Part shown: in pieces, positions 1 through 64,000 of the stretch
How positions within the stretch are numbered: position 1 is the stretch's first letter
Layout of the letters: every line of letters starts with the position of its first letter
Origin: Alkalispirochaeta sp.
Lineage (GTDB): Bacteria > Spirochaetota > Spirochaetia > DSM-27196 > Alkalispirochaetaceae
Assembly: GCA_965601925.1 (NCBI GenBank)
Contig: OZ271854.1
Coordinates: 3,776,001 to 3,840,000, forward strand
Length of the DNA: 64,000 bases
Direction of reading: 5' to 3'
Position numbers and translations under genes: made by a program
The notes under the pieces: generated by a model
The model's input: the letters and a program-made list of their open reading frames with translations, nothing else
The model's database searches: none
Told to the model about the DNA's origin: nothing

Positions 1-14
1 CACCGAACGCGACG

Positions 15-45
15 GTCCGGGAGCGCGCAATCGGCGCTCCCGGAC
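15..45. terminator. Perfect 12-bp GC-rich hairpin downstream of the minus-strand lipoprotein gene; probable terminator or mRNA stabiliser
   Basis: GTCCGGGAGCGC (15-26) pairs with GCGCTCCCGGAC (34-45), 7-nt loop; no clear U-tract. Confidence 0.55.
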
Positions 46-82
46 GTGTCGCGGCCGGCAGTCTGCTATTTGGGCGACGGAA

Positions 83-1285
83 CTACCACGATGCGGCAAC
101 TCGCGTGCTTGCCGAGTTGTACAGGTCGATGGGGAATACCCAGCCCAGCCCGATCGGAACCATGTTGATACCCACGCCTTGGTGCCAGGACCGAAAGACG
201 AGAACCGAACACACGAAGGCGCTGTTATTGATCGCAAATCCGTAAGGCTTACCAAGCTGAGCGCGCGCCCAGTTCGCCGCCCGAGTGTGATCCGTGCCGT
301 TCGCCTCCGTCCATACCTGTCTCCACGCGATCGGTATTCCGAGAAATCGCCTTGTGACGACGGACGTTACTCGACCGACTTTGAGGATATCCGCCTTTTG
401 CGGAGTATTTATCCAGAACTCAGCGGGTTCGTACTGCACGTTGTCGTTGGGCGGCCGATTGACACCGTTCACGATCGTGTAGCCCCACGGAGCCATCGAT
501 CCTACCCCCCACGCGGTGATGTTCAGAATGTTGTGATGTCCCGCCGGCGGTGAGCTCTCGCTCATGATACTCGCGTGCCCGAAGTCAAACCAAAATGCGG
601 CGAACGATGTCGGAACGGTACCGCTGCTTCCACTCCCGTGCCCCGGACGGTGCAGAATGATACGTCCCTGACGATGCGCTCCTCGTATGATGGAAAACTT
701 CTGCGCCTCCGAAAGCGCTGCAGTTTCCACAACAGAGGAGTGCTCGGCCTCGTATGCGGCCACGTACCGCTCGAGAGAGGGCATTCGCTCTTCCATTACC
801 GCGTGCATCTCCGCCACGGCTGCAGGATTCCGACTGTCGAATGCACGGTCGGGAGATCGACGGAAGAACTCTCTCATGCTGTCGTTACGCCACGCATAGT
901 ACGCCATGTCGCGTGGGGCCGTGCGTTCGCGTATGGTGTCAATCTGCAGATCGACCAGCGACTGCACCAGCGCCTGTTGCGACTCAACGGGAAGCTCGGC
1001 GAACACTAACGGATTGCCCTCTTCGTCCCGCAGATCCATATCGTGAAAACCCTCTGCAAAGGGATTATCCGCCGGTGCGGCACTCACGTGGAGTTCCCCC
1101 GAGGGATGCCCGTAGTAGACCAGCGAGTACAGATTTTCCCGATACGCTTCGAGCACCTCCTCGGAGTGCTGCACCTCAACATCGTCCGGGGACTCGTTCA
1201 GTAACCCCTGACATCCAGCCGTCGCGAGAACCAAGACCGCGATACCTAACGCGCGGACCACGCCTACGCTTTGTTTCTGAAACAT
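83..1285 (-). CDS. Lipoprotein with C-terminal permuted papain-like NlpC/P60 (YiiX/YebB-like) cysteine hydrolase domain
   Basis: Signal peptide with lipobox LATAG-C; His motif (FGHASI) precedes Cys motif (AQLGKPYGF...FVCSVLVFRSW...VFPIDL); GGAGG RBS upstream. Confidence 0.75.
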   Translation of the reverse strand: MFQKQSVGVVRALGIAVLVLATAGCQGLLNESPDDVEVQHSEEVLEAYRENLYSLVYYGHPSGELHVSAAPADNPFAEGFHDMDLRDEEGNPLVFAELPVESQQALVQSLVDLQIDTIRERTAPRDMAYYAWRNDSMREFFRRSPDRAFDSRNPAAVAEMHAVMEERMPSLERYVAAYEAEHSSVVETAALSEAQKFSIIRGAHRQGRIILHRPGHGSGSSGTVPTSFAAFWFDFGHASIMSESSPPAGHHNILNITAWGVGSMAPWGYTIVNGVNRPPNDNVQYEPAEFWINTPQKADILKVGRVTSVVTRRFLGIPIAWRQVWTEANGTDHTRAANWARAQLGKPYGFAINNSAFVCSVLVFRSWHQGVGINMVPIGLGWVFPIDLYNSASTRVAASW

Positions 1286-1712
1286 GAAAACAACCTCCTC
1301 CGTGTTTCATTTATGGTGTTCTTCAATAAATAATTGTATGAATACTCAATTTTTTTGCCATAGTTTTTTCAATAAAAAGCCATTTTTAATCTATTATTCA
1401 CTTCAATCACATATTTCAGGCTGTACGGTCTTTTTTTGGAAGAATGGCAGTTTTTCGTGATCGTTTTCTGATTGTGTTGGAGTGGTGCTCTTCAACGCCG
1501 TCTGATCGAACGACGGATGGTGCAACCGAAGCGCTCGGGTCGTGGCGTCGCCGATCCCGAACCGGAGCGTCCCCTCGGTTGATGTCGCTCCTCGCGGTCC
1601 TCCTGCCAAATCGACAAGATCCGACACCTGCCACAATCGAAGTGCTTTTTGTTGCAGTACGACCGCGTCGGGCGCAGCATGGTTGCAGAACATAAACGAG
1701 GAGGTCGTGAGA

Positions 1713-3116
1713 ATGGCTGCAACCGTTACGCAGGCGCGCATTCAGCGCTTCGGGCGCTATCTGAGCGGCATGGTTATGCCCAACATTGGGGCGTTTATCG
1801 CGTGGGGACTGATCACTGCGATGTTTATCCCTACCGGATGGATTCCTTCGGAACGACTATCCGCGTTGGTCGGTCCTATGATCCTATATCTGTTGCCCTT
1901 GTTAATAGGATTCACCGGCGGCCGCATCATGTGGAACATCCGCGGCGGTGTCGTCGGAGCGATTGCGACCATGGGGGTTATCGTCGGCGCCGATATTCCG
2001 ATGTTCATCGGTGCGATGATCATGGGCCCGCTTGGTGGGCTTGCGATCAAGAAGTTCGACGAGTGGGTCGAGCCCCATATTCCGGTGGGTTTTGAGATGC
2101 TGGTTAACAACTTCTCGGTAGGCATCATCGGTGGTTTGATTGCCGTACTGTCTCTGGTGACCGTCAATCCCGCCGTTCAGGCGCTGACGACGGCGTTGCA
2201 GACCGGAGTCGAGGCGATCGTGCGTATCGGTCTTCTGCCCGTCGCCTCCGTCCTTATCGAACCCGGGAAGATCCTCTTTCTCAATAACGCGATCAACCAC
2301 GGCATTCTCGGTCCTCTCGGCGCGGCGCAGGTTCAGGAGCTGGGCCAATCCATATACTTTCTTCTGGAGACCAATCCCGGGCCGGGACTCGGTATTCTAC
2401 TTGCGTACCTCGTCTTCTCCAAGGGAGCGATCAAAGACTCCTCAACCGGATCGATCATCATTCACTTCTTCGGCGGTATTCACGAGATTTACTTCCCCTA
2501 TGTGCTCATGAATCCCATATTGATTCTGGCGGTCATCGCCGGCGGCGCCTCGGGCGTGTTGGTGTTCGGAATTCTCGGCGCCGGCGCCGTTGCGACTCCG
2601 TCCCCAGGAAGTATCATCGCCCTCATGGCGGTGGCGCCGCGGGGAGGTCACGCGGCGATTCTCGCCGGTATCATCGTGTCGACGGCGGTGAGTTTTATCG
2701 TCGCCATGCCGTTTATCAGACGCTTTACGAAACAACAGGTCGACGGTGCAGAGACGCTGGAGCGCGCCAAGGAGCAAATGCGGGCGATCAAAGGTATGGG
2801 AACCGTCAAAAAGATCGTCTTCGCCTGTGACGCCGGCATGGGTTCCAGCGCCATGGGAGCCAACCGTCTCAAGAAGAAACTTCGAGCGGCGGGAGTCGAG
2901 GTCTCCGTCGAGCACTCCTCGGTCGACGAGGTGCCCGGAGACGCGCAATTGGTGATTTCGCATGTCAATCTCACCGACCGTGCCAAGGTCGCGGCTCCGC
3001 ACGCCCGGCACTTCAGCATCACCAATTTCGTAAACGCCCCGGAGTACGATGACATCGTGCGCGAACTGTCCGAAGGAAACGGAGCGAACCGGACCGAAAC
3101 CCATACGAGTGTATAA
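1713..3116 (+). CDS. mtlA: PTS mannitol-family EIICB component
   Basis: IQRFGRYLSGMVMPNIGAFIAWG, FLNNAINHG, ETNPGPGLG, HFFGGIHEIYFPY; EIIB motif FACDAGMGSSAMG; start moved to ATG 1713 after GAGGAGG RBS (ORF track start 1542). Confidence 0.93.
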   Translation: MAATVTQARIQRFGRYLSGMVMPNIGAFIAWGLITAMFIPTGWIPSERLSALVGPMILYLLPLLIGFTGGRIMWNIRGGVVGAIATMGVIVGADIPMFIGAMIMGPLGGLAIKKFDEWVEPHIPVGFEMLVNNFSVGIIGGLIAVLSLVTVNPAVQALTTALQTGVEAIVRIGLLPVASVLIEPGKILFLNNAINHGILGPLGAAQVQELGQSIYFLLETNPGPGLGILLAYLVFSKGAIKDSSTGSIIIHFFGGIHEIYFPYVLMNPILILAVIAGGASGVLVFGILGAGAVATPSPGSIIALMAVAPRGGHAAILAGIIVSTAVSFIVAMPFIRRFTKQQVDGAETLERAKEQMRAIKGMGTVKKIVFACDAGMGSSAMGANRLKKKLRAAGVEVSVEHSSVDEVPGDAQLVISHVNLTDRAKVAAPHARHFSITNFVNAPEYDDIVRELSEGNGANRTETHTSV

Positions 3117-3122
3117 GCGTGA

Positions 3123-3157
3123 GGCCGGTGGGCGCTGTGTCACAGCTCCTCCCGGCC
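3123..3157. other. Intercistronic imperfect hairpin between EIICB and EIIA genes
   Basis: GGCCGG/CCGGCC outer stem and GCTGT/ACAGC inner stem. Confidence 0.45.
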
Positions 3158-3191
3158 CTTTATCGTATCCCGTTAGAGTGTAAGGAAGACC

Positions 3192-3680
3192 ATGTCGAGT
3201 TTTGTTCAGCAAATACAGGAAAGCAACACGATCGCGGTGGACCGTCGGGCGGTCGACTGGGAAGAGGCGGTGCGCCTCGGCGGACGGCTCATGGTAGACG
3301 CCCAACTGGTAGAATCGCGCTACATTGACGCGATCGTACGAAATCACCGCGAAATCGGGCCGTACTTCATTATCGCGCCGGGTATCGCTATGCCCCACGC
3401 CAGGCCGGAAAACGGCGTCCTGTCCACCGGCTACGCTTTGGTGACCCTATCCGAACCGGTGGAGTTCGGCGATGAGGAGAACGATCCAGTGGATATCTTG
3501 ATCTTTGCCGGGGCGACCGACCGCGAAAGGCACAACCAAGAGGTCATACCGCAGATCGCAGAGTTGTGTGACAGCGAGGACGTCATCGACGCGTTACGAA
3601 ACGCCAGAGACGTTGCCGCGGTACGATCGATACTTACGGAATTTGAACGGGCGTTGGAAATGGGAGAGTCGGACCGGTGA
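3192..3680 (+). CDS. PTS EIIA component (mannitol/fructose family, CmtB/UlaC-like)
   Basis: DWEEAV...GPYFIIAPGIAMPHARPENG with the phosphorylatable His. Confidence 0.9.
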   Translation: MSSFVQQIQESNTIAVDRRAVDWEEAVRLGGRLMVDAQLVESRYIDAIVRNHREIGPYFIIAPGIAMPHARPENGVLSTGYALVTLSEPVEFGDEENDPVDILIFAGATDRERHNQEVIPQIAELCDSEDVIDALRNARDVAAVRSILTEFERALEMGESDR

Positions 3681-4948
3681 AAAGTATCGGCGCGCGACTC
3701 TACGGGAAGATGGACATTCGCGTCGAGGAGTTTGAGCTCCCGGCGATCGAAACCGACGAGATCCTGGTGCGAGTACACGCCGACAGCTTGTGTATGAGCA
3801 CGTTCAAGGCGGCAAAGCTCGGAGCGGACCACAAGCGGGTACCGGACGACGTCGCACAGCGACCGATTTTGGTCGGTCACGAGCTGGCCGGTGAGATCGT
3901 GGAGGTCGGGCACGCGTGGAAAGACCGATATGAGGCGGGGCAACGGTGTACCATACAGCCGGCGATCAACTATCGGGGCAGCATGGACTCGCCGGGGTAC
4001 TCGTATCAACACTGCGGCGGCGACGCCACCTACATCATTTTGCCGCGGGAGGTCATGGAAATGGACTGTCTGTTGACCCATTCCGTCTCGGACCATTTCC
4101 GGGCCGCCCTGGCGGAACCGTACTCTTGCGTGATCGGCGCCAGCCGCAGTCTATTTCGTACCGACCGGCGCAGCCACAACCATTACATGGGCATTCGCGC
4201 CGGCGGTACCATGGCCATCCTCGGCGGCGGGGGACCCATGGGACTTGCCGCGATCGACTACGCCCTGAGCGGCCCTCAACGGCCGGCGCGCCTTCTCGTC
4301 ACCGACGTCGATCAGGAGCGCCTGAGTCGGGCGCGACGTATCTTTCAACCTGTGGCCGCGGAACGCGAAATCGAGCTCTTTTTCTTCAATCCGGCCTCGT
4401 CCGACCACGCGGAACGGGATATGCAACGGATCGGTGGAACGGACGGCTACGACGATATCCTCGTGATGGTTCCCGTTGCAGAGGTGTTGGAGCAGGCAGA
4501 TCGACTGTTAGCGTTTAACGGATGTATCAACTTCTTCGCCGGGCCGACCGATCCGGCTTTCGTGGCGCGCATCAACTACTACGGCATACACTATCTCGAG
4601 CACCACGTCATCGGCACCACCGGGGGTACCGTGGACGATGAAAAAGAGGCGTTGGAGCTCCTGGAGCGCGGCCTTACACGTCCTCAGGCACTCGTGACCC
4701 ACATCGGGGGGCTCAACGCCGTACCGGATACCACGATGCGCTTAGCCGAGTTACCGGGCGCCAAAAAGCTGATGTACCCGGGTATCTATCTACCCCTCAT
4801 CGCTCTTGATGATCTGGAAGAAAGGGCTCGCGAGGACGAGTGGTATCGTCCGCTGGCAGATATCGTATCAAGCGCCGGTGGACTGTGGAGCGGCGACGCG
4901 GAGCGCTGGTTGCTGGAGCACGCGCCACGAATAGAGGACAGGGTCTGA
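3677..4948 (+). CDS. Zinc-binding medium-chain dehydrogenase, L-sorbose-1-phosphate reductase (SorE)/YggP-like
   Basis: SLCMSTFKA and GHELAG catalytic Zn motifs, LAEPYSC, Rossmann ILGGGGPMG, NFFAGPTD, THIGGL; GTG start overlaps EIIA stop. Confidence 0.85.
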   Translation: MKSIGARLYGKMDIRVEEFELPAIETDEILVRVHADSLCMSTFKAAKLGADHKRVPDDVAQRPILVGHELAGEIVEVGHAWKDRYEAGQRCTIQPAINYRGSMDSPGYSYQHCGGDATYIILPREVMEMDCLLTHSVSDHFRAALAEPYSCVIGASRSLFRTDRRSHNHYMGIRAGGTMAILGGGGPMGLAAIDYALSGPQRPARLLVTDVDQERLSRARRIFQPVAAEREIELFFFNPASSDHAERDMQRIGGTDGYDDILVMVPVAEVLEQADRLLAFNGCINFFAGPTDPAFVARINYYGIHYLEHHVIGTTGGTVDDEKEALELLERGLTRPQALVTHIGGLNAVPDTTMRLAELPGAKKLMYPGIYLPLIALDDLEERAREDEWYRPLADIVSSAGGLWSGDAERWLLEHAPRIEDRV

Positions 4949-4950
4949 TA

Positions 4951-5889
4951 ATGATTCTATGCGTGGGGCTGAGTCCCGCCCTTGGCCGCGTCGTTACACT
5001 TTCGCAGTTCGATCTCGGGGCGGTCAATCGAGCGACCGGATATCTGGAAGTCGCCGCGGGCAAGGCGTGCAACGCGGCACGCGTAGTAAGTCAGTTGGGG
5101 TACGAGGCGACCCTCGTCTCTCCGATCGGCGCCGAATCGTTAGCGCAGTACCGTAGCTTTGTAATGGAGGACGGGATACGGCTTCGTGCCGTGCCGTATC
5201 CCGGTAGGGTTCGCTGGGCGATCACTCTCGTAGATCCCAAACACGGCGCGACCGAGGTCGTGGTAGGAGAGCCGCAGACCGTGCCGAAGGAGGTCGTCGG
5301 AGAGCTCGTATCCGCCGTGGAGAACGAGATGTCGGGAGCGAGTGCGTGTCTTCTCGCCGGTAGCCGTCTTGCGGATATTCCGCGAGAGATCGTGCCCGTC
5401 GTAGCCCGGAGTGCGCAGGCTGCCGGTGTTCCCCTTTTTCTCGATATTCGAGGCGGAGATCTCGCGGCGGCCCTCGCTGCGATGACGCGCGAAACGGGTT
5501 CGGTAACCGTCAAAATCAATGAAGAGGAGTTTACGACCCTCGGAGCGGAAAACGGCACGTCGCACGCCCGCGGGGTACGCTCTCGGACGAGTCCGGCGTT
5601 CGACCTTTCCGAGTCGATATCGGCCTTTGCTCGGCATCACCGGTGCAATGTGGTGGTGACCCGTGGAGACCGTCCGGTGATTTACGCCGAGGCGAACGGC
5701 GACGGATACGCATACCCGGTACCGAAGGTCGAGGCGGTCAATCCGATAGGGAGCGGCGACACGTTTTTGGCCGCTCTGGCAGTTCGTCATGTAGAGAGGA
5801 ACTCATTAGAGAGCGCCGTTGCAGACGCGATCGAGCTCGCGAGCCGCAACGCAACGCTACTGCGGCCCGGGACGATACGGACTCACTAA
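4951..5889 (+). CDS. PfkB-family sugar-phosphate kinase, 1-phosphofructokinase/LacC-like
   Basis: N-terminal LSPAL...GAVNRA...AAGKACNAARV; KINEEE; C-terminal VNPIGSGDTFLA; start moved to ATG 4951. Confidence 0.85.
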   Translation: MILCVGLSPALGRVVTLSQFDLGAVNRATGYLEVAAGKACNAARVVSQLGYEATLVSPIGAESLAQYRSFVMEDGIRLRAVPYPGRVRWAITLVDPKHGATEVVVGEPQTVPKEVVGELVSAVENEMSGASACLLAGSRLADIPREIVPVVARSAQAAGVPLFLDIRGGDLAAALAAMTRETGSVTVKINEEEFTTLGAENGTSHARGVRSRTSPAFDLSESISAFARHHRCNVVVTRGDRPVIYAEANGDGYAYPVPKVEAVNPIGSGDTFLAALAVRHVERNSLESAVADAIELASRNATLLRPGTIRTH

Positions 5890-5913
5890 GCGGCCGTCAC
5901 TGAGGAGCGTGGT

Positions 5914-6162
5914 ATGGTGAAACGGACAATCGTAGTGCATAACAGCGAGGGACTTCACACGCGGCCGGCCAACCGGTTCGTGAGGCTCGCCAAGCAGCAC
6001 GACAGCGATGTCACCGTCGCCAAGAACGGCACAGAGGCGCCGGGGCGGAGTCTGCTCAAGATTATGAAGCTGGGGGTGGTACAGGGCGATACACTTGAGG
6101 TGCGATGCGACGGGCCGGACGAAGCGGCACTCCTTGCGGCGATCGAGGAGCTTCTGTCGTGA
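5914..6162 (+). CDS. ptsH: Phosphocarrier protein HPr
   Basis: GLHTRPA (His15 motif), RSLLKIMKLGV (Ser46 region), 82 aa. Confidence 0.93.
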   Translation: MVKRTIVVHNSEGLHTRPANRFVRLAKQHDSDVTVAKNGTEAPGRSLLKIMKLGVVQGDTLEVRCDGPDEAALLAAIEELLS

Positions 6163-7889
6163 TCCACGGAGTGGCCGCGTCAAAGGGGGTGGGTGTCGGC
6201 GCTGCATATCTCATACACGAGCCCGAGATCCCGACGGACCATATGACGCGACGTTCGCGGCACGGCGCATACGCCGATAGCGCGGCCGGTGAGATGGACC
6301 GTTTCTACCGGGGACGAGAGGTAGCGGTGGCCTACTATCGTGCCATCGTAGAGGTGGTGAAGACGCGCGCCGACGGCGACGAGGCGGAGATCTTCGAAGG
6401 ACATATTGAGATACTGTCCGACGATGAGCTACGGGATGCGGTCAGCCACGCGGTGCATCACACCGACGTCTCGGCGGAGCGGGCGGTCTTGAACTTTGCC
6501 GAGAAGACCGCAAAGGAGTTCGAGGAGCTCGACTCTGAGTATCTGCGTCAGCGCGGCAACGATATTCGTGACATCGGCAATCGCCTCGTGGAGGCGATGT
6601 ACTACGGATCGATCGCCGATCCGGGGCAAATTCCCGAACAGAGCGTCGTGGTGGCGATCGAGCTAACGCCGTCTGCGACGGCCCTCCTGGACGCATCACG
6701 GGTTGCAGCTATCGTCACCGAACGGGGAGGGCGCACCTCGCATGCGGCGATTCTGGCGCGTTCGCTCTCGATACCCTGCGTCACCGGCGCCGATAACGTC
6801 ATGAGGCGCGCTCGGCCCGGGGCGTGGATCGTGGTCGACGGCGGTGCGGGAACGGTTGTGTTCGACGCCGACGAGGCGACATGCGAACGCGCTCGCCGAC
6901 AACAGGACTCCGAGCGCGCGCAGCGAAAAAAGCAGGAACGGTGGGCTCGAGAGACGCCGGCGCGTCTCGCCGATGGACGGCCGATCCACCTGTCGGCCAA
7001 CGTCAACGGCGCGGCCGAGGCCCGTCGGGCCGTCGAGGTCGGAGCCCGCGGCTCAGGGCTCTTCAGAAGTGAGTTCTTTTTCACGCGATGCCCCGACTTT
7101 CCGAATCGGGATCAACAAGCCGCCGAGTATCGCGCGGTGTGCACGCTTCTTGCGCCCTATCCGGTGGTGGTCCGACTCTTAGATTGCGGAGCGGACAAAC
7201 CGCTCCCGTACGTCGACCGGCCGCCGGAGGACAATCCGTTTCTGGGAGAACGGGGAATACGATTCTTAGCCGCGCACCCCGATCGCCTTCGCGATCAAGT
7301 AGCCGCTATCGTGCGGGTGGCGTCGGAGGGGTACGCGATTCGACTGATGATTCCCATGGTGATCGATCGCGCGGAGATTGAGTCGGTACGGGCACTCGTT
7401 GATGACGAGCTCGCTCCCGGCGCCGCCGCCCCGCAGGTCGGCATCATGGTGGAGACGCCGGCGTCGGTGTTGCGTATCGCCGCACTTATCGAAGCGGTGG
7501 ATTTTATCAGCATCGGTACTAACGACCTCACGCAATACCTTTTGGCGGTGGATCGCGGCAACGCCGGGGTCGGACGCCTCTACGATGAGTTTCATCCATC
7601 GGTTATCACGGCGATCGACAGCGTTGCCTCAGCGTGTCGCGCCTCAGGCGTCCATGTGGCGGTCTGCGGCGATATGGCGAGCCACGCTGCGTCGGCTCTG
7701 GCGCTCCTCGCCCTCGGCGTCGACGAGTTAAGCGCCACCGGCTCGGCGATTTCCGACTTGAAGCGGCTGTTCTCCCGGGTTCGGAGCGACGATCTGCGCA
7801 AACTGGCGCGTCGTCTGAGAAACGCCGGGTCAGCCGCCGAGGCTCGGCGTGCGGCGGACGACCTCACCCGGAGTACTGAGGGGGTATGA
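6159..7889 (+). CDS. ptsI: PTS Enzyme I
   Basis: GGRTSHAAILARS phospho-His, GLFRSEF, EDNPFLGERGIR, SIGTNDLTQYLLAVDR, CGDMA; GTG at 6159 overlaps HPr stop. Confidence 0.93.
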   Translation: MIHGVAASKGVGVGAAYLIHEPEIPTDHMTRRSRHGAYADSAAGEMDRFYRGREVAVAYYRAIVEVVKTRADGDEAEIFEGHIEILSDDELRDAVSHAVHHTDVSAERAVLNFAEKTAKEFEELDSEYLRQRGNDIRDIGNRLVEAMYYGSIADPGQIPEQSVVVAIELTPSATALLDASRVAAIVTERGGRTSHAAILARSLSIPCVTGADNVMRRARPGAWIVVDGGAGTVVFDADEATCERARRQQDSERAQRKKQERWARETPARLADGRPIHLSANVNGAAEARRAVEVGARGSGLFRSEFFFTRCPDFPNRDQQAAEYRAVCTLLAPYPVVVRLLDCGADKPLPYVDRPPEDNPFLGERGIRFLAAHPDRLRDQVAAIVRVASEGYAIRLMIPMVIDRAEIESVRALVDDELAPGAAAPQVGIMVETPASVLRIAALIEAVDFISIGTNDLTQYLLAVDRGNAGVGRLYDEFHPSVITAIDSVASACRASGVHVAVCGDMASHAASALALLALGVDELSATGSAISDLKRLFSRVRSDDLRKLARRLRNAGSAAEARRAADDLTRSTEGV

Positions 7890-9892
7890 AGGCGCGGTAT
7901 CGAAGCATACTACGGCAACTCGCCGGTCGCGAAGGGTATTGTACGGTGGAGGAGATCGCCAACGCCTGCGGCGCCGGAGTACGGACGATCCATCGCGATC
8001 TTCAACACATAGAGCGACTATTGGCATTAAGAGGGGTTCGCTTCGAGCGGCGGCGGGGCCACGGGGTGCGCCTCCTGGACCCGCTTCCGGATGGACTCCC
8101 CGATTCGCACGCCTCCTCGAGCAGCATGGACGTCCACGGTGCGGCCGACCGTCCTTTCTTACTACTCCTCTATCTGATCGCCAACCCCGGGTGGTGCAAA
8201 CTCTCGGAGCTCGCGCACGTGTTTTTCCTAAGCGACTCCTCGGTGAGCACGGCTCTCGGGCACCTCGACGAATATCTGCCGACGGGTTTGGAGTTGGAGC
8301 GGCAGAAAGGCGTAGGCGTACGCATGCTCGGCGATGAGCACGCAGAGCGGCTCGCATTTATGGCCGTCTTCGCCCGCTTCTTTCCGCGCTATCTGCCGAA
8401 CACGCCCGATTCCGACGGACCGCGTCTACTCCGGTCGCTTCGCATCGGTAACGCGGGGCACCTCATTCTGCGCAGTATCACCGCCGCGGAAGAGACGTTG
8501 GGGTACCGCTTCGCGCCCGGGTACTCCAGCATGCTATACAGTTACCTGTTTCTCGTACGGCGACGTCTGCCGGAGGGGCGCTCCCTGGTCCGCCTTCCCG
8601 ATTTTCATACCGATCTTCCCGATTTGGTTTCTCGTGCCGCTCACGCCATGGAGCGGGCGGCCCTCGCCGACGGTATTGTCGGAGTCTTTCCGGAGACCGA
8701 GAAGATCTTCTTGGCCCGCGTGCTTGCCGCGTGCGAACCGTTGGAGCCGCCGAATATCATATCGGGCGGCTTGATCGGCGCGCTGGAAGTGTCCATAGAG
8801 CATACCATCGAGCGCGCTCTGACGCGGGTGGAGGAGTACGAGCACGTATGGCTCCACGATGACCCCAAACTCCTCAACTACCTCCGGCTGACGTTGGCCG
8901 CCACAACGCGGCGATTGGACCTCTTTCACCGCTGGTTGGGAGGATGGCTGCCTCACACTCACGGTGGTATCAAGCGCGGCGACGACACTCATATCGATAT
9001 TCTCGTCGACGAGTATCGCACGGCGCTCTCCCATACGTTCGGCGACCGCGTCGGGGGCGCTAACGGTGGAAACAACGACTTGTATCGGGAGCTTCAGGAA
9101 CCCTACCTTGCGATAGACGCTCGGTTAACTCACGTTCGGTTGCGCCGGGGTGCGGGTATGGCCGTCAAGGTTTTGTGCTACGAGGGCCTCGGTATGTCGG
9201 CGTGGCTGGGATCGATCGCGGAGAGCGTTCTCCCATCCGGCGCGACCGTCGATACTCGCTGGGAACCGGTGGACACTCGCGATTGGGATCTCATCATCGC
9301 CACCTATCCGATCACCGCGGACGATACGCCGTGCGTCGTCATCGATAGCGACAACTCGCCGGAGACGATTCGACAGCGCATCGATGAGGCGGTTCAGTCT
9401 ATCGTACGCGACGGTCCGAGCGAGCGCGCCGGCGAGCCCGCGACAACTTCCACGTCTGGACTGTCCCTGCCGGTGATCATGGCGGTGGTACGGACGTTCT
9501 TCGTCGCACCGTTGGAAGGCTCGGAGGAGGCGATGATACGCGCCGTTGCAGAGTTGGACCGTGGAGACTGCGACGCGCGGCAGCTTCTCGCCGATTTTCG
9601 GCGTCGCGAAGCGTACGGATCGCTCGTATTCGAAGAGGTCGGTATCCGACTTCTGCACTGTCGCTCCGATGGAATCTCGGAGCCGCGCGCCGGCGTCCTG
9701 CGCCCTCCGGACGCGCCGACGATTTTGGTCCTGGCGGCGCCGCGAACCGCGCCGCCGGAACACACCGGAGTCCTCTCCGAAATAGTAGTGGCCATCCATG
9801 ACGAGCCGGGATTTTCACGCCTTCTTTCGGTCGGCGAACCGGTTCGTCTTCAGGCTGCATTGATCGAGTTGTTCAACAAGCGGCTTGTATAG
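7886..9892 (+). CDS. MtlR/LicR-type PTS-regulated transcriptional regulator (HTH, Mga-like HTH, two degenerate PRDs, EIIB, EIIA)
   Basis: HTH (EIANACGAGVRTIHRDL), second HTH, EIIB motif VLCYEGLGMS, EIIA motif RREAYGS...LLHCRS; last gene of the PTS operon. Confidence 0.82.
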   Translation: MKARYRSILRQLAGREGYCTVEEIANACGAGVRTIHRDLQHIERLLALRGVRFERRRGHGVRLLDPLPDGLPDSHASSSSMDVHGAADRPFLLLLYLIANPGWCKLSELAHVFFLSDSSVSTALGHLDEYLPTGLELERQKGVGVRMLGDEHAERLAFMAVFARFFPRYLPNTPDSDGPRLLRSLRIGNAGHLILRSITAAEETLGYRFAPGYSSMLYSYLFLVRRRLPEGRSLVRLPDFHTDLPDLVSRAAHAMERAALADGIVGVFPETEKIFLARVLAACEPLEPPNIISGGLIGALEVSIEHTIERALTRVEEYEHVWLHDDPKLLNYLRLTLAATTRRLDLFHRWLGGWLPHTHGGIKRGDDTHIDILVDEYRTALSHTFGDRVGGANGGNNDLYRELQEPYLAIDARLTHVRLRRGAGMAVKVLCYEGLGMSAWLGSIAESVLPSGATVDTRWEPVDTRDWDLIIATYPITADDTPCVVIDSDNSPETIRQRIDEAVQSIVRDGPSERAGEPATTSTSGLSLPVIMAVVRTFFVAPLEGSEEAMIRAVAELDRGDCDARQLLADFRRREAYGSLVFEEVGIRLLHCRSDGISEPRAGVLRPPDAPTILVLAAPRTAPPEHTGVLSEIVVAIHDEPGFSRLLSVGEPVRLQAALIELFNKRLV

Positions 9893-9907
9893 GCGAACCT
9901 GGGAACG

Positions 9908-9947
9908 CGCCGTCACCGCACCGCTTGGAGAGTCGTGGGCGACGGTG
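9908..9947. terminator. Imperfect hairpin between convergent genes
   Basis: CGCCGTCACC / GGCGACGGTG with one GU pair and one mismatch. Confidence 0.35.
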
Positions 9948-9981
9948 TGATCAGTTGGAGTAGCGATCGCGATCTGCGGCG

Positions 9982-10659
9982 TCAACGGTGATCCACGTCC
10001 GCCTCAACGACGGCTGAGCTCGAAGACGAGGTCGTCGCCGGTGCTATCGTGGTCTCGTCCTGAAAATATTTTGCAAAAAGCTCCGATATAACGGCATTCA
10101 GTTGCATCGTCGCTCTTACCGCCGAGGCGATGAGTCTGATTTGGTCCGGTTTCAGATTCTGGCTGAGGAGGAGATCCATCGCGCTCAAAATTACCTGGAT
10201 CGGGTTCTTCGTTTGATGCGACATCTCGCCGAAGAACTCCACCTTCGTTTGCTCCAGAGACATCTCGCCTACGATATTTTTCACCTCTACCGGCACCGAG
10301 TCGAGTGCGAGGGACTGACACAGATATTCAAAGGCGTGTTCAATCGTGACGACTCCCAGGAAACGCCCATCGGCGTCGAAACACGGTAGGGCGCGATATC
10401 CCGTTTCGATGAGAAGCCGCGTCGCCGTATCGATCGAGTCGCCGATTTGGATCGAAGGTTTTGCAACCATACAATCGCCGATCAACGTCTTCTTGTGGGT
10501 GAGATCCTTGGGAGTGAGCAACCCGACGAAGCGCGACTCGTCTCGGATTACGATGCACGTGTGGTTGGAGAAAAGCTTCTCGGCGGCTCGAACGGGAGCA
10601 ACGGCGGGTAGGGTGACGAGGTCGGTGACAATGATCTTCTCGACCGTTTCACCTATCAC
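9982..10659 (-). CDS. Tandem CBS-domain protein with C-terminal HisKA (DHp) segment and no HATPase domain
   Basis: CBS pair (FVGLLTPKDL; ALPCFDADGRFLGVVT) followed by H-box FFGEMSHQTKNPIQVILSAMDLL; ends ~55 aa after the His. Confidence 0.75.
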   Translation of the reverse strand: MIGETVEKIIVTDLVTLPAVAPVRAAEKLFSNHTCIVIRDESRFVGLLTPKDLTHKKTLIGDCMVAKPSIQIGDSIDTATRLLIETGYRALPCFDADGRFLGVVTIEHAFEYLCQSLALDSVPVEVKNIVGEMSLEQTKVEFFGEMSHQTKNPIQVILSAMDLLLSQNLKPDQIRLIASAVRATMQLNAVISELFAKYFQDETTIAPATTSSSSSAVVEADVDHR

Positions 10660-11000
10660 TACAACTCGATACCTTCCGTAAAACGTCGAACGGTAAAATT
10701 GACGTTTACCGCCTCGCTCTCGTCGAGAAAGGGGAACACGTGCTCGGCGAGCACCTTCTCGACCTGCGGATACGCCAAACGTCTCACTACCTGCTTACTG
10801 ACGACCACCGAACCGATGTTCGGATGCTTGGGATTGTCCACATCATAAAAGTCGTACTGATCCGGTACCAAGAATCTGAACGACTCAAAGATGCCGAGTT
10901 TGCCGTGTGTATAGCGACTCCCGAGCACGAGTATGTCGGTCACCGGCGGCAACTTAACCGCTTCAAAGTCCAATCTCACCTCGTATCGATATTGCGGCAT
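10659..11000 (-). CDS. Hypothetical 113-aa cytoplasmic protein, translationally coupled to the CBS-HisKA gene
   Basis: GGAGG RBS upstream, globular protein-like composition, TAG/GTG 1-nt overlap with the next gene. Confidence 0.75.
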   Translation of the reverse strand: MPQYRYEVRLDFEAVKLPPVTDILVLGSRYTHGKLGIFESFRFLVPDQYDFYDVDNPKHPNIGSVVVSKQVVRRLAYPQVEKVLAEHVFPFLDESEAVNVNFTVRRFTEGIEL

Positions 11001-11161
11001 TATCGACGACCTCCATAGCGCGCAAGATACTCAGTTATTCCACTTATCCGGGCAACGTAAACAGTATTTCATACTAAGCATAGAATTGTAAAATGATAAT
11101 AAAGAGTTTCATATTATGAAATGTTGTCTACGATCGGTATCGATCCCTCGCAGATTGCTTG

Positions 11162-11191
11162 TTGACACGTCCCGCGACAACGTGGTAATTT
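11162..11191 (+). promoter_or_regulatory. sigma70 promoter of tRNA-Tyr
   Basis: TTGACA (11162-11167), 18 nt, TG-extended TAATTT (11186-11191), GC-rich discriminator. Confidence 0.65.
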
Positions 11192-11206
11192 CCGCGTCGA
11201 CTTTTT

Positions 11207-11288
11207 GGGGAGTTTCCGGAGCGGTCAAACGGGGCAGACTGTAAATCTGTTGGCTACGCCTTCGCAGGTTCGAATCCTGCACTCCCCA
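11207..11288 (+). tRNA. tRNA-Tyr (GTA), CCA not encoded
   Basis: Acceptor GGGGAGT/ACTCCCC, anticodon loop CTGTAAA, long variable arm, GGTTCGAATCC T-arm. Confidence 0.96.
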
Positions 11289-11290
11289 TC

Positions 11291-11329
11291 TCCTTCGCGA
11301 TCACACGGCGTCGCGAGGGATTTTTTTTT
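11291..11329 (+). terminator. Rho-independent terminator after tRNA-Tyr
   Basis: TCCTTCGCGA/TCGCGAGGGA stem followed by T9. Confidence 0.85.
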
Positions 11330-11353
11330 GCCTCTTATGGTATGATGGCGGTG

Positions 11354-11821
11354 ATGATGCAACCTTCCTTTTGGAATCGCGGCCTCCGTTTCGTATGTAC
11401 CCAATGCTCTCGATGCTGTCGGCATGACAGCGGGTACGTCTTTCTATCCGAAGACGATCTGAAACGGTTGTTGCAGTTCACCGGTCTTATGCGGGAGGAG
11501 TTTATCGTCCGTTACGCCGCGTGGGCCCCATTCGGTATTGAGGACCACCTGTCGCTTGCCGAACAAGACAATAAAGATTGTGTCTTCTGGAAGGACGGTG
11601 GATGCTCCGTGTATCCCGCGCGACCCTTGCAATGTAGGACGTATCCGTTTTGGTCGCATATTGTGGATTCCGAAGAGCATTGGGCGCGTGAGGCGTCCGA
11701 ATGTCCCGGAATAGATATCGGGCCGTCTCGTAACGGCGAGGATATCTCTGCGGCACTGCATGCGCGTCGCGCCGCGCCGCCGATCCATCGTCCGCGTGAG
11801 ACCGGATGGAGAGGCGAATGA
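11354..11821 (+). CDS. YkgJ/UPF0153-family cysteine-cluster (putative Fe-S) protein
   Basis: FVCTQCSRCC...CVFW..GGCSVYPARPLQCRTYPFW...CPGI; start could be 11342, 11345 or 11354. Confidence 0.85.
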   Translation: MMQPSFWNRGLRFVCTQCSRCCRHDSGYVFLSEDDLKRLLQFTGLMREEFIVRYAAWAPFGIEDHLSLAEQDNKDCVFWKDGGCSVYPARPLQCRTYPFWSHIVDSEEHWAREASECPGIDIGPSRNGEDISAALHARRAAPPIHRPRETGWRGE

Positions 11822-12762
11822 AGTTTACCGTGTGGGGTGCACGGGGTTCTCATCCCGTTCCGCTCACCCCTCAAGCTATACGAAGCAAGATCGCGACCGT
11901 CGTACAGCGCATCCGTCCCGGCGATCTGGTGAACTCCGATTCGCGCGAGCGTTTTTTGGCCTCGCTCCCGGCGTGGCTGTTCGGTACTACGAGCGGCAAC
12001 ACGGCGTGTGTGCAGCTGGAGTTGGACGAGTCCGGTCGACAGTTCATTTTCGATGCGGGAAGCGGCATCATCGGGCTCGGTTCGTCGCTGACTCACGCTG
12101 CGGTGATGCCGACCGAGTTTCATATCTTTTTCACCCACTTCCACTACGACCACGTGCAAGGATTGCCGTTCTTTATGCACGCGTACAATCCGAGCATACC
12201 GATACACTTTTACAGTCCCCTCGACGGCCTCGAGGCGATTCTGTCGCGCCAGATGCACCATCCCTATTTCCCGGTTACGATGGAAGATCGAATGTCCAAT
12301 CTACATTTTCACCAAATCTCTCCCGACGGGGTCGATTTGTACGACGCGGCCGTCCGGTGGAGGGAGCTTAACCATCCGGGGCGCGCTTTCGGATATCGCG
12401 TCGACTACCGTGGTCGCAGTTTTGCCTACGTAACCGACGTAGAGCTTCAGGAGGGCGATTTCACAAAGACCGCTGAAAACGCGCGGTTCTTTCGAGACGT
12501 CGATGCGATGATCCTCGATACGCAGTACACTCTCGATGAGGCGATCGAGAAGTATAACTGGGGGCACTCATCCTTTAGTTTGGGTGTCGACTTTGCCGTC
12601 GCGTGGGGAGTAAAGCGACTGTTCATGTTTCACCACGAACCGACGTACGACGACAAGAAACTCGACCAGAACGTGAACTCGGCGCGGTGGTATGCCAACC
12701 GGAGCGGTGGAGATACACTCGAGATCGACTTGGCGCGGGAGGGCGTTACCATCGATGTCTGA
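11818..12762 (+). CDS. Metallo-beta-lactamase-fold hydrolase (phosphodiesterase-like)
   Basis: WGARGS, GNTACV, DAGSG, THFHYDHVQG, LNHPG, TDVE, WGHSS, FHHEP. Confidence 0.88.
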   Translation: MKFTVWGARGSHPVPLTPQAIRSKIATVVQRIRPGDLVNSDSRERFLASLPAWLFGTTSGNTACVQLELDESGRQFIFDAGSGIIGLGSSLTHAAVMPTEFHIFFTHFHYDHVQGLPFFMHAYNPSIPIHFYSPLDGLEAILSRQMHHPYFPVTMEDRMSNLHFHQISPDGVDLYDAAVRWRELNHPGRAFGYRVDYRGRSFAYVTDVELQEGDFTKTAENARFFRDVDAMILDTQYTLDEAIEKYNWGHSSFSLGVDFAVAWGVKRLFMFHHEPTYDDKKLDQNVNSARWYANRSGGDTLEIDLAREGVTIDV

Positions 12763-12946
12763 CCGAGCGCCGTCGGAGTTTTCCATGGACGACGGGGAGC
12801 AACGAGAGCTGTTCGTTTTTTTGAATCGAAGTTGTGAAACCCTTAGTCCTACCCTGTGCGAGGTACTGCGTCGCCTCGAGCGCGAGCTCTACCGCCGACT
12901 CTCGATCGCCGACATGGAAGAGCTCATAAAAAAGTCGACCGAATAA
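12755..12946 (+). CDS. Small hypothetical helical protein (~63 aa)
   Basis: ATG overlaps the MBL gene end; fills the gap; amphipathic helices (LRRLERELYRRLSIADME). Confidence 0.6.
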   Translation: MSDRAPSEFSMDDGEQRELFVFLNRSCETLSPTLCEVLRRLERELYRRLSIADMEELIKKSTE

Positions 12947-13028
12947 CGTGTAGTTCGACGCGTGGGGAGGGGAAGCGCCGAGGAATGATAACACTCGCCG
13001 GGCGTGATACATATCGGGAACGAGCGCT

Positions 13029-16000
13029 ATGAATACATCGATAGTGAAGCATACTTCGACCGTTGTCCGTCGTATCGGTCTTCTCATGATTGCGATCCTC
13101 GTGGGAGCGGCTTCCCTTGCGGCCGATGAGTCGGACCCCGCGGAGACCTACCGACCGACGTTGTGGCGGCCCCGCACACTGGGCGCTTCGGTCGGCTCGT
13201 TCGCAGGAGACGATGATCCACTTTCGATGTTGTGGCTTCCCCATCTCACCGCCGGTACGCGGGAAACACGTGTCGCCGCCTCCGGAGGGATAGCGCTCGG
13301 CGACGGAACGACGGGCGGTGCAACGGCGATTACGGTACCCGGTCGGCGCTTCGCCTGGACCGGCGGAGTAGGATTTCTCGGTGACGACGACGGCACAATC
13401 GTCCACGGATCGGTCGGCGGTGCGCGTCCGTTGGGCGCTCGCCTGAGCGCCGGCGCCTCTTTCGGTGCAACCGTTGCCGCCGGCGACGGCGCCGCCGAGG
13501 TAGGCCTCGGTATCGATGTCGGAGCGCGATACCGACTACCGCCGGTCGGTGCGATCTCGCGTGTCGAGGTGCACGCGGCGATGCTCGATATCGGAACCGC
13601 GGCGCGTAGAGAGCCGTTTGAGCCGCTTATTGCACCCTTCACGCCCTACGTCGGTGTGCGTGCCCGCATCGTAGAGAACGAATCACTTGCGATCGACGTA
13701 TCCGCGGCAGTGCGTTCGGAGAGCTTTGCGCAAACGTGGATCGAGACGGTCGGCGCGATCCATATTGCTCGCCGTGTATCGGTTACGATGGGCCTCAATA
13801 CGCCGCTCGAAACGGATGCTGAACGTGTGTGGCCGGGAATCTCGGTCGGCGCCGCGATACCGCTCGGCACCGGCGAGACGCGCGCTTCGGCCGCGGCGCA
13901 GCCCACAACCGACGGGTCGGCCCTCTTGGCCGGTGAGTTCGCGGCGGTATTTCCGTCGACCGATCGCGCCACACCCGAAGCGCGTTTCGCGGTGGTCGAG
14001 CCCGATTCGGATCGAGCGAGAATCGGAGTCGGGGCGTCGCTTCGAGGGGATGTCACACGCGTATACTTGGCGCCCCTTTCCGGTCTGGAGCAGGTCGTCG
14101 TCGAGGTGAGCACGGAAGACGACTTGTGGATCGGCGGTATCGAGGCGGCACTCTTTGCATCGGACGGGACTGAGATTCGCACTTGGAGCATGCAACCGCT
14201 GGGAGATCCGACCGTCCTCGGTGATATCTCCGAACGATTGACGTCCGATCTCAACCATCGCTCCTTTTCCGCGGAAGTGGTGTGGGGTGTCGCCGACGCG
14301 CCCTCCGACGGACGCTATCGTCTCGAGTTGTCCGCGTTCGATGCGGCGGATAATCGTCGCGATATGCCGGACATCGAGATCGTCGTCGATCGTACGCCGC
14401 CGAGCCTTTCGATGCATCTTGACCTTCTCGCCGCGCGCGACAACGAGTCGTCGAATCCACTCGTCTCGGTGATTGTCACCGATGACGTAACCGGAGAAGA
14501 GGTGCCGATCGCCTTGGACCCCGATGGGGAGCTCTCCGTCGAGTTGCACTATGATGACGCCGAACGAATCGAAGTCGACGTCGTAGATCAGGCGTATCGC
14601 CGCCTCTTTTCCCTTCCCGTCGTACCCGAGACGAACGGTAGGCACGACACGCTGGTGGCGGTGTGGTCGGGGCAGGATGAACACGGACGTCGCCTCGTCG
14701 AGGGAGTATATCGTATCCGTGCCGTTGCGAGGGACCGTATCGGCAACACCCATACCGTCACGAGTCCTCCGATCATCGTACGACCGCAGCCCGCCCGATT
14801 CAGTCTGGCCGTCTCCGATCGCATCGTCTCACCGAACGGAGACGGACTGAGGGACGCGTTGACGGTGCTCCCGGAGCTTCAACCCATCGCGGGTCTTTCG
14901 GAATGGAAAATCGAGTTGCGTCGCATCGACGAGGAAACGAGCGTCCGCGAATGGTCGGGGATTGACCTGCCGCCCGAGCGACTCTCCTTGGACCGACGGA
15001 TATTGCCAGCCGACGGAGAGTACTATCTCCGCGGGGTCGCGCGCTACCGAAACGGCATCACGGCCGAAGACGTAACCGAACGCTTTATCGTTGACAGCGT
15101 GCCTCCGTCGGTCGATTTGGCCCTATCGAGTCCGATCGTCTATCCCGATCGGCTGCGGGAGCTCGGGATTTTCCTCGAAGGGGACGACACGATCATTGAG
15201 GGCAGACTGGTGCTCCTCACCGACGACGGGCAAGCGGCGGTCACGATCAGCGAGTTCGGCGCCCTACCTGAGTACGTTCCGTGGCAGCTCAACGCTCCGG
15301 ACGGGTCACTATATCCTCCGGGAGAGTACGGTATATACGTGGAGGTCGCCGACAACGCCGGAAACCGGGCACGCTCGGTCACGCGACGGTTTGAACTGAC
15401 CCCGCGCCTCGAGGGCGCCGACCTCGTAGTACAACGCCCCTTTTTCAGCCCCAACGGCGACGGACGCTTTGACGACATCGTCTTCGCCACCGAAATTTCC
15501 GATCGCGCCGGTGCGGGCTCGTTTTCCATCGAGATATTCCGTGACGGATCGGGTGACGCGCGTTCGGTACGCCGATTTTCCGGAAGCTTACCGGCTCCCC
15601 AACGCGTGACATGGGACGGCCGAGACGATCGGGGACTCCCCGTGGAAGACGGACGGTATTACGGCGAGCTCACCGTCGCCTCCCAGGGGCGAGGCGAGGT
15701 CCGTGCGCGTTCTCAGACGTTGACGGCCGATACGACGCCGCCGGCAGCCGGACTGCGACTCGTCGGACCGGATCGAGTTTCGCCGGACGGAGACGGAGTG
15801 CAGGACGAATTGATGCTCAGGATCGATCGCGGCGACGCATCGCGCGTGAACGTCGAGGTTACCGCCGCGTCCGGAGGGACGCCGATTGCACTCGTCGAAA
15901 ATCTCGCCGGCGACGGTATCTCCTGGCCGCCTCTGACGGTCGACGGACGCCCGCTCTCGGACGGAGAATACCGTGCGGCGATCGTCGCCGTCGACCGCGC

Positions 16001-17081
16001 CGGCAACGCGGCGCGTAGCGAGGCGATCACGTTTACCGTCGATACACGGCCGGTCGGCGGGTTCATACGGTTGAGCGCCGCCGCGATTTCACCCAACGGC
16101 GACGGCATAGCCGACGCGGTAACGGCACATCTCGTCGTACCCGATACGATCGGTTTAGCCGAATGGCGTCTCGTGGTGGTGCCGATCGGCGGCGGGAGTG
16201 AATCGTTCGTTCTCGACGGTGCATCGGGTGATATACCGAGCGCCGTTACGTGGTCCGCGGATGAGGTGCCCGACGGGGAGTATGTGGTTCGCTTCACCGG
16301 TCGGTTCGATCACGGGCCGGTACTCGATATCGAGTCGCCTCCGATCGCGGTAGACGGCGCCGGACCGGTGGTTGAGGCGACGGTCACACCGCAGCCGTTC
16401 TCTCCCGACGGCGACGGACGCGACGACACACTGTTGATCGCCGTAGACGTGAGCGATCGGTCGCCGGTTCGCTATTGGCTCCTGGAAATCTTCGATCCGA
16501 CCGGCGCGTTCTTCTACGATATGGGCGGCCGCGGAGAGGTCCCCGAGCGTATTCGGTGGGACGGCAGGGCAAGAAACGGAGAGCGTGTCCTCTCGGCCGA
16601 GGAGTACGCGTGGCGTCTCGAGGTTGCCGACGACCTCGGCAATATCTCAGTCAGCGAAGGCTTCATCGAGATCGACGTGCTGGTCGAGCCGTTCGACGGC
16701 GGCTATCGCATACAGATTCCCAGCATCGTTTTTCAGCCGAACTCGGCACAGCTCATTCTCGCCGAGGACGACCAGCGCGGCATCAATAATCGTGCGGTTC
16801 TCGCCCGATTGGCGGAAATTCTGGGGCGTTTCCCCGACTACTCGATCGAAGTCGAAGGCCATGCGGTCAATATCACCGGTACCGAGCGCGAACAGGAGGA
16901 AACCCTTATCCCGCTCTCCCGCGCGCGCGCCGAGGCGGTTCGGGAGGCATTGATCGACGCCGGCATTTCCCCGCGATTGCTCTCCTCGCGCGGGCGCGGG
17001 GGCGCATCGCCGATCGTGCCTCACGATGATGAGGAGAACCGCTGGAAAAATAGACGCGTGGACTTTATTCTTCGTCGGTAG
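13029..17081 (+). CDS. Large envelope protein: signal peptide, probable N-terminal beta-barrel, repeated FlgD/CHU_C-like Ig domains, C-terminal OmpA peptidoglycan-binding domain
   Basis: Five SP(N/D)GDG repeats and WDG-x-x-x-x-G...DG-x-Y motifs; C-terminal IEVEGHA...LSRARAEAV...NRRVDF. Confidence 0.85.
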   Translation: MNTSIVKHTSTVVRRIGLLMIAILVGAASLAADESDPAETYRPTLWRPRTLGASVGSFAGDDDPLSMLWLPHLTAGTRETRVAASGGIALGDGTTGGATAITVPGRRFAWTGGVGFLGDDDGTIVHGSVGGARPLGARLSAGASFGATVAAGDGAAEVGLGIDVGARYRLPPVGAISRVEVHAAMLDIGTAARREPFEPLIAPFTPYVGVRARIVENESLAIDVSAAVRSESFAQTWIETVGAIHIARRVSVTMGLNTPLETDAERVWPGISVGAAIPLGTGETRASAAAQPTTDGSALLAGEFAAVFPSTDRATPEARFAVVEPDSDRARIGVGASLRGDVTRVYLAPLSGLEQVVVEVSTEDDLWIGGIEAALFASDGTEIRTWSMQPLGDPTVLGDISERLTSDLNHRSFSAEVVWGVADAPSDGRYRLELSAFDAADNRRDMPDIEIVVDRTPPSLSMHLDLLAARDNESSNPLVSVIVTDDVTGEEVPIALDPDGELSVELHYDDAERIEVDVVDQAYRRLFSLPVVPETNGRHDTLVAVWSGQDEHGRRLVEGVYRIRAVARDRIGNTHTVTSPPIIVRPQPARFSLAVSDRIVSPNGDGLRDALTVLPELQPIAGLSEWKIELRRIDEETSVREWSGIDLPPERLSLDRRILPADGEYYLRGVARYRNGITAEDVTERFIVDSVPPSVDLALSSPIVYPDRLRELGIFLEGDDTIIEGRLVLLTDDGQAAVTISEFGALPEYVPWQLNAPDGSLYPPGEYGIYVEVADNAGNRARSVTRRFELTPRLEGADLVVQRPFFSPNGDGRFDDIVFATEISDRAGAGSFSIEIFRDGSGDARSVRRFSGSLPAPQRVTWDGRDDRGLPVEDGRYYGELTVASQGRGEVRARSQTLTADTTPPAAGLRLVGPDRVSPDGDGVQDELMLRIDRGDASRVNVEVTAASGGTPIALVENLAGDGISWPPLTVDGRPLSDGEYRAAIVAVDRAGNAARSEAITFTVDTRPVGGFIRLSAAAISPNGDGIADAVTAHLVVPDTIGLAEWRLVVVPIGGGSESFVLDGASGDIPSAVTWSADEVPDGEYVVRFTGRFDHGPVLDIESPPIAVDGAGPVVEATVTPQPFSPDGDGRDDTLLIAVDVSDRSPVRYWLLEIFDPTGAFFYDMGGRGEVPERIRWDGRARNGERVLSAEEYAWRLEVADDLGNISVSEGFIEIDVLVEPFDGGYRIQIPSIVFQPNSAQLILAEDDQRGINNRAVLARLAEILGRFPDYSIEVEGHAVNITGTEREQEETLIPLSRARAEAVREALIDAGISPRLLSSRGRGGASPIVPHDDEENRWKNRRVDFILRR

Positions 17082-17083
17082 CC

Positions 17084-18847
17084 ATGCGCTTTTCGCAAGA
17101 GACGCTGCAGAAAATCAGAGATCGCCTCGATATTGTCGAGGTTATCGGTGCGTACACGAAGCTTACTCCTCGGGGAGATCGCTGGTGGGGACTCAGCCCG
17201 TTCAAGTCGGAGAAGACGCCGTCCTTCACCGTCAAACCCGACCAAGGCTTCTACTACTGTTTCGCGACCAACAGGGGCGGCGACATCTTCAAGTTCATCG
17301 GCGAAATGGAGGGACTCTCGTTTCCCGAGGCGGTTGAATATCTCGCCGAGCGCGCCGGCGTCGAACTCCAGGGCGATAGCGGGCCGAGCAAGGAGGATCG
17401 TGACCGCAAAGCGTTGTATGAGCTCTACGAACGGGTAAGCGGCTCGTTTCACTATCTCCTCACCGAGGACACCCGTGGAAAGGTCGCACTCGATTACGCG
17501 CTGGAGCGCGGGCTCTCTCGTGAGTTGATCGACGAGTTCAATCTCGGGTACGCGCCGTCGCAGGGTAGGTGGCTTCACCGGTTTCTTCGGAGTAAGTCGT
17601 ATAGCGGCGATTTCCTCTCTTCGAGCGGACTCTTTTCCCGGCGTGCCGGGGAATACGCGCTCTTTCGCCACCGCCTCATGTTTCCGATTTGGGACGACCG
17701 AAAGCGAGTCGCGGCGTTCGGAGGACGGGCGCTGTCGTCGGAAGAGCGTGCAAAGTACATCAATAGTCCGGAAACGGCAATCTACAACAAGCGTCGAACG
17801 CTCTACGGCATTACACAAGCTGTGAGTAGCTTTCGTGAGACGCGGCGGGCCTATATCGCCGAGGGTTATCTCGATGTGATCGCGATGCACCAGGGCGGCT
17901 TTCCGAACACCGTCGCACCCTTGGGAACCGCCTTTACCGAGGAGCAAGCAAAGCTTCTTCGACGCTGGGTCGACGAGGTCGTACTCGTTTTCGACGCCGA
18001 CAATGCGGGAGTAAATGCGAGCTTCAAGGCCGCGATCGTAGCCGAGGGAGCGGGGCTGGGATGCCACGCTCTGGCACTTCCTCCCGGTTCCGATCCCGCG
18101 GATCTCCTCCGGACCGGCGGCGGCGCGCTGACGCGCGCGGTCGAAAACACCCGACCGGTGCTCGATTTTCTCCTGGACGCCGCCGCTCGAAGCGTCGATC
18201 GCGATGTCCCTCACAGCGGGGAGTTGCTGTTGCGCAAACTCTTTCCCTATATTAATATCATCAATTCCGAGGTACGGCGTGAGACTGCTCTTGAGCACAT
18301 GAGTGAGACGCTCCGAGTTTCGTCTCGAGCGGTCAGGTCGGACTTCGAACGTTGGCGGAGAGGAGAACAGCCACAGCGAGTTGAGCGGGACACAGGTTCA
18401 AAACCGGGACAATCTCTGAGTCGAGAAAGTATACTAATGCTCGCCGTCTCGCAAGACAGCGAGCTATTTGCGTATTTACGCAAGAAGCTGACATCGGACG
18501 AGTTGTCCGACCCCGGCGCGCGGCGGTTATTCCTCTTGATGGAGGACGCATTTCGTCACGAGGAGCCGCTCCCGCGAGGAATGGTCGATCGTCTCACAGA
18601 CGAGACGTTACGAAATCTGATTCTCGAAAAGTTAACATCCGGCGAGTACGTCGGCTGGTCGAACGACGATATCGATAACGCATTGGCGCTTATCCACATA
18701 CGTTCATTGGAGGGAGAACAACGCCGTTTGGAATCCGAATTGAAGCATATCGGCGACGATGACCCGCGGGGTCTTCGGACCCTCCTCGAAGAAAAGATGT
18801 CGGTCGACCAAGAACTTGCAAAATTGAAGGTGAGGGCAGATGACTGA
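17084..18847 (+). CDS. dnaG: DNA primase
   Basis: [48 protein letters not shown] motifs. Confidence 0.96.
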
Positions 18848-20657
18848 ATTGCAGAACGACCCTGCAATCGCACGTTTAATAGACTACGCCAAGTCAAAAA
18901 CGACGATAAGCTACGACGAAGTGCACGACTTCCTCCCCGATGCAATCGTCAACTCCGATAAAATCGAGGAGGTGTTGAGCCTCTTGGCGCGACATAACGT
19001 CATCCTCGAGGAGTCGAGCGAAGAATCTCAGGAAGAGCGTGACGAGGACGACGACGGCGAGCTGGAAGAGCGCGACGAGTCCGACTCCTCCGGTGAGGGG
19101 GCGGACTCCGAAACCCCAACCCATACGGCGGCGGCGGCCACAGTCGATCGCACGAAACGAGTTATCGTGGGCGACAAAGATGCCGCAGTCGACGATCCGA
19201 TCCGTCTGTATCTCAGAGAGATCGGTAAGGAGAATCTGCTTACCGCCGAACAGGAGGTAGAACTCTCCAAGAAGATGGAAGAGGGCGAGCAGATCATAAA
19301 GGACGTGATTCGCGGCAGCGGGATGGTTATCCCCGAGTTCTTCGACCTCGCGGAGCGGACCTTTCGGAAGGAGGACCCGCGCGAGCTCGGACTTTCGAAG
19401 AAAGAAATCTCGGAGTATCTCGCCGAGCGCCGCCGGTTGAACCAATTTTATCGCGAGTCGCTCCGGGAACTCTTACCGGAGCTGCGCGCGTACATGGATC
19501 TCAAGCAGCGTACCTTTGAAAAAGGGATCGACATTCTTACCGACAAACCCCTCGCGCAGAAGAGCGAAGGGCTTTTGGAGAAGTTGAACGAGATAGAGAT
19601 CCATCAGGACGAGATATTGCGGTTCAGCGACCATTTTTCCCGCGCCGCGCGCCAAATTCACCGGTATCGTGACGATCAGAGCCGCGTCGAGAAGCGCCTG
19701 CGCGTCTCCAACCTGCGCGAGCTGCGAAATCTCGGCCGCGGTTTGGCGGTAGGGTCGCGTCGGGAGGAAATCGAAGACGCGCTGGGACTCTCGGCCGACC
19801 AGATCAAGGAGAAGATCCGTCACATTCAAATGACGGAGAAGAAGCTGCGCGAGCTCGAGTTCCGTTTCGAGAACTCGATCGACGATATTCTGCGCATGTC
19901 CGACGAGATTGAGCGCGGTCGGGTAATGATGCAGACTGCAAAGGACAAATTGATCCAAGCCAACCTGCGGTTGGTCGTGAGTATCGCGAAGAAGTATACC
20001 AATCGCGGACTCCACTTTTTCGATCTCGTGCAGGAGGGAAACATCGGCCTCATCAAAGCGGTCGAGAAGTTCGAGTATCGGAAGGGGTACAAGTTCTCAA
20101 CCTACGCGACGTGGTGGATCCGTCAGGCGATCACACGCTCCATTTCCGACCAAGCGCGCACCATTCGCGTACCGGTACACATGATCGAGCAGATCAACAA
20201 GGTGGTGCGCGAGTCGCGGCAACTGATGCAGGTACTCGGGCGCGAACCGACCGACGAGGAGGTCGCCGATCGCCTGGGATGGAACGTCGCCCGCGTAAAA
20301 TCGGTGAAAAATGTGGCCAGAGAACCGATATCTCTCGAGACACCGATCGGCGAGGAGGAGGATTCGCTCCTCGGCGACTTCATCGAGGACAAGGAAGTTG
20401 AGAATCCGGCTCATCAGACGGCATTTACCCTTCTTCAGGAGCAACTGCGCAGCGTCCTTGATACGCTGCCCCCCCGCGAGCAAGAGGTGCTGAAGATGCG
20501 TTTCGGCCTCGAGGACGGGTACTCCTTGACATTGGAGGAGGTGGGACTGTACTTCAACGTTACGCGTGAGCGGATTCGCCAGATCGAAGCCAAAGCGTTG
20601 CGACGACTGCGCCACCCCAAACGAAGTCGACGGCTCAAAGACTATCTTGATAATTGA
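18840..20657 (+). CDS. rpoD: RNA polymerase primary sigma factor
   Basis: [48 protein letters not shown]...[10 protein letters not shown]. Confidence 0.98.
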
Positions 20658-20674
20658 GAGGTGTAGATAGCGAT

Positions 20675-21658
20675 ATGATCCAGGATACGATCGAAAAGCT
20701 AAAGGTGCTCCAGGATATTCTCTCGCAGAAGTTCAGTATCGAGCGCGAGATTGACGAGCTGCCGCGTACGCTGGCGACCAAGAAAGAACTGGTTAGCCGC
20801 CTCAAGAAGTCGTTTCTCGAGAAGAATGAGAAGTTTGAAGAGACGCGAAAAAAGGTCGCGGAGCTTCGTATTCGTCTCCAGGAGTCGGAGTCGGATCGCG
20901 AGAAGTACGAAGGGCAGATGGACCAGATTACCACCGCTCGGGAGTACGACGCGCTGGAAAAGGAGATCCGCGACGCCTCCGAGCGCGAGCAGCAGTTCCG
21001 ACGCGACCTCCAACGGGAGGAGAAGGACCTTGAAGAGCAGCGCCAACGTCTGGAGCGCGAAGAGGGGATGATCAAGACCGAGGAAGAAGAGCTCGAACAG
21101 GAACGCGCGAAGATCGACAGTGAAACGAGTCAGCGTAAAAGCACCCTCGTCGACTTGAAGAAGCAGGAGAACGAGACCACACCGAATCTCGACGAGGAGC
21201 TTCTGTTCAAGTTCGAGCGAATCATCAAGAGTAAGCAGGGCGAGGGTATCGTCCCGGTGCGAAACGGCGTGTGTACGGGATGCCAGATGATTCTTCCCAG
21301 CCAGTTCGTCAACGACGTACGAGCCGGTGAGGATATTCTCTTTTGCCCGTACTGCTCGAAGGTCGTCTTCTATACCGACGATGCGAGCGATGCCAACGAG
21401 ATGGGATTCTCCGAGTCCGACGAGGAGGGATTGGCCGATCTCGTGGACGACGACTTCGACGAGGATCTGTTCGACGAGGAGGAGCTCATCGGCTTTTCCG
21501 ACGAGGACGAACTGACCCCGGAGGAAACGGCGGAGCTCGAGGATGACGAAGCGGATGCGTCGGACGATGAAGACGAAGAAGAAGAGGATATGCTGGACGA
21601 CGAGGACGACGACATCGGAGACGGCGAGTTCGATGATGAAGAAGAACTCGATGACTGA
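20675..21658 (+). CDS. Coiled-coil C4-type zinc-ribbon protein (CdsZ/CT398-like) with long acidic tail
   Basis: Long coiled coil, CTGC...CPYC, D/E-rich C-terminus; start 20654 or 20675. Confidence 0.85.
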   Translation: MIQDTIEKLKVLQDILSQKFSIEREIDELPRTLATKKELVSRLKKSFLEKNEKFEETRKKVAELRIRLQESESDREKYEGQMDQITTAREYDALEKEIRDASEREQQFRRDLQREEKDLEEQRQRLEREEGMIKTEEEELEQERAKIDSETSQRKSTLVDLKKQENETTPNLDEELLFKFERIIKSKQGEGIVPVRNGVCTGCQMILPSQFVNDVRAGEDILFCPYCSKVVFYTDDASDANEMGFSESDEEGLADLVDDDFDEDLFDEEELIGFSDEDELTPEETAELEDDEADASDDEDEEEEDMLDDEDDDIGDGEFDDEEELDD

Positions 21659-21677
21659 CGTCGTCGTACGGTGAGTG

Positions 21678-22047
21678 TGGAGGGGCCAGGTTATCGCCGC
21701 CGACTTCGTTCGGCGGAGGAAAGTCCGGACTCCGGAGAGCGCGGTACCGGGTAACGCCCGGCTGCGGCCGCTACGGTAGCCGCACGAGAAAGTGCCACAG
21801 AAACGACACCGCCCTCCGGCGTTCGACGTTGTCAAGCGTCGGGGGGTAAGGGTGAAATGGTGGGGTAAGAGCCCACCGGGTTCCCGGTAACGGGAATCGC
21901 CGAGGTAAACCTTGCCGGGAGCAAGACCAAGCAGCAGAGGGATGGCTCGTCCCGGTCTCTGCGGGTAGGTCGCTACAGCCGGCTGGAGACAGACGGTAGA
22001 GATAGATGATAGCCCAAGACAGAATCCGGCTTACCGGCTCCTCTTCA
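21678..22047 (+). ncRNA. rnpB: RNase P RNA, type A
   Basis: GAGGAAAGTCCGGACTCC, AGTGCCACAGAAA, GGTAAGGGTGAAA, GGAGCAAGACCAA, ACAGAATCCGGCTTA conserved blocks; ends approximate. Confidence 0.96.
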
Positions 22048-22067
22048 CGCACCGCACCGTTGAATGT

Positions 22068-23021
22068 ATGAGACTACCGGAATCGCGTTTTCGAGTACAC
22101 AAAAGCACCGGTAGAACCGGCTCGCGGCTATTCACCGTCGTACTGTTAGCGATCGTTGCCGGAATCATCGGCGCGGGCGTGGTATTAGTGCTGCGCTCGC
22201 GCGTACCGATTCTTCCGATTGCGGCGACCGCGAGGCCCCAAGACGCGATCGAGTTGTGGGGGACAGGCGACTACGAGGAGGTGGTGCGTGTCACTACCGA
22301 GCAACTTCTCGAGTTTCCTTTGGACGCCGCCGCGCTTGCGCTCCGCGGATTCTCATATTTTTACTTAGCGGTGCAGATGGTCAATCTCGACGAGCGCAAC
22401 GATCTACTCTTAGGAGCGATTCAGGACCTGCGAAAGGCGCTTTTGCTCGAGAACAACGAATTGGAAACCGAAATTCGATATGTGCTCGGTAAGGCGTACT
22501 TCCATCGCGGACCCTTTTTCTACGATTCGGCCATTGAGGAGCTCCAACGGGCGCGCGAGCTCGGTTTGGAACAACTCGATCTGTTCGAGTATCTCGCCTT
22601 GACACACCGCGACCTTGGACGTTTCGAGGAGTCGATCGAGTACTTTCAGATGGCGATCGCTCTCGCCGACGAGGCGATCCATAAGGTGAGTCTCGCCGAT
22701 ATTTTCATCGACCTTTCACGCTACGACAACGCCGACCGACTGCTCGCGGAGGTTGTCGAAGAGGCCTCCGACGTGACGCTTCTCCAAGACGCATTGTTGT
22801 CCCAGGGGTTGTCGTACCGCCGCCAGGGACGGCACCCCGACGCGCTATTCGCGTACGAGCGCATTTTAGAGTTAAACGAGTCGTCGGCGGAAGCGCACTT
22901 CGGTATGGGAGAGGTCTATCTCGCACAGAACGAGACCGATCGAGCCCGTTTCGAGTGGCGAGAAGCGATTCGCCTCGACCCCAACCATATTGAATCTTTG
23001 CAGCGTTTACAGGATTATTAG
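22068..23021 (+). CDS. Membrane-anchored TPR protein
   Basis: N-terminal TM helix, multiple TPR motifs (AEAHFGMGEVY...AIRLDPN). Confidence 0.85.
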   Translation: MRLPESRFRVHKSTGRTGSRLFTVVLLAIVAGIIGAGVVLVLRSRVPILPIAATARPQDAIELWGTGDYEEVVRVTTEQLLEFPLDAAALALRGFSYFYLAVQMVNLDERNDLLLGAIQDLRKALLLENNELETEIRYVLGKAYFHRGPFFYDSAIEELQRARELGLEQLDLFEYLALTHRDLGRFEESIEYFQMAIALADEAIHKVSLADIFIDLSRYDNADRLLAEVVEEASDVTLLQDALLSQGLSYRRQGRHPDALFAYERILELNESSAEAHFGMGEVYLAQNETDRARFEWREAIRLDPNHIESLQRLQDY

Positions 23022-23048
23022 CCACATCCCGGGAGGAACACACATATA

Positions 23049-24086
23049 ATGGCCGGCAAGTCTTTTTTGAGCGCCTTTTCTTCAGATATCGGTATTGATC
23101 TGGGCACCTGCAATACACTGGTGTTTATTCGAGGTAAGGGAATCGTAGCGAGCGAACCCTCCGTCGTAGCGGTGGAGCGAGGTACCAAGAAGGTCGTCGC
23201 CGTAGGCGAAGAGGCGAAGCGAATGCTCTGGAAAACCCCGGGCGACATCATCGCCATTCGTCCCCTACGGGACGGCGTCATCGCGGACTTGGAAACGACG
23301 GAGAAGATGATTCGGTACTTCATATCGAAGGTGCTTCAGCGGCGCTGGTTCGTGAAACCGCGCATGGTAATCGGAGTACCATCTTGCATTACCGACGTTG
23401 AGGAACGCGCCGTTATCGAGAGCGCCGAGAAAGCCGGTGCACGCGAGGTGCGCGTTATCGCCGAGTCGCTCGCTGCGGCAATCGGCGCCAGTATTCCCAT
23501 CTTTGAGCCTGCGGGACATATGATTTGTGATATCGGCGGCGGTACCAGCGAGATATCGGTCATCTCCTTGGGTGGCATGGTGGTGACGAACGCGATCCGC
23601 CTGGGCGGCGATGAGTTCGACGAGGCGATTATCAAGCACGTTCGCACCGTCCACAATTTGATCATCGGCGAAGGCACCGCCGAGGAGTTGAAAAAACGTA
23701 TCGGGAACGCTACCGCGGACAAAAAGATCGAGAAGATGGAGATCAAAGGTACCGATGCCATCACCGGCCTCCCGCGTCGGCTCGAGATCGATAGCGTCGA
23801 GGTTCGGGATGCGCTCCAGGAGCCGATCACGGCAATCATTGAAGAGATCAAACGGACGCTCGGCCAGACGCCTCCCGAATTGGCCGCCGACATCGTGGAG
23901 CGCGGTATTGTGCTTACCGGCGGCGGCTCACTCCTGAAAGGGTTGGATACGCTTATCGCAAACGAGACCGGCGTACCCGTTTTTCTCGCCGAGGATCCGA
24001 TGAACTGTGTAGCTCTCGGTGCGGGCATGTACTTTGAGTACGAAAAAGGTCGGCGGCACGAGAACAACGTATATCGTAATCTGTAG
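23049..24086 (+). CDS. mreB: Rod shape-determining actin homologue
   Basis: [38 protein letters not shown]. Confidence 0.97.
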
Positions 24087-24088
24087 GT

Positions 24089-24928
24089 ATGGCTCCTTCG
24101 CGCCGAACGATTGTCACAACCGTAGTCTTAGTGATAATCGGCCTTATCGGTACGGCCGTCGGTTCCGGCGGCACCACGGTGTATCCGGAGCGTCTTGGAC
24201 GACGACTCCTTGCCGGAGTGCAGCAGCTCTTCGGCGGTATCGGTCGCGGGGTCGGTAACACGATCCGCTCCGTCGCCGAGTTGCGACAGTTGCGCAGCGA
24301 CTACGAAGGTCTTCTCACCGAAGTCGAGTTGTATCAACGCCTCGAGGGTACCGTGCAGGATCTGGAGCGCGAAAACCAGCGTCTCAGAGAGCAACTGGGA
24401 TTTGCGGCGCGTACGGAGCAGCGGAGCCTTGCGGCGCGTGTCATTGCCAAAGAGGGCGCCGGCGCACTCTTTTCTTCCTTTACGATCAATCGAGGAAGCC
24501 GACACGGGGTAGAACGAAATCAGGCCGTCGTCGCCTTCATCGCCGGGCGCGAAGGCCTCGTCGGTCGAGTAGCCGAGGTTTCCGGCGGCACGGCGCTCGT
24601 GATGCCGATTTTTTCCGCCGGTTCCTACGTTGCGTCTCGCCTCGATCGATCACGGTACGAGGGGCTGGTGCAAGGTACCGGCGACGGAAGCGACGCGTTA
24701 CTGCTTCGCTACATTCCCCGAGAGGCTCGCAACGAGATCAGCTATAATGATTTAGTGATTACCTCCGGATTGCAATCCATGTTTCCCCCCGGACTTCCGA
24801 TCGGGCTCGTGCGGGGGGTTGAGTCTCCATCGTTCGAGACGGCGCTGTTGGTGAATGTAGAGCCGATCGTCGATTTTTCACGGCTGGAGTACGTGTTCGT
24901 CTTATTGCAGGCCGGCACGTCTCGATGA
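24089..24928 (+). CDS. mreC: Rod shape-determining protein MreC
   Basis: TM, coiled coil (ENQRLREQL), INRGS..GV, GLVGRV, ITSGL..FPPGLPIG. Confidence 0.93.
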   Translation: MAPSRRTIVTTVVLVIIGLIGTAVGSGGTTVYPERLGRRLLAGVQQLFGGIGRGVGNTIRSVAELRQLRSDYEGLLTEVELYQRLEGTVQDLERENQRLREQLGFAARTEQRSLAARVIAKEGAGALFSSFTINRGSRHGVERNQAVVAFIAGREGLVGRVAEVSGGTALVMPIFSAGSYVASRLDRSRYEGLVQGTGDGSDALLLRYIPREARNEISYNDLVITSGLQSMFPPGLPIGLVRGVESPSFETALLVNVEPIVDFSRLEYVFVLLQAGTSR

Positions 24929-24944
24929 CCTATGGAGTGATCTG

Positions 24945-25445
24945 GTGACGACGGCGTTTTTTTTCGTTACGTCAGCCCTACTGGCGATCCTGCAAACGAC
25001 GTGGCTCGCGAATTTTACCGTAGCCGGCGCTCGCCCGGATCTGGTATTGATTGTACTTACACTTTCGGCGCACACTCAGGGAGTGCAAAGGGGTCAAGTT
25101 TCCGGTTTTCTCGTCGGTCTCGTGGAGGATGTGATGAGTTTGTCTCCCATGGGATTCCACGCCGTGATACGCTTGTCTCACAGTGCGGTCGTCGGTCTGA
25201 CGCGGGGAGCGGTCCAGACACACCCGTTACTTACACCCGTTTTGTTGGTCTCCCTCGCCTGGGTAGTCAAGCACCTTACCGCGCTTCTCGTGTCGCAGAT
25301 TACCGGAGTTGAAGGCATAGCTCCGCGGCTTTTCACCGCTGCTACGGGTGTCGAATTCTTACTGACCGTCGTCGCGGCTCCTATCGTGTTCATCATCACC
25401 GACCGGCTTCGACGACGTTTCGATCATGGTAGGAGAGTATCGTGA
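24945..25445 (+). CDS. mreD: Rod shape-determining protein MreD
   Basis: Hydrophobic, PDLVLI, GFLVGLVED; position after mreC. Confidence 0.9.
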   Translation: MTTAFFFVTSALLAILQTTWLANFTVAGARPDLVLIVLTLSAHTQGVQRGQVSGFLVGLVEDVMSLSPMGFHAVIRLSHSAVVGLTRGAVQTHPLLTPVLLVSLAWVVKHLTALLVSQITGVEGIAPRLFTAATGVEFLLTVVAAPIVFIITDRLRRRFDHGRRVS

Positions 25446-27301
25446 GCCCTACTCAAAGAAGACCCTTCGTCCGGCCCGGTCGCGCGCTCTTTCTTGTCGG
25501 GGTCATGGCGGTGGTGCTGTTACTCTACATCGTACGCATCTTTCAGATGCAGGTCCTGGACGGATACATCTACCTCAATCGGGCGCGACAGACCGCTCTG
25601 CGCAGTGAGCCGGTGTTTGCCCAGCGGGGACAGATACTCGATCGCGATATGGAGGCGATTCTCGCGACGAATACGAGTTCGTTCGCACTCACTATCGTTC
25701 CCGGAGAGGTTCCTCGGGGAGAGATGGCGACGCTCCTCGGTGATCTGAGTGTGCTTATCGGCCGCGATGAGGCGGTCATGAACGAGCGTTTGCAACGGCT
25801 GCGCGGCGGTAGTTTTCAGGCGGTGGAGATCGTTGACGGACTCTCTCTCGAGGAGCTCACGCTCGTAGCCGAACGCATCGAACATTTTCCCGGCCTCTCT
25901 TGGTACAGCAAACCGGAACGGATTTATCCGACCGGCGAGCTCTTGGGACATCTCATCGGGTATGTAGGAGACATCACGCCGGAGGAGCTGCAGGTGCTCT
26001 TCAACCGAGGGTATACATCCGCGAGTATCCTCGGGAAGGCGGGAATCGAACAACGGTATGATCAGATGCTCCGCGGGAACGACGGTCGACGATTCCGTAC
26101 CGTCGATGCTCGGGGGCGACGAGTCGGAGATGAGGATGAGTTGGTTCCGCCGGAGCAAGGCATGAACCTGGTGCTTACCATAGACCACCAGCTGCAAGCC
26201 CTCGCCCAGGAGTCCCTCGGTCCCCGAATCGGATCGGTGGTCGCGCTGCGACCTCATACCGGCGAGGTGTTGGCGATGGTCAGCTATCCGCGGTTCGATC
26301 CCAACGACTTCATAGGGTTTGATTCACAACGGTCGTTCCGTGCCTTGGCATTGGATCCGCGCTCTCCATTTCTCAATCGCCCGATTCAGTCGGTTGCAGC
26401 TCCGGCATCGACGTTTAAGGTTCTCATGACCACGGCGATCCTCGAGGAGGGTGCATTTCCACCCGATGAGACGATTCAATGCACGGGGCAGTTCTCCTAC
26501 GGTAATCGAGTGTTTAACGATTGGTTGAGTTACGGTCACGGCCCGGTCAATCTGGAGGCGGCGCTGGCGCAGTCATGCAACATTTATTACTGGACGATCG
26601 GCGCCAACCATCTCTCGGTGGACCAAATTATCGATTACGCGTCGCGTCTCGGGTTGGGACGTCCTACCGAGATCGATCTCCCCGGCGAGGTTAGCGGACT
26701 CATTCCGTCTCCCGCCTGGAAAGAGCAAACGTTCAACACTCGCTGGGTCGGTGGCGATACGGTAAATATGTCGATCGGCGAGGGGTTTCTCCAGGTAACG
26801 CCGATGCAGATCGCCAATATGGTCGCCACGATCGCCAACGGTGGTACGGTGTATCGTCCGTATCTTCTGAAGGAGGTACGCGATCCCATCACCGGCGTTG
26901 TGGTGGAGCGTACCGAACCGTATGTGTTGCGGGACTCGTCGATCGGCCACGCAACGCTGCGTGAAGTTCGTCGGGCTATGCGCAGTGCAATTACCGAGGG
27001 AACGGCCAACGTAGTAATAACGACCGACGCCGTCGAGGTTGCCGGCAAAACGGGAACGGGGCAGGTGAGTCGAAGCGACGAGAACTTCACCAGTTGGTTC
27101 GTGGCCTACGCTCCGTACGGCGACGCCGTGCCTCCCGAAGAGATGATCGCCTTGGTCGTGATGGTGGACGCCGCCAACGATTGGGAATGGTGGGCGCCCA
27201 AAGCGGCCAATATTATTCTCCATGGGTATTTCCGCGGACTGAATTTCGAGGACGCAGTCGCCGATCTCCGCCGCGGCCCTCGGCCTCTGTGGTATATGTA
27301 G
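25442..27301 (+). CDS. mrdA: Penicillin-binding protein 2
   Basis: RGQILDR, SxxK (STFK), SCN, KTGTG motifs. Confidence 0.95.
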   Translation: MSPTQRRPFVRPGRALFLVGVMAVVLLLYIVRIFQMQVLDGYIYLNRARQTALRSEPVFAQRGQILDRDMEAILATNTSSFALTIVPGEVPRGEMATLLGDLSVLIGRDEAVMNERLQRLRGGSFQAVEIVDGLSLEELTLVAERIEHFPGLSWYSKPERIYPTGELLGHLIGYVGDITPEELQVLFNRGYTSASILGKAGIEQRYDQMLRGNDGRRFRTVDARGRRVGDEDELVPPEQGMNLVLTIDHQLQALAQESLGPRIGSVVALRPHTGEVLAMVSYPRFDPNDFIGFDSQRSFRALALDPRSPFLNRPIQSVAAPASTFKVLMTTAILEEGAFPPDETIQCTGQFSYGNRVFNDWLSYGHGPVNLEAALAQSCNIYYWTIGANHLSVDQIIDYASRLGLGRPTEIDLPGEVSGLIPSPAWKEQTFNTRWVGGDTVNMSIGEGFLQVTPMQIANMVATIANGGTVYRPYLLKEVRDPITGVVVERTEPYVLRDSSIGHATLREVRRAMRSAITEGTANVVITTDAVEVAGKTGTGQVSRSDENFTSWFVAYAPYGDAVPPEEMIALVVMVDAANDWEWWAPKAANIILHGYFRGLNFEDAVADLRRGPRPLWYM

Positions 27302-27305
27302 GGAG

Positions 27306-28625
27306 GTGCCGATGATCCAGTCACGGTCGGTTTTTGAAATGGATCTCTATATACTTGCCGCCACGATCTCGCTGGTCGTGGTAGGAGTTCTATTCATTTT
27401 TTCCAGCGGCGTTACCGCAACCGGGCAGATCGTAAGTCGCGAATACATACGGCAAATCGCGTGGGCGATAACCGGCCTGGTGCTCATGTTCGTCGTGACA
27501 TTCCTCGACTATCGCCTGTTCAATCGGCTGTCGATCATTCTGTTCGGTACATTGATTTCATTGTTGATCGTCACTGCGCTCTTCGGCCGCGTCGTCAACG
27601 GCGCACGGAGTTGGCTGGGAGTCGGCAGTCTGGGCGGTCAGCCCTCGGAGTTTGCAAAAATCGGGCTCATCATCATGCTCGCCCGTTACTATTCGGAACG
27701 CGATCGCGGAGCGAGTCCGTTGCTCGGTTTTTTAGGCGGTCTCGGCTTAGCGCTAATTCCGACCGCGTTGGTGCTCAGTCAACCGGATCTCGGGACCGCC
27801 TTGGTGTATCTGCCGATCTTTTTGGTGATGGCTTTTGTCGCCGGCATCGACGAGCGCTATATCGGTTTTATCGTCGGTGTGGGAGTTCTTACCGGCATCT
27901 TTACGGTGTTACCGGTCTGGCAGAGCCATTTAGCCGATCGGCACATTCCGTTCATCGCCGTGCTGACGTCGGGCGATACGATGGTGTTCCTACTTAGCGG
28001 ATTGGGCGCGGCGTTTCTCGTGGCGGGAGTCGGGTTATGGATCACGCATCGGCGCCTCTTCTTTTGGATCATGTACGGCCTCGGTATCGTATTTTTATCC
28101 GTGCCTATGGCTTATGCGGCGCGAACGGTGCTTCAAGACTATCAAATCATGCGATTAATCGTTTTCATCGATCCGTACGTCGATCCACGCGGTGCCGGTT
28201 GGAACATCATCCAGTCGGTCACCGCGGTCGGATCCGGTGGACCGTTCGGTAAGGGTTTTTTGGAGGGCACGCAAAGCCATTACCAGTATTTGCCGCAGCA
28301 GAGCACCGACTTCATCTTCTCTATTCTGGCCGAAGAGTGGGGCTTTGTCGGCGTGCTCGTCGTGTTTGTTCTGTTCGGCGTTATCTTCGGCCGTGGAATT
28401 TACATCATGGCTACTGCGAGGGACCGTTTCGCCGCACTCATCGCCGCCGGCGTCGTGGGAATGCTCTTTTTCCACTTCGTCGTAAACGTCGGGATGGCGG
28501 TCGGGATTATGCCTATCACCGGTATACCGCTCTTCTTGCTCTCCTACGGCGGTTCGTCCTTGTGGACGGCGATGGTGGGTATCGGGCTTATCATGAGCGT
28601 CTATCAGCACCGTTATCAGTATTGA
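27306..28625 (+). CDS. rodA: SEDS peptidoglycan glycosyltransferase RodA
   Basis: NGARSW, QPSEFAK, QPDLGT, TDFIF...EEWG, PITGIPL...SYGGSS. Confidence 0.95.
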   Translation: MPMIQSRSVFEMDLYILAATISLVVVGVLFIFSSGVTATGQIVSREYIRQIAWAITGLVLMFVVTFLDYRLFNRLSIILFGTLISLLIVTALFGRVVNGARSWLGVGSLGGQPSEFAKIGLIIMLARYYSERDRGASPLLGFLGGLGLALIPTALVLSQPDLGTALVYLPIFLVMAFVAGIDERYIGFIVGVGVLTGIFTVLPVWQSHLADRHIPFIAVLTSGDTMVFLLSGLGAAFLVAGVGLWITHRRLFFWIMYGLGIVFLSVPMAYAARTVLQDYQIMRLIVFIDPYVDPRGAGWNIIQSVTAVGSGGPFGKGFLEGTQSHYQYLPQQSTDFIFSILAEEWGFVGVLVVFVLFGVIFGRGIYIMATARDRFAALIAAGVVGMLFFHFVVNVGMAVGIMPITGIPLFLLSYGGSSLWTAMVGIGLIMSVYQHRYQY

Positions 28626-31204
28626 TGCACACATCTCGACCACATATCGTTCCCCACCGCGATCTCTTTCATATTCTCAACCAAGTTGAGCTGCCGGGAC
28701 GCTACGTCGGCGGTGAATACGGACAGACTATAAAAGAGGGCTCGCGCCTTCTGCGTATCGCCCTGAGCTTTCCCGATCTATACGAAATCGGCATGTCCAA
28801 TACGGCGATAAAGTTGTTGTACGGCATGCTCAACGCTCTGCCCGATGTCGCCTGCGAGCGCGTCTTCGTACCGGGGCCCGATTTTGAAGACGCTTTGCGT
28901 GAGAAGCGCGTTCCACTGTACACCTTGGAGACCGGTACGCCCCTCGGCGACGTGCAACTCATCGCCGTTTCCTACGGATATGAGTTGCTAGCAAGTAATC
29001 TTCTCACCCTGCTGACGAGCGCGGGCATACCGGTTCGACGTTCCGAACGGGGGGATCGCGATCCGATTGTAATCGTCGGTGGGCCGGGAGCAACGAATCC
29101 GGCGCCGATTGCACGATTTGTCGACGCATTTTTCATAGGTGAGGCGGAGGCTGCCCTTCCTCCCACGATCGAGCGCCTGAAGAACGCGTATTTGAACGGC
29201 GCCGGGCGCGACGATATGATATCCGAGCTCTCCCGGGAGCCGGCATTCTGGATGCCAACGGCCCGCCGGCCGGCGCGTCGCGCGATTTGGACGGGATTCG
29301 GAAAGGGAGAGAGCCCCGTTGGCGTCGGTGCGACTCCCGGTGTGCCTGCGAGTTTCGGCGCCGGATTTCCCGTGCCGAGCATACCCGTGGTTCAGGATCA
29401 CGGCGTCGTGGAGATCATGCGCGGCTGTCCGCAAGGGTGTCGCTTTTGCCACGCCGGCGTCTACTACCGCCCGTATCGCATGAAGCCGATTCCCCGTATT
29501 ATGGAGGAGCTTTCGTGGATGGTGCGTTGCCAGGGATATCGCGACATATCGCTGAGCTCTCTCAGCTCGGGAGACTACGGGGAACTCATTCCTCTTCTCA
29601 CTCGTGTCAATGCCGAGTATCTATCGCGGGGAATCGGAGTGCAGTTGCCTTCGTTACGGGTCAATTCTCTTACCTTGCCGCTCATGGAAGAACTGTCGCG
29701 CGGGAGACGGTCGGGTCTCACATTTGCCGTAGAGAGCGCGTCGACGATGTCGCAGACGCGTATCAACAAAATGGTACCGCTGGAGCGCACGATCGCTCTG
29801 GCCGGTGAGGCGTATTCTCGCGGGTGGCGGCGAGCCAAGCTGTACTTCATGATCGGGTTGCCGGTCGGATCACACGCCGACGAGGCGACGGCCATAGCCG
29901 ACTATGTAAGGAGTCTTCGCAAAGCCGTGCCGATGGAGTTTGTCGTGAACGTCGGTACGTTCGTCCCCAAGCCGCATACGCCCTTCCAGTGGGAGTCCCA
30001 GATGGCACCCGATGCGGCCCTGAAGGCCTTCGACCTCATCCGAGATCATCTACCTAAAGGCGCGCGGCTTCGCCTTCACGACCCGTGGCTGTCGTGGTTG
30101 GAAAGCATTCTCACCCGCGGTGATGAGGCGATGTCCGAGGTCATCGAGGAAGCGCACGGCGAGGGAGCGCGTCTGTGTGCATGGCAAGACCATGTTCGGC
30201 TCGACACGTGGCGTACGGTCGTGGAGCGCCACGACGGCGCCGAGCGCGGTCTTGGGCCGTTCTCTCTGGACGACCCGCTTCCGTGGGACGGAGTCCAACT
30301 GACTACCTCAAAGCGGGCGCTTCGTCGCGAGCGGGAGCGTGCCGTAGTGGGAGAGCTTACGCCTCACTGTGCGCCCGATTGCACCGACCGGTGCGGGGTC
30401 TGCAATCGTTCGGTCGCGGTTGCCGATCTCTCATCGTCCCGATCCGAAAACAATGCGCACTCACCGGTCGATTATCGCGACAGCGCACATGCGGAAGAAC
30501 AGCGCGAAGACGCGGTGCATCGGGACACGCGGAAACAAGGGCAGGGGAGGCGCTATCAGCTGCTCCTTCGATATACGAAGACCGGTCCGGCGGTGTTCCT
30601 TTCGCACTTGGCCATGGTGCGCACATTCGAACGATTATGGCAGAGACTCGACATACCACTTCGGCTTTCGCAGGGGTTCCATCCCAAGGCTCAAATGAGC
30701 TTCGGGCAGCCGCTTCCCATCGGAGTTGCAAGCGATGATGAGCTTGTCTGTGTAGGTGTACAAAAAAACGTACAACTTGAGACGTTTTGTCACACTGCAT
30801 CGGTGCTATTACCGGCAGGAATGAACGTTTTGGGTGTGGCAATGCTACATCATGAGGATCAAACGCCGCGCATTCCCGCGCCGATGCAGCGTTATGAAGG
30901 ATCGGAGTTCAGTATCCGCGCGGCGGACGGCTACGGAGAAGACGGCGGAGCTGCGATTGTTGAGCGCTTCATCGCGGGAGCCGTTGAGCGCGGCGCCGAG
31001 ATTCTCCCGTGTGCCGACACGGTATCCCGATCGCTGTACCTTCCGCATTCCGCTCCGGGACTGGGTCGACTCTTCAAGGAGGCCGAGGCTCGAGGTATGG
31101 TACGCGCTCGACGTACGCGTATGATCGACCGCGCCGGAGGAGATCTCTTTGACTTTTATGCCTCTCTCGAAAACTGCGTCGATTCTCGGCGCGGAGCCGG
31201 GTGA
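28625..31204 (+). CDS. Radical SAM protein TIGR03960 family fused to TIGR03936 (DUF2344)-like domain
   Basis: PGRYVGGE, FPDLYEIGMSN, RGCPQGCRFC; C-terminal FLSHL...SQGFHPK..MSFGQPLPIG; start moved to ATG 28625. Confidence 0.88.
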   Translation: MHTSRPHIVPHRDLFHILNQVELPGRYVGGEYGQTIKEGSRLLRIALSFPDLYEIGMSNTAIKLLYGMLNALPDVACERVFVPGPDFEDALREKRVPLYTLETGTPLGDVQLIAVSYGYELLASNLLTLLTSAGIPVRRSERGDRDPIVIVGGPGATNPAPIARFVDAFFIGEAEAALPPTIERLKNAYLNGAGRDDMISELSREPAFWMPTARRPARRAIWTGFGKGESPVGVGATPGVPASFGAGFPVPSIPVVQDHGVVEIMRGCPQGCRFCHAGVYYRPYRMKPIPRIMEELSWMVRCQGYRDISLSSLSSGDYGELIPLLTRVNAEYLSRGIGVQLPSLRVNSLTLPLMEELSRGRRSGLTFAVESASTMSQTRINKMVPLERTIALAGEAYSRGWRRAKLYFMIGLPVGSHADEATAIADYVRSLRKAVPMEFVVNVGTFVPKPHTPFQWESQMAPDAALKAFDLIRDHLPKGARLRLHDPWLSWLESILTRGDEAMSEVIEEAHGEGARLCAWQDHVRLDTWRTVVERHDGAERGLGPFSLDDPLPWDGVQLTTSKRALRRERERAVVGELTPHCAPDCTDRCGVCNRSVAVADLSSSRSENNAHSPVDYRDSAHAEEQREDAVHRDTRKQGQGRRYQLLLRYTKTGPAVFLSHLAMVRTFERLWQRLDIPLRLSQGFHPKAQMSFGQPLPIGVASDDELVCVGVQKNVQLETFCHTASVLLPAGMNVLGVAMLHHEDQTPRIPAPMQRYEGSEFSIRAADGYGEDGGAAIVERFIAGAVERGAEILPCADTVSRSLYLPHSAPGLGRLFKEAEARGMVRARRTRMIDRAGGDLFDFYASLENCVDSRRGAG

Positions 31205-32094
31205 GATGCATCCTTGGCCTCGTTCCAGAGTGCATCGAGTTCCGTAAGCGACATGTTCTGGAGCGGTATGTTGCGGGAGCAAGCCGCTTCCTCAATGTAT
31301 CGAAAGCGTGACATAAACTTTCTATTCGTGCGCTCCAGGGCTAGGGACGGATCGCTTTTTAGGTGACGCGAGAGGTTGACGACCGAAAAGAGGATGTCGC
31401 CCAGTTCTTCCTCGATTTTCGGGTTGTCCTTGATCCGCTCTTCGGACTCGGCGGCGGCGCGAAGTGCCTCGCGTAGTTCTTCGATCTCTTCGGTTATCTT
31501 GAGAAACACCGAGTCTATCTCCGGCCAGTCGAATCCGACCTTGGCGGCCTTCTTTTGCATCGCATAGGCGCGCTCAAGGGGTGGGAGGCCGCCGCCGGCC
31601 TCCACGATAGAGGGTGTCTTTCCTTCCTGGTCCTGCTTGATGCGGTGCCAGTTGGCGACGACTTCGTGTTCATCTTCGACCTGGACGGAGTCAAAGACGT
31701 GGGGATGGCGCCGCACCAGTTTCCGGCCGTTCTCCAAAAGGATGTCGGAGAACGAAATCCCGGACTCGGCCTCGAGGGCGTCGGCGAGAAGGAGTGTAAT
31801 TAAAACGACGTCGCCGAGCTCCTCCGTCACATCGGAGTACGCGTCTCGGTGAGTAGGAGCGTCATGTAACTCATTCAATGCCGCGAGCGTTTCGAAACTC
31901 TCTTCGATGAGATAGCGTCTCAAGGAATGAAGAGTTTGCTTGCGATCCCACGGGCAGCCGTCGGGGGCGCGTAGTCGTCTGATAATTGCCGCGTATCGTT
32001 CGAATATCGCGGCTTCGTCGGGACGACGGTGTGTCTCGGGGCTGCCATCAGCATCGAGTACCCGGAGGGCTTCCTGTAGTTGTTGCTCATTCAT
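31156..32094 (-). CDS. mazG: Nucleoside triphosphate pyrophosphohydrolase
   Basis: LRAPDGCPWDRKQT, EELGD twice, RRHPHVF, KAAKVGFDW. Confidence 0.94.
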   Translation of the reverse strand: MNEQQLQEALRVLDADGSPETHRRPDEAAIFERYAAIIRRLRAPDGCPWDRKQTLHSLRRYLIEESFETLAALNELHDAPTHRDAYSDVTEELGDVVLITLLLADALEAESGISFSDILLENGRKLVRRHPHVFDSVQVEDEHEVVANWHRIKQDQEGKTPSIVEAGGGLPPLERAYAMQKKAAKVGFDWPEIDSVFLKITEEIEELREALRAAAESEERIKDNPKIEEELGDILFSVVNLSRHLKSDPSLALERTNRKFMSRFRYIEEAACSRNIPLQNMSLTELDALWNEAKDASHPAPRRESTQFSREA

Positions 32095-32196
32095 GCACTA
32101 TCCTTTGGGGATGATTTAAGTAGACAGAATATCCATTATCGGAAGTTGTGGAGCGCCGATACCGTGCGGCGATGGTGCGCGGCGTTCATGCGCTGT

Positions 32197-32490
32197 TCAA
32201 TCGTACCGATCTTTGCGTTCGCTTAACGAAGCAAAGGCGGACAAGATTATCGCAGCCGCGATAATCGGCGGAAATACATTGAGTACGCCGTTCACGGAAC
32301 TCAGCCTTTCGATTAAGTCCGAGAAGAGATAGTCGGCCAATCCTCCCAGAAATGCACCGGCAATCGCCACTACTGCAGCTCCCCAATAATGGCCGGCGAA
32401 GCGACGGCGAAAGACGTACACATAGATGAGTGCTATGACCATGCCGATAACCAGATAACTCAATCCTATGGCGAGAAAAAAAGTCGTCAC
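32197..32490 (-). CDS. Small three-TM membrane protein (GlsB/YeaQ/YmgE-like)
   Basis: Three hydrophobic helices, AIAGAFLGG motif. Confidence 0.65.
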   Translation of the reverse strand: MTTFFLAIGLSYLVIGMVIALIYVYVFRRRFAGHYWGAAVVAIAGAFLGGLADYLFSDLIERLSSVNGVLNVFPPIIAAAIILSAFASLSERKDRYD

Positions 32491-32561
32491 GCTTGTATTG
32501 GTATCATGGGGACGCCCGGCGACTCAAGCATTGATTTCCCGGCGGCCTTTTTTGCCGCCCA

Positions 32562-33455
32562 CTACGGATCATCGAGTGTCAGTCTTGCGGGCTCGAGTCT
32601 CAACGGTTCGCTGTAGAATTGTGAAAAATCGGTCTCGTCTATGCCGTAACTGAGGACGTACCACACCACGGTTAGTTGGTCCGGGGAACCTGCGGTGAGA
32701 TCGAGCTGCATTCGGCCCACGTCGAAATCGTCACTCGAATAACCCGATGCGTGCCAGAACCCTTCGAAGACGGTGCGCGGATCTGTGGGACCGTCCTGGT
32801 CCGTGTTCCGTCGTCGGAATCCCCTCACCTGTTGGCCCGATTGATTCCAACTCACAATTACCTCGGCCTCGGGAAAATCGTCTTGATCGGGACTTCCTGC
32901 GTCGCGTTGAAAGGGATCTCGGAGATCGATCGAGTACTGAATCGAGGACGAGGTTGGGTCGGTCGGAAGATGTGGAGGCCGCGCTTCCTCACCCACGATC
33001 TCGCTCGTTATGGAGAGATCGACGCCGGAGCGAACGGTGACCGCTACGGCACGAACAAAGTTGCGCTGCTGCAGGCGCGACGGTCCGGGCTCCCGGGGTG
33101 TGCTCTCGATAAAGGACTCGTCGCTTGTGATGGCGGTGCCGCCCAGCTCATAGAGCTTGTAGTACAGCTCATAGCCCTGAAATCCGCCTCCGTCGTTTCC
33201 CGAGCTGTGTTCGAACGTGAGAATACGGTTCTCTTCGTTCCCCTCAAAATCGGGATTCTCCGGGGGGTCGATAAACTGTATAGTCGGGATACCGCAGGCC
33301 GCGAGCGCCACTGCGCATAACGCCGCGGACGCGAAGCCGACGAGTACTCGACGACGACTGTGGCGCGTTCTGCAAGACGGCGGCGATTGCCGTTCATTTC
33401 CTTCGGCGCCGCGTCGGTTACGGATCGAATCCCTCGGGTACATCGACGAGCTCAT
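32562..33455 (-). CDS. Acidic lipoprotein of unknown function
   Basis: RRR + hydrophobic stretch + LAAC lipobox (C-GIPTIQFIDPP); true start uncertain. Confidence 0.75.
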   Translation of the reverse strand: MSSSMYPRDSIRNRRGAEGNERQSPPSCRTRHSRRRVLVGFASAALCAVALAACGIPTIQFIDPPENPDFEGNEENRILTFEHSSGNDGGGFQGYELYYKLYELGGTAITSDESFIESTPREPGPSRLQQRNFVRAVAVTVRSGVDLSITSEIVGEEARPPHLPTDPTSSSIQYSIDLRDPFQRDAGSPDQDDFPEAEVIVSWNQSGQQVRGFRRRNTDQDGPTDPRTVFEGFWHASGYSSDDFDVGRMQLDLTAGSPDQLTVVWYVLSYGIDETDFSQFYSEPLRLEPARLTLDDP

Positions 33456-35805
33456 AAATCAAGACGGGCTTGTTCTTGCCCTTGACTCGAATATTGTCGA
33501 GTTCGCGAGCGATAACGCGATCCTTTACCAAGCCGTAGGTGTTCTCGCTGATGATGACGTTCGTACCGTACTGCTTGTTCGTACCTTCCAGACGTGCGCC
33601 GAGATTAACGTTATCGCCCATGAGGGTGTAGTTCATGCGGCCCAGGCTTCCCATGTTCCCGACGGTCATGATACCCGAATTGAGTCCGATCCCGATATCG
33701 ATCCGTTTTCCCACCGGCCACTCTTCGTTGAGTTCGTTTAGTTTCTGCATCTGTCGGAGAGCGGACTTACACGCCAGCATCGCGTGCTCTTCCTGGGGCA
33801 ACGGCGCACCCCAGAAACACATGATTTCGTCTCCGACGTATTTGTCGAGCGTGCCGTTGTATTCGAGAATGATATCGGTCATCGCCGTAAGATAGATGTT
33901 CAGGTGATTGACCAGCTCTTGGGGAGTCATGGACTCCGAAAGTGTGGTGAAACCCCGGATATCGCTGAAGAAGACGGTGAGGTCTTTATCGACGCCGCCG
34001 AGTTCCGGAGGACTCTCGAGAATCTCCGAGACGACTGCGGGGCTAACGTACTTTCCGAACATTTCTCTGATGCGTCGCTTGTCGCGTTCTTCGGTGATAA
34101 CGCGATACACGACGATGCTCACGAATGTGAGCAACATGGCGATGGCGGGACTCGAGAAGTTGATGACCACGGCACGATCGTCAAAGACGCTGGTGACGGT
34201 GAAGAAAAAGACGATGATTATCACGAACGTGAGTAGCATCGCCCAGATCGTGGACAGGCGTGAACTCATCAGCGCGACGAGAAGCGCCGCTGCGGCGAGG
34301 ATGGCGAAATCGACCCACGACGGCACGTATTGAATGAAGCGGTCCATGATAATTGTGTTGAGGGCGTTCGCATGGACCTCAACACCGTACATCAGGCCGT
34401 AGGGAGTAAGCTTCTCATCGTCGGCCATGCCTTGCGCGAACGCGCCGACCATGACGATGTCGTTCTCCACCGCCCGCGTCGGTGGCCATTCGGCGGGATT
34501 GAAGCCGGGAACTCGGGCGGCATAACCGAAGTACGGCCGAACGGGAAACGTCTGATACCCGTCGCGCGCGGGGCTGGATCGGCGTCCCATGTAGTTGATA
34601 AGCATCGTTCCCTGCTCATCGATGGGAATGACGATCTCATCAGTGTCCCGATACTCCGCTTCGCGTACGAGGTTACCCTCTTCGTCGAACACGGCGGGCT
34701 CGATAAGGACGCGATAGTCCACCCACTCACCCGACTCGGTGTCGAAGTACTGCGGATCGGGAATGCGGATGTACTCACCGATTCGTACTTCCACCTCCGA
34801 GAGCGATTTGTTGAAATAGTCTGCGGCCAAGGCGAGCGTAATCGAGGGGATGAACTGCTCGCGATAGTGGCGCACCACGAAGGTGTACCGATCGGCTACT
34901 CCATCGCCGTCGTCGTCGAGCGGCAACTGCGGAGAACGCTCTTCCAGGTCCGAACGCAGAGTTTGAAGCGCCTCGTCGGTTAACGGGAGATCGATCGTGT
35001 GGTCTCTCCCCTGCTGATCGAACCATACGAGTCGTTCATATTCGCCGTAGTCGGCGGTCATCCCCGGGGAGAGTTCTTCGAAAAGATACTCCGACCGGAG
35101 TTCCGAGAGTCGGACGACCAACGGCTGGCGTCGAAACACGTTATCGAAGTCATTCCAGATGTTCGCGTGACCGTAACCTCCGGCGGCCGCCGCGAGCGGC
35201 TGCAGAGGCGGCTGCAAGCCGAAAAAAGACGGCATCGTCGTCCAGTCGCCGGTTACGTCGGTAATACGCCCGTCGGCCTCGAAGAGCCGTTGGTGTCGGG
35301 CGAACAGTTCATCGTAGCCGGAAGGCCCGGGGGCGCTGTACTCGACGATCGTCTCAAGAAATACGCGTCCGTTTTCCCGCATCGCCTCCAATAGGAGGGC
35401 ATCGTTAACCGCCTCATCGCTCGGCTCGATGAAAAAAAGATCGAGAAAGAGCGAGCGTTCGCGGCGATTTTGATCGGCGATACGCGAGAATGAGGTTATG
35501 AGATCGGCGTGGCGATACCGAGGAAACGGCCAACGGCCGAGGCGCGCCAACGTCGTGGGATCGATGGCCACGATTAATATGTCTTCCGATATGTTGTGGC
35601 TATATCGGACCTCCGTCGCACCCTCTTGGATCGTCTCGGAGCGTACGACGTTTTTGAGTCTAAAATGAACGTCGAGTAATCGCAACTCGAGTCGTTCGAG
35701 CATGGATGTACTCGCCGAAAGCAAGGTAAACAGCCCGACTATGAATAGAGCTATGATGAAGCCGAAATATCGTGTCTCAAAAAAAGTGGCCCGCTTTTGT
35801 GCCAT
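33418..35805 (-). CDS. CHASE2-domain class III adenylate cyclase
   Basis: GRWPFPR and GVEVHANALNT CHASE2 motifs, 3 TMs, FSDIRGFT, DKYVGD, YTLMGDNVNLGARLE, VKGK. Confidence 0.93.
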   Translation of the reverse strand: MAQKRATFFETRYFGFIIALFIVGLFTLLSASTSMLERLELRLLDVHFRLKNVVRSETIQEGATEVRYSHNISEDILIVAIDPTTLARLGRWPFPRYRHADLITSFSRIADQNRRERSLFLDLFFIEPSDEAVNDALLLEAMRENGRVFLETIVEYSAPGPSGYDELFARHQRLFEADGRITDVTGDWTTMPSFFGLQPPLQPLAAAAGGYGHANIWNDFDNVFRRQPLVVRLSELRSEYLFEELSPGMTADYGEYERLVWFDQQGRDHTIDLPLTDEALQTLRSDLEERSPQLPLDDDGDGVADRYTFVVRHYREQFIPSITLALAADYFNKSLSEVEVRIGEYIRIPDPQYFDTESGEWVDYRVLIEPAVFDEEGNLVREAEYRDTDEIVIPIDEQGTMLINYMGRRSSPARDGYQTFPVRPYFGYAARVPGFNPAEWPPTRAVENDIVMVGAFAQGMADDEKLTPYGLMYGVEVHANALNTIIMDRFIQYVPSWVDFAILAAAALLVALMSSRLSTIWAMLLTFVIIIVFFFTVTSVFDDRAVVINFSSPAIAMLLTFVSIVVYRVITEERDKRRIREMFGKYVSPAVVSEILESPPELGGVDKDLTVFFSDIRGFTTLSESMTPQELVNHLNIYLTAMTDIILEYNGTLDKYVGDEIMCFWGAPLPQEEHAMLACKSALRQMQKLNELNEEWPVGKRIDIGIGLNSGIMTVGNMGSLGRMNYTLMGDNVNLGARLEGTNKQYGTNVIISENTYGLVKDRVIARELDNIRVKGKNKPVLIYELVDVPEGFDP

Positions 35806-35866
35806 CAGGACTCCTCGTCAGCGCAAAATACGGGCCGGATTCGTTTTTCTACCTTGAGAGAACGCG

Positions 35867-36586
35867 CTACTCTCCCGAACCGACCCCGCGGCTCGTGAGC
35901 CAGATTATACGGTTTCTTCCCAGATTTGTCCAAGTGCTGCCACCGTGCTCGTCGACGAGGCGATTGTAATAGTCGACCGCCAGATCCGTGTCGCCTTGCG
36001 ACTCGGCGATGCGACCGAGATTGAACAGCGCGTGCGGTACCTCGGCGTTGGGAGCGCCCTCGCCCGCGACAATTCTACCGTAAATCGTCGTCGCCGCATC
36101 CGGGTCGCCGGCGTTCTCGGCGGCCGCTGCCGCGGAAAAGAGGGCGATTGCGGCGAGGTGACTCTCGGGGTGCTCCTCGGCGACCGCAAGAAAAGCGTCC
36201 CGGGCGGCGTCAAAGTTACCGAGTTCCCACTCCAATTCACCAAGGACGAACCGACCGCGCAATGCACCGTAACGACGAGGAAGCTCCTCCATCGTAGCGG
36301 CTATCGCCGCTCTGAGAGACTCCTCCAAGGCGACGGTTTCCGGCGATATCTCGTCCTCGTCGGACGACGGCCGGCTTGCCCGCCACTCATCCCACACCTC
36401 GTCGATTTCCTCTGCCGCCAGGGCGCCGCGTTCAGCGCGGTTATTCGAAACTTGTGCGATTACCACGGTGGCGACGATACCTACGATTACGACCACCGAC
36501 AGCACCAGAAGCGTGGTTCTGTGATGCGAAAGAATAGTGTTAAGTCGATCGGAGAACGAACTCCTGTCTCGCGAATGATCGCTCAT
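35867..36586 (-). CDS. Single-TM TPR protein (YfgM-like)
   Basis: N-terminal TM, TPR motifs; ATGA overlap with upstream gene. Confidence 0.8.
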   Translation of the reverse strand: MSDHSRDRSSFSDRLNTILSHHRTTLLVLSVVVIVGIVATVVIAQVSNNRAERGALAAEEIDEVWDEWRASRPSSDEDEISPETVALEESLRAAIAATMEELPRRYGALRGRFVLGELEWELGNFDAARDAFLAVAEEHPESHLAAIALFSAAAAAENAGDPDAATTIYGRIVAGEGAPNAEVPHALFNLGRIAESQGDTDLAVDYYNRLVDEHGGSTWTNLGRNRIIWLTSRGVGSGE

Positions 36587-38112
36587 GTCGAGCTATCTCC
36601 CTTACTGTTCTTGATATTCAGATCCTTGACGAGCTTGGAAAGGTACGACCGCTGGATGTGAAGCTCCCCGGCAGTCTCCGTATGATTCCATCCGTGTCGC
36701 TCCAGGGCTCGCCGAATGAACTGCTTCTTAAAAAGATTGACACTCTCTTTGAGGCTCTTCCCTTGATAGCGTTGGTCGGTCTGGCCGTCACCACCGTGCA
36801 ACAGAAGATCCTCGGGCATGATCCACTCGCGTCCGCTGATGACCACCGCGCGTTCCACGGCGTTCTCGAGCTCGCGCACATTTCCGGGCCACGAGTACGA
36901 AAGAAGTGCCTCGATAGCCTCGTCGGAGAAGCCGGTGACGTGCTTATTGGTCTCTCGTGCAAACCGCTTGAGGAAGAAGTATGCCAACTCGCCTATGTCC
37001 TCCGATCGTTGCCGGAGAGGCGGAATGTGAAGCGGCAATACGTTAAGGCGGTAGTAGAGATCGCTTCGAAACTCACCGCTCTCCACCAGCGCTTCGATAT
37101 TCTTATTGGTTGCGGCGATGATGCGCACGTCTACGGTGATCGACTCGCTCGCACCGACACGCTCAAAGGTTTTTTCCTGAATGACGCGCAGCATCTTTGC
37201 CTGCAGCGGTAGCGGAAGGTCGCCGATCTCGTCGAGAAAGATCGTGCCGCGATCGGCGAGCTCAAAACGGCCGCGCCGATCGCTCACCGCGTCGGTGAAT
37301 GCACCTTTCACGTGTCCGAACAGCTCGCTCTCAAGAAGCGTTCCCGGGAGGGCGGCGCAGTTCACACGGATGAACGGACACTTGGAACGCAACGAGTTGA
37401 GATGGATCTGCTCGGCGATTAACTCCTTGCCGACGCCGCTCTCACCGAGGATGAGCACGGTGCTGTCGGTCGGCGCCACACGCTCGACCAGTCCCAGTTG
37501 CTCGCCCATCAGCGGGCTCTTCCACACCAGGGTATGGTACCCCTGATCGGTATTGACTTGGTCCTGGAGGAGATCGATCTCATTCCGAACGCGTTGAAAG
37601 GTGCGCGCATTTTGGACGACGATCGCCGCCTGGTTGGCGAATATCTCGAGCCACTGAAGGTCGTCGTCGTCGAAGTTGCGCCCGTCACGCTTGTTGAGGA
37701 TCTCTATGACTCCGATACAGCGATCTTTGCCGCGCATCGGCACCGCCAGAATGCTGTTGGTCGTGTACCCGATTTGTCGGCCGATGTCGCGCTTGTGGCG
37801 CGGGTCCTCGTCGGTGTCGTTCACGATAAGGGATCGATTGTGTTGGGCGACCCATCCGGCGATCCCCTCACCCATCTCGAGGGAAAACTGTTGTACCTGT
37901 TCCCCCTTGGTACCCAGGGCAACTTCGAAATAGAGTTTGTTATTTTCGGGGTTTACTAACAGAAGCGACGATGCCTCACCTTTGGTGAGGAGCATCGCCG
38001 ACTCTACAATACGCTTAAGGACGGCACGAAGGTCCGAAAAATCCGAATTGATCAGAGCATTGATCTCGATCAGCGTTTGAAACCGATCGAGATCGACCTG
38101 TGCAAGTCCCAT
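36583..38112 (-). CDS. sigma-54-dependent transcriptional activator, GAF-AAA+-HTH (Fis)
   Basis: GAF domain, GESGVGKE, ESELFGH..GAFTDA, FLDEIG, FRSDLYYRL, WPGNVRELEN, C-terminal HTH. Confidence 0.94.
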   Translation of the reverse strand: MGLAQVDLDRFQTLIEINALINSDFSDLRAVLKRIVESAMLLTKGEASSLLLVNPENNKLYFEVALGTKGEQVQQFSLEMGEGIAGWVAQHNRSLIVNDTDEDPRHKRDIGRQIGYTTNSILAVPMRGKDRCIGVIEILNKRDGRNFDDDDLQWLEIFANQAAIVVQNARTFQRVRNEIDLLQDQVNTDQGYHTLVWKSPLMGEQLGLVERVAPTDSTVLILGESGVGKELIAEQIHLNSLRSKCPFIRVNCAALPGTLLESELFGHVKGAFTDAVSDRRGRFELADRGTIFLDEIGDLPLPLQAKMLRVIQEKTFERVGASESITVDVRIIAATNKNIEALVESGEFRSDLYYRLNVLPLHIPPLRQRSEDIGELAYFFLKRFARETNKHVTGFSDEAIEALLSYSWPGNVRELENAVERAVVISGREWIMPEDLLLHGGDGQTDQRYQGKSLKESVNLFKKQFIRRALERHGWNHTETAGELHIQRSYLSKLVKDLNIKNSKGDSST

Positions 38113-38118
38113 GCAGGT

Positions 38119-39831
38119 TTAATTATCCTGTTTTTCTTTCAGCATGTCCCCGAGAGTCACGGTCGAGTCGTCCTCGTCGTCGTGGATATACTTCTCCAAC
38201 TCCTGCCGTTGCTCTTGACGGTGCAACTCGCGAATTGAGAGCGACAGACGCTGTCGACCCGGGCTGACCTCGGTAACGACCGCCTTCACCTGGTCGCCGA
38301 CGTGATAGCGTTCGATCGCCTCTTCGAAGCTCTCCGAGCGCGGATCGGCGAGGTTCATCTTGTTGATCAACCCCTCGACGCCGCCCTGAACGCGAACGAA
38401 CACGCCGAAGTCGGTAATATTGGTGATCTCACCCTCGATGATGCTCCGCGGCGGATAGGCGTCCTTGAGCTGCTGCCACGGATCGTCGCCGAGTTGCTTA
38501 ATACCGACACGAATATTGCGGTTCTCCGGATCGCTTAGGATAACGACCACCTCTACCTCACCGCCCTCCTGAAGGACGGCACCGGGATTCTTGTAGCGCT
38601 TCGTCCAACTGAGGTCGTCGACGTGCAAAAAGGCGTCGATGCCCGGCTCGATCTCTACGAAGGCGCCGGTCGCGGTAAGCTTCTTTACCGACGTCTGCAG
38701 GTGCATACCGACCGGATAGCGCTCGTCGATGTTATCCCACGGATTGTCGAGGACCTGCTTGAGGCCCAAGGAGACGCGACCCGCTTGGATATCGTAGTCG
38801 AGAATCTTGGTCTCGACCTCCTGCCCCGGCTGCAGCACCTCTTTGGGGTGGCTGATTCGCTTTACCCAGGACATCTCGGAGATGTGGACCAGCCCCTCGA
38901 TACCCTCTTCAATCTCGATAAAGGCGCCGAAATCGGTGAGTTTGGTTACCGTACCTTTGACGACCTGATCGACGTAGTACTTATCTTCGAAGGTCTCCCA
39001 CGGATCGGTGGACATGTGGCGGAGGCTGAGGTTGATCTTCTTCTCCTCGGCGTCCATCTTAATGACCTTCAGGCGGATCGTTTCGCCCTTTTTGACGTAG
39101 TCCTTGGGACGGGTGACGTGTCCCCAACTCATATCGTTGATATGCAGGAGACCGTCGAAACCGCCGAGGTCGATGAACGCTCCGAAAGAGGTGAAGCTCT
39201 TCACGACTCCTTCGACCTCGTCGCCGATTTCGACCTCTTCGAAAAACTTGCCGCGGTTTTTTTCCGTTTCCTGCTCAAGCCATGCTCTGCGGGAAAGAAC
39301 GATGTTGACACGATTGTCGCTATAGATGCGCTCGATGAAGAAGTAGTCCTCAAGACCGACGTATTCATCGGGTTCTTCGACGCGTCGGAGATCTATTTTG
39401 GAGATCGGATTGAAACCGCGGACACTCCCGTGCAACCGTACCTCGAACCCGCCCTTGATCGCGCGCATCACTTTGCCTTTGACCGGCTGGCGCTCTTGGT
39501 AGGCGTCTTTTAGATCCTTCCAGAAGCGTTTTTCGTCCGCTTTTCTCTTCGAAACCGCAACGCCCCCATTGCGAATGTCTTTCCGCAGAAGCACCACTTC
39601 GACCGTGTCGCCGACCTCGGGCTCCGACTCGAACTCCGCCATTGGGATGCGACCTTCGGCCTTGTACCCGATATCGACAAAGACCTCGTCGCCGCTGATC
39701 TGTATGACCATGCCTTCGACGAGTTGCCCTTCTTCGAGTTCGTCCAGTTGATCAAGAAACTGCTTTTGCAGATCTTGAGACTGCGAGTCGTTCGAAGAAG
39801 AGTCGGCGAATTGCGCTTCCTTATCTGCCAT
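38119..39831 (-). CDS. rpsA: 30S ribosomal protein S1
   Basis: Six S1 repeats (FGAFIDLGGFDGLLH, FGAFIEIEEGIEGLVH). Confidence 0.96.
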   Translation of the reverse strand: MADKEAQFADSSSNDSQSQDLQKQFLDQLDELEEGQLVEGMVIQISGDEVFVDIGYKAEGRIPMAEFESEPEVGDTVEVVLLRKDIRNGGVAVSKRKADEKRFWKDLKDAYQERQPVKGKVMRAIKGGFEVRLHGSVRGFNPISKIDLRRVEEPDEYVGLEDYFFIERIYSDNRVNIVLSRRAWLEQETEKNRGKFFEEVEIGDEVEGVVKSFTSFGAFIDLGGFDGLLHINDMSWGHVTRPKDYVKKGETIRLKVIKMDAEEKKINLSLRHMSTDPWETFEDKYYVDQVVKGTVTKLTDFGAFIEIEEGIEGLVHISEMSWVKRISHPKEVLQPGQEVETKILDYDIQAGRVSLGLKQVLDNPWDNIDERYPVGMHLQTSVKKLTATGAFVEIEPGIDAFLHVDDLSWTKRYKNPGAVLQEGGEVEVVVILSDPENRNIRVGIKQLGDDPWQQLKDAYPPRSIIEGEITNITDFGVFVRVQGGVEGLINKMNLADPRSESFEEAIERYHVGDQVKAVVTEVSPGRQRLSLSIRELHRQEQRQELEKYIHDDEDDSTVTLGDMLKEKQDN

Positions 39832-39837
39832 AATCGA

Positions 39838-40494
39838 TTAGTTACTCCTGCCGTGCGTGATTTTTTCGTGGATAATGGCAACCACTTTCGCACAAACTTG
39901 GTCGATGGTCAAGTCTGTGGTGTCGATATAGAGTGCCTCTTTGCTCTGTTCCAAACGCCCCATCGGTTTGGTGCGGTCGATGCGGTCGCGTTCCTCTATC
40001 GCCTCTCGTATCGCCTCGATCTTACCCTGCCTGCCCAACTGTTCGAAGCGACGCTGAGCCCGGATGTGGGGGCTGGCGTCCAAAAAAACCTTTACCTCGG
40101 CGTCGGGGAAGACGACGGTACTCATGTCGCGTCCTTCCACGACGATGTCCCGTTTCCCCGCGATGCGTTTGATTCGCCGGTTGACCTGAATGCGCACCTC
40201 GGGAATCGAGGAGACTTCGGCCACGGCGTCGTCAATGTCTACGGTGTGCAGCTCACCGGTACGTTCTACACCGTCGACGAGGAAGCGGTCGTCGGCAATG
40301 TCGATATCGATGCGCGCGGCGATTGCAATGAGTGCGTCCCTGTCGTCTTGTGTCGCTCGTTGTCGGAGCGCCTTCCACGTGATCGCCCGATAGAATCGTC
40401 CCGAGTTGAGATAAAAGAAATCGGTCTTTTCCGCCACCAAACGGCTAACCGTACTTTTCCCGGTGCCGGCGGGGCCGTCTATCGCAACTACCAT
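39838..40494 (-). CDS. cmk: Cytidylate kinase
   Basis: AIDGPAGTGKST, VEGRD..TVVFPDA, RAQRR, ERDRID. Confidence 0.95.
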   Translation of the reverse strand: MVVAIDGPAGTGKSTVSRLVAEKTDFFYLNSGRFYRAITWKALRQRATQDDRDALIAIAARIDIDIADDRFLVDGVERTGELHTVDIDDAVAEVSSIPEVRIQVNRRIKRIAGKRDIVVEGRDMSTVVFPDAEVKVFLDASPHIRAQRRFEQLGRQGKIEAIREAIEERDRIDRTKPMGRLEQSKEALYIDTTDLTIDQVCAKVVAIIHEKITHGRSN

Positions 40495-41312
40495 CGACGC
40501 CCGGTGCTCCTTTTGCGGTTCTTTGCTCGATCTTCCGCGCGGTGTGTGTTCGCTCTATCGCGGTATCGCGAGCCTCTAAGGGCCGCCGAGGAGAGACGGC
40601 GCATCTCCTCTCGCGTGAGGGGGCGGGCTTGACCCTCGGGCAAGTGACCGAGAGCGACGGGGCCGTACCGGTTGCGATAGATGCGCCCGATACGCAGGCC
40701 GAAATGGGCGAACACCCGGCGTATCTCGCGATTCTTGCCCTCTGCAAGCACCACGGAGACGCGGCGCGCCGAATGTCGCCGGTAGCGCACCATGCGGTAA
40801 TGGACGCCTTCTACGCGCACACCCCTCCGGAACTGGTCGAGCGCGTCGTCCGAAATCGGCTGATTTGCTTCGACAACGTATTCCCGTTCCAGCCCGGACG
40901 CCGGTCGCATGAGCCGTTGCGCCAACTCGCCGTCGTTGGTAAAGAGCAGAAGACCCGAAGAGAGAAAATCGAGGCGTCCGACCGAGAACAGGCGCCCCGA
41001 ATAGAGCGGCCTCACGATATCTATGGCCAGAGGTCGACCCTGGGGGTCGGCGTCGCTCACGAGGACTCGCGACGGCTTGTTGAGTGCGAATACGACCGTG
41101 GTACGCGCAGGCCGAATCGGCTTACCGTCGAGGTGCACCGTTTGTCCCTCATGCACGCGTGCGGCGAGATCGGTCACCGTCTCGCCGTCGATTTGCACGC
41201 GTCGCTGACGTACGAGCTCCTCGACTTGTCGCCGCGATCCCTTGCCGGCCTGGGAAAGAAACCGATTGATCCTCATTCCTTGGGGACCGTCGGGGTTGTT
41301 CGTATCATCCAT
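40488..41312 (-). CDS. rluB: RsuA/RluB-family pseudouridine synthase
   Basis: S4 domain, LNKP, VGRLD, EGKNREIRR; scpAB-rluB-cmk order. Confidence 0.88.
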   Translation of the reverse strand: MDDTNNPDGPQGMRINRFLSQAGKGSRRQVEELVRQRRVQIDGETVTDLAARVHEGQTVHLDGKPIRPARTTVVFALNKPSRVLVSDADPQGRPLAIDIVRPLYSGRLFSVGRLDFLSSGLLLFTNDGELAQRLMRPASGLEREYVVEANQPISDDALDQFRRGVRVEGVHYRMVRYRRHSARRVSVVLAEGKNREIRRVFAHFGLRIGRIYRNRYGPVALGHLPEGQARPLTREEMRRLSSAALRGSRYRDRANTHRAEDRAKNRKRSTGRRW

Positions 41313-41838
41313 TGAGACTAAACCGTTCCCGCTCGACCTCGTCGAGCTTTGGGAGGTCGGCGATGCTTTCCAGGCGGAAATGCTGGAGAAACTCGCGCGT
41401 GGTACCGTACTGCGCCGGTCTACCCGGCGCGTCTTTGCGGCCGACCTCTTTGATAAGTTTGCGATCCAACAACTGGCGAATCATATTGTCCGCCGCGACA
41501 CCCCGGAGACTCTCGATTTCTCCGCGGGTGATCGGTTGCGAATAGGCGATGATGGACAGTGTCTCCATCGCCGCCCGCGACAGGCGACTATCGCGCTTTT
41601 TGCCGAAACGATCGCGTAATCGCGGCCACAACGACCGCTTCGGGTTCAATTGAACCGCGCCGCCGACCGTAATGAGCTCCAACCCGCGCGCCGTCGACTC
41701 GAGATCGCGGCGAAGCTCCGCCACGATCTCCTCGACTTGATCGCGGGCGAGGCCGCTGATCTTCGCGAGCGTTTTGATTTCCATCGGCTCGGACTCGAGG
41801 AATAGAATCGCCTCTATGACGGCCTTTTCTTCGTCCAT
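41305..41838 (-). CDS. scpB: Condensin subunit ScpB
   Basis: IEAILF, LSRAAMETLSIIAYSQPITRGEIESLRG, PGRP..YGTT; start 41838 or GTG 41844. Confidence 0.94.
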   Translation of the reverse strand: MDEEKAVIEAILFLESEPMEIKTLAKISGLARDQVEEIVAELRRDLESTARGLELITVGGAVQLNPKRSLWPRLRDRFGKKRDSRLSRAAMETLSIIAYSQPITRGEIESLRGVAADNMIRQLLDRKLIKEVGRKDAPGRPAQYGTTREFLQHFRLESIADLPKLDEVERERFSLNG

Positions 41839-41845
41839 CTCCACC

Positions 41846-42607
41846 CTACACCTCTTCCTCGTATTGGAAGTTAAGGTCCTTGGTACCAGGCGAAATCCTG
41901 ATATCCCCAAACATCCTGTTTTGCAGAATCCGAATCGAGCGTTGCCGAGCAGATTCCAAAATCGCGATGAATGCGCATACAAACTCCATGACCGACTCGC
42001 GATTCTTTATAAGGTCGGTAAAACGAAACTCACGTTTCGTCTCGAGAAGCTCATCGATCAGAGTCAGCTTTTCGTTGACCGTGACCTCCTCGTACAAACT
42101 CACGAGGCGATCGGTGCTCAAGTTGCTCATCAGTTGCGAGAAGGTCTTTAGAAGCTCCCACACGTCGATCTGTTCCCACAACTCCTCGCCGTCGTCGAAG
42201 GGAAGGACCGATTGCGAGGAGCGACGTTCGAGCGTGTATTCGAGCTCGTCCTCACGCTCGTTCATCAGATCGCTGAGCTTACGATATCGCTGGTACTCGA
42301 TGAGCTTTTCTACGAGTTCCTGCCGGGGATCGTCGAACTCCTCGTCGCCGCCGTCGTCGGGAACCGGGAGGAGCATGCGCGATTTGATGTGCAGCAGAGT
42401 CGCCGCCATGAGATAAAAGTCGGTGATTGTGTCCAAATCGATCTTCGTGGCGTACTGCAAAAACTCCAAATACTGCTCAGTGATACGTGCAATGGGAATA
42501 TCGTAAATATTGACTTCGTTCTTTCTGATAAGAAAGATCAAAAGGTCGAGCGGTCCCTCAAATTGGTCGAGCTGAAATGTGTGATTATCGCTCCGGCCAC
42601 GTTCCAT
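41846..42607 (-). CDS. scpA: Condensin kleisin subunit ScpA
   Basis: FEGPLDLL, AATLLHIKSRMLLP, FIAILE. Confidence 0.95.
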   Translation of the reverse strand: MERGRSDNHTFQLDQFEGPLDLLIFLIRKNEVNIYDIPIARITEQYLEFLQYATKIDLDTITDFYLMAATLLHIKSRMLLPVPDDGGDEEFDDPRQELVEKLIEYQRYRKLSDLMNEREDELEYTLERRSSQSVLPFDDGEELWEQIDVWELLKTFSQLMSNLSTDRLVSLYEEVTVNEKLTLIDELLETKREFRFTDLIKNRESVMEFVCAFIAILESARQRSIRILQNRMFGDIRISPGTKDLNFQYEEEV

Positions 42608-42616
42608 GTGCCGGAG

Positions 42617-42646
42617 AGTATAGGGTCCACCGGAATCGCGGGTCTA
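42617..42646 (-). promoter_or_regulatory. Putative sigma70 promoter of the scpA operon
   Basis: TAGACC-18-TATACT, ending 9 nt before the scpA ATG. Confidence 0.5.
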
Positions 42647-42791
42647 TACCTCCCGGTACGGTCTTGAAGTGTTCATTTGCGACGAATGTTGCGAACCGTA
42701 GCCGCGCTACCGTCTAACTCGCTCGTCCATCCGAGACGCTCTCCATATTGATGAGCTTCATCCACTTCACACGGCGGATTGCCCGGTATAG

Positions 42792-43928
42792 TTAGAAGAG
42801 CTCCTCGTCGGACTCGTTTTTTTTGCCTGCGCCCTTTTTGGCGCCGCTCCCGCCTTGCTTCTCGCCCGGCTCCTTTGTCGTGTCGGCCTTCTCGCTTTTT
42901 TCCGCACTCTTTTCTGCGGAGGGGAACATTTTTGCCCGCAACTTCTCTTCCAACGTCTTGCCGATTTCAGGATTGTCGTCGAGAAACTGTTTGACGTTTT
43001 CGCGCCCCTGTCCGATGCGCTCCTCTCCGTAGGAGTACCACGACCCCGATTTTTGTACCAGATCGTACTTGAGCGCCGCATCCAAGAGGCTCGCCGTGGA
43101 GGAAATCCCCTTTCCGAATATGATCTCCAACTCCACCTTGCGAAAGGGCGGCGCCACCTTGTTTTTGACAACCTTCACGCGTACGCGGTTACCGATCGCC
43201 TCCTCGGAACTCTTACTGATCGTCTCGATGCGACGTACCTCCAAGCGGACGGACGCGTAAAACTTCAACGCGTTACCACCGGTAGTCGTCTCAGGATTGC
43301 CGAACATGACGCCGATCTTCATCCGGATCTGGTTAATAAATACCAGGACGGTCGAAGACTTGGAAATGATCCCGGTCAACTTGCGGAGCGCTTGACTCAT
43401 GAGACGCGCCTGCAGACCGACGTGGCTGTCGCCCATATCGCCCTCGATTTCCGCCTGGGGCGTGAGGGCCGCCACTGAGTCGACGACGATGATGTCGACC
43501 GCTTTGCTGCGCACAAGCGCCTCGGCGATCTCGAGGGCCTGTTCGCCGTTGTCCGGCTGCGAGACCCATAACGCGTCGGTGTCGACGCCGAGGTTGCGCG
43601 CGTATACCGGATCGAGAGCGTGCTCCGCGTCGATAAACGCCGCAACACCGCCGGCCTTTTGCGCCTCTGCGATTGCGTGGAGGGCCAACGTCGTCTTGCC
43701 CGAGGATTCGGGGCCGTAGATTTCGATGATGCGACCCTTGGGATATCCGCCGAGGCCCAACGCCTCGTCGAGGATGATGGAGCCGGAGTTGATCGTCTCA
43801 ATGCCGGTCGTGTCGCGATTGTCTCCCAGCTTCATGATCGAGCCCTTGCCGAACTGTTTTTCGATCTGAAGCCGGGCCGCCTCGATCGCTTTGGTTTTAT
43901 CGGTTTCGGTCGCTGAATTCGACGCCAT
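42792..43928 (-). CDS. recA: Recombinase A
   Basis: [49 protein letters not shown]. Confidence 0.99.
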
Positions 43929-43966
43929 TTCGCTTCCGCCTTTCAGTTGTAGACACTATTCAGGGG

Positions 43967-43996
43967 ATTATAGCGCTTTTAATGGGGCGATGGAAA
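43967..43996 (-). promoter_or_regulatory. Putative sigma70 promoter of recA
   Basis: TTTCCA-18-TATAAT on the minus strand. Confidence 0.55.
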
Positions 43997-44035
43997 CAGA
44001 AATACCGATCGTCGCCGGGAATGCCCGACGACATT

Positions 44036-44065
44036 TTGACCCGCGCACGACAAACGTAGTATACC
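44036..44065 (+). promoter_or_regulatory. Putative sigma70 promoter of prs
   Basis: TTGACC-18-TATACC, 7 nt before ATG. Confidence 0.55.
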
Positions 44066-44072
44066 TGTTGCC

Positions 44073-45176
44073 ATGCGCGGCGAGCTGGTAATCTTTGCGA
44101 CCAGGAGCATGGAGGAGTACGCGGAACGAGTCGCGTACGAAATGCAGACGTTTCCGGACTTCTACGGAAAGGGCTATAGCAAGAACATTCGTGGTGAACT
44201 GAAAACGGTCACCTTTGCCGACGGCGAGATCGAGGTCGAAGTGCATACTTCGATTCGCGGGAAGGATGTCTTTCTCTTTGCCTCCGCCGGTCGTAACGCT
44301 TACGGGTTGTCGGTCGAGCAGAACAAACTGGAACTCTACCACGCAATTGACGCGATCCGCCGCTCCCAGCCGGCGCGTATCACGCTGTTCGAGCCGTTTT
44401 GTACCAGCTCCCGCTCCGATCGTACCACGCGGCGTAACAGCGTCGGATTCTGGATCCACTACAAGACGCTCACGAGTCTCGGCGTCGACCACATCATCAC
44501 GTACCAATTGCACTCCGACAAATCGAAGACCGTCGTAGATCCCAGGGTGTGCGCGATCGACGACGTCCCGGCCAGTCCGCTCATCAAGGAGTACATTACC
44601 GACAGTTTCATTCGCAAACCCGACGTACTCAATTCGACGGTGCGCGAGGATTGGCTCTTTTGCTCGGTGGACGCGGGGGGCGAGAACGCCGCGCGCAAGT
44701 ACGCCCGCGCCTTCGGGACCAAGTTGATGATCGCCCACAAGCAGCGCAACTACGACAAAACCAATACGGTAGAGTCGATCAACATCCTGACCGACACCGA
44801 AATTGCAGGGAAAGAGGTATGGATCGTCGACGACATGATCGATACCGGCGGCAGTGTCTACACGCTGGTCAAGGAGCTCAAACGCCGCGGAGTCGAGACG
44901 ATCAACATCGCGGTCATCCATCCCGTCTTTTCGGACCCGGCGACCGAACGCCTTCGTGAGCTCCACGATTCGGGCGCGCTCGACCGTCTTATCGTCACCG
45001 ACACGCTCGAGGTCGCGGACGAGCTTCACCGCGCCCTTCCCTTCCTGCACGTCGTCTCGTCGGCTCGCCTGAGCGCCGAAATCATCATGCGGATGCACGA
45101 GGAGCAGTCTCTATCGCCCTTCTTCGACGACTTCGATCCGCGACATTACTTATCGAATTTGAAGTTGTTTCTGTGA
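44073..45176 (+). CDS. prs: Ribose-phosphate pyrophosphokinase (divergent)
   Basis: FADGE, SIRGKDVF, SRSDR, LH, DAGG, VDDMIDTGGS, VTDT. Confidence 0.9.
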   Translation: MRGELVIFATRSMEEYAERVAYEMQTFPDFYGKGYSKNIRGELKTVTFADGEIEVEVHTSIRGKDVFLFASAGRNAYGLSVEQNKLELYHAIDAIRRSQPARITLFEPFCTSSRSDRTTRRNSVGFWIHYKTLTSLGVDHIITYQLHSDKSKTVVDPRVCAIDDVPASPLIKEYITDSFIRKPDVLNSTVREDWLFCSVDAGGENAARKYARAFGTKLMIAHKQRNYDKTNTVESINILTDTEIAGKEVWIVDDMIDTGGSVYTLVKELKRRGVETINIAVIHPVFSDPATERLRELHDSGALDRLIVTDTLEVADELHRALPFLHVVSSARLSAEIIMRMHEEQSLSPFFDDFDPRHYLSNLKLFL

Positions 45177-45270
45177 GTAATCTTCGTGCCATGCGGGGGC
45201 CTATGCGGCCCGAGAGTCGTCCGGGAGCTCTCGAGTCGTAGGCGGCGTGTCGAGTGCGGGGAACGCCGGT

Positions 45271-45714
45271 TTACCGGTCGTGGCTGTCGATCCAGAACGT
45301 AGCGGGGCCGCGGTTGATGCTTTCCACGTCCATTACGGCACCGAAACGGCCCGTCTGAACGGGCACCGACTCTTCCAGCCGACGCCGCAGCGCCTCGTAA
45401 CGGCGGCGCGCCGGATCGGGAGGAGCCGCCCGGTCGAATCCCGGCCTTCTCCCCTTGCGGGTGTCGGCGTAGAGGGTAAACTGCGATACGAGCAGGATGC
45501 TTCCCGAGACGTCGACGACCGACCGATTCATGCGCCCCGTCTCATCCTCGAAAATGCGCAAGGTCGGTATTTTTGCCGCAAGGTAGTCGAGGTCGCGATC
45601 CGTATCGCGGTGAGTTACGCCCAGGAGTACCAGTAGTCCCGTTCCGATCGAGCCGACCGTCTCGTCGCCGACGCGAACGTGAGCGCGAGCGACCCGCTGT
45701 ACCAACGCCCTCAT
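45271..45714 (-). CDS. dtd: D-aminoacyl-tRNA deacylase
   Basis: MRALVQRV, LRIFED..GRMN, VSQFTL, KGRRP, GRFGA, GP motif; start moved to 45714. Confidence 0.95.
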   Translation of the reverse strand: MRALVQRVARAHVRVGDETVGSIGTGLLVLLGVTHRDTDRDLDYLAAKIPTLRIFEDETGRMNRSVVDVSGSILLVSQFTLYADTRKGRRPGFDRAAPPDPARRRYEALRRRLEESVPVQTGRFGAVMDVESINRGPATFWIDSHDR

Positions 45715-45718
45715 CCCG

Positions 45719-46837
45719 TTATATCTCCGCCGGCGAGAGCACCCGAATCGAGGTGATTTCCAGCGCAATCGCCTCCTCGGCACGGGCGTGTACCCGCCCT
45801 ATCAACTCTATCGGCTGGTCGTTTTCCAGGAGCACTGCGAATCGCAGTTGTGCGGGTACGATTCCTTCGAGCACCTGTCTCGTCTCGTACCCAACCAGGA
45901 AGTCGAACAGAATCGCCTCCTCGCCGATAGCGATGTTCGCGATACGGCCCCGCCATCGGACGAATACACCGTCGTAGAGCGCCGGATCGGAGATGACCTC
46001 GTCGTGGGAGAAATTGTCGGAAAAATCGGTGAAGTCCGGTACGGTGAGGTACGCGTCGAGGGCCGCGGCACGGTCTTTTATGAGCGGCGCCGCGTTGGAC
46101 AGGGCAACCCGATTGAGCTCGCGACGCACCACATTGTCGCGCCCGTCGTTGAAATAATCGCCGATTTGCTCCAGGATACGTTCCGCCTCACGGTCGGACC
46201 ATACGAAGCGCACCTCATCGGGAGCGTCGGCCGCGACGAGGGGCAGCGACACATCGTCGGTCGCGAGCAGTTGCGACCCTTCGCGCGGCTCGGGATTGAA
46301 ACGCGTCTCGGCGTAGCGGAGTACGATCGGGTACACAAAAAAGATCGCCGCGCCCGCCACGACAATGCCCGCCGAGACGACCGTCCACGTCGGTACATAC
46401 CAGCCCAAAGGCGGGAGAATGCGTATGAATCGACGATTCTCGAACCAATCCAACGCATCCTCCGGATCTTCCAGACTGCGGAGCCACTGGAGCGCCCGCT
46501 TCGCGCGACGGTTCCGGTGGTCGATATCGAGAATGTCCAGATACGTGCGGATCGCCATGTCGGTTTGTCTCCGTCTCAGGAGAACCGTCGCGAGGCCGAG
46601 CATCGCTTCTGTGCGCTGGTCGATATCGAGGGCGCGTCGAAGATACGAGAATGAGCCGGCGTAGTCTCCGGTGTGGAGGCAACTCATTCCCAGGACGTAG
46701 TAATACTCGTAACTCTCGCGAAACATGAAGACTTGCGGTTCGAGATAGTTGATGACCTGGGTGAACTTGCGCGTACGAAAAAAACGGCGCGCCTTCCTCA
46801 ATCCCCGTTCGGCACTGCGTTTCACCACCCCTCCCAC
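45719..46837 (-). CDS. TPR + TM + C-terminal OB-fold-like hypothetical protein
   Basis: N-terminal TPRs, central TM, beta-rich C-terminus (VRWRGRIAN). Confidence 0.75.
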   Translation of the reverse strand: MGGVVKRSAERGLRKARRFFRTRKFTQVINYLEPQVFMFRESYEYYYVLGMSCLHTGDYAGSFSYLRRALDIDQRTEAMLGLATVLLRRRQTDMAIRTYLDILDIDHRNRRAKRALQWLRSLEDPEDALDWFENRRFIRILPPLGWYVPTWTVVSAGIVVAGAAIFFVYPIVLRYAETRFNPEPREGSQLLATDDVSLPLVAADAPDEVRFVWSDREAERILEQIGDYFNDGRDNVVRRELNRVALSNAAPLIKDRAAALDAYLTVPDFTDFSDNFSHDEVISDPALYDGVFVRWRGRIANIAIGEEAILFDFLVGYETRQVLEGIVPAQLRFAVLLENDQPIELIGRVHARAEEAIALEITSIRVLSPAEI

Positions 46838-46853
46838 GGTGCGTCTTCGAGCG

Positions 46854-47717
46854 CTACTGACCGCTCACTGCGCCGCTATTCTCTCCGGTAGTGGTCTCGT
46901 TCCGCAAGCTGGTGAGCTGCTCCTCTAACCGGCGTATCTGGGCGTCGCGGCTGCGCACCGTCTCCTGAAGCGAACGCATTTGCGTCGTCAACCGGATGAT
47001 CTCCTCGCGAACGTCCTCGCTTGCCGCGTTTTGCAGCCGCTCCTGGTACGAAACGATCGCCTCCTGATAGGAGCGCTCGCGGCGCTGGAACTCATCCAAC
47101 GCCTGGAGATACTCCTCGTGACTCCACTGGAGGAGTTGCAGGAGCTCCTGTTCGCGGAATGTAAGATCGATCACCGCGATTCGGTAGCGCGCGGCCTCGA
47201 CCCGGAAGCTCGTCGTGTAGTACCTGATTACCGTGTCGAACAGGCGGCGCGCCTCGTCGAGCCGTCCGAGATTGAAGAGTGATTCCGCACTCCAATAGAT
47301 CGCATTGGCGACGAAGGGAGACGTGGGATGACCGGATACGAACCCATTGAGCGCCTGGATCGCCCCCTCGTAGTCCTCCTGCATAAACAGCAGACGTCCG
47401 CGCTGGTATTGCGCCTCGACGAAAAACTCGTGATCAGGAAACGTCTGTAAATAGAACTCGAGGTTTCGCTCCGCCTCCGAGAGGCGCCCGTTCGCCATCG
47501 CCGACTTTGCGAGCCAGAAGTACGCCGTCGCCTCGGTCTCCTCATCGGGATCCTCTAAAAGGATCTCGCGGAAACGCAGAATCGCGGAACCGAAATCGCT
47601 GCGGCGAAAGGCGTCGATACCCTCCTGGAGGATCTGCTCGTCTGCGTGAAGCGGCACGGCAACGCCGAGAACCACCAGCGCTACGAGAACTTTCGCCGGA
47701 TATGCTCTTTTTTTCAT
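46854..47717 (-). CDS. Exported TPR/coiled-coil protein (CpoB/BamD-like)
   Basis: Signal peptide, TPRs (AYFWLAKS, NAIYWSAESLF), C-terminal coiled coil. Confidence 0.78.
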   Translation of the reverse strand: MKKRAYPAKVLVALVVLGVAVPLHADEQILQEGIDAFRRSDFGSAILRFREILLEDPDEETEATAYFWLAKSAMANGRLSEAERNLEFYLQTFPDHEFFVEAQYQRGRLLFMQEDYEGAIQALNGFVSGHPTSPFVANAIYWSAESLFNLGRLDEARRLFDTVIRYYTTSFRVEAARYRIAVIDLTFREQELLQLLQWSHEEYLQALDEFQRRERSYQEAIVSYQERLQNAASEDVREEIIRLTTQMRSLQETVRSRDAQIRRLEEQLTSLRNETTTGENSGAVSGQ

Positions 47718-47771
47718 CGATAGTCTCCCGTCTTGATTGTCGGTCTCGAAGGTGGCGAGGTTGAGCCCTCC

Positions 47772-48443
47772 TTAGGCATTCACGGGCCCGGCTCCCTTGA
47801 GAGTCGACAGGTACGCACGCGGATCGGGTGAATCGAAAAAGGCCGAACCGGAGATAAGCACATTCGCCCCGGCGGCGCGGGCGCGCGGCGCAGTATCGGC
47901 GTTTATCCCGCCGTCGACGGAGATGAGAAAGCTTGCACCCCGATCGCGTCGCCACGCTGCAAACCGCTCGACTTTCTCGAGGGTCGAGGGGATAAGGCGT
48001 TGACCGCCGAACCCGGGATTAACCGTCATGACGAGCACCAGATCCACATCGCCCAGAAGCTCCTCGATCATCATCGTCGGAGTAGACGGGACGATCGCGA
48101 TACCGACCCGGGCGCCCGCGGAACGAATCCGTTGCACGAGGCGGTGGGCGTGTACGGTCGCCTCGATATGAAAGGTAAGAATGTCGGCTCCGGCATCGAC
48201 GAACTCAGCGACGTATCGCTCCGGCTCTTCGATCATCAGATGAACGTCGAGAGTCAGATCGGTCCGCGCCTTGATATCCCGTACCATTTTCGGACCGAAG
48301 GAGATGTTGGGGACGAAGCGGCCGTCCATGACATCGAGGTGAATCCAATCGGCCTGGGCCGTTTCGATGCGCTGAAGGCCCGATGCGATATCGGCGAAAT
48401 CGGCGGCCAGGATCGACGGCGCCGCGATGGTCGAAGCGTTCAT
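47772..48443 (-). CDS. rpe: Ribulose-phosphate 3-epimerase
   Basis: APSILAADF, HLDVMDGRFVPN, DVHLM, MTVNPGFGGQ, VDGGIN. Confidence 0.97.
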   Translation of the reverse strand: MNASTIAAPSILAADFADIASGLQRIETAQADWIHLDVMDGRFVPNISFGPKMVRDIKARTDLTLDVHLMIEEPERYVAEFVDAGADILTFHIEATVHAHRLVQRIRSAGARVGIAIVPSTPTMMIEELLGDVDLVLVMTVNPGFGGQRLIPSTLEKVERFAAWRRDRGASFLISVDGGINADTAPRARAAGANVLISGSAFFDSPDPRAYLSTLKGAGPVNA

Positions 48444-48451
48444 GGTGCGCC

Positions 48452-48480
48452 ATCATAGCGCAGCGACCGGTCCTTGGCAA
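48452..48480 (-). promoter_or_regulatory. sigma70 promoter of rpe
   Basis: TTGCCA-17-TATGAT, 8 nt before ATG. Confidence 0.65.
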
Positions 48481-48492
48481 AGGTTTGCTTCG

Positions 48493-48520
48493 TTGACCTT
48501 TCTCGCCAGCATGATATAAT
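48493..48520 (+). promoter_or_regulatory. sigma70 promoter of the TPR-greA operon
   Basis: TTGACC-16-TG-extended TATAAT, back-to-back with the rpe promoter. Confidence 0.65.
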
Positions 48521-48549
48521 GGGGAAAACGGTAAGAGGATGCGATCATC

Positions 48550-49488
48550 TTGGACAACCATACTGAGACGGCGCATGGTTTAGTGAATCATGCCGCCGAT
48601 CTTATCGTATCGCACCAACTGTCGGTAGCAAACGAGGAGCTGGAACGGGCGCTTGCGCTTGACTTTGACAATATTGACGTGGTGACGGCCCTGAAATACA
48701 CCAATTTTTGGATCGATCGTCAGGAACGTGTCGAAGGTCTGGTAGAAGCTTTTGAACGAGGAGAGTACCTCCTCGCCCAGTGGACCGTGTTTCAGAGCTT
48801 TATCGAGCGCGTCGGGCCGCGGGTCGAGGGAATCATTAACGCCCTTCGTCAGCACGTGTTTCGTCAAGCTCTGTCTCACTATCGAGAGATCTACCAGGAA
48901 CAGAGTAATCGCGACGCGGAACTCCTTGTGAGAATCGGTCGTTGTTACAAAGGCGCGGGAGAATTCGATCGAGCGTTACGGTTTCTGCGTGCCGCGAGCG
49001 CCCAGCGACCCGGCGATGCGGAAGTATTGGCGGAACTGGCGGACGTACTTGCGCTCGTAGACGAGATAGCGCAGGCGAAGGCGTTCTTTCGTGAGGCGTT
49101 TTTCGTCGGCGCTCAAAAGATTGACATCTCGCGCCTGGAGTCGGAACTTATACGGAGGCTCGTGAAGGCTGTTGCGGAGCGTGGTTTTCACGGAGCGGCT
49201 CTTCTGGAGTGGATTCCGGTCCATGGCGTTTTGTACGATGTGCTCAACGTCAAACGGGAGCTGCGATCCATTGAGTTCGGTCGACTCAAGCAGTCTATAT
49301 ACGAATTGGAAAGGGAACTGCGCGAAGGCACGGGAGATGTCGAGTTGATTCGACCTCGATTGATCAACCATTACTTCTGGTTGATCGACCATTACCAAGC
49401 CGCTAAAGAAGCGCAGGGAAAAATCGACGAAGTGCTAGTCAAAATACGGAGTGTGGATGCCAATGTCTACCACCAGTACAATGCCTGA
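48550..49488 (+). CDS. TPR-containing hypothetical protein upstream of greA
   Basis: TTG start after AGAGGA; helical TPR motifs (RIGRCYKGAGEFDRA). Confidence 0.8.
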   Translation: MDNHTETAHGLVNHAADLIVSHQLSVANEELERALALDFDNIDVVTALKYTNFWIDRQERVEGLVEAFERGEYLLAQWTVFQSFIERVGPRVEGIINALRQHVFRQALSHYREIYQEQSNRDAELLVRIGRCYKGAGEFDRALRFLRAASAQRPGDAEVLAELADVLALVDEIAQAKAFFREAFFVGAQKIDISRLESELIRRLVKAVAERGFHGAALLEWIPVHGVLYDVLNVKRELRSIEFGRLKQSIYELERELREGTGDVELIRPRLINHYFWLIDHYQAAKEAQGKIDEVLVKIRSVDANVYHQYNA

Positions 49489-52183
49489 TCTTATTCAGCA
49501 TTTGAACGAACTTCTCAACGAAGAGAAGTGGACCCGAGCGACGCTCAACAACTATACCGTGAGCAACTTCAAGGAACTCGACGAAGTCGGCGAGCAGGTT
49601 CGAGAAGCGGGGCTTGAGGACGAAGCGCGCGAGTTGTGCGAAGAGCATCTGCAGCACACGAAAAACAGTATTATCGCCCTGTATATCGCCGGTCTTCTCG
49701 ACTTGGCGCGACAGTCGGTAGACGACGCCAATTTGATTCTCCTCACGAGGATATTCAGCGACAACCATAAATGGAACATCGTGGAGTATCTCGCCCAGCG
49801 TATCCTCGAGTTCGGCGAGAACCGTTTTGCTCTGCGCATTCTCGTCGACGTCTACAACAACGAGAACCAGTCCGAGAAGCTGCACGAGGTGTGGGAGCGG
49901 TTAATTCGCGTCGACTACGAAGAGGCGACGATCGTTCGTCAACTCGCGGAGCTCAAAGAGGCGGCCGACGACGTGGACCAAGCGGTCGTGTACTACAAAA
50001 AGGCGCTCCACCGCTACATCACCAAGAAGAGTTTTTCCAACGTGAAAGAGGTGTGGCACAAACTCGTGAATCTCGCCCCCGGCGAGACGGAGTTCTTCTA
50101 CCACGCCGAGTCGAAAATCTCGCGCTCCATCAGTGCCGATCGCGCCGTACAGCTCCTCGAAGATCTTTTTCCGGAGTTCAAGAAGGCCGGTGACTGGAAT
50201 CGAGCCATTGAGCTTCTCAAGCGCGTCCTCAACTACGATCCCAAGAATCCCTGGGCCCGAAAAGAGATTATCGATTGTTTCAGCGAGAAATACAGCGAGC
50301 ACAGCAACCTCGAAGAGTACATTCGCATCAGTAACATCAACCAGAGTTGGCGCCCCGTGCACGAGGCGATCGCCGACTTCGAGAAGCACATCTCTTTCGA
50401 CAAGGGGAACTTTGTGTTTCATCGCAGCTGGGGTATCGGTCGCATTCGCGAGATATCCGGCGACGATATCACGATCGATTTTGCCAAGAAGCGCGGTCAC
50501 AGCATGTCCTTGAAAATGGCGATCAACGCCCTGGATGTGCTTCCCAAGGATCACATCTGGGTACTCCGGGCGGTGTGGAAAAAGCAGAAACTCCACGATC
50601 TCGTCAAGAAGAATCCGGTGTGGGCGCTCAAAACGGTGATTCGCAGCCTCGGAAACTCCGCCGACATGAAGAAAATCAAGGCCGAGTTGGTGCCGGCGAT
50701 CCTCTCTCCCGGTGAGTGGTCGTCGTGGAGCACCAAGGCGCGCCAGATCCTCAAGACGAATCCCGACTTCGGTACCCTCACCGATAAGGTGGACCACTTC
50801 GTAGTGCGCGACCAGCCCATCACCTTCGAAGAGAAGACGTACAATAAGTTCAAGGCGGAGAAGACCTTCTTTGATCGCGTGAAGACGTTCGAAGAGTTCC
50901 TTTCGTGGATGGAAGAAGAGAGCGGCGACGGTATCGACAGCGAGTTTTTTCGCGACATGTTCGAGTACTTCGCCAGCTTTGTTCGCAACGTCGCCCAGGT
51001 GAACGAGTACGTCATTTCGTCCCTGATCGTGCTTCACGGTATCGTGACGCGGTATCCATTCCTGAGAGGCGATCTTGATCTCGATTTCGAGTCGATGTAT
51101 AGCCGAATCGAGGATCTGGAGGGCGTGTTTTCCCGCATCGAGTCACCGGATTTGCGCCGGAGATTCCTCAGTCAGGTTCGCGCGTATGACAAGAACTGGG
51201 GGCCGGTGTACGCGAAGCTCGTACCGCATCATCTATCGCGGGATATTCTCTTGGAACTGGAGCGCACGGGAAAGCACGAACTGATCCTGGAGTTGATCTC
51301 CGGTTTTTACGAGAGCTATCGCGACGCACGCGAGACCTTCGTGTGGTTGGTGCGAAACTGCGAGGAAGATACGTGGTTTGACGAGCTCGGCATTACCGAA
51401 GAGAAGCGCCTCATCGCGATGGTGCACATCTACGACCTCACGTTCCGGGACATCGACAACCGAAAGGATGTCAGCCACAACCGCAAAATCAACAAGCAGG
51501 TTCACACGTATCTCTTCCGCGATCAGAAGCTACCCGACTTTATCGACGATGCGGACGAGGAATCGGTATCGCGCCTCTTTACGCTGATATCGGACGTGAA
51601 GGACATGGACCCCAAGTTGTTGCTCGACCTCAAGCAACGCGTGCTCAATCGCTTCCCCTCGTTCCGTTTCTACGGGGAGGATGTGGTAGAGCAAAGCACC
51701 AAAAAGGTGCTGTATTGCACCGCCGGCAGTTACGAGGCCAAGCAAGCCGAGTATCGGCATCTCCAGGAGGTGGAGGTCCCGCAGAACTCCAAGGAGATCG
51801 AGGTCGCCCGCGAATACGGAGATCTGAGAGAGAATGCGGAGTACAAGGCCGCCAAAGAGCGTCAGGATGCGCTCAACACGCGTGCCGCGCGACTCAAGGG
51901 AGAACTCGAACAGGCGCGGATCGTGAAGCCCGCCGATGTCGACGCCTCGGAGGTCGCCTTCGGTACGCAGGTCGCCCTTACGGATCTCGAGAACGACGCC
52001 GAGATAACTTATACGATCTTGGGCCCCTGGGAGTCCGATCCGACGATTAATATCATTAACTATCAGTCGCCCCTTGGAAATAGGCTTCTGCGCAACAAAC
52101 CGGGTGATGAGTTGGATTTTGAGATTAACGAGAAGCGATATCACCTTAGAATCGGTGAGGTGCGAGTAGCAACCTTCGCCTGA
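49463..52183 (+). CDS. greA: Long-form transcription elongation factor GreA with large N-terminal helical/TPR extension
   Basis: C-terminal AREYGDLRENAEYKAAKE, VAFGT, ILGPWESD, SPLG; start uncertain (49451-49481). Confidence 0.92.
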   Translation: MSTTSTMPDLIQHLNELLNEEKWTRATLNNYTVSNFKELDEVGEQVREAGLEDEARELCEEHLQHTKNSIIALYIAGLLDLARQSVDDANLILLTRIFSDNHKWNIVEYLAQRILEFGENRFALRILVDVYNNENQSEKLHEVWERLIRVDYEEATIVRQLAELKEAADDVDQAVVYYKKALHRYITKKSFSNVKEVWHKLVNLAPGETEFFYHAESKISRSISADRAVQLLEDLFPEFKKAGDWNRAIELLKRVLNYDPKNPWARKEIIDCFSEKYSEHSNLEEYIRISNINQSWRPVHEAIADFEKHISFDKGNFVFHRSWGIGRIREISGDDITIDFAKKRGHSMSLKMAINALDVLPKDHIWVLRAVWKKQKLHDLVKKNPVWALKTVIRSLGNSADMKKIKAELVPAILSPGEWSSWSTKARQILKTNPDFGTLTDKVDHFVVRDQPITFEEKTYNKFKAEKTFFDRVKTFEEFLSWMEEESGDGIDSEFFRDMFEYFASFVRNVAQVNEYVISSLIVLHGIVTRYPFLRGDLDLDFESMYSRIEDLEGVFSRIESPDLRRRFLSQVRAYDKNWGPVYAKLVPHHLSRDILLELERTGKHELILELISGFYESYRDARETFVWLVRNCEEDTWFDELGITEEKRLIAMVHIYDLTFRDIDNRKDVSHNRKINKQVHTYLFRDQKLPDFIDDADEESVSRLFTLISDVKDMDPKLLLDLKQRVLNRFPSFRFYGEDVVEQSTKKVLYCTAGSYEAKQAEYRHLQEVEVPQNSKEIEVAREYGDLRENAEYKAAKERQDALNTRAARLKGELEQARIVKPADVDASEVAFGTQVALTDLENDAEITYTILGPWESDPTINIINYQSPLGNRLLRNKPGDELDFEINEKRYHLRIGEVRVATFA

Positions 52184-52216
52184 CGAGCGCGCTGTCGTCC
52201 GTCGTCAATCGTCGTC

Positions 52217-52236
52217 CGCGTCCGTCGCCGGACGCG
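52217..52236. terminator. Hairpin between convergent greA and HEAT-repeat genes
   Basis: CGCGTCCG/CGGACGCG perfect 8-bp stem, 4-nt loop. Confidence 0.55.
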
Positions 52237-52243
52237 AGGACGG

Positions 52244-53662
52244 CTATCGCGGTCCGAACTCTTCCAAGGCGGCGAGCGCCGCCTGTCGGACGGCACGATG
52301 GTTACCCTCCTCGCTTCGAGCCTGAACTACTTCCATAAGACTGGCAAGCCGGCTTCGGCCGGCGGCGCGGAGCCCGTATATTTGCAGAATGAAGTTCGGA
52401 TGGTCGAGTAAACGGGCGGCGATAGGCTCGATCGCACGATCTTCCGTCTGAGAGGCGACGCGCCCGATCGCATCTAAAATACGCGAGTTTTCCCGTTCCC
52501 ACTCCACCTGCATAATCTCGAGCACCAAATCGACGCTTCGTTGCAGGCGATCGCGCATCAGTCGATCGATAATTGCGATGCGTTCGTCGATGCCGATGCG
52601 TTCGTTCCCGGCGCGCTCCTCCAGAAGGCGCCATCCATCGGCGCGATCAAGAGCTGCAAGCGTCTCGATCGCCTCCAGCCGCACACGTCTCTCCGGGTCG
52701 CGGCGCACCTTGTACATCACCGCGCGCAGCGCGTCGGTCGTCTCGCGCTCGGCGATCGTCTCCAGAGCGGCTACGCGGACACGCCAGAACTCATCGCGAA
52801 GCGCGGCGATGATGGCGTCGGTCGCCTCCGGCGTCTCGAATTGTCGCAGCGCATTGACCGCGTATGCGCGGGTCAGGGCGTCGGAGGAGTCGAACTGACG
52901 CATGATGATCGGTAACGCGCGCGGATCGCCGAGCTTGCCGAGTGTATCGAGAGCGAAGCGCTGGAGCACCGTCGTCGCCTCCTCGTCTTCTCCAATGATC
53001 TCAGTGATGAAATCGAAGACCTGAGGATCACCGCGCTCACCGAGTTCTACCAATATTTGTCCTCGCACATCCTCGGAAATGCCGCTTTCATCGTACAACT
53101 CAGTAAGTATACTTGCGTCGGTCCCTGCGGCGGCGAGAAGGCGCACCGCGCCGACCGCCGGGCCGAGTCGTCCGTCACGCGATATGGCGAGTAGTGCATC
53201 GACACTCGCATCCGAGAGTGCGGCTCCGGTCTCCCGGAGATAGATCATGAGGGCGACGATGAGATCATCGGTTCGCAGATCCTCTTCACCGATAATCGCG
53301 AGGGCGCGATCGTGCCCGCCGGTTAGTTCGAACTCCTGAAGATAACGCGCGGAACCGGCCAGGACCGCGGAGTCATTGCTCGTCTCGAACAGTGAGAGCA
53401 CCTCTTCGGCGAGCCGGTCTTCGCCGTTTTCGATCAACGTGGGTAAGAGCTCGACGATCTCGGAGTTGATGCCGAACAAAAGGGTATCGCGCCAGTCTTC
53501 GACGATCGAGCGGACCTCCTCGTCATTCGAGGGCGCATCTTCCTGCGCGAGAACCGGTAGAGATAGGCACAGGGCAACGGCCACGGGAAGTGCACGATTC
53601 CACGTTCTCTGTTGCATTCGTCGGGATATCTTCAGTCGTGATCCGCGTCTCATGGGCACCAT
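52244..53662 (-). CDS. Exported HEAT-repeat protein
   Basis: Signal peptide; HEAT motifs (LGKLGDPRALP, DEFWRVRVAALETI, DPERRVRLEAIETL). Confidence 0.82.
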   Translation of the reverse strand: MVPMRRGSRLKISRRMQQRTWNRALPVAVALCLSLPVLAQEDAPSNDEEVRSIVEDWRDTLLFGINSEIVELLPTLIENGEDRLAEEVLSLFETSNDSAVLAGSARYLQEFELTGGHDRALAIIGEEDLRTDDLIVALMIYLRETGAALSDASVDALLAISRDGRLGPAVGAVRLLAAAGTDASILTELYDESGISEDVRGQILVELGERGDPQVFDFITEIIGEDEEATTVLQRFALDTLGKLGDPRALPIIMRQFDSSDALTRAYAVNALRQFETPEATDAIIAALRDEFWRVRVAALETIAERETTDALRAVMYKVRRDPERRVRLEAIETLAALDRADGWRLLEERAGNERIGIDERIAIIDRLMRDRLQRSVDLVLEIMQVEWERENSRILDAIGRVASQTEDRAIEPIAARLLDHPNFILQIYGLRAAGRSRLASLMEVVQARSEEGNHRAVRQAALAALEEFGPR

Positions 53663-53749
53663 TATTCCTCATTTTCGTCCGTTTGGGACGACACTATAAG
53701 ACCCAGCATTGTGCGAAATAACGGCACCGAACCCCTTGCGATCGCAGTA

Positions 53750-55381
53750 CTAAACGATTTCGCGGCCCTTGGCGAGTCTTGCGATCGATATTCCCATTAG
53801 GCGGTAGGTGCCGATGAGAACGGCCAGTGCGGGAAGGCTCTCGGCGAGAAGGAGCGCTAGATTAATGAGCGAACTGCCGCCGCTGCTCCACCCGGAGAGA
53901 CCCACCACGCTCCATATCCGGCGCACTCCGAGAACGGCGGCGACGGCGGCGGCGGAGGCACACAGCGCCCGAACGGCCGACGCGGCGAGCCGTTTCATCC
54001 GGAGCGCCCCGGTCTTGCGGCGAACTGCGAAGAGAAGCAGGAGGAGTCCCACGGTAAACGCGAGGCTGTTGGCCGCCGCGAGGCCGGCGACGCGCAGCGC
54101 CGTCTCCTTCAACCAGAGGCTCAATCCGACATCCAGAGCCATCGTGATCGTGGCAACGACAAGGGGGGTGCGATAGTCGCCGCAGGCGTAGAAGAAGCGT
54201 TGTAGGAAGGTGAAAGCACCGACGCTGAATAGTCCGAGACAATAGTATACCAGAACGCGCGCCGCCAGCGCGGTCGCCTCATGGGTAAATGCCCCTCGCT
54301 GGAGCGCCACGGCGATAATCTCCTCGGAGAAGAGACCCAGCCCTACGCCCGCCGGTATCAGTAGGAGAACGAGAGCCCGTAGGCCTCCGCCGACGGTGCT
54401 TCTGAGCGCAGAGTTATCGCCGGCGGCGTGGTGGCGGCTCATGGCCGGAAAGAGAACCGTCGTGATCGATGCACCGAAGATACCGAAGGGCAACTGCCAG
54501 AAGACGAGCGCATTGGTCATCGCCGATCCGCTGCCGTCTTCCAGGCCACTGGCAAAGTACAGTGCGATCTGCTGGTTGATCGTGAATACGCTGGCCGTGG
54601 CTACCACGGGAAGCCACCGTTTCACAATCGCCCGAAAATCCGGATCGTGAACATCGAGGCGCGGTAGGAGATTGTAGCCGTACGCGTTCACTCGAGGAAC
54701 TTGCAAAAGCAGTTGCCCGAGTCCGCCCACCAGAACCCCTACGACCATGGCATATACTCCGAGCGTGCGGTGCCACAGAAGCGTGGAGCCGATAACCGCT
54801 ATCGAAAACCACAGGGGTGCGAGGGACGGGACGAGAAAGTGGTGGTGTGAATTGAGCGTTCCCATCAGAACTGCAGCGACGGATATTAACAACACGTAGT
54901 GGATAAGCCACCGAAAGAGACCGCCCGCGAGAACTTGGCGCTCGAGTTCCGGAAAATCGAGAATGGTATTGACGACCGGTTGCGCGAATATCGTCGCCGC
55001 CGTTAACAGCGGTACCAGTATGACGAGCTGTAGACCGATCAATGAGCGGACGATGCGGCGGGCTCGCGCGCCCTCGGGATCTTCCACGTGCGCGCGCGAC
55101 AGCACGGGAACGAACGCCGATGAGAGCGCCCCTTCGGCGAGAAGTTTTCTCAAGTTGTTAGGAATATTGAACACTAAGTTAAGGACATCGGCCTCTCCCG
55201 ATGCGCCGAAAATCGCGCCGACAACGGCGATCCTCACAAAACCGAACAGGCGCGAGACGAACGTCGAGACCATGACCAGAGCCGTCGCAACGAAGTTGCC
55301 GCGGTCGGTCGGTACGCCGGAGGGCGAATGCGATACGTGCGATTCGCCCGGCGAGTCTACGCGCGGGGAGCGTCTTCTCAT
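53750..55381 (-). CDS. murJ: Lipid II flippase
   Basis: SRLFGFVR, IPNNLRKLLAEGALSSAFVP, QLPFGIFG, RGAF, multiple TMs. Confidence 0.94.
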   Translation of the reverse strand: MRRRSPRVDSPGESHVSHSPSGVPTDRGNFVATALVMVSTFVSRLFGFVRIAVVGAIFGASGEADVLNLVFNIPNNLRKLLAEGALSSAFVPVLSRAHVEDPEGARARRIVRSLIGLQLVILVPLLTAATIFAQPVVNTILDFPELERQVLAGGLFRWLIHYVLLISVAAVLMGTLNSHHHFLVPSLAPLWFSIAVIGSTLLWHRTLGVYAMVVGVLVGGLGQLLLQVPRVNAYGYNLLPRLDVHDPDFRAIVKRWLPVVATASVFTINQQIALYFASGLEDGSGSAMTNALVFWQLPFGIFGASITTVLFPAMSRHHAAGDNSALRSTVGGGLRALVLLLIPAGVGLGLFSEEIIAVALQRGAFTHEATALAARVLVYYCLGLFSVGAFTFLQRFFYACGDYRTPLVVATITMALDVGLSLWLKETALRVAGLAAANSLAFTVGLLLLLFAVRRKTGALRMKRLAASAVRALCASAAAVAAVLGVRRIWSVVGLSGWSSGGSSLINLALLLAESLPALAVLIGTYRLMGISIARLAKGREIV

Positions 55382-56529
55382 GCGTCGTACCCTTTCGAGA
55401 AGCGCTCGAGGAAGTCTCTCTTAAAGCGTAGAAACGTTCCGCTGCGAATTGCATCGGCCGCCCGCTCCACGAGCCACGCCATGAAGCGCAGATTATGTTC
55501 CGTCGCGAGCATCGCGCCGAGAATTTCATTCGCCTTAAACAAATGACGGAGATACCCGAGGCTGTACGGTCGTCCGCCGAAGGAGTCGATCTCGGGATCC
55601 GGCGCCTCGTCGAGGCGGGCGAAGCGCGCGTTTTTTAGATTGATCCTACCTCTTGTCGTGAATAACGTCCCGTTGCGCCCCGCGCGGGTCGGAAAGACGC
55701 AATCGAACATGTCGATACCGTGTTCGATTGCCGTCAAGATGTATTCCGGCGTTCCGATACCCATCACGTACCGCGGTGTGTGGGCCGGCAGAAGGGCGGC
55801 GGTATGGGCGAGAATCTCCTCGTAAGTGTCGAACGACTCGCCGACCGAGAGGCCGCCGATCGCGATTCCCGGAAGGTCGAGTGCTGAGGTCGTCTCGACC
55901 GCGCGAGTTCGCAAATCGGGAAAGAAGTTGCCCTGCACAATGCCGAAGAGCGCACCGTTGTACCCCTTCTCGTCGCGCGCCTCTATCCACCTCTTGCGAG
56001 CTCGCCGAGCCCACAGCGTCGTCGTCTCCAGCGCGTCCTCCGCCCCCTTGTAATCCTGGTCGGCGCCGGTGCAGACATCGAGTACCATTTGGATGTCCGA
56101 GCCGATCGTCACTTGGATCTCGACGGCGCGCTCCGGAGTGAGCATGTGACGCGAACCGTCGATGTGGGACTGGAAGCGCGCGCCCTCCTCGGTGATCTTG
56201 CGAAAAGGAGCCAAGCTGAAAATCTGGTATCCGCCCGAGTCGGTGAGAATATTGTGACTCCATGACGAGAAACGATGGAGCCCGCCGAACGCCGCGAGCG
56301 TTTCCGTACCGGGGCGCAGAAAAAGATGATAGGTATTGGCGAGGATGAGTCGATATCCCATCGCCTCAACCGTATCGTGGCGGATGGCTTTCACGGTGCC
56401 GGCGGTGCCGACGGGCATAAAAGTCGGCGTAGCGACCGGCCCGTGTGGGAGCTCGATGACGCCCGTACGGGCCCGACACTGCGCGTCGCGATGGTGCTCG
56501 TGGAACCGAAGTGGAGGATCTATCATCAT
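55378..56529 (-). CDS. tgt: tRNA-guanine transglycosylase
   Basis: TPTFMPVGT, ANTYHL..RPG, TDSGGYQ, GIVQG, GGLSVGE, DMFDCVFPTR; start moved to 56529. Confidence 0.96.
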   Translation of the reverse strand: MMIDPPLRFHEHHRDAQCRARTGVIELPHGPVATPTFMPVGTAGTVKAIRHDTVEAMGYRLILANTYHLFLRPGTETLAAFGGLHRFSSWSHNILTDSGGYQIFSLAPFRKITEEGARFQSHIDGSRHMLTPERAVEIQVTIGSDIQMVLDVCTGADQDYKGAEDALETTTLWARRARKRWIEARDEKGYNGALFGIVQGNFFPDLRTRAVETTSALDLPGIAIGGLSVGESFDTYEEILAHTAALLPAHTPRYVMGIGTPEYILTAIEHGIDMFDCVFPTRAGRNGTLFTTRGRINLKNARFARLDEAPDPEIDSFGGRPYSLGYLRHLFKANEILGAMLATEHNLRFMAWLVERAADAIRSGTFLRFKRDFLERFSKGYDA

Positions 56530-57608
56530 GTTTTCGCCGTTCGAAAGAGAAGCGTTCCGAGTGTGGTGAACAGAATGGCGCCGGACCACGCCCCCACAAT
56601 CGGAGGTATGAGACCGTCTCCCGCCAGAATTCCGGCTACCATTCCCGTCACGTAGTATACTACCGCCGCGATCAACGAGATGAGCAGACTCATGAGGAGC
56701 ACATTACGACGAAATCGTCCTCCAAGAGCGCTCGACAAGAGCACGACGACAAAGGGCGTCAGGGAAAAGGCGAACCGATTGTAGTACTCGGTGAGGGACT
56801 GTCGATACGGTTGTCCGGCGTCGCGCAGCCCGAACACCCATGAGCGCGCCTCATCAAAACGCATCTCGTCTACCTCCCGCGCCGACCGTTGGAACCGACG
56901 CGGCTCCATGTCGAAGCGCGCCTCGTCCATGCGCCGAAACGGCTCGGCCGCAATGCGCTCGTCGCCGTCGGAGATACGCGAGTAACGGGTACCGTGCTCC
57001 CACACCCAGTTATCGCCGTCCCAGCGGCCCGATGCGGCATCAATACGCGAAACGAACATACCCTCACCGTCGCGTTCGACGACGAGAACCCGGGAGAGCT
57101 CCTCGGTGCTATCGTTGTAGTAATCGGCCGAGTAGATAATGCGCCCCGACGCGTTGCGTACCGTGATATTCGTGTTGCTGAACGAGCGGGTAATGTTAAG
57201 AAGCTGCCGTGAAAGCTCATTTTTGGAGCGAAACGTATCGATCACGACGTACTCGTGAAAGAAGAAGCTCCCGACGCTCAGGACGAGGCCGAGAACCAAA
57301 AGCGGCAGGGTGAACCGCCATAGGGGAACGCCGGAGCTGAACACGGCAATCAGTTCGTTATTACTGTAGAGCGTACCGATACTGAATCCGACGGCAAATA
57401 GGAGCGCAACCGGCAACGCGTATCCCACCGCACGGGGAAGGTAGAGAATCTGCACGCGCAGAATCTCCGCCGCCGGTACTTGAAGGTCGAGATAACGCAC
57501 CAAGTTGGCAAAGAGATCGACCAACTCGACGATAAGCACGAAAAATGCGAGTGAGGCCAAAAAGACCGGCAGAAACGTGCGAAGAAGAAAGCGTGTAAGG
57601 ATGCTCAT
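56526..57608 (-). CDS. LptF/LptG-family permease
   Basis: 3 TM, NNELIA..SSGV, periplasmic beta region, 3 TM; start moved to ATG 57608. Confidence 0.88.
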   Translation of the reverse strand: MSILTRFLLRTFLPVFLASLAFFVLIVELVDLFANLVRYLDLQVPAAEILRVQILYLPRAVGYALPVALLFAVGFSIGTLYSNNELIAVFSSGVPLWRFTLPLLVLGLVLSVGSFFFHEYVVIDTFRSKNELSRQLLNITRSFSNTNITVRNASGRIIYSADYYNDSTEELSRVLVVERDGEGMFVSRIDAASGRWDGDNWVWEHGTRYSRISDGDERIAAEPFRRMDEARFDMEPRRFQRSAREVDEMRFDEARSWVFGLRDAGQPYRQSLTEYYNRFAFSLTPFVVVLLSSALGGRFRRNVLLMSLLISLIAAVVYYVTGMVAGILAGDGLIPPIVGAWSGAILFTTLGTLLFRTAKT

Positions 57609-58927
57609 TGACGCGCTTTCTTGAGGAACACGACGATACCGACCACCAAAAACATGACGTTCGGAAACCACATCGCGGCGGCCGGAGGCACGTGCGGGCG
57701 CTGGCTCCCGATGGTCTGGCCGGCTATGAGCATCGACCAGTACAACGTTGCGATCAACAGGCCGATGCCGAAACCCACGCTACGCCCGCTGCGCTTGGAG
57801 AACAGCCCCAACGGAAAGGCGAGAAACACAAAGGAGAGCGCCGCGAAGGGTATACTGAACTTCTTGTGGTACTCGAGCCGATGAATCTGAAGCGAACGAT
57901 TAAACGGTCGTTGGCGCGAAATGCGTTCGAACTCAGTCGATACCGCTTCAAGCTCCTCGTGTGACGCTTCGCCGCGCTCAACTTCCCCTCGAAGCTCACT
58001 CAACCGCGTCTCCGTCTCGGTGACGCGCGTGGTCCATTCCTCGATGTGCGGCGCGAGCTCATCCTCTTTTTGTCGAATCTCGGCGCGCACATCGCGGGCG
58101 CTCATCTCCCGCGGTCCCGGCGAACGAATGGCGACGGTGATGTCCTGGAGCAGGATATTATAGCGCATCGTCCCGGCGTAACTGTAATTATGATCCGAAG
58201 CCGATACCGCCGAGTGGGTCGTAACATCGCTTAACTCGAGGCTAATCGCATTAGGATCGCCCTCGCGGATCAAGCGCGCCTCGCCGGCGGTAATGACGCG
58301 CTGATTCCCCTGCCCGTCCGTATCGATAATCGTGAAGTGCTCGAGTCGTCCCGGCTCTACCGCCCCGGTAATAAGCACATCATCTTGGTAGCGCTTGATC
58401 GAGTACGCCTCAAGTTCCAAAGCGGGGTTCGCATACAGTAGCTCACGATATAGACGGCCGAAGTTCAGCGTACCGAGGGGCAGGAGAAAATCATTGACAA
58501 AGAATGAAAGCACCGACAAGAGCGCAGCCGCCAGAAGTACCGGTGAAAAGATTCTCCGGAGCGAAAAGCCGCTGGCCCTGAGTGCCACAACCTCATTGTC
58601 GGATGACAGGCGACCGACGGCCATGAGCGTTCCCACGAGTGTGGCGAAGGGAACCGAGAGGGCGATGATCGACGGTAATGAGTAGATAATGAGCCGCACA
58701 ACATCCCACAGCGGCACATCCTTCTGCAAGATGTCCTCAGCCAGCAACAACAGCTGGTTGATGAAGAACATGAAGAAGAAGAACGCAAAAGACACCAGAA
58801 ACGAGATAAAAAACTCGGCTCCAACGTAGCGAAAGACAAAAACGGGAAACCCGTCAAACGAGCGAAGACGCGAGGCGACCTCGCTCGATTGGAGCCGGCT
58901 ATTGATCGCCGGTCGAACCAAAACCAC
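57605..58927 (-). CDS. LptF/LptG-family permease
   Basis: GRLSSDNEVVALRASG, EYHKKFSIP, WFPN; start uncertain. Confidence 0.88.
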   Translation of the reverse strand: MVLVRPAINSRLQSSEVASRLRSFDGFPVFVFRYVGAEFFISFLVSFAFFFFMFFINQLLLLAEDILQKDVPLWDVVRLIIYSLPSIIALSVPFATLVGTLMAVGRLSSDNEVVALRASGFSLRRIFSPVLLAAALLSVLSFFVNDFLLPLGTLNFGRLYRELLYANPALELEAYSIKRYQDDVLITGAVEPGRLEHFTIIDTDGQGNQRVITAGEARLIREGDPNAISLELSDVTTHSAVSASDHNYSYAGTMRYNILLQDITVAIRSPGPREMSARDVRAEIRQKEDELAPHIEEWTTRVTETETRLSELRGEVERGEASHEELEAVSTEFERISRQRPFNRSLQIHRLEYHKKFSIPFAALSFVFLAFPLGLFSKRSGRSVGFGIGLLIATLYWSMLIAGQTIGSQRPHVPPAAAMWFPNVMFLVVGIVVFLKKARQ

Positions 58928-59369
58928 CCTCTGCGCGATCGGTTTCGGAAAGCGAATGCACCACCGAGAAGTCCGCGCGGACTACCGGCGCGACGATTAA
59001 CTGTGCGATACGCATTCCCGGTTCTATCGTCACCGCCTCGCCTCCGTGATTAATCAACGGTACCACAATCTCGCCGCGATAGTCGCTGTCGATCGTCCCC
59101 GGGCTGTTGAGCACCGTTAGCCCGTACCGTACCGCCAAACCCGATCGAGGGCGTACTTGCGCCTCGTAGTGCACGGGGAGCTCGATGTGCACGCCGGTGG
59201 GAATCGCGTCGCGCTCACCGGGAGCAAGGCGACGCGGGCCCGCTATAGCTGCTCTGAGGTCGGCTCCCGCCGATCCGGTGGTCGCATAAAACGGTTCGCA
59301 TCCGGGCTTGGCCCGAACGCGAACCGCAACCGGCTCAGTTCCGTCGGCGGCCACGATCCCGATCTCCAC
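58899..59369 (-). CDS. dut: dUTP diphosphatase
   Basis: SAGADL, RPRSGLA, NSPGTIDSDYRGE, RIAQ, GGFGSTG. Confidence 0.96.
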   Translation of the reverse strand: MEIGIVAADGTEPVAVRVRAKPGCEPFYATTGSAGADLRAAIAGPRRLAPGERDAIPTGVHIELPVHYEAQVRPRSGLAVRYGLTVLNSPGTIDSDYRGEIVVPLINHGGEAVTIEPGMRIAQLIVAPVVRADFSVVHSLSETDRAEGGFGSTGDQ

Positions 59370-61482
59370 CGGAGCGCCCTCCCCGACCGCGATTGTCGCT
59401 TTCGGTCATGCCCTCGTAGATCAGGCTCAAGTTCACGCGGCCCATCTTGTCGATTTCGATGATCTTGACTTCGACCTCCTGCCCCAAGGACAGGACATCC
59501 TCTACCGAGTTGATGCGGTGGGCCGCCATCTTGCTGATATGACATAGCCCCTCCCGACCGGGAAGAAACTCAATAAAGGCGCCGAAATCGGTGATGCGTT
59601 TGACGACGCCGGGATAGGTCGTTCCGATTTCCGGCTCCTCGAGGAGTTGGAGAAAACTGGCTTTCGCGTTGTCGGCGGCCGCCTTGTCCTTGGAGTAGAT
59701 CGTTACGGTACCGTTGTCGTCGAAGTTTACCTGCACGCCGAACTTCTCCGAGATCGCCTTCACCGTCTTGCCGCCGCTCCCGATGAGTAGGCCGATCTCG
59801 TCGGGATCGACCGTAAACGCGAGTATTCGCGGTGCGTGTTCGGAAAGCTCGGTCTGCGGCGCCTGGATCGCCTCCGCCATCTTCCCGAGAATGTGCATAC
59901 GGCCGCGGTTGGCTTGCTCCAAGGCGGTCTTCATCACCTCGGGCGAGACGTTCTTGATCTTGATGTCCATCTGGAACGCCGTAATACCGTCCTCGGTGCC
60001 GGCGACTTTGAAGTCCATGTCGCCCAGGTGATCCTCTTCGCCGAGGATATCGCTCAGCACCGCGGTACGTTCGCCGTCCGAGATAAGACCCATGGCGATA
60101 CCGGCGACCGGTTTCTTCGTCGGAACGCCGGCCGCCATCAGCGCAAGCGATCCACCGCAGACGGTCGCCATCGAGGATGAACCGTTGGACTCCAGAACTT
60201 CCGATACGACACGTAATGTATAGGGAAACTTCTCCCGCTCCGGTACGACCGCCTCTAACGCGCGGTGCGCCAAGTGGCCGTGTCCTATTTCACGGCGTCC
60301 GGTGCCGAGGCGCCCGGTCTCACCGACGGAAAAGGGAGGAAAGTTGTAGTGCAACATGAAGTTCTCGCGGCGGTCGCCGTCGATGTCGTCCATGATCTGC
60401 TCATCGTACATCGTTCCCAGCGTGATAACGGCCAGGGCCTGCGTCTCCCCGCGGGTAAACAGTGCGCTGCCGTGAGTGCGCGGAAGAACCCCGACTTCGC
60501 ACGTGATCGGTCGGATATCCTCGAGGCCGCGATGATCGGTGCGGAACCCCTTCTCCAGGATGGACTTGCGCACGATCTCCTGCTCCATATCGCCGAGGAG
60601 GCTCTTGGCCATTCTGGGATAGTCCTCGTCCTCGGCGAGTGCGTCGGCAAAGTGCTCCATCGTCTCGGTTTTGACGGCGCGCATTGCCGCGCCTCTGGTC
60701 TTCTTACCCAGCACGAAACACGCCTCTTCGAGTTTGGTATAGGCGAACTCGCGTACGTCAGAGGCGATCGGGAGCGTTTTCGTATCTTCTATAAGCGCCA
60801 ACTTCTCGCTACCGGCCGCGGCGCGTAACTCGTCCTGCACGCGGCAGATCTCGCTGATCACCTCACGCGCCACGTCGATCGCGCGAAGCATGAGATCCTC
60901 GGCGACCTCCTTCGCACCGCCCTCGACCATCGTGATACCGTCTTTGGTACCTGCGACGATGATCTCGAGCTCCGATGCTGCGATCTGCTCGAAGGTGGGG
61001 TTAACGATGAGTGCCCCATCTACCGAGCACACCCGAACGGCACCAACGGGACCGTCGAAGGGAATGTTACTGATGTGCATCGCGGCGCTCGCAGCGACCA
61101 TGGCGACCACATCGGGCGGATTGACCTGATCGGTGGAAAGCACCGTCGGAACGATTTGAAGTTCACGCATGAACTTCTTGGAAAACAAGGGGCGCATGGG
61201 GCGGTCGATGAGGCGGGAGACGAGAATCTCCTTGTCTTTCGGACGACCCTCACGCTTGAGAAATCCACCCGGAATCTTTCCCGCGGCGTAGTATTTCTCG
61301 TTGTATTCGACCTGGAGCGGGACGAAATCGATCCCCTCCCGGGGTTCGTCCGAGGAGGTCGCGGTTGCCAGTACCGCCGATCCACCGTATGTCGCATAGA
61401 CCGCTCCGTTGGCCTGTTTGGCCATGCGACCGGTCTCGAGGACGAGATCCTGCTCGCCGATCTTGATAGTTACCGTATGCAT
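59335..61482 (-). CDS. pnp: Polyribonucleotide nucleotidyltransferase
   Basis: GKIPGGFLKRE, RTHGSALFTRGETQ, SNGSSSMA, EDHLGDMDFK, KH and S1 domains. Confidence 0.98.
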   Translation of the reverse strand: MHTVTIKIGEQDLVLETGRMAKQANGAVYATYGGSAVLATATSSDEPREGIDFVPLQVEYNEKYYAAGKIPGGFLKREGRPKDKEILVSRLIDRPMRPLFSKKFMRELQIVPTVLSTDQVNPPDVVAMVAASAAMHISNIPFDGPVGAVRVCSVDGALIVNPTFEQIAASELEIIVAGTKDGITMVEGGAKEVAEDLMLRAIDVAREVISEICRVQDELRAAAGSEKLALIEDTKTLPIASDVREFAYTKLEEACFVLGKKTRGAAMRAVKTETMEHFADALAEDEDYPRMAKSLLGDMEQEIVRKSILEKGFRTDHRGLEDIRPITCEVGVLPRTHGSALFTRGETQALAVITLGTMYDEQIMDDIDGDRRENFMLHYNFPPFSVGETGRLGTGRREIGHGHLAHRALEAVVPEREKFPYTLRVVSEVLESNGSSSMATVCGGSLALMAAGVPTKKPVAGIAMGLISDGERTAVLSDILGEEDHLGDMDFKVAGTEDGITAFQMDIKIKNVSPEVMKTALEQANRGRMHILGKMAEAIQAPQTELSEHAPRILAFTVDPDEIGLLIGSGGKTVKAISEKFGVQVNFDDNGTVTIYSKDKAAADNAKASFLQLLEEPEIGTTYPGVVKRITDFGAFIEFLPGREGLCHISKMAAHRINSVEDVLSLGQEVEVKIIEIDKMGRVNLSLIYEGMTESDNRGRGGRSGGDRDRGRRRN

Positions 61483-61517
61483 CGTTGTGTTCTACCTCAC
61501 TTTATGCGTTTACTCAC

Positions 61518-61542
61518 AAAAAAACCGGGTAGTGATACCCGG
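61518..61542 (-). terminator. Rho-independent terminator between rpsO and pnp
   Basis: CCGGGTA/TACCCGG stem followed by T7 on the minus strand. Confidence 0.8.
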
Positions 61543-61560
61543 ATTACAAAGGGACTCAAC

Positions 61561-61830
61561 CTATTTGCGCAGACCGAGCTTTGCCAAAACGGTCCGGTAC
61601 GCCTCAAGGTCGCCTCGCTTGAGGTAGCGCAAGAGACGACGGCGCTGTCCGACGAGCTTGAGAAGGCCGCGTCGGCTGTGGTGGTCCTTTTTGTGAGTCT
61701 TGAGGTGCTCGGTGAGCTCTTTGATGCGAGTGGTAAGCAGCGCAATTTGAACCTCGGTCTTTCCGGTGTTCTTTTCGGTGCCGCCGAAATCCGCGATGAT
61801 TTCGTGCTTCTGTTCAGCTGTCAGTGCCAT
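61561..61830 (-). CDS. rpsO: 30S ribosomal protein S15
   Basis: [23 protein letters not shown], 89 aa. Confidence 0.98.
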
Positions 61831-62623
61831 CTAACGTACTCCTTAGTACAGCGTATTGAATATCATTCATGCGCGGCTCCCACGCGAGGGTTCCGTCCTC
61901 GAAAACCCTCATCATGCCCTCACGGCTGCGGTCCGAACCGACAAGGGTACATCGATATGCACCTTCGGATGGAAGCAATTGTATACAATCGTTGCGATGA
62001 GACGGGAGAGTGCCGCCGATGGCAACGGTATACGGACGACCCAGCATGGTCGCCACTTGCTCCAAATCCCCAGCCGCGACGGCACGACGGATGCGGGAGC
62101 TGCTAATTGAACCAACATTATCTTTTAGCGCCGGGACGATGTCAACCCTGACGCTGCGATCGGCCATCCAACGCGCGAGTTCCGACGCGTGAACGTCCCG
62201 GTTGTGCCCGATATGAAAGTTGAAACCGACAACAACGCGAGTCAAACGCGGGAAGAGCTCGAGTAGTCGATCGAGAAAGCGAAATCCCGACACGGTGAGG
62301 AAGGCGCTCGAAAAGCGAACCAACAGCGTACGCTCTATTCCCACACGGTCGAAGAGTTCCAATCGCTCTTCAACCGTCGATAGATCGCCGAGATAGCTCT
62401 CCGGCCGCGTCAAACGCGCCGGATTGGGGTCGAACGTGAGAACCGTCGGACATCCCTTGGATACTTCATGTGCGCTCGTAACGGCTCGGTGTAGAAGCTC
62501 TTTGTGACCGCGATGCACCCCGTCGAAGACGCCCACGGCGAGAGTCGTGGGACGATCGGTCGGGAAGCCGACGGGCGTCGAATCGAAATCGTTCCATACG
62601 GCGTACCGAGTGCGGTCGTTCAC
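61814..62623 (-). CDS. ribF: RibF-like FAD synthetase with degenerate riboflavin-kinase domain
   Basis: [32 protein letters not shown]; no PTAN motif; start moved to GTG 62623. Confidence 0.85.
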
Positions 62624-63570
62624 GCTCCAGCCTCTTTCGACGGCGCCGTGGGAAAGACCGCGGCGTACCGCCATCGGACATCTTCGTCCGCCCCGGTGCG
62701 ACCGTCACGAGGCTCGGTGGTGATGAGCGCTACCTCAAACCCCCGTCGGTCGACGCACAGCGCAAGAGACGCGTCGGAAAGCGCCGTTGTTTCCGCAGAG
62801 GAGAGACAGTTGAAGGGGGGCGTGCCGTTTCTCATGTATTGCGCCGTCCGGTCGGAAATCGACAGCACCGTCGTATGGCCCAAACGCACCAACGCTTCTC
62901 GGACGGGAATGAGGCGAGAGGTCGGATCGGCGTCCGCTGAAAGTTCCTCTATCGTGCACGCCTCCTCGAGCGAAAACGGCCCGACGGCGGTCCGTACGAG
63001 GAGACGTAGGTACCCGCGCGTATCGGCTTTTCGGGCGATATCGCGCGCCAACGATCGGATGTAGGTGCCGCTTCCGCAGTGAACGACCATACGAAACTCG
63101 TCCGATCGTTCGGTGGGCTCCATCGACAAATCATGGACGACGACGGGTCGGGAAGAGAGTGCGGGACTCTCTCCGCGCCGGGCGAGCTCGTACGCACGGG
63201 TGCCGCCGACCTTAAGTGCGGAAAATGCGGGCGGCGTCTGTTCTATCGACCCGTGAAACGCGCGACTCGCGGCGATGATTCGGTTCTGCTCCGGTATCGG
63301 CCCACGCGCAACGACGGCTCCCTCGGGGTCGAGCGTGTCCGTCTCTTCCCCTACCCGCACGACCGCCCGGTAGCGTTTGTCCAGCTTGAGAAACCAACGC
63401 GAAAGACGCGTAGCAGAGCCGACCAACACGACGAGGAGCCCTTCGGCAAAGGGGTCGAGAGTACCGGTATGACCGACCTTTAGCCCGTGAAACCGACGTT
63501 TTACGGGACTGAGAACTTTGGCGGAGCTAATCGCCGTCGGCTTGCTGAGTAGCAGAATCCCGCTGGTCAT
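62620..63570 (-). CDS. truB: tRNA pseudouridine(55) synthase
   Basis: KVGHTGTLDP, TDTLD, PPAFSALK, CGSGTYIRSL. Confidence 0.96.
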   Translation of the reverse strand: MTSGILLLSKPTAISSAKVLSPVKRRFHGLKVGHTGTLDPFAEGLLVVLVGSATRLSRWFLKLDKRYRAVVRVGEETDTLDPEGAVVARGPIPEQNRIIAASRAFHGSIEQTPPAFSALKVGGTRAYELARRGESPALSSRPVVVHDLSMEPTERSDEFRMVVHCGSGTYIRSLARDIARKADTRGYLRLLVRTAVGPFSLEEACTIEELSADADPTSRLIPVREALVRLGHTTVLSISDRTAQYMRNGTPPFNCLSSAETTALSDASLALCVDRRGFEVALITTEPRDGRTGADEDVRWRYAAVFPTAPSKEAGA

Positions 63571-63916
63571 CCCGCGCTAGGTCTTCGATCGTCTTGATAA
63601 TCGCTTGACTCTCCTCGATGCTGTGATCCGCTACGAAATGGATGCGAGGAGTAGCACGAACCTTGAGGAGCCTTCCGAGACGGCGCTGTAGATAGCCGGC
63701 CGCGGAGTTGAGTCCCTCCACGGCGGCGTCGAGCTTCGCATGATCCAAGATGGACGATACACCGATGCGCGCCGTAGAACCGTCTTTGGCCATTTTGACG
63801 TAACTGAACGAGACGAGCGTGCTTACGCGGTGATCCTTGATCTCGCCCCGCATGAGCAATGTGCTTAACTCGTGTGCGATACGGTTTCCCAACCGTGTGC
63901 GCCGCGTCTCGTCCAT
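63527..63916 (-). CDS. rbfA: Ribosome-binding factor A
   Basis: IKDHRV, LNSAAGYLQ, RATPRIHF..D.S; order infB-rbfA-truB. Confidence 0.93.
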   Translation of the reverse strand: MDETRRTRLGNRIAHELSTLLMRGEIKDHRVSTLVSFSYVKMAKDGSTARIGVSSILDHAKLDAAVEGLNSAAGYLQRRLGRLLKVRATPRIHFVADHSIEESQAIIKTIEDLARDDQRDSATQQADGD

Positions 63917-63936
63917 ATGCGTCTGTTACCGCGGAC

Positions 63937-64000
63937 TCACTCGCTACCGAGTTTCTTCGCGACTTCCTTAACGACGTAAATTTCCAACGTATCTCCTACC
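63937..64000 (-). CDS. infB: Translation initiation factor IF-2, C-terminal end (partial, runs off the window)
   Basis: Reads VGDTLEIYVVKEVAKKLGSE-stop, typical IF-2 C-terminus, directly upstream of rbfA. Confidence 0.75.
   Translation of the reverse strand, partial: VGDTLEIYVVKEVAKKLGSE

Follow-up and report, generated by a model that had tools for sequence, protein, structure and literature searches.

A seven-gene operon in a 64,000-nucleotide stretch of Alkalispirochaeta sp. DNA (contig OZ271854.1; the window) quite probably encodes a route of mannitol catabolism in which, based on sequence comparison, a SorE-type zinc dehydrogenase stands in for MtlD. A mannitol-type phosphotransferase system (PTS) would take up mannitol as mannitol 1-phosphate (mannitol 1-P), the dehydrogenase would oxidize this at C2 to fructose 1-phosphate (F1P), and the linked PfkB kinase would convert F1P to fructose 1,6-bisphosphate (FBP). 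On balance it also appears that the branch of the SorE/YggP family carrying the motif GTTGG is a dedicated mannitol-1-phosphate 2-dehydrogenase, an activity that has no name, serving a second PTS mannitol route (mannitol 1-P to F1P to FBP). This branch would have changed places with MtlD more than once, including inside a single genus, would be present at about one third of the mtlA loci in a Clostridia sample (7/20), and in a spirochaete sub-branch would work with a non-canonical 1-phosphofructokinase (1-PFK) that lacks the aspartate of NPAxD.

The operon occupies positions 1713-9892 in the order mtlA(IICB)-IIA-SorE/YggP-like dehydrogenase-PfkB kinase-HPr-EI-regulator (Table 1). The gene set described in the initial annotation (1713..5889) proved to be real and part of a bigger unit, since the operon runs on with HPr, enzyme I (EI) and regulator genes to 9892. 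Profile scores and ORF order bore out its account of a mannitol-type EIICB and EIIA followed by a SorE/YggP-like dehydrogenase and a PfkB kinase with no mtlD. The overlapping or abutting of the latter three genes was likewise found: the dehydrogenase starts with GTG at 3677 inside the end of the EIIA gene (4 nt overlap) and, after a 2 nt gap, the kinase starts with ATG at 4951. The HPr, EI and regulator genes each overlap or abut as well. A ribosome binding site (GAGGAGG) precedes mtlA at 1698-1704, and the counts in a scan for promoters and terminators did not rise above chance (5 vs. 2.8 +/- 1.9; 10 vs. 6.4 +/- 2.2). No mtlD was identified in positions 1-14000 of the window, so that the operon falls outside the canonical mtl definition.

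Table 1. Genes of the operon (positions in the window).
Gene product	Position	Strand	Basis
Mannitol-family PTS EIICB (mtlA)	1713..3116	+	TIGR00851 503.9 bits; IIB phospho-Cys motif ACDAGMGSS
PTS EIIA (Fru/Mtl type)	3192..3680	+	PF00359 105 bits; phospho-His motif MPHA
SorE/YggP-family zinc dehydrogenase (MDR), predicted mannitol-1-phosphate 2-dehydrogenase	3677..4948	+	Homology, motifs
Divergent PfkB kinase, 1-PFK/LacC group, predicted fructose-1-phosphate kinase	4951..5889	+	Family profiles, motifs
HPr (ptsH)	5914..6162	+	TIGR01003 85.5 bits, above cut-off
PTS enzyme I (ptsI)	6159..7889	+	TIGR01417 450 bits, above cut-off
Large HTH regulator	7886..9892	+	Weak HTH matches only

The EIICB scored above both mtlA cut-offs (TIGR00851, 468.4 bits; NF011663, 630 vs. 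589 bits), while the EIIA was below every NCBIfam cut-off, its top match being UlaC-like (143 bits). The regulator is likely of the PTS-controlled MtlR/BglG kind; its orthologues contain HTH_11, Mga and a weak C-terminal EIIA_2 match, and it is kept as the last part of the operon in relatives.

Two close relatives of the window's genome (G000), namely G004 and G021, carry mtlA-IIA-HPr-EI-regulator-mtlD, without sorE or kinase, and both MtlD proteins score above the equivalog cut-off. The window EIICB is 83% and 76% identical to the permeases of these two operons (83% over 448 aa to that of G004), and the EIIA is 67-68% identical to both IIA proteins. Thus the dehydrogenase and mtlD exchange on one operon backbone inside the genus. 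The EIICB substrate is predicted to be D-mannitol from the 83% identity to an mtlD-linked permease.

The arrangement is not a one-off: 7 genomes of the order share it, and it recurs in 15 of 80 metagenome loci. Loci were then considered that had been chosen by mtlA, blind to the partner gene. Eleven of 99 genomes of the order have mtlA (7 SorE, 2 MtlD, 2 broken-off loci); a phylum sample (n=15) gave 2 SorE, 12 MtlD-family and 1 with neither, and a Clostridia-class sample (n=20 regions) 7, 12 and 1, respectively. Among the resulting 42 typed loci (16 SorE-type, 26 MtlD-type) none has both types together, counts which are not independent because many of the genomes are incomplete MAGs and related. 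A kinase of the 1-PFK family adjoins 10 of the 16 SorE-type loci versus 1 of the 26 MtlD-type loci, the mtlD operon of G763 also containing a FruK. This is the co-occurrence of mtlA, sorE-like and fruK-like genes without mtlD that had been proposed for survey. SorE-type and MtlD-type permeases are intermixed in the EIIC tree, with 11 changes of type, of which starred branches force at least five; the two mtlD-type permeases are nested within the window's starred clade.

The dehydrogenase is a member of the SorE/YggP family of zinc MDRs, based upon intact zinc ligands, NAD glycine motif and acidic residue. Homology to the family is full-length at 44-47% identity (45-47% to the annotated SorE of K. 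pneumoniae and to YggP of E. coli), and C39, H68, E69, E147, G186-P187-M188-G189 and D210 are invariant across 13 aligned rows. Its predicted structure (pLDDT 87) has the MDR fold; a fold search matched the model to MDRs but did not discriminate between their substrates, and no solved structure among the matches listed was more than 22% identical. GTTGG marks the mtlA-linked branch where SorE and YggP have GTSGG. In a quick tree all mtlA-linked dehydrogenases form one group (support 80), to which the YggP-type rows are sister (support 87). A second SorE paralogue of G000 (C1:2866168, 54%) belongs to another branch and is without a PTS, and was rejected as a member of the pathway.

L-sorbose and D-fructose differ at C5 alone, and the sole difference between glucitol 6-P and mannitol 1-P is at the penultimate carbon counted from the phosphate. 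The same hydride face would hence link F1P and mannitol 1-P, and purified Klebsiella SorE reportedly also reduces F1P to mannitol phosphate. SorE itself reduces L-sorbose 1-P to D-sorbitol 6-P, according to PMC12817954. The C2 regiochemistry is suggested by this chemistry, by analogy, together with the kinase linkage. At other loci a second dehydrogenase accompanies members of the family: an MtlD-like one in 9 of the 9 loci examined, and in another case a sorbitol-6-P-dehydrogenase-like SDR. Such pairing fits action at the carbon adjoining the phosphate. The literature searched, whose coverage lies outside the older SorE enzymology, contained no description of mannitol 1-P oxidation to F1P or of YggP function.

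By profile and motif the kinase is a PfkB member of the 1-PFK/LacC/Pfk-2 group (PF00294, 108 bits; nearest solved relatives FruK and LacC). The description of it as 1-phosphofructokinase-like holds for its best family matches, TIGR03168 and TIGR03828, but not for 1-PFK identity, the scores (125 and 122 bits) being far under the cut-offs of 216 and 292. The lid VNR, AAGK, NxxE and GSGD are kept; SPALG stands where NPAxD is expected, and the conserved Asp is absent. It is thus not a canonical FruK (TIGR03828, 121.6 vs. 292 bits; SPALG; outside the FruK clade). Because its clade is divergent, lying outside E. coli FruK, LacC, the tagatose-operon kinase and the Pfk-2-like protein, phylogeny does not give the substrate, and the abstract PMC12585703 names no FruK specificity residues. 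F1P is suggested as its substrate by the canonical 1-PFK that a congeneric relative has in its place.

Canonical-type kinases in other SorE-type operons point the same way. Those of G002 (297.7 bits) and G394 (317.1 bits) exceed the TIGR03828 cut-off (292), those of G735, G632 and G422 exceed that of TIGR03168, and none of these five genomes yielded a fructose PTS IIC, so that F1P needs another source there. G000 is likewise without a fructose PTS. The proposed mannitol-1-phosphate 2-dehydrogenase giving F1P is therefore supported by comparative genomics, namely exclusivity, within-genus swap, kinase linkage and 1-PFK without a fructose PTS. It is very unlikely that the enzyme is instead an analogous mannitol-1-phosphate 5-dehydrogenase giving fructose 6-phosphate (F6P), with the kinase a 6-PFK or a passenger. 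Such an enzyme would equally account for exclusivity with mtlD, some zinc MDRs do act at C5 (e.g. galactitol-1-P 5-dehydrogenase), and no kinase was seen at 6 of the 16 SorE-type loci. However, it leaves unexplained the canonical 1-PFKs in genomes without a fructose PTS, a sixth 6-PFK would be redundant beside the five PfkA-family genes of G000, and the family's pairing with a second dehydrogenase fits action next to the phosphate. Where the operon kinase is missing, G072 and G073 have a TIGR03828-passing FruK elsewhere in the genome, and four Clostridia with a kinase-less mtlA+sorE operon all have a separate fruK-fruA pair.

The substrate-site residues of the dehydrogenase are R-S-L-F-R in the window's sub-branch and H-A-x-Y-H in SorE, YggP and the FruK-linked forms, and specificity may have moved because of this replacement. 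The sub-branch could then act on another polyol, for example oxidizing glucitol 6-P to L-sorbose 1-P (SorE reversed), which the divergent kinase would phosphorylate for a GatY-like aldolase. Substrate-site changes in both enzymes of the same sub-branch, two GatY-like aldolases in G000 and the fact that glucitol 6-P is the SorE product fit this reading. It is nevertheless improbable, given a permease 83% identical to one linked to a true MtlD, a separate glucitol-family PTS in G000, and G002, in which the same dehydrogenase signature occurs with a canonical 1-PFK.

Away from the operon, G000 has a divergent gene of the MtlD family at C1:30606-31880 (171 bits vs. a cut-off of 356); the sole PF01232 match of the genome (C1:30681) is below the MtlD cut-off. 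Aligned with S. aureus MtlD, the protein matches the residues reported there (K/N/H and four Arg/Lys), keeping the catalytic and phosphate-binding residues. Such genes are present also in three other SorE-type genomes of the order (G006, G013 and G015) and in G394, which speaks against the operon route. One of the refuting conditions set out initially, a separate mtlD accounting for growth on mannitol, may thus still hold for G000. Conceivably this enzyme oxidizes mannitol 1-P in G000, the operon dehydrogenase and kinase being accessory, decaying or reversed (fructose entering as F1P via the MtlA-type permease, the kinase forming FBP and the dehydrogenase reducing F1P). No fructose PTS was found in G000, and the kinase is ~50% identical to its within-genus orthologues versus 79-83% for dehydrogenase and permease, both of which would agree with that. 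Against it, EI (59%) and regulator (52%) diverge as fast as the kinase, and the MtlD-like gene has a PfkB kinase gene of its own and a transporter gene (GPH or ABC) as companions, even in the mtlA-less G008, G016 and G020. At least 12 SorE-type genomes are without such a gene: no substantial MtlD-family gene was found in G002, G072, G073, G236, G398 and G399, or in 7 SorE-type Clostridia (one weak 72-bit match), and in four Clostridia mtlA+sorE coexist with a complete fru operon located elsewhere. This reading as a whole is considered unlikely.

The predicted route through the operon dehydrogenase shares with the canonical mannitol PTS (mtlA/mtlF, MtlD) a mannitol-family EIICB and EIIA and, in the genus, the HPr/EI/regulator backbone. 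MtlD is a long-chain, metal-free enzyme acting at C5, whereas an unrelated zinc MDR and a PfkB kinase are present here; the canonical system enters glycolysis at F6P, and the window operon would do so by F1P to FBP. With SorE the dehydrogenase shares 46-47% identity, zinc and NAD motifs and the long inserts of the family. SorE works reductively in the context of a mannose-family PTS and SorD, in contrast to the mannitol-family PTS, kinase and lack of a second dehydrogenase here, and has NANYH and GTSGG in place of RSLFR and GTTGG. Based on the different context, signature and branch, the window enzyme was rejected as SorE proper, and without a mannose-family PTS or SorD the locus was rejected as a sorbose operon.

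The cryptic E. coli cluster cmtB-cmtA-yggP-yggF(glpX)-fumE(yggD)-yggC likewise has mannitol-family IIA and IICB followed directly by a 45%-identical dehydrogenase, with no mtlD. We know of no reaction assigned to YggP. The parallel drawn initially stands as to yggP lying directly beside cmtBA, but is weaker than implied: CmtA, 48% identical to the window EIICB, falls among transporters whose linked genes are divergent and MtlD-like, and YggP is without GTTGG. The E. coli cluster has FBPase-II and a P-loop kinase and no PfkB, unlike the window operon, in which no yggF (FBPase II), yggD or yggC partner was found; tblastn (1e-5) gave no GlpX or YggC match in G000. Activation of cmtB by CRP is reported in PMC3105977. 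In Haloarcula hispanica the path from mannitol to FBP also runs by way of F1P and a 1-PFK of the PfkB family, as predicted here, but uptake is by an ABC transporter and free mannitol is oxidized to fructose, on which ketohexokinase then acts, with no PTS or mannitol phosphate (PMC11519228).

The sister operons, in which the same permease has two endings, form a clean test system. To our knowledge, teaching and annotation give mannitol PTS catabolism a single exit, from MtlD to F6P, and the predicted F1P route would escape standard annotation. If the route is true, many genomes scored as incomplete (mtlA without mtlD) would possess a whole mannitol pathway, and organisms using it would not depend on MtlD, which is under evaluation as an antimicrobial target (PMC11784389). 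A large family whose members now go under the names 'L-sorbose 1-phosphate reductase' and 'zinc-binding dehydrogenase' would gain a testable function with GTTGG as its mark, and E. coli yggP would gain a concrete candidate reaction.

The seven-gene operon in the window is predicted to function in mannitol catabolism without being a canonical mtl operon. Its zinc dehydrogenase shares 45-47% identity with annotated SorE and YggP proteins and belongs to their family, yet it is not SorE proper; its nearest named homologues were from Spirochaetia. A fold search with its model pointed to an MDR fold, with no close solved structure among the fold matches listed. Residues C39, H68, E69, E147 and D210, which from established MDR knowledge we take to be the zinc ligands and the NAD determinant, were all kept in the alignment. 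The best families for the kinase were the 1-phosphofructokinase (1-PFK) models, and it failed the FruK test with a score less than half of the cut-off.

Genes of the operon and neighbouring ORFs in the window
Feature	Position	Strand	Remarks
Lipoprotein-like ORF	83-1285	-	400 aa; weak Peptidase_C92 (permuted papain-like) match; directed away from operon
EIICB	1713-3116	+	Over both mannitol cut-offs
EIIA	3192-3680	+	4-nt overlap with dehydrogenase start
Zinc dehydrogenase	3677-4948	+	SorE/YggP family, MDR fold predicted
PfkB kinase	4951-5889	+	Begins 2 nt past dehydrogenase end
HPr	5914-6162	+	4-nt overlap with EI
EI	6159-7889	+	4-nt overlap with regulator
Large HTH regulator	7886-9892	+	Last of seven genes
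CBS/HisKA protein	9982-10659	-	225 aa; two CBS domains and HisKA domain, without HATPase match

As the initial annotation had proposed, the dehydrogenase probably converts mannitol 1-phosphate to fructose 1-phosphate (F1P), which the kinase would convert to FBP. No published description of such an operon route was found in the literature searched. At the three centres closest to the phosphate, F1P and mannitol 1-phosphate match the L-sorbose 1-phosphate/glucitol 6-phosphate pair in configuration, and purified Klebsiella SorE reportedly reduces F1P to mannitol phosphate. SorE links L-sorbose 1-phosphate and glucitol 6-phosphate (PMC12817954). SorE chemistry would fit the interconversion of F1P and mannitol 1-phosphate. 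Fructose 6-phosphate is considered an unlikely product of the dehydrogenase.

Among 99 genomes of the order, a SorE-family match was present in 66, mtlA in 11 and MtlD over the cut-off in two. The dehydrogenase directly followed IIA at seven mtlA loci (the source genome G000, G002, G006, G013, G015, G073 and G098), and in G072 it stood at a contig start, followed by HPr, EI and the regulator. G004 and G021 shared this backbone, with mtlD past the regulator and neither dehydrogenase nor kinase; the permeases of the window and G004 were 83% identical. The mtlA loci of G009 and G071 end early, and in G009 IIA adjoins HPr, as in the mtlD type. In the phylum set (301 genomes, mtlA in 16), the 15 other mtlA genomes comprised two with SorE and kinase, 12 with an MtlD-family gene and one with neither. 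In the Clostridia sample (399 scored genomes), mtlA was found in 20 genomes at 24 places; 20 regions, covering 21 of these places in 18 genomes, were examined, and seven carried SorE, 12 an MtlD-family gene and one neither. At no mtlA locus of the order, phylum or Clostridia samples did a SorE-type dehydrogenase and MtlD occur together. In a 64-row quick tree of EIIC, the SorE/MtlD labels changed 11 times (at least five changes forced by starred branches), and both mtlD-type permeases nested with the window in a starred 10-row clade. We infer that mtlD took the place of dehydrogenase and kinase in G004 and G021.

A 1-PFK-family kinase was in view at 10/16 SorE-type versus 1/26 MtlD-type mtlA-selected loci, several contigs being short. 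The operon kinases of G002 and G394 passed the FruK equivalog and those of G735, G632 and G422 passed TIGR03168 (328-351 bits); no fructose PTS was found in these five genomes. In each of the four SorE-type Clostridia whose operon has no kinase, fruK adjoined fruA elsewhere, and G072 and G073 had an unlinked FruK over the cut-off. Since fruA as well as a 1-PFK-family gene occurred in all ten MtlD-type Clostridia tested, their mere presence is not discriminating in this class. Among the best 80 metagenome loci, from a query favouring the mtlA-linked branch, mtlA was in view at 15, of which 11 carried a 1-PFK-family kinase and none mtlD.

Of the 32 dehydrogenases linked to mtlA, 30 carried the motif GTTGG. 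The form GTSGG was present in both of those linked to cmtA and in 65 of 70 from the SDR/E1 context. In a quick tree of 62 dehydrogenases, a branch with support 80 separated the 12 mtlA-linked rows from the rest, with YggP-type rows as their sister (support 87). The window dehydrogenase fell in a starred 11-row sub-branch, where H-A-x-Y-H gives way to EPYSCVIGAxR(S/G)L(F/Y)R or a close variant of it; most members were paired with a divergent kinase. This kinase stood apart from FruK, LacC, a tagatose-operon kinase and a Pfk-2-like protein in a 31-row tree (one row being a stray unlinked kinase), and lacks the NPAxD aspartate, a sugar-hydroxyl contact. The changed signature and divergent kinase could reflect a changed substrate, the operon of this sub-branch acting on another polyol; however, the same signature is joined to a canonical 1-PFK in G002 and the permease is undiverged, which argues against such a change. 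Use of another polyol is considered unlikely.

The source genome (one contig, 96.7% complete) contains a single mtlA, five PfkA-family genes, a class II FBP aldolase and a second SorE paralogue (54% identity) with no PTS nearby; neither a fructose-PTS IIC nor a FruK over the cut-off was found in it. A second kinase of the divergent PfkB clade (C1:4179804-4180750) adjoins a PfkA-family gene, a position conserved in G002 and G004. The sole MtlD-family gene (C1:30606-31880) scored 171 bits versus a cut-off of 356. In alignment its product matches S. aureus MtlD at the K, N, H and Arg positions named in PMC6623548, and it could oxidize mannitol 1-phosphate, the chief caveat for this genome. That this unlinked gene does so, or that the operon pair is used in reverse, is considered unlikely. 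Its locus (L009, C1:27417-38887) comprises a GPH symporter, an odd PfkB kinase, the MtlD-like gene and a glucitol-family PTS (SorC-like regulator, gutM, srlA, srlE as two genes in swapped order, srlB), with a DRL/SAF oxidoreductase, HPr and EI downstream; no SrlD was seen there. Similar kinase and MtlD-like pairs recurred in genomes without mtlA and may be a module of free-hexitol kinase and hexitol-phosphate dehydrogenase.

The commonest context of SorE/YggP-family dehydrogenases (loci L023, L031, L037-L054 and many of L105-L174; spirochaetes, Clostridia, Lentisphaerae, Chlorobiota) places the SorE-like gene with E2/E3 and a fused E1 alpha-beta of a complex resembling 2-oxoacid dehydrogenases, an unannotated protein of 470 aa, an N-terminally extended SDR (best match sorbitol-6-phosphate dehydrogenase) and an FGGY kinase. 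E. coli CmtA grouped (99, starred) with permeases whose linked genes include divergent MtlD-like ones (L093, L188, L189 and L192 with L010 and L079), L093 also having a ribulose-phosphate 3-epimerase-family gene and a SIS gene; the cmt clade may thus act on a different polyol from mannitol. At L063-L071 (e.g. G008:C18, G006:C114, G003:C53), a SorE paralogue adjoins a divergent MtlD-like gene, with xylose-isomerase-like, PfkB kinase, DeoR and split transketolase genes, which looks like a redox shunt from a ketose 1-phosphate to a ketose 6-phosphate. In other branches of the family, an MtlD-like gene was the second dehydrogenase at 9/9 loci chosen by coordinates, and further loci carried a sorbitol-6-phosphate-dehydrogenase-like SDR and an FGGY kinase. 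Such pairing with a second dehydrogenase is consistent with the SorE/YggP family acting next to the phosphate.
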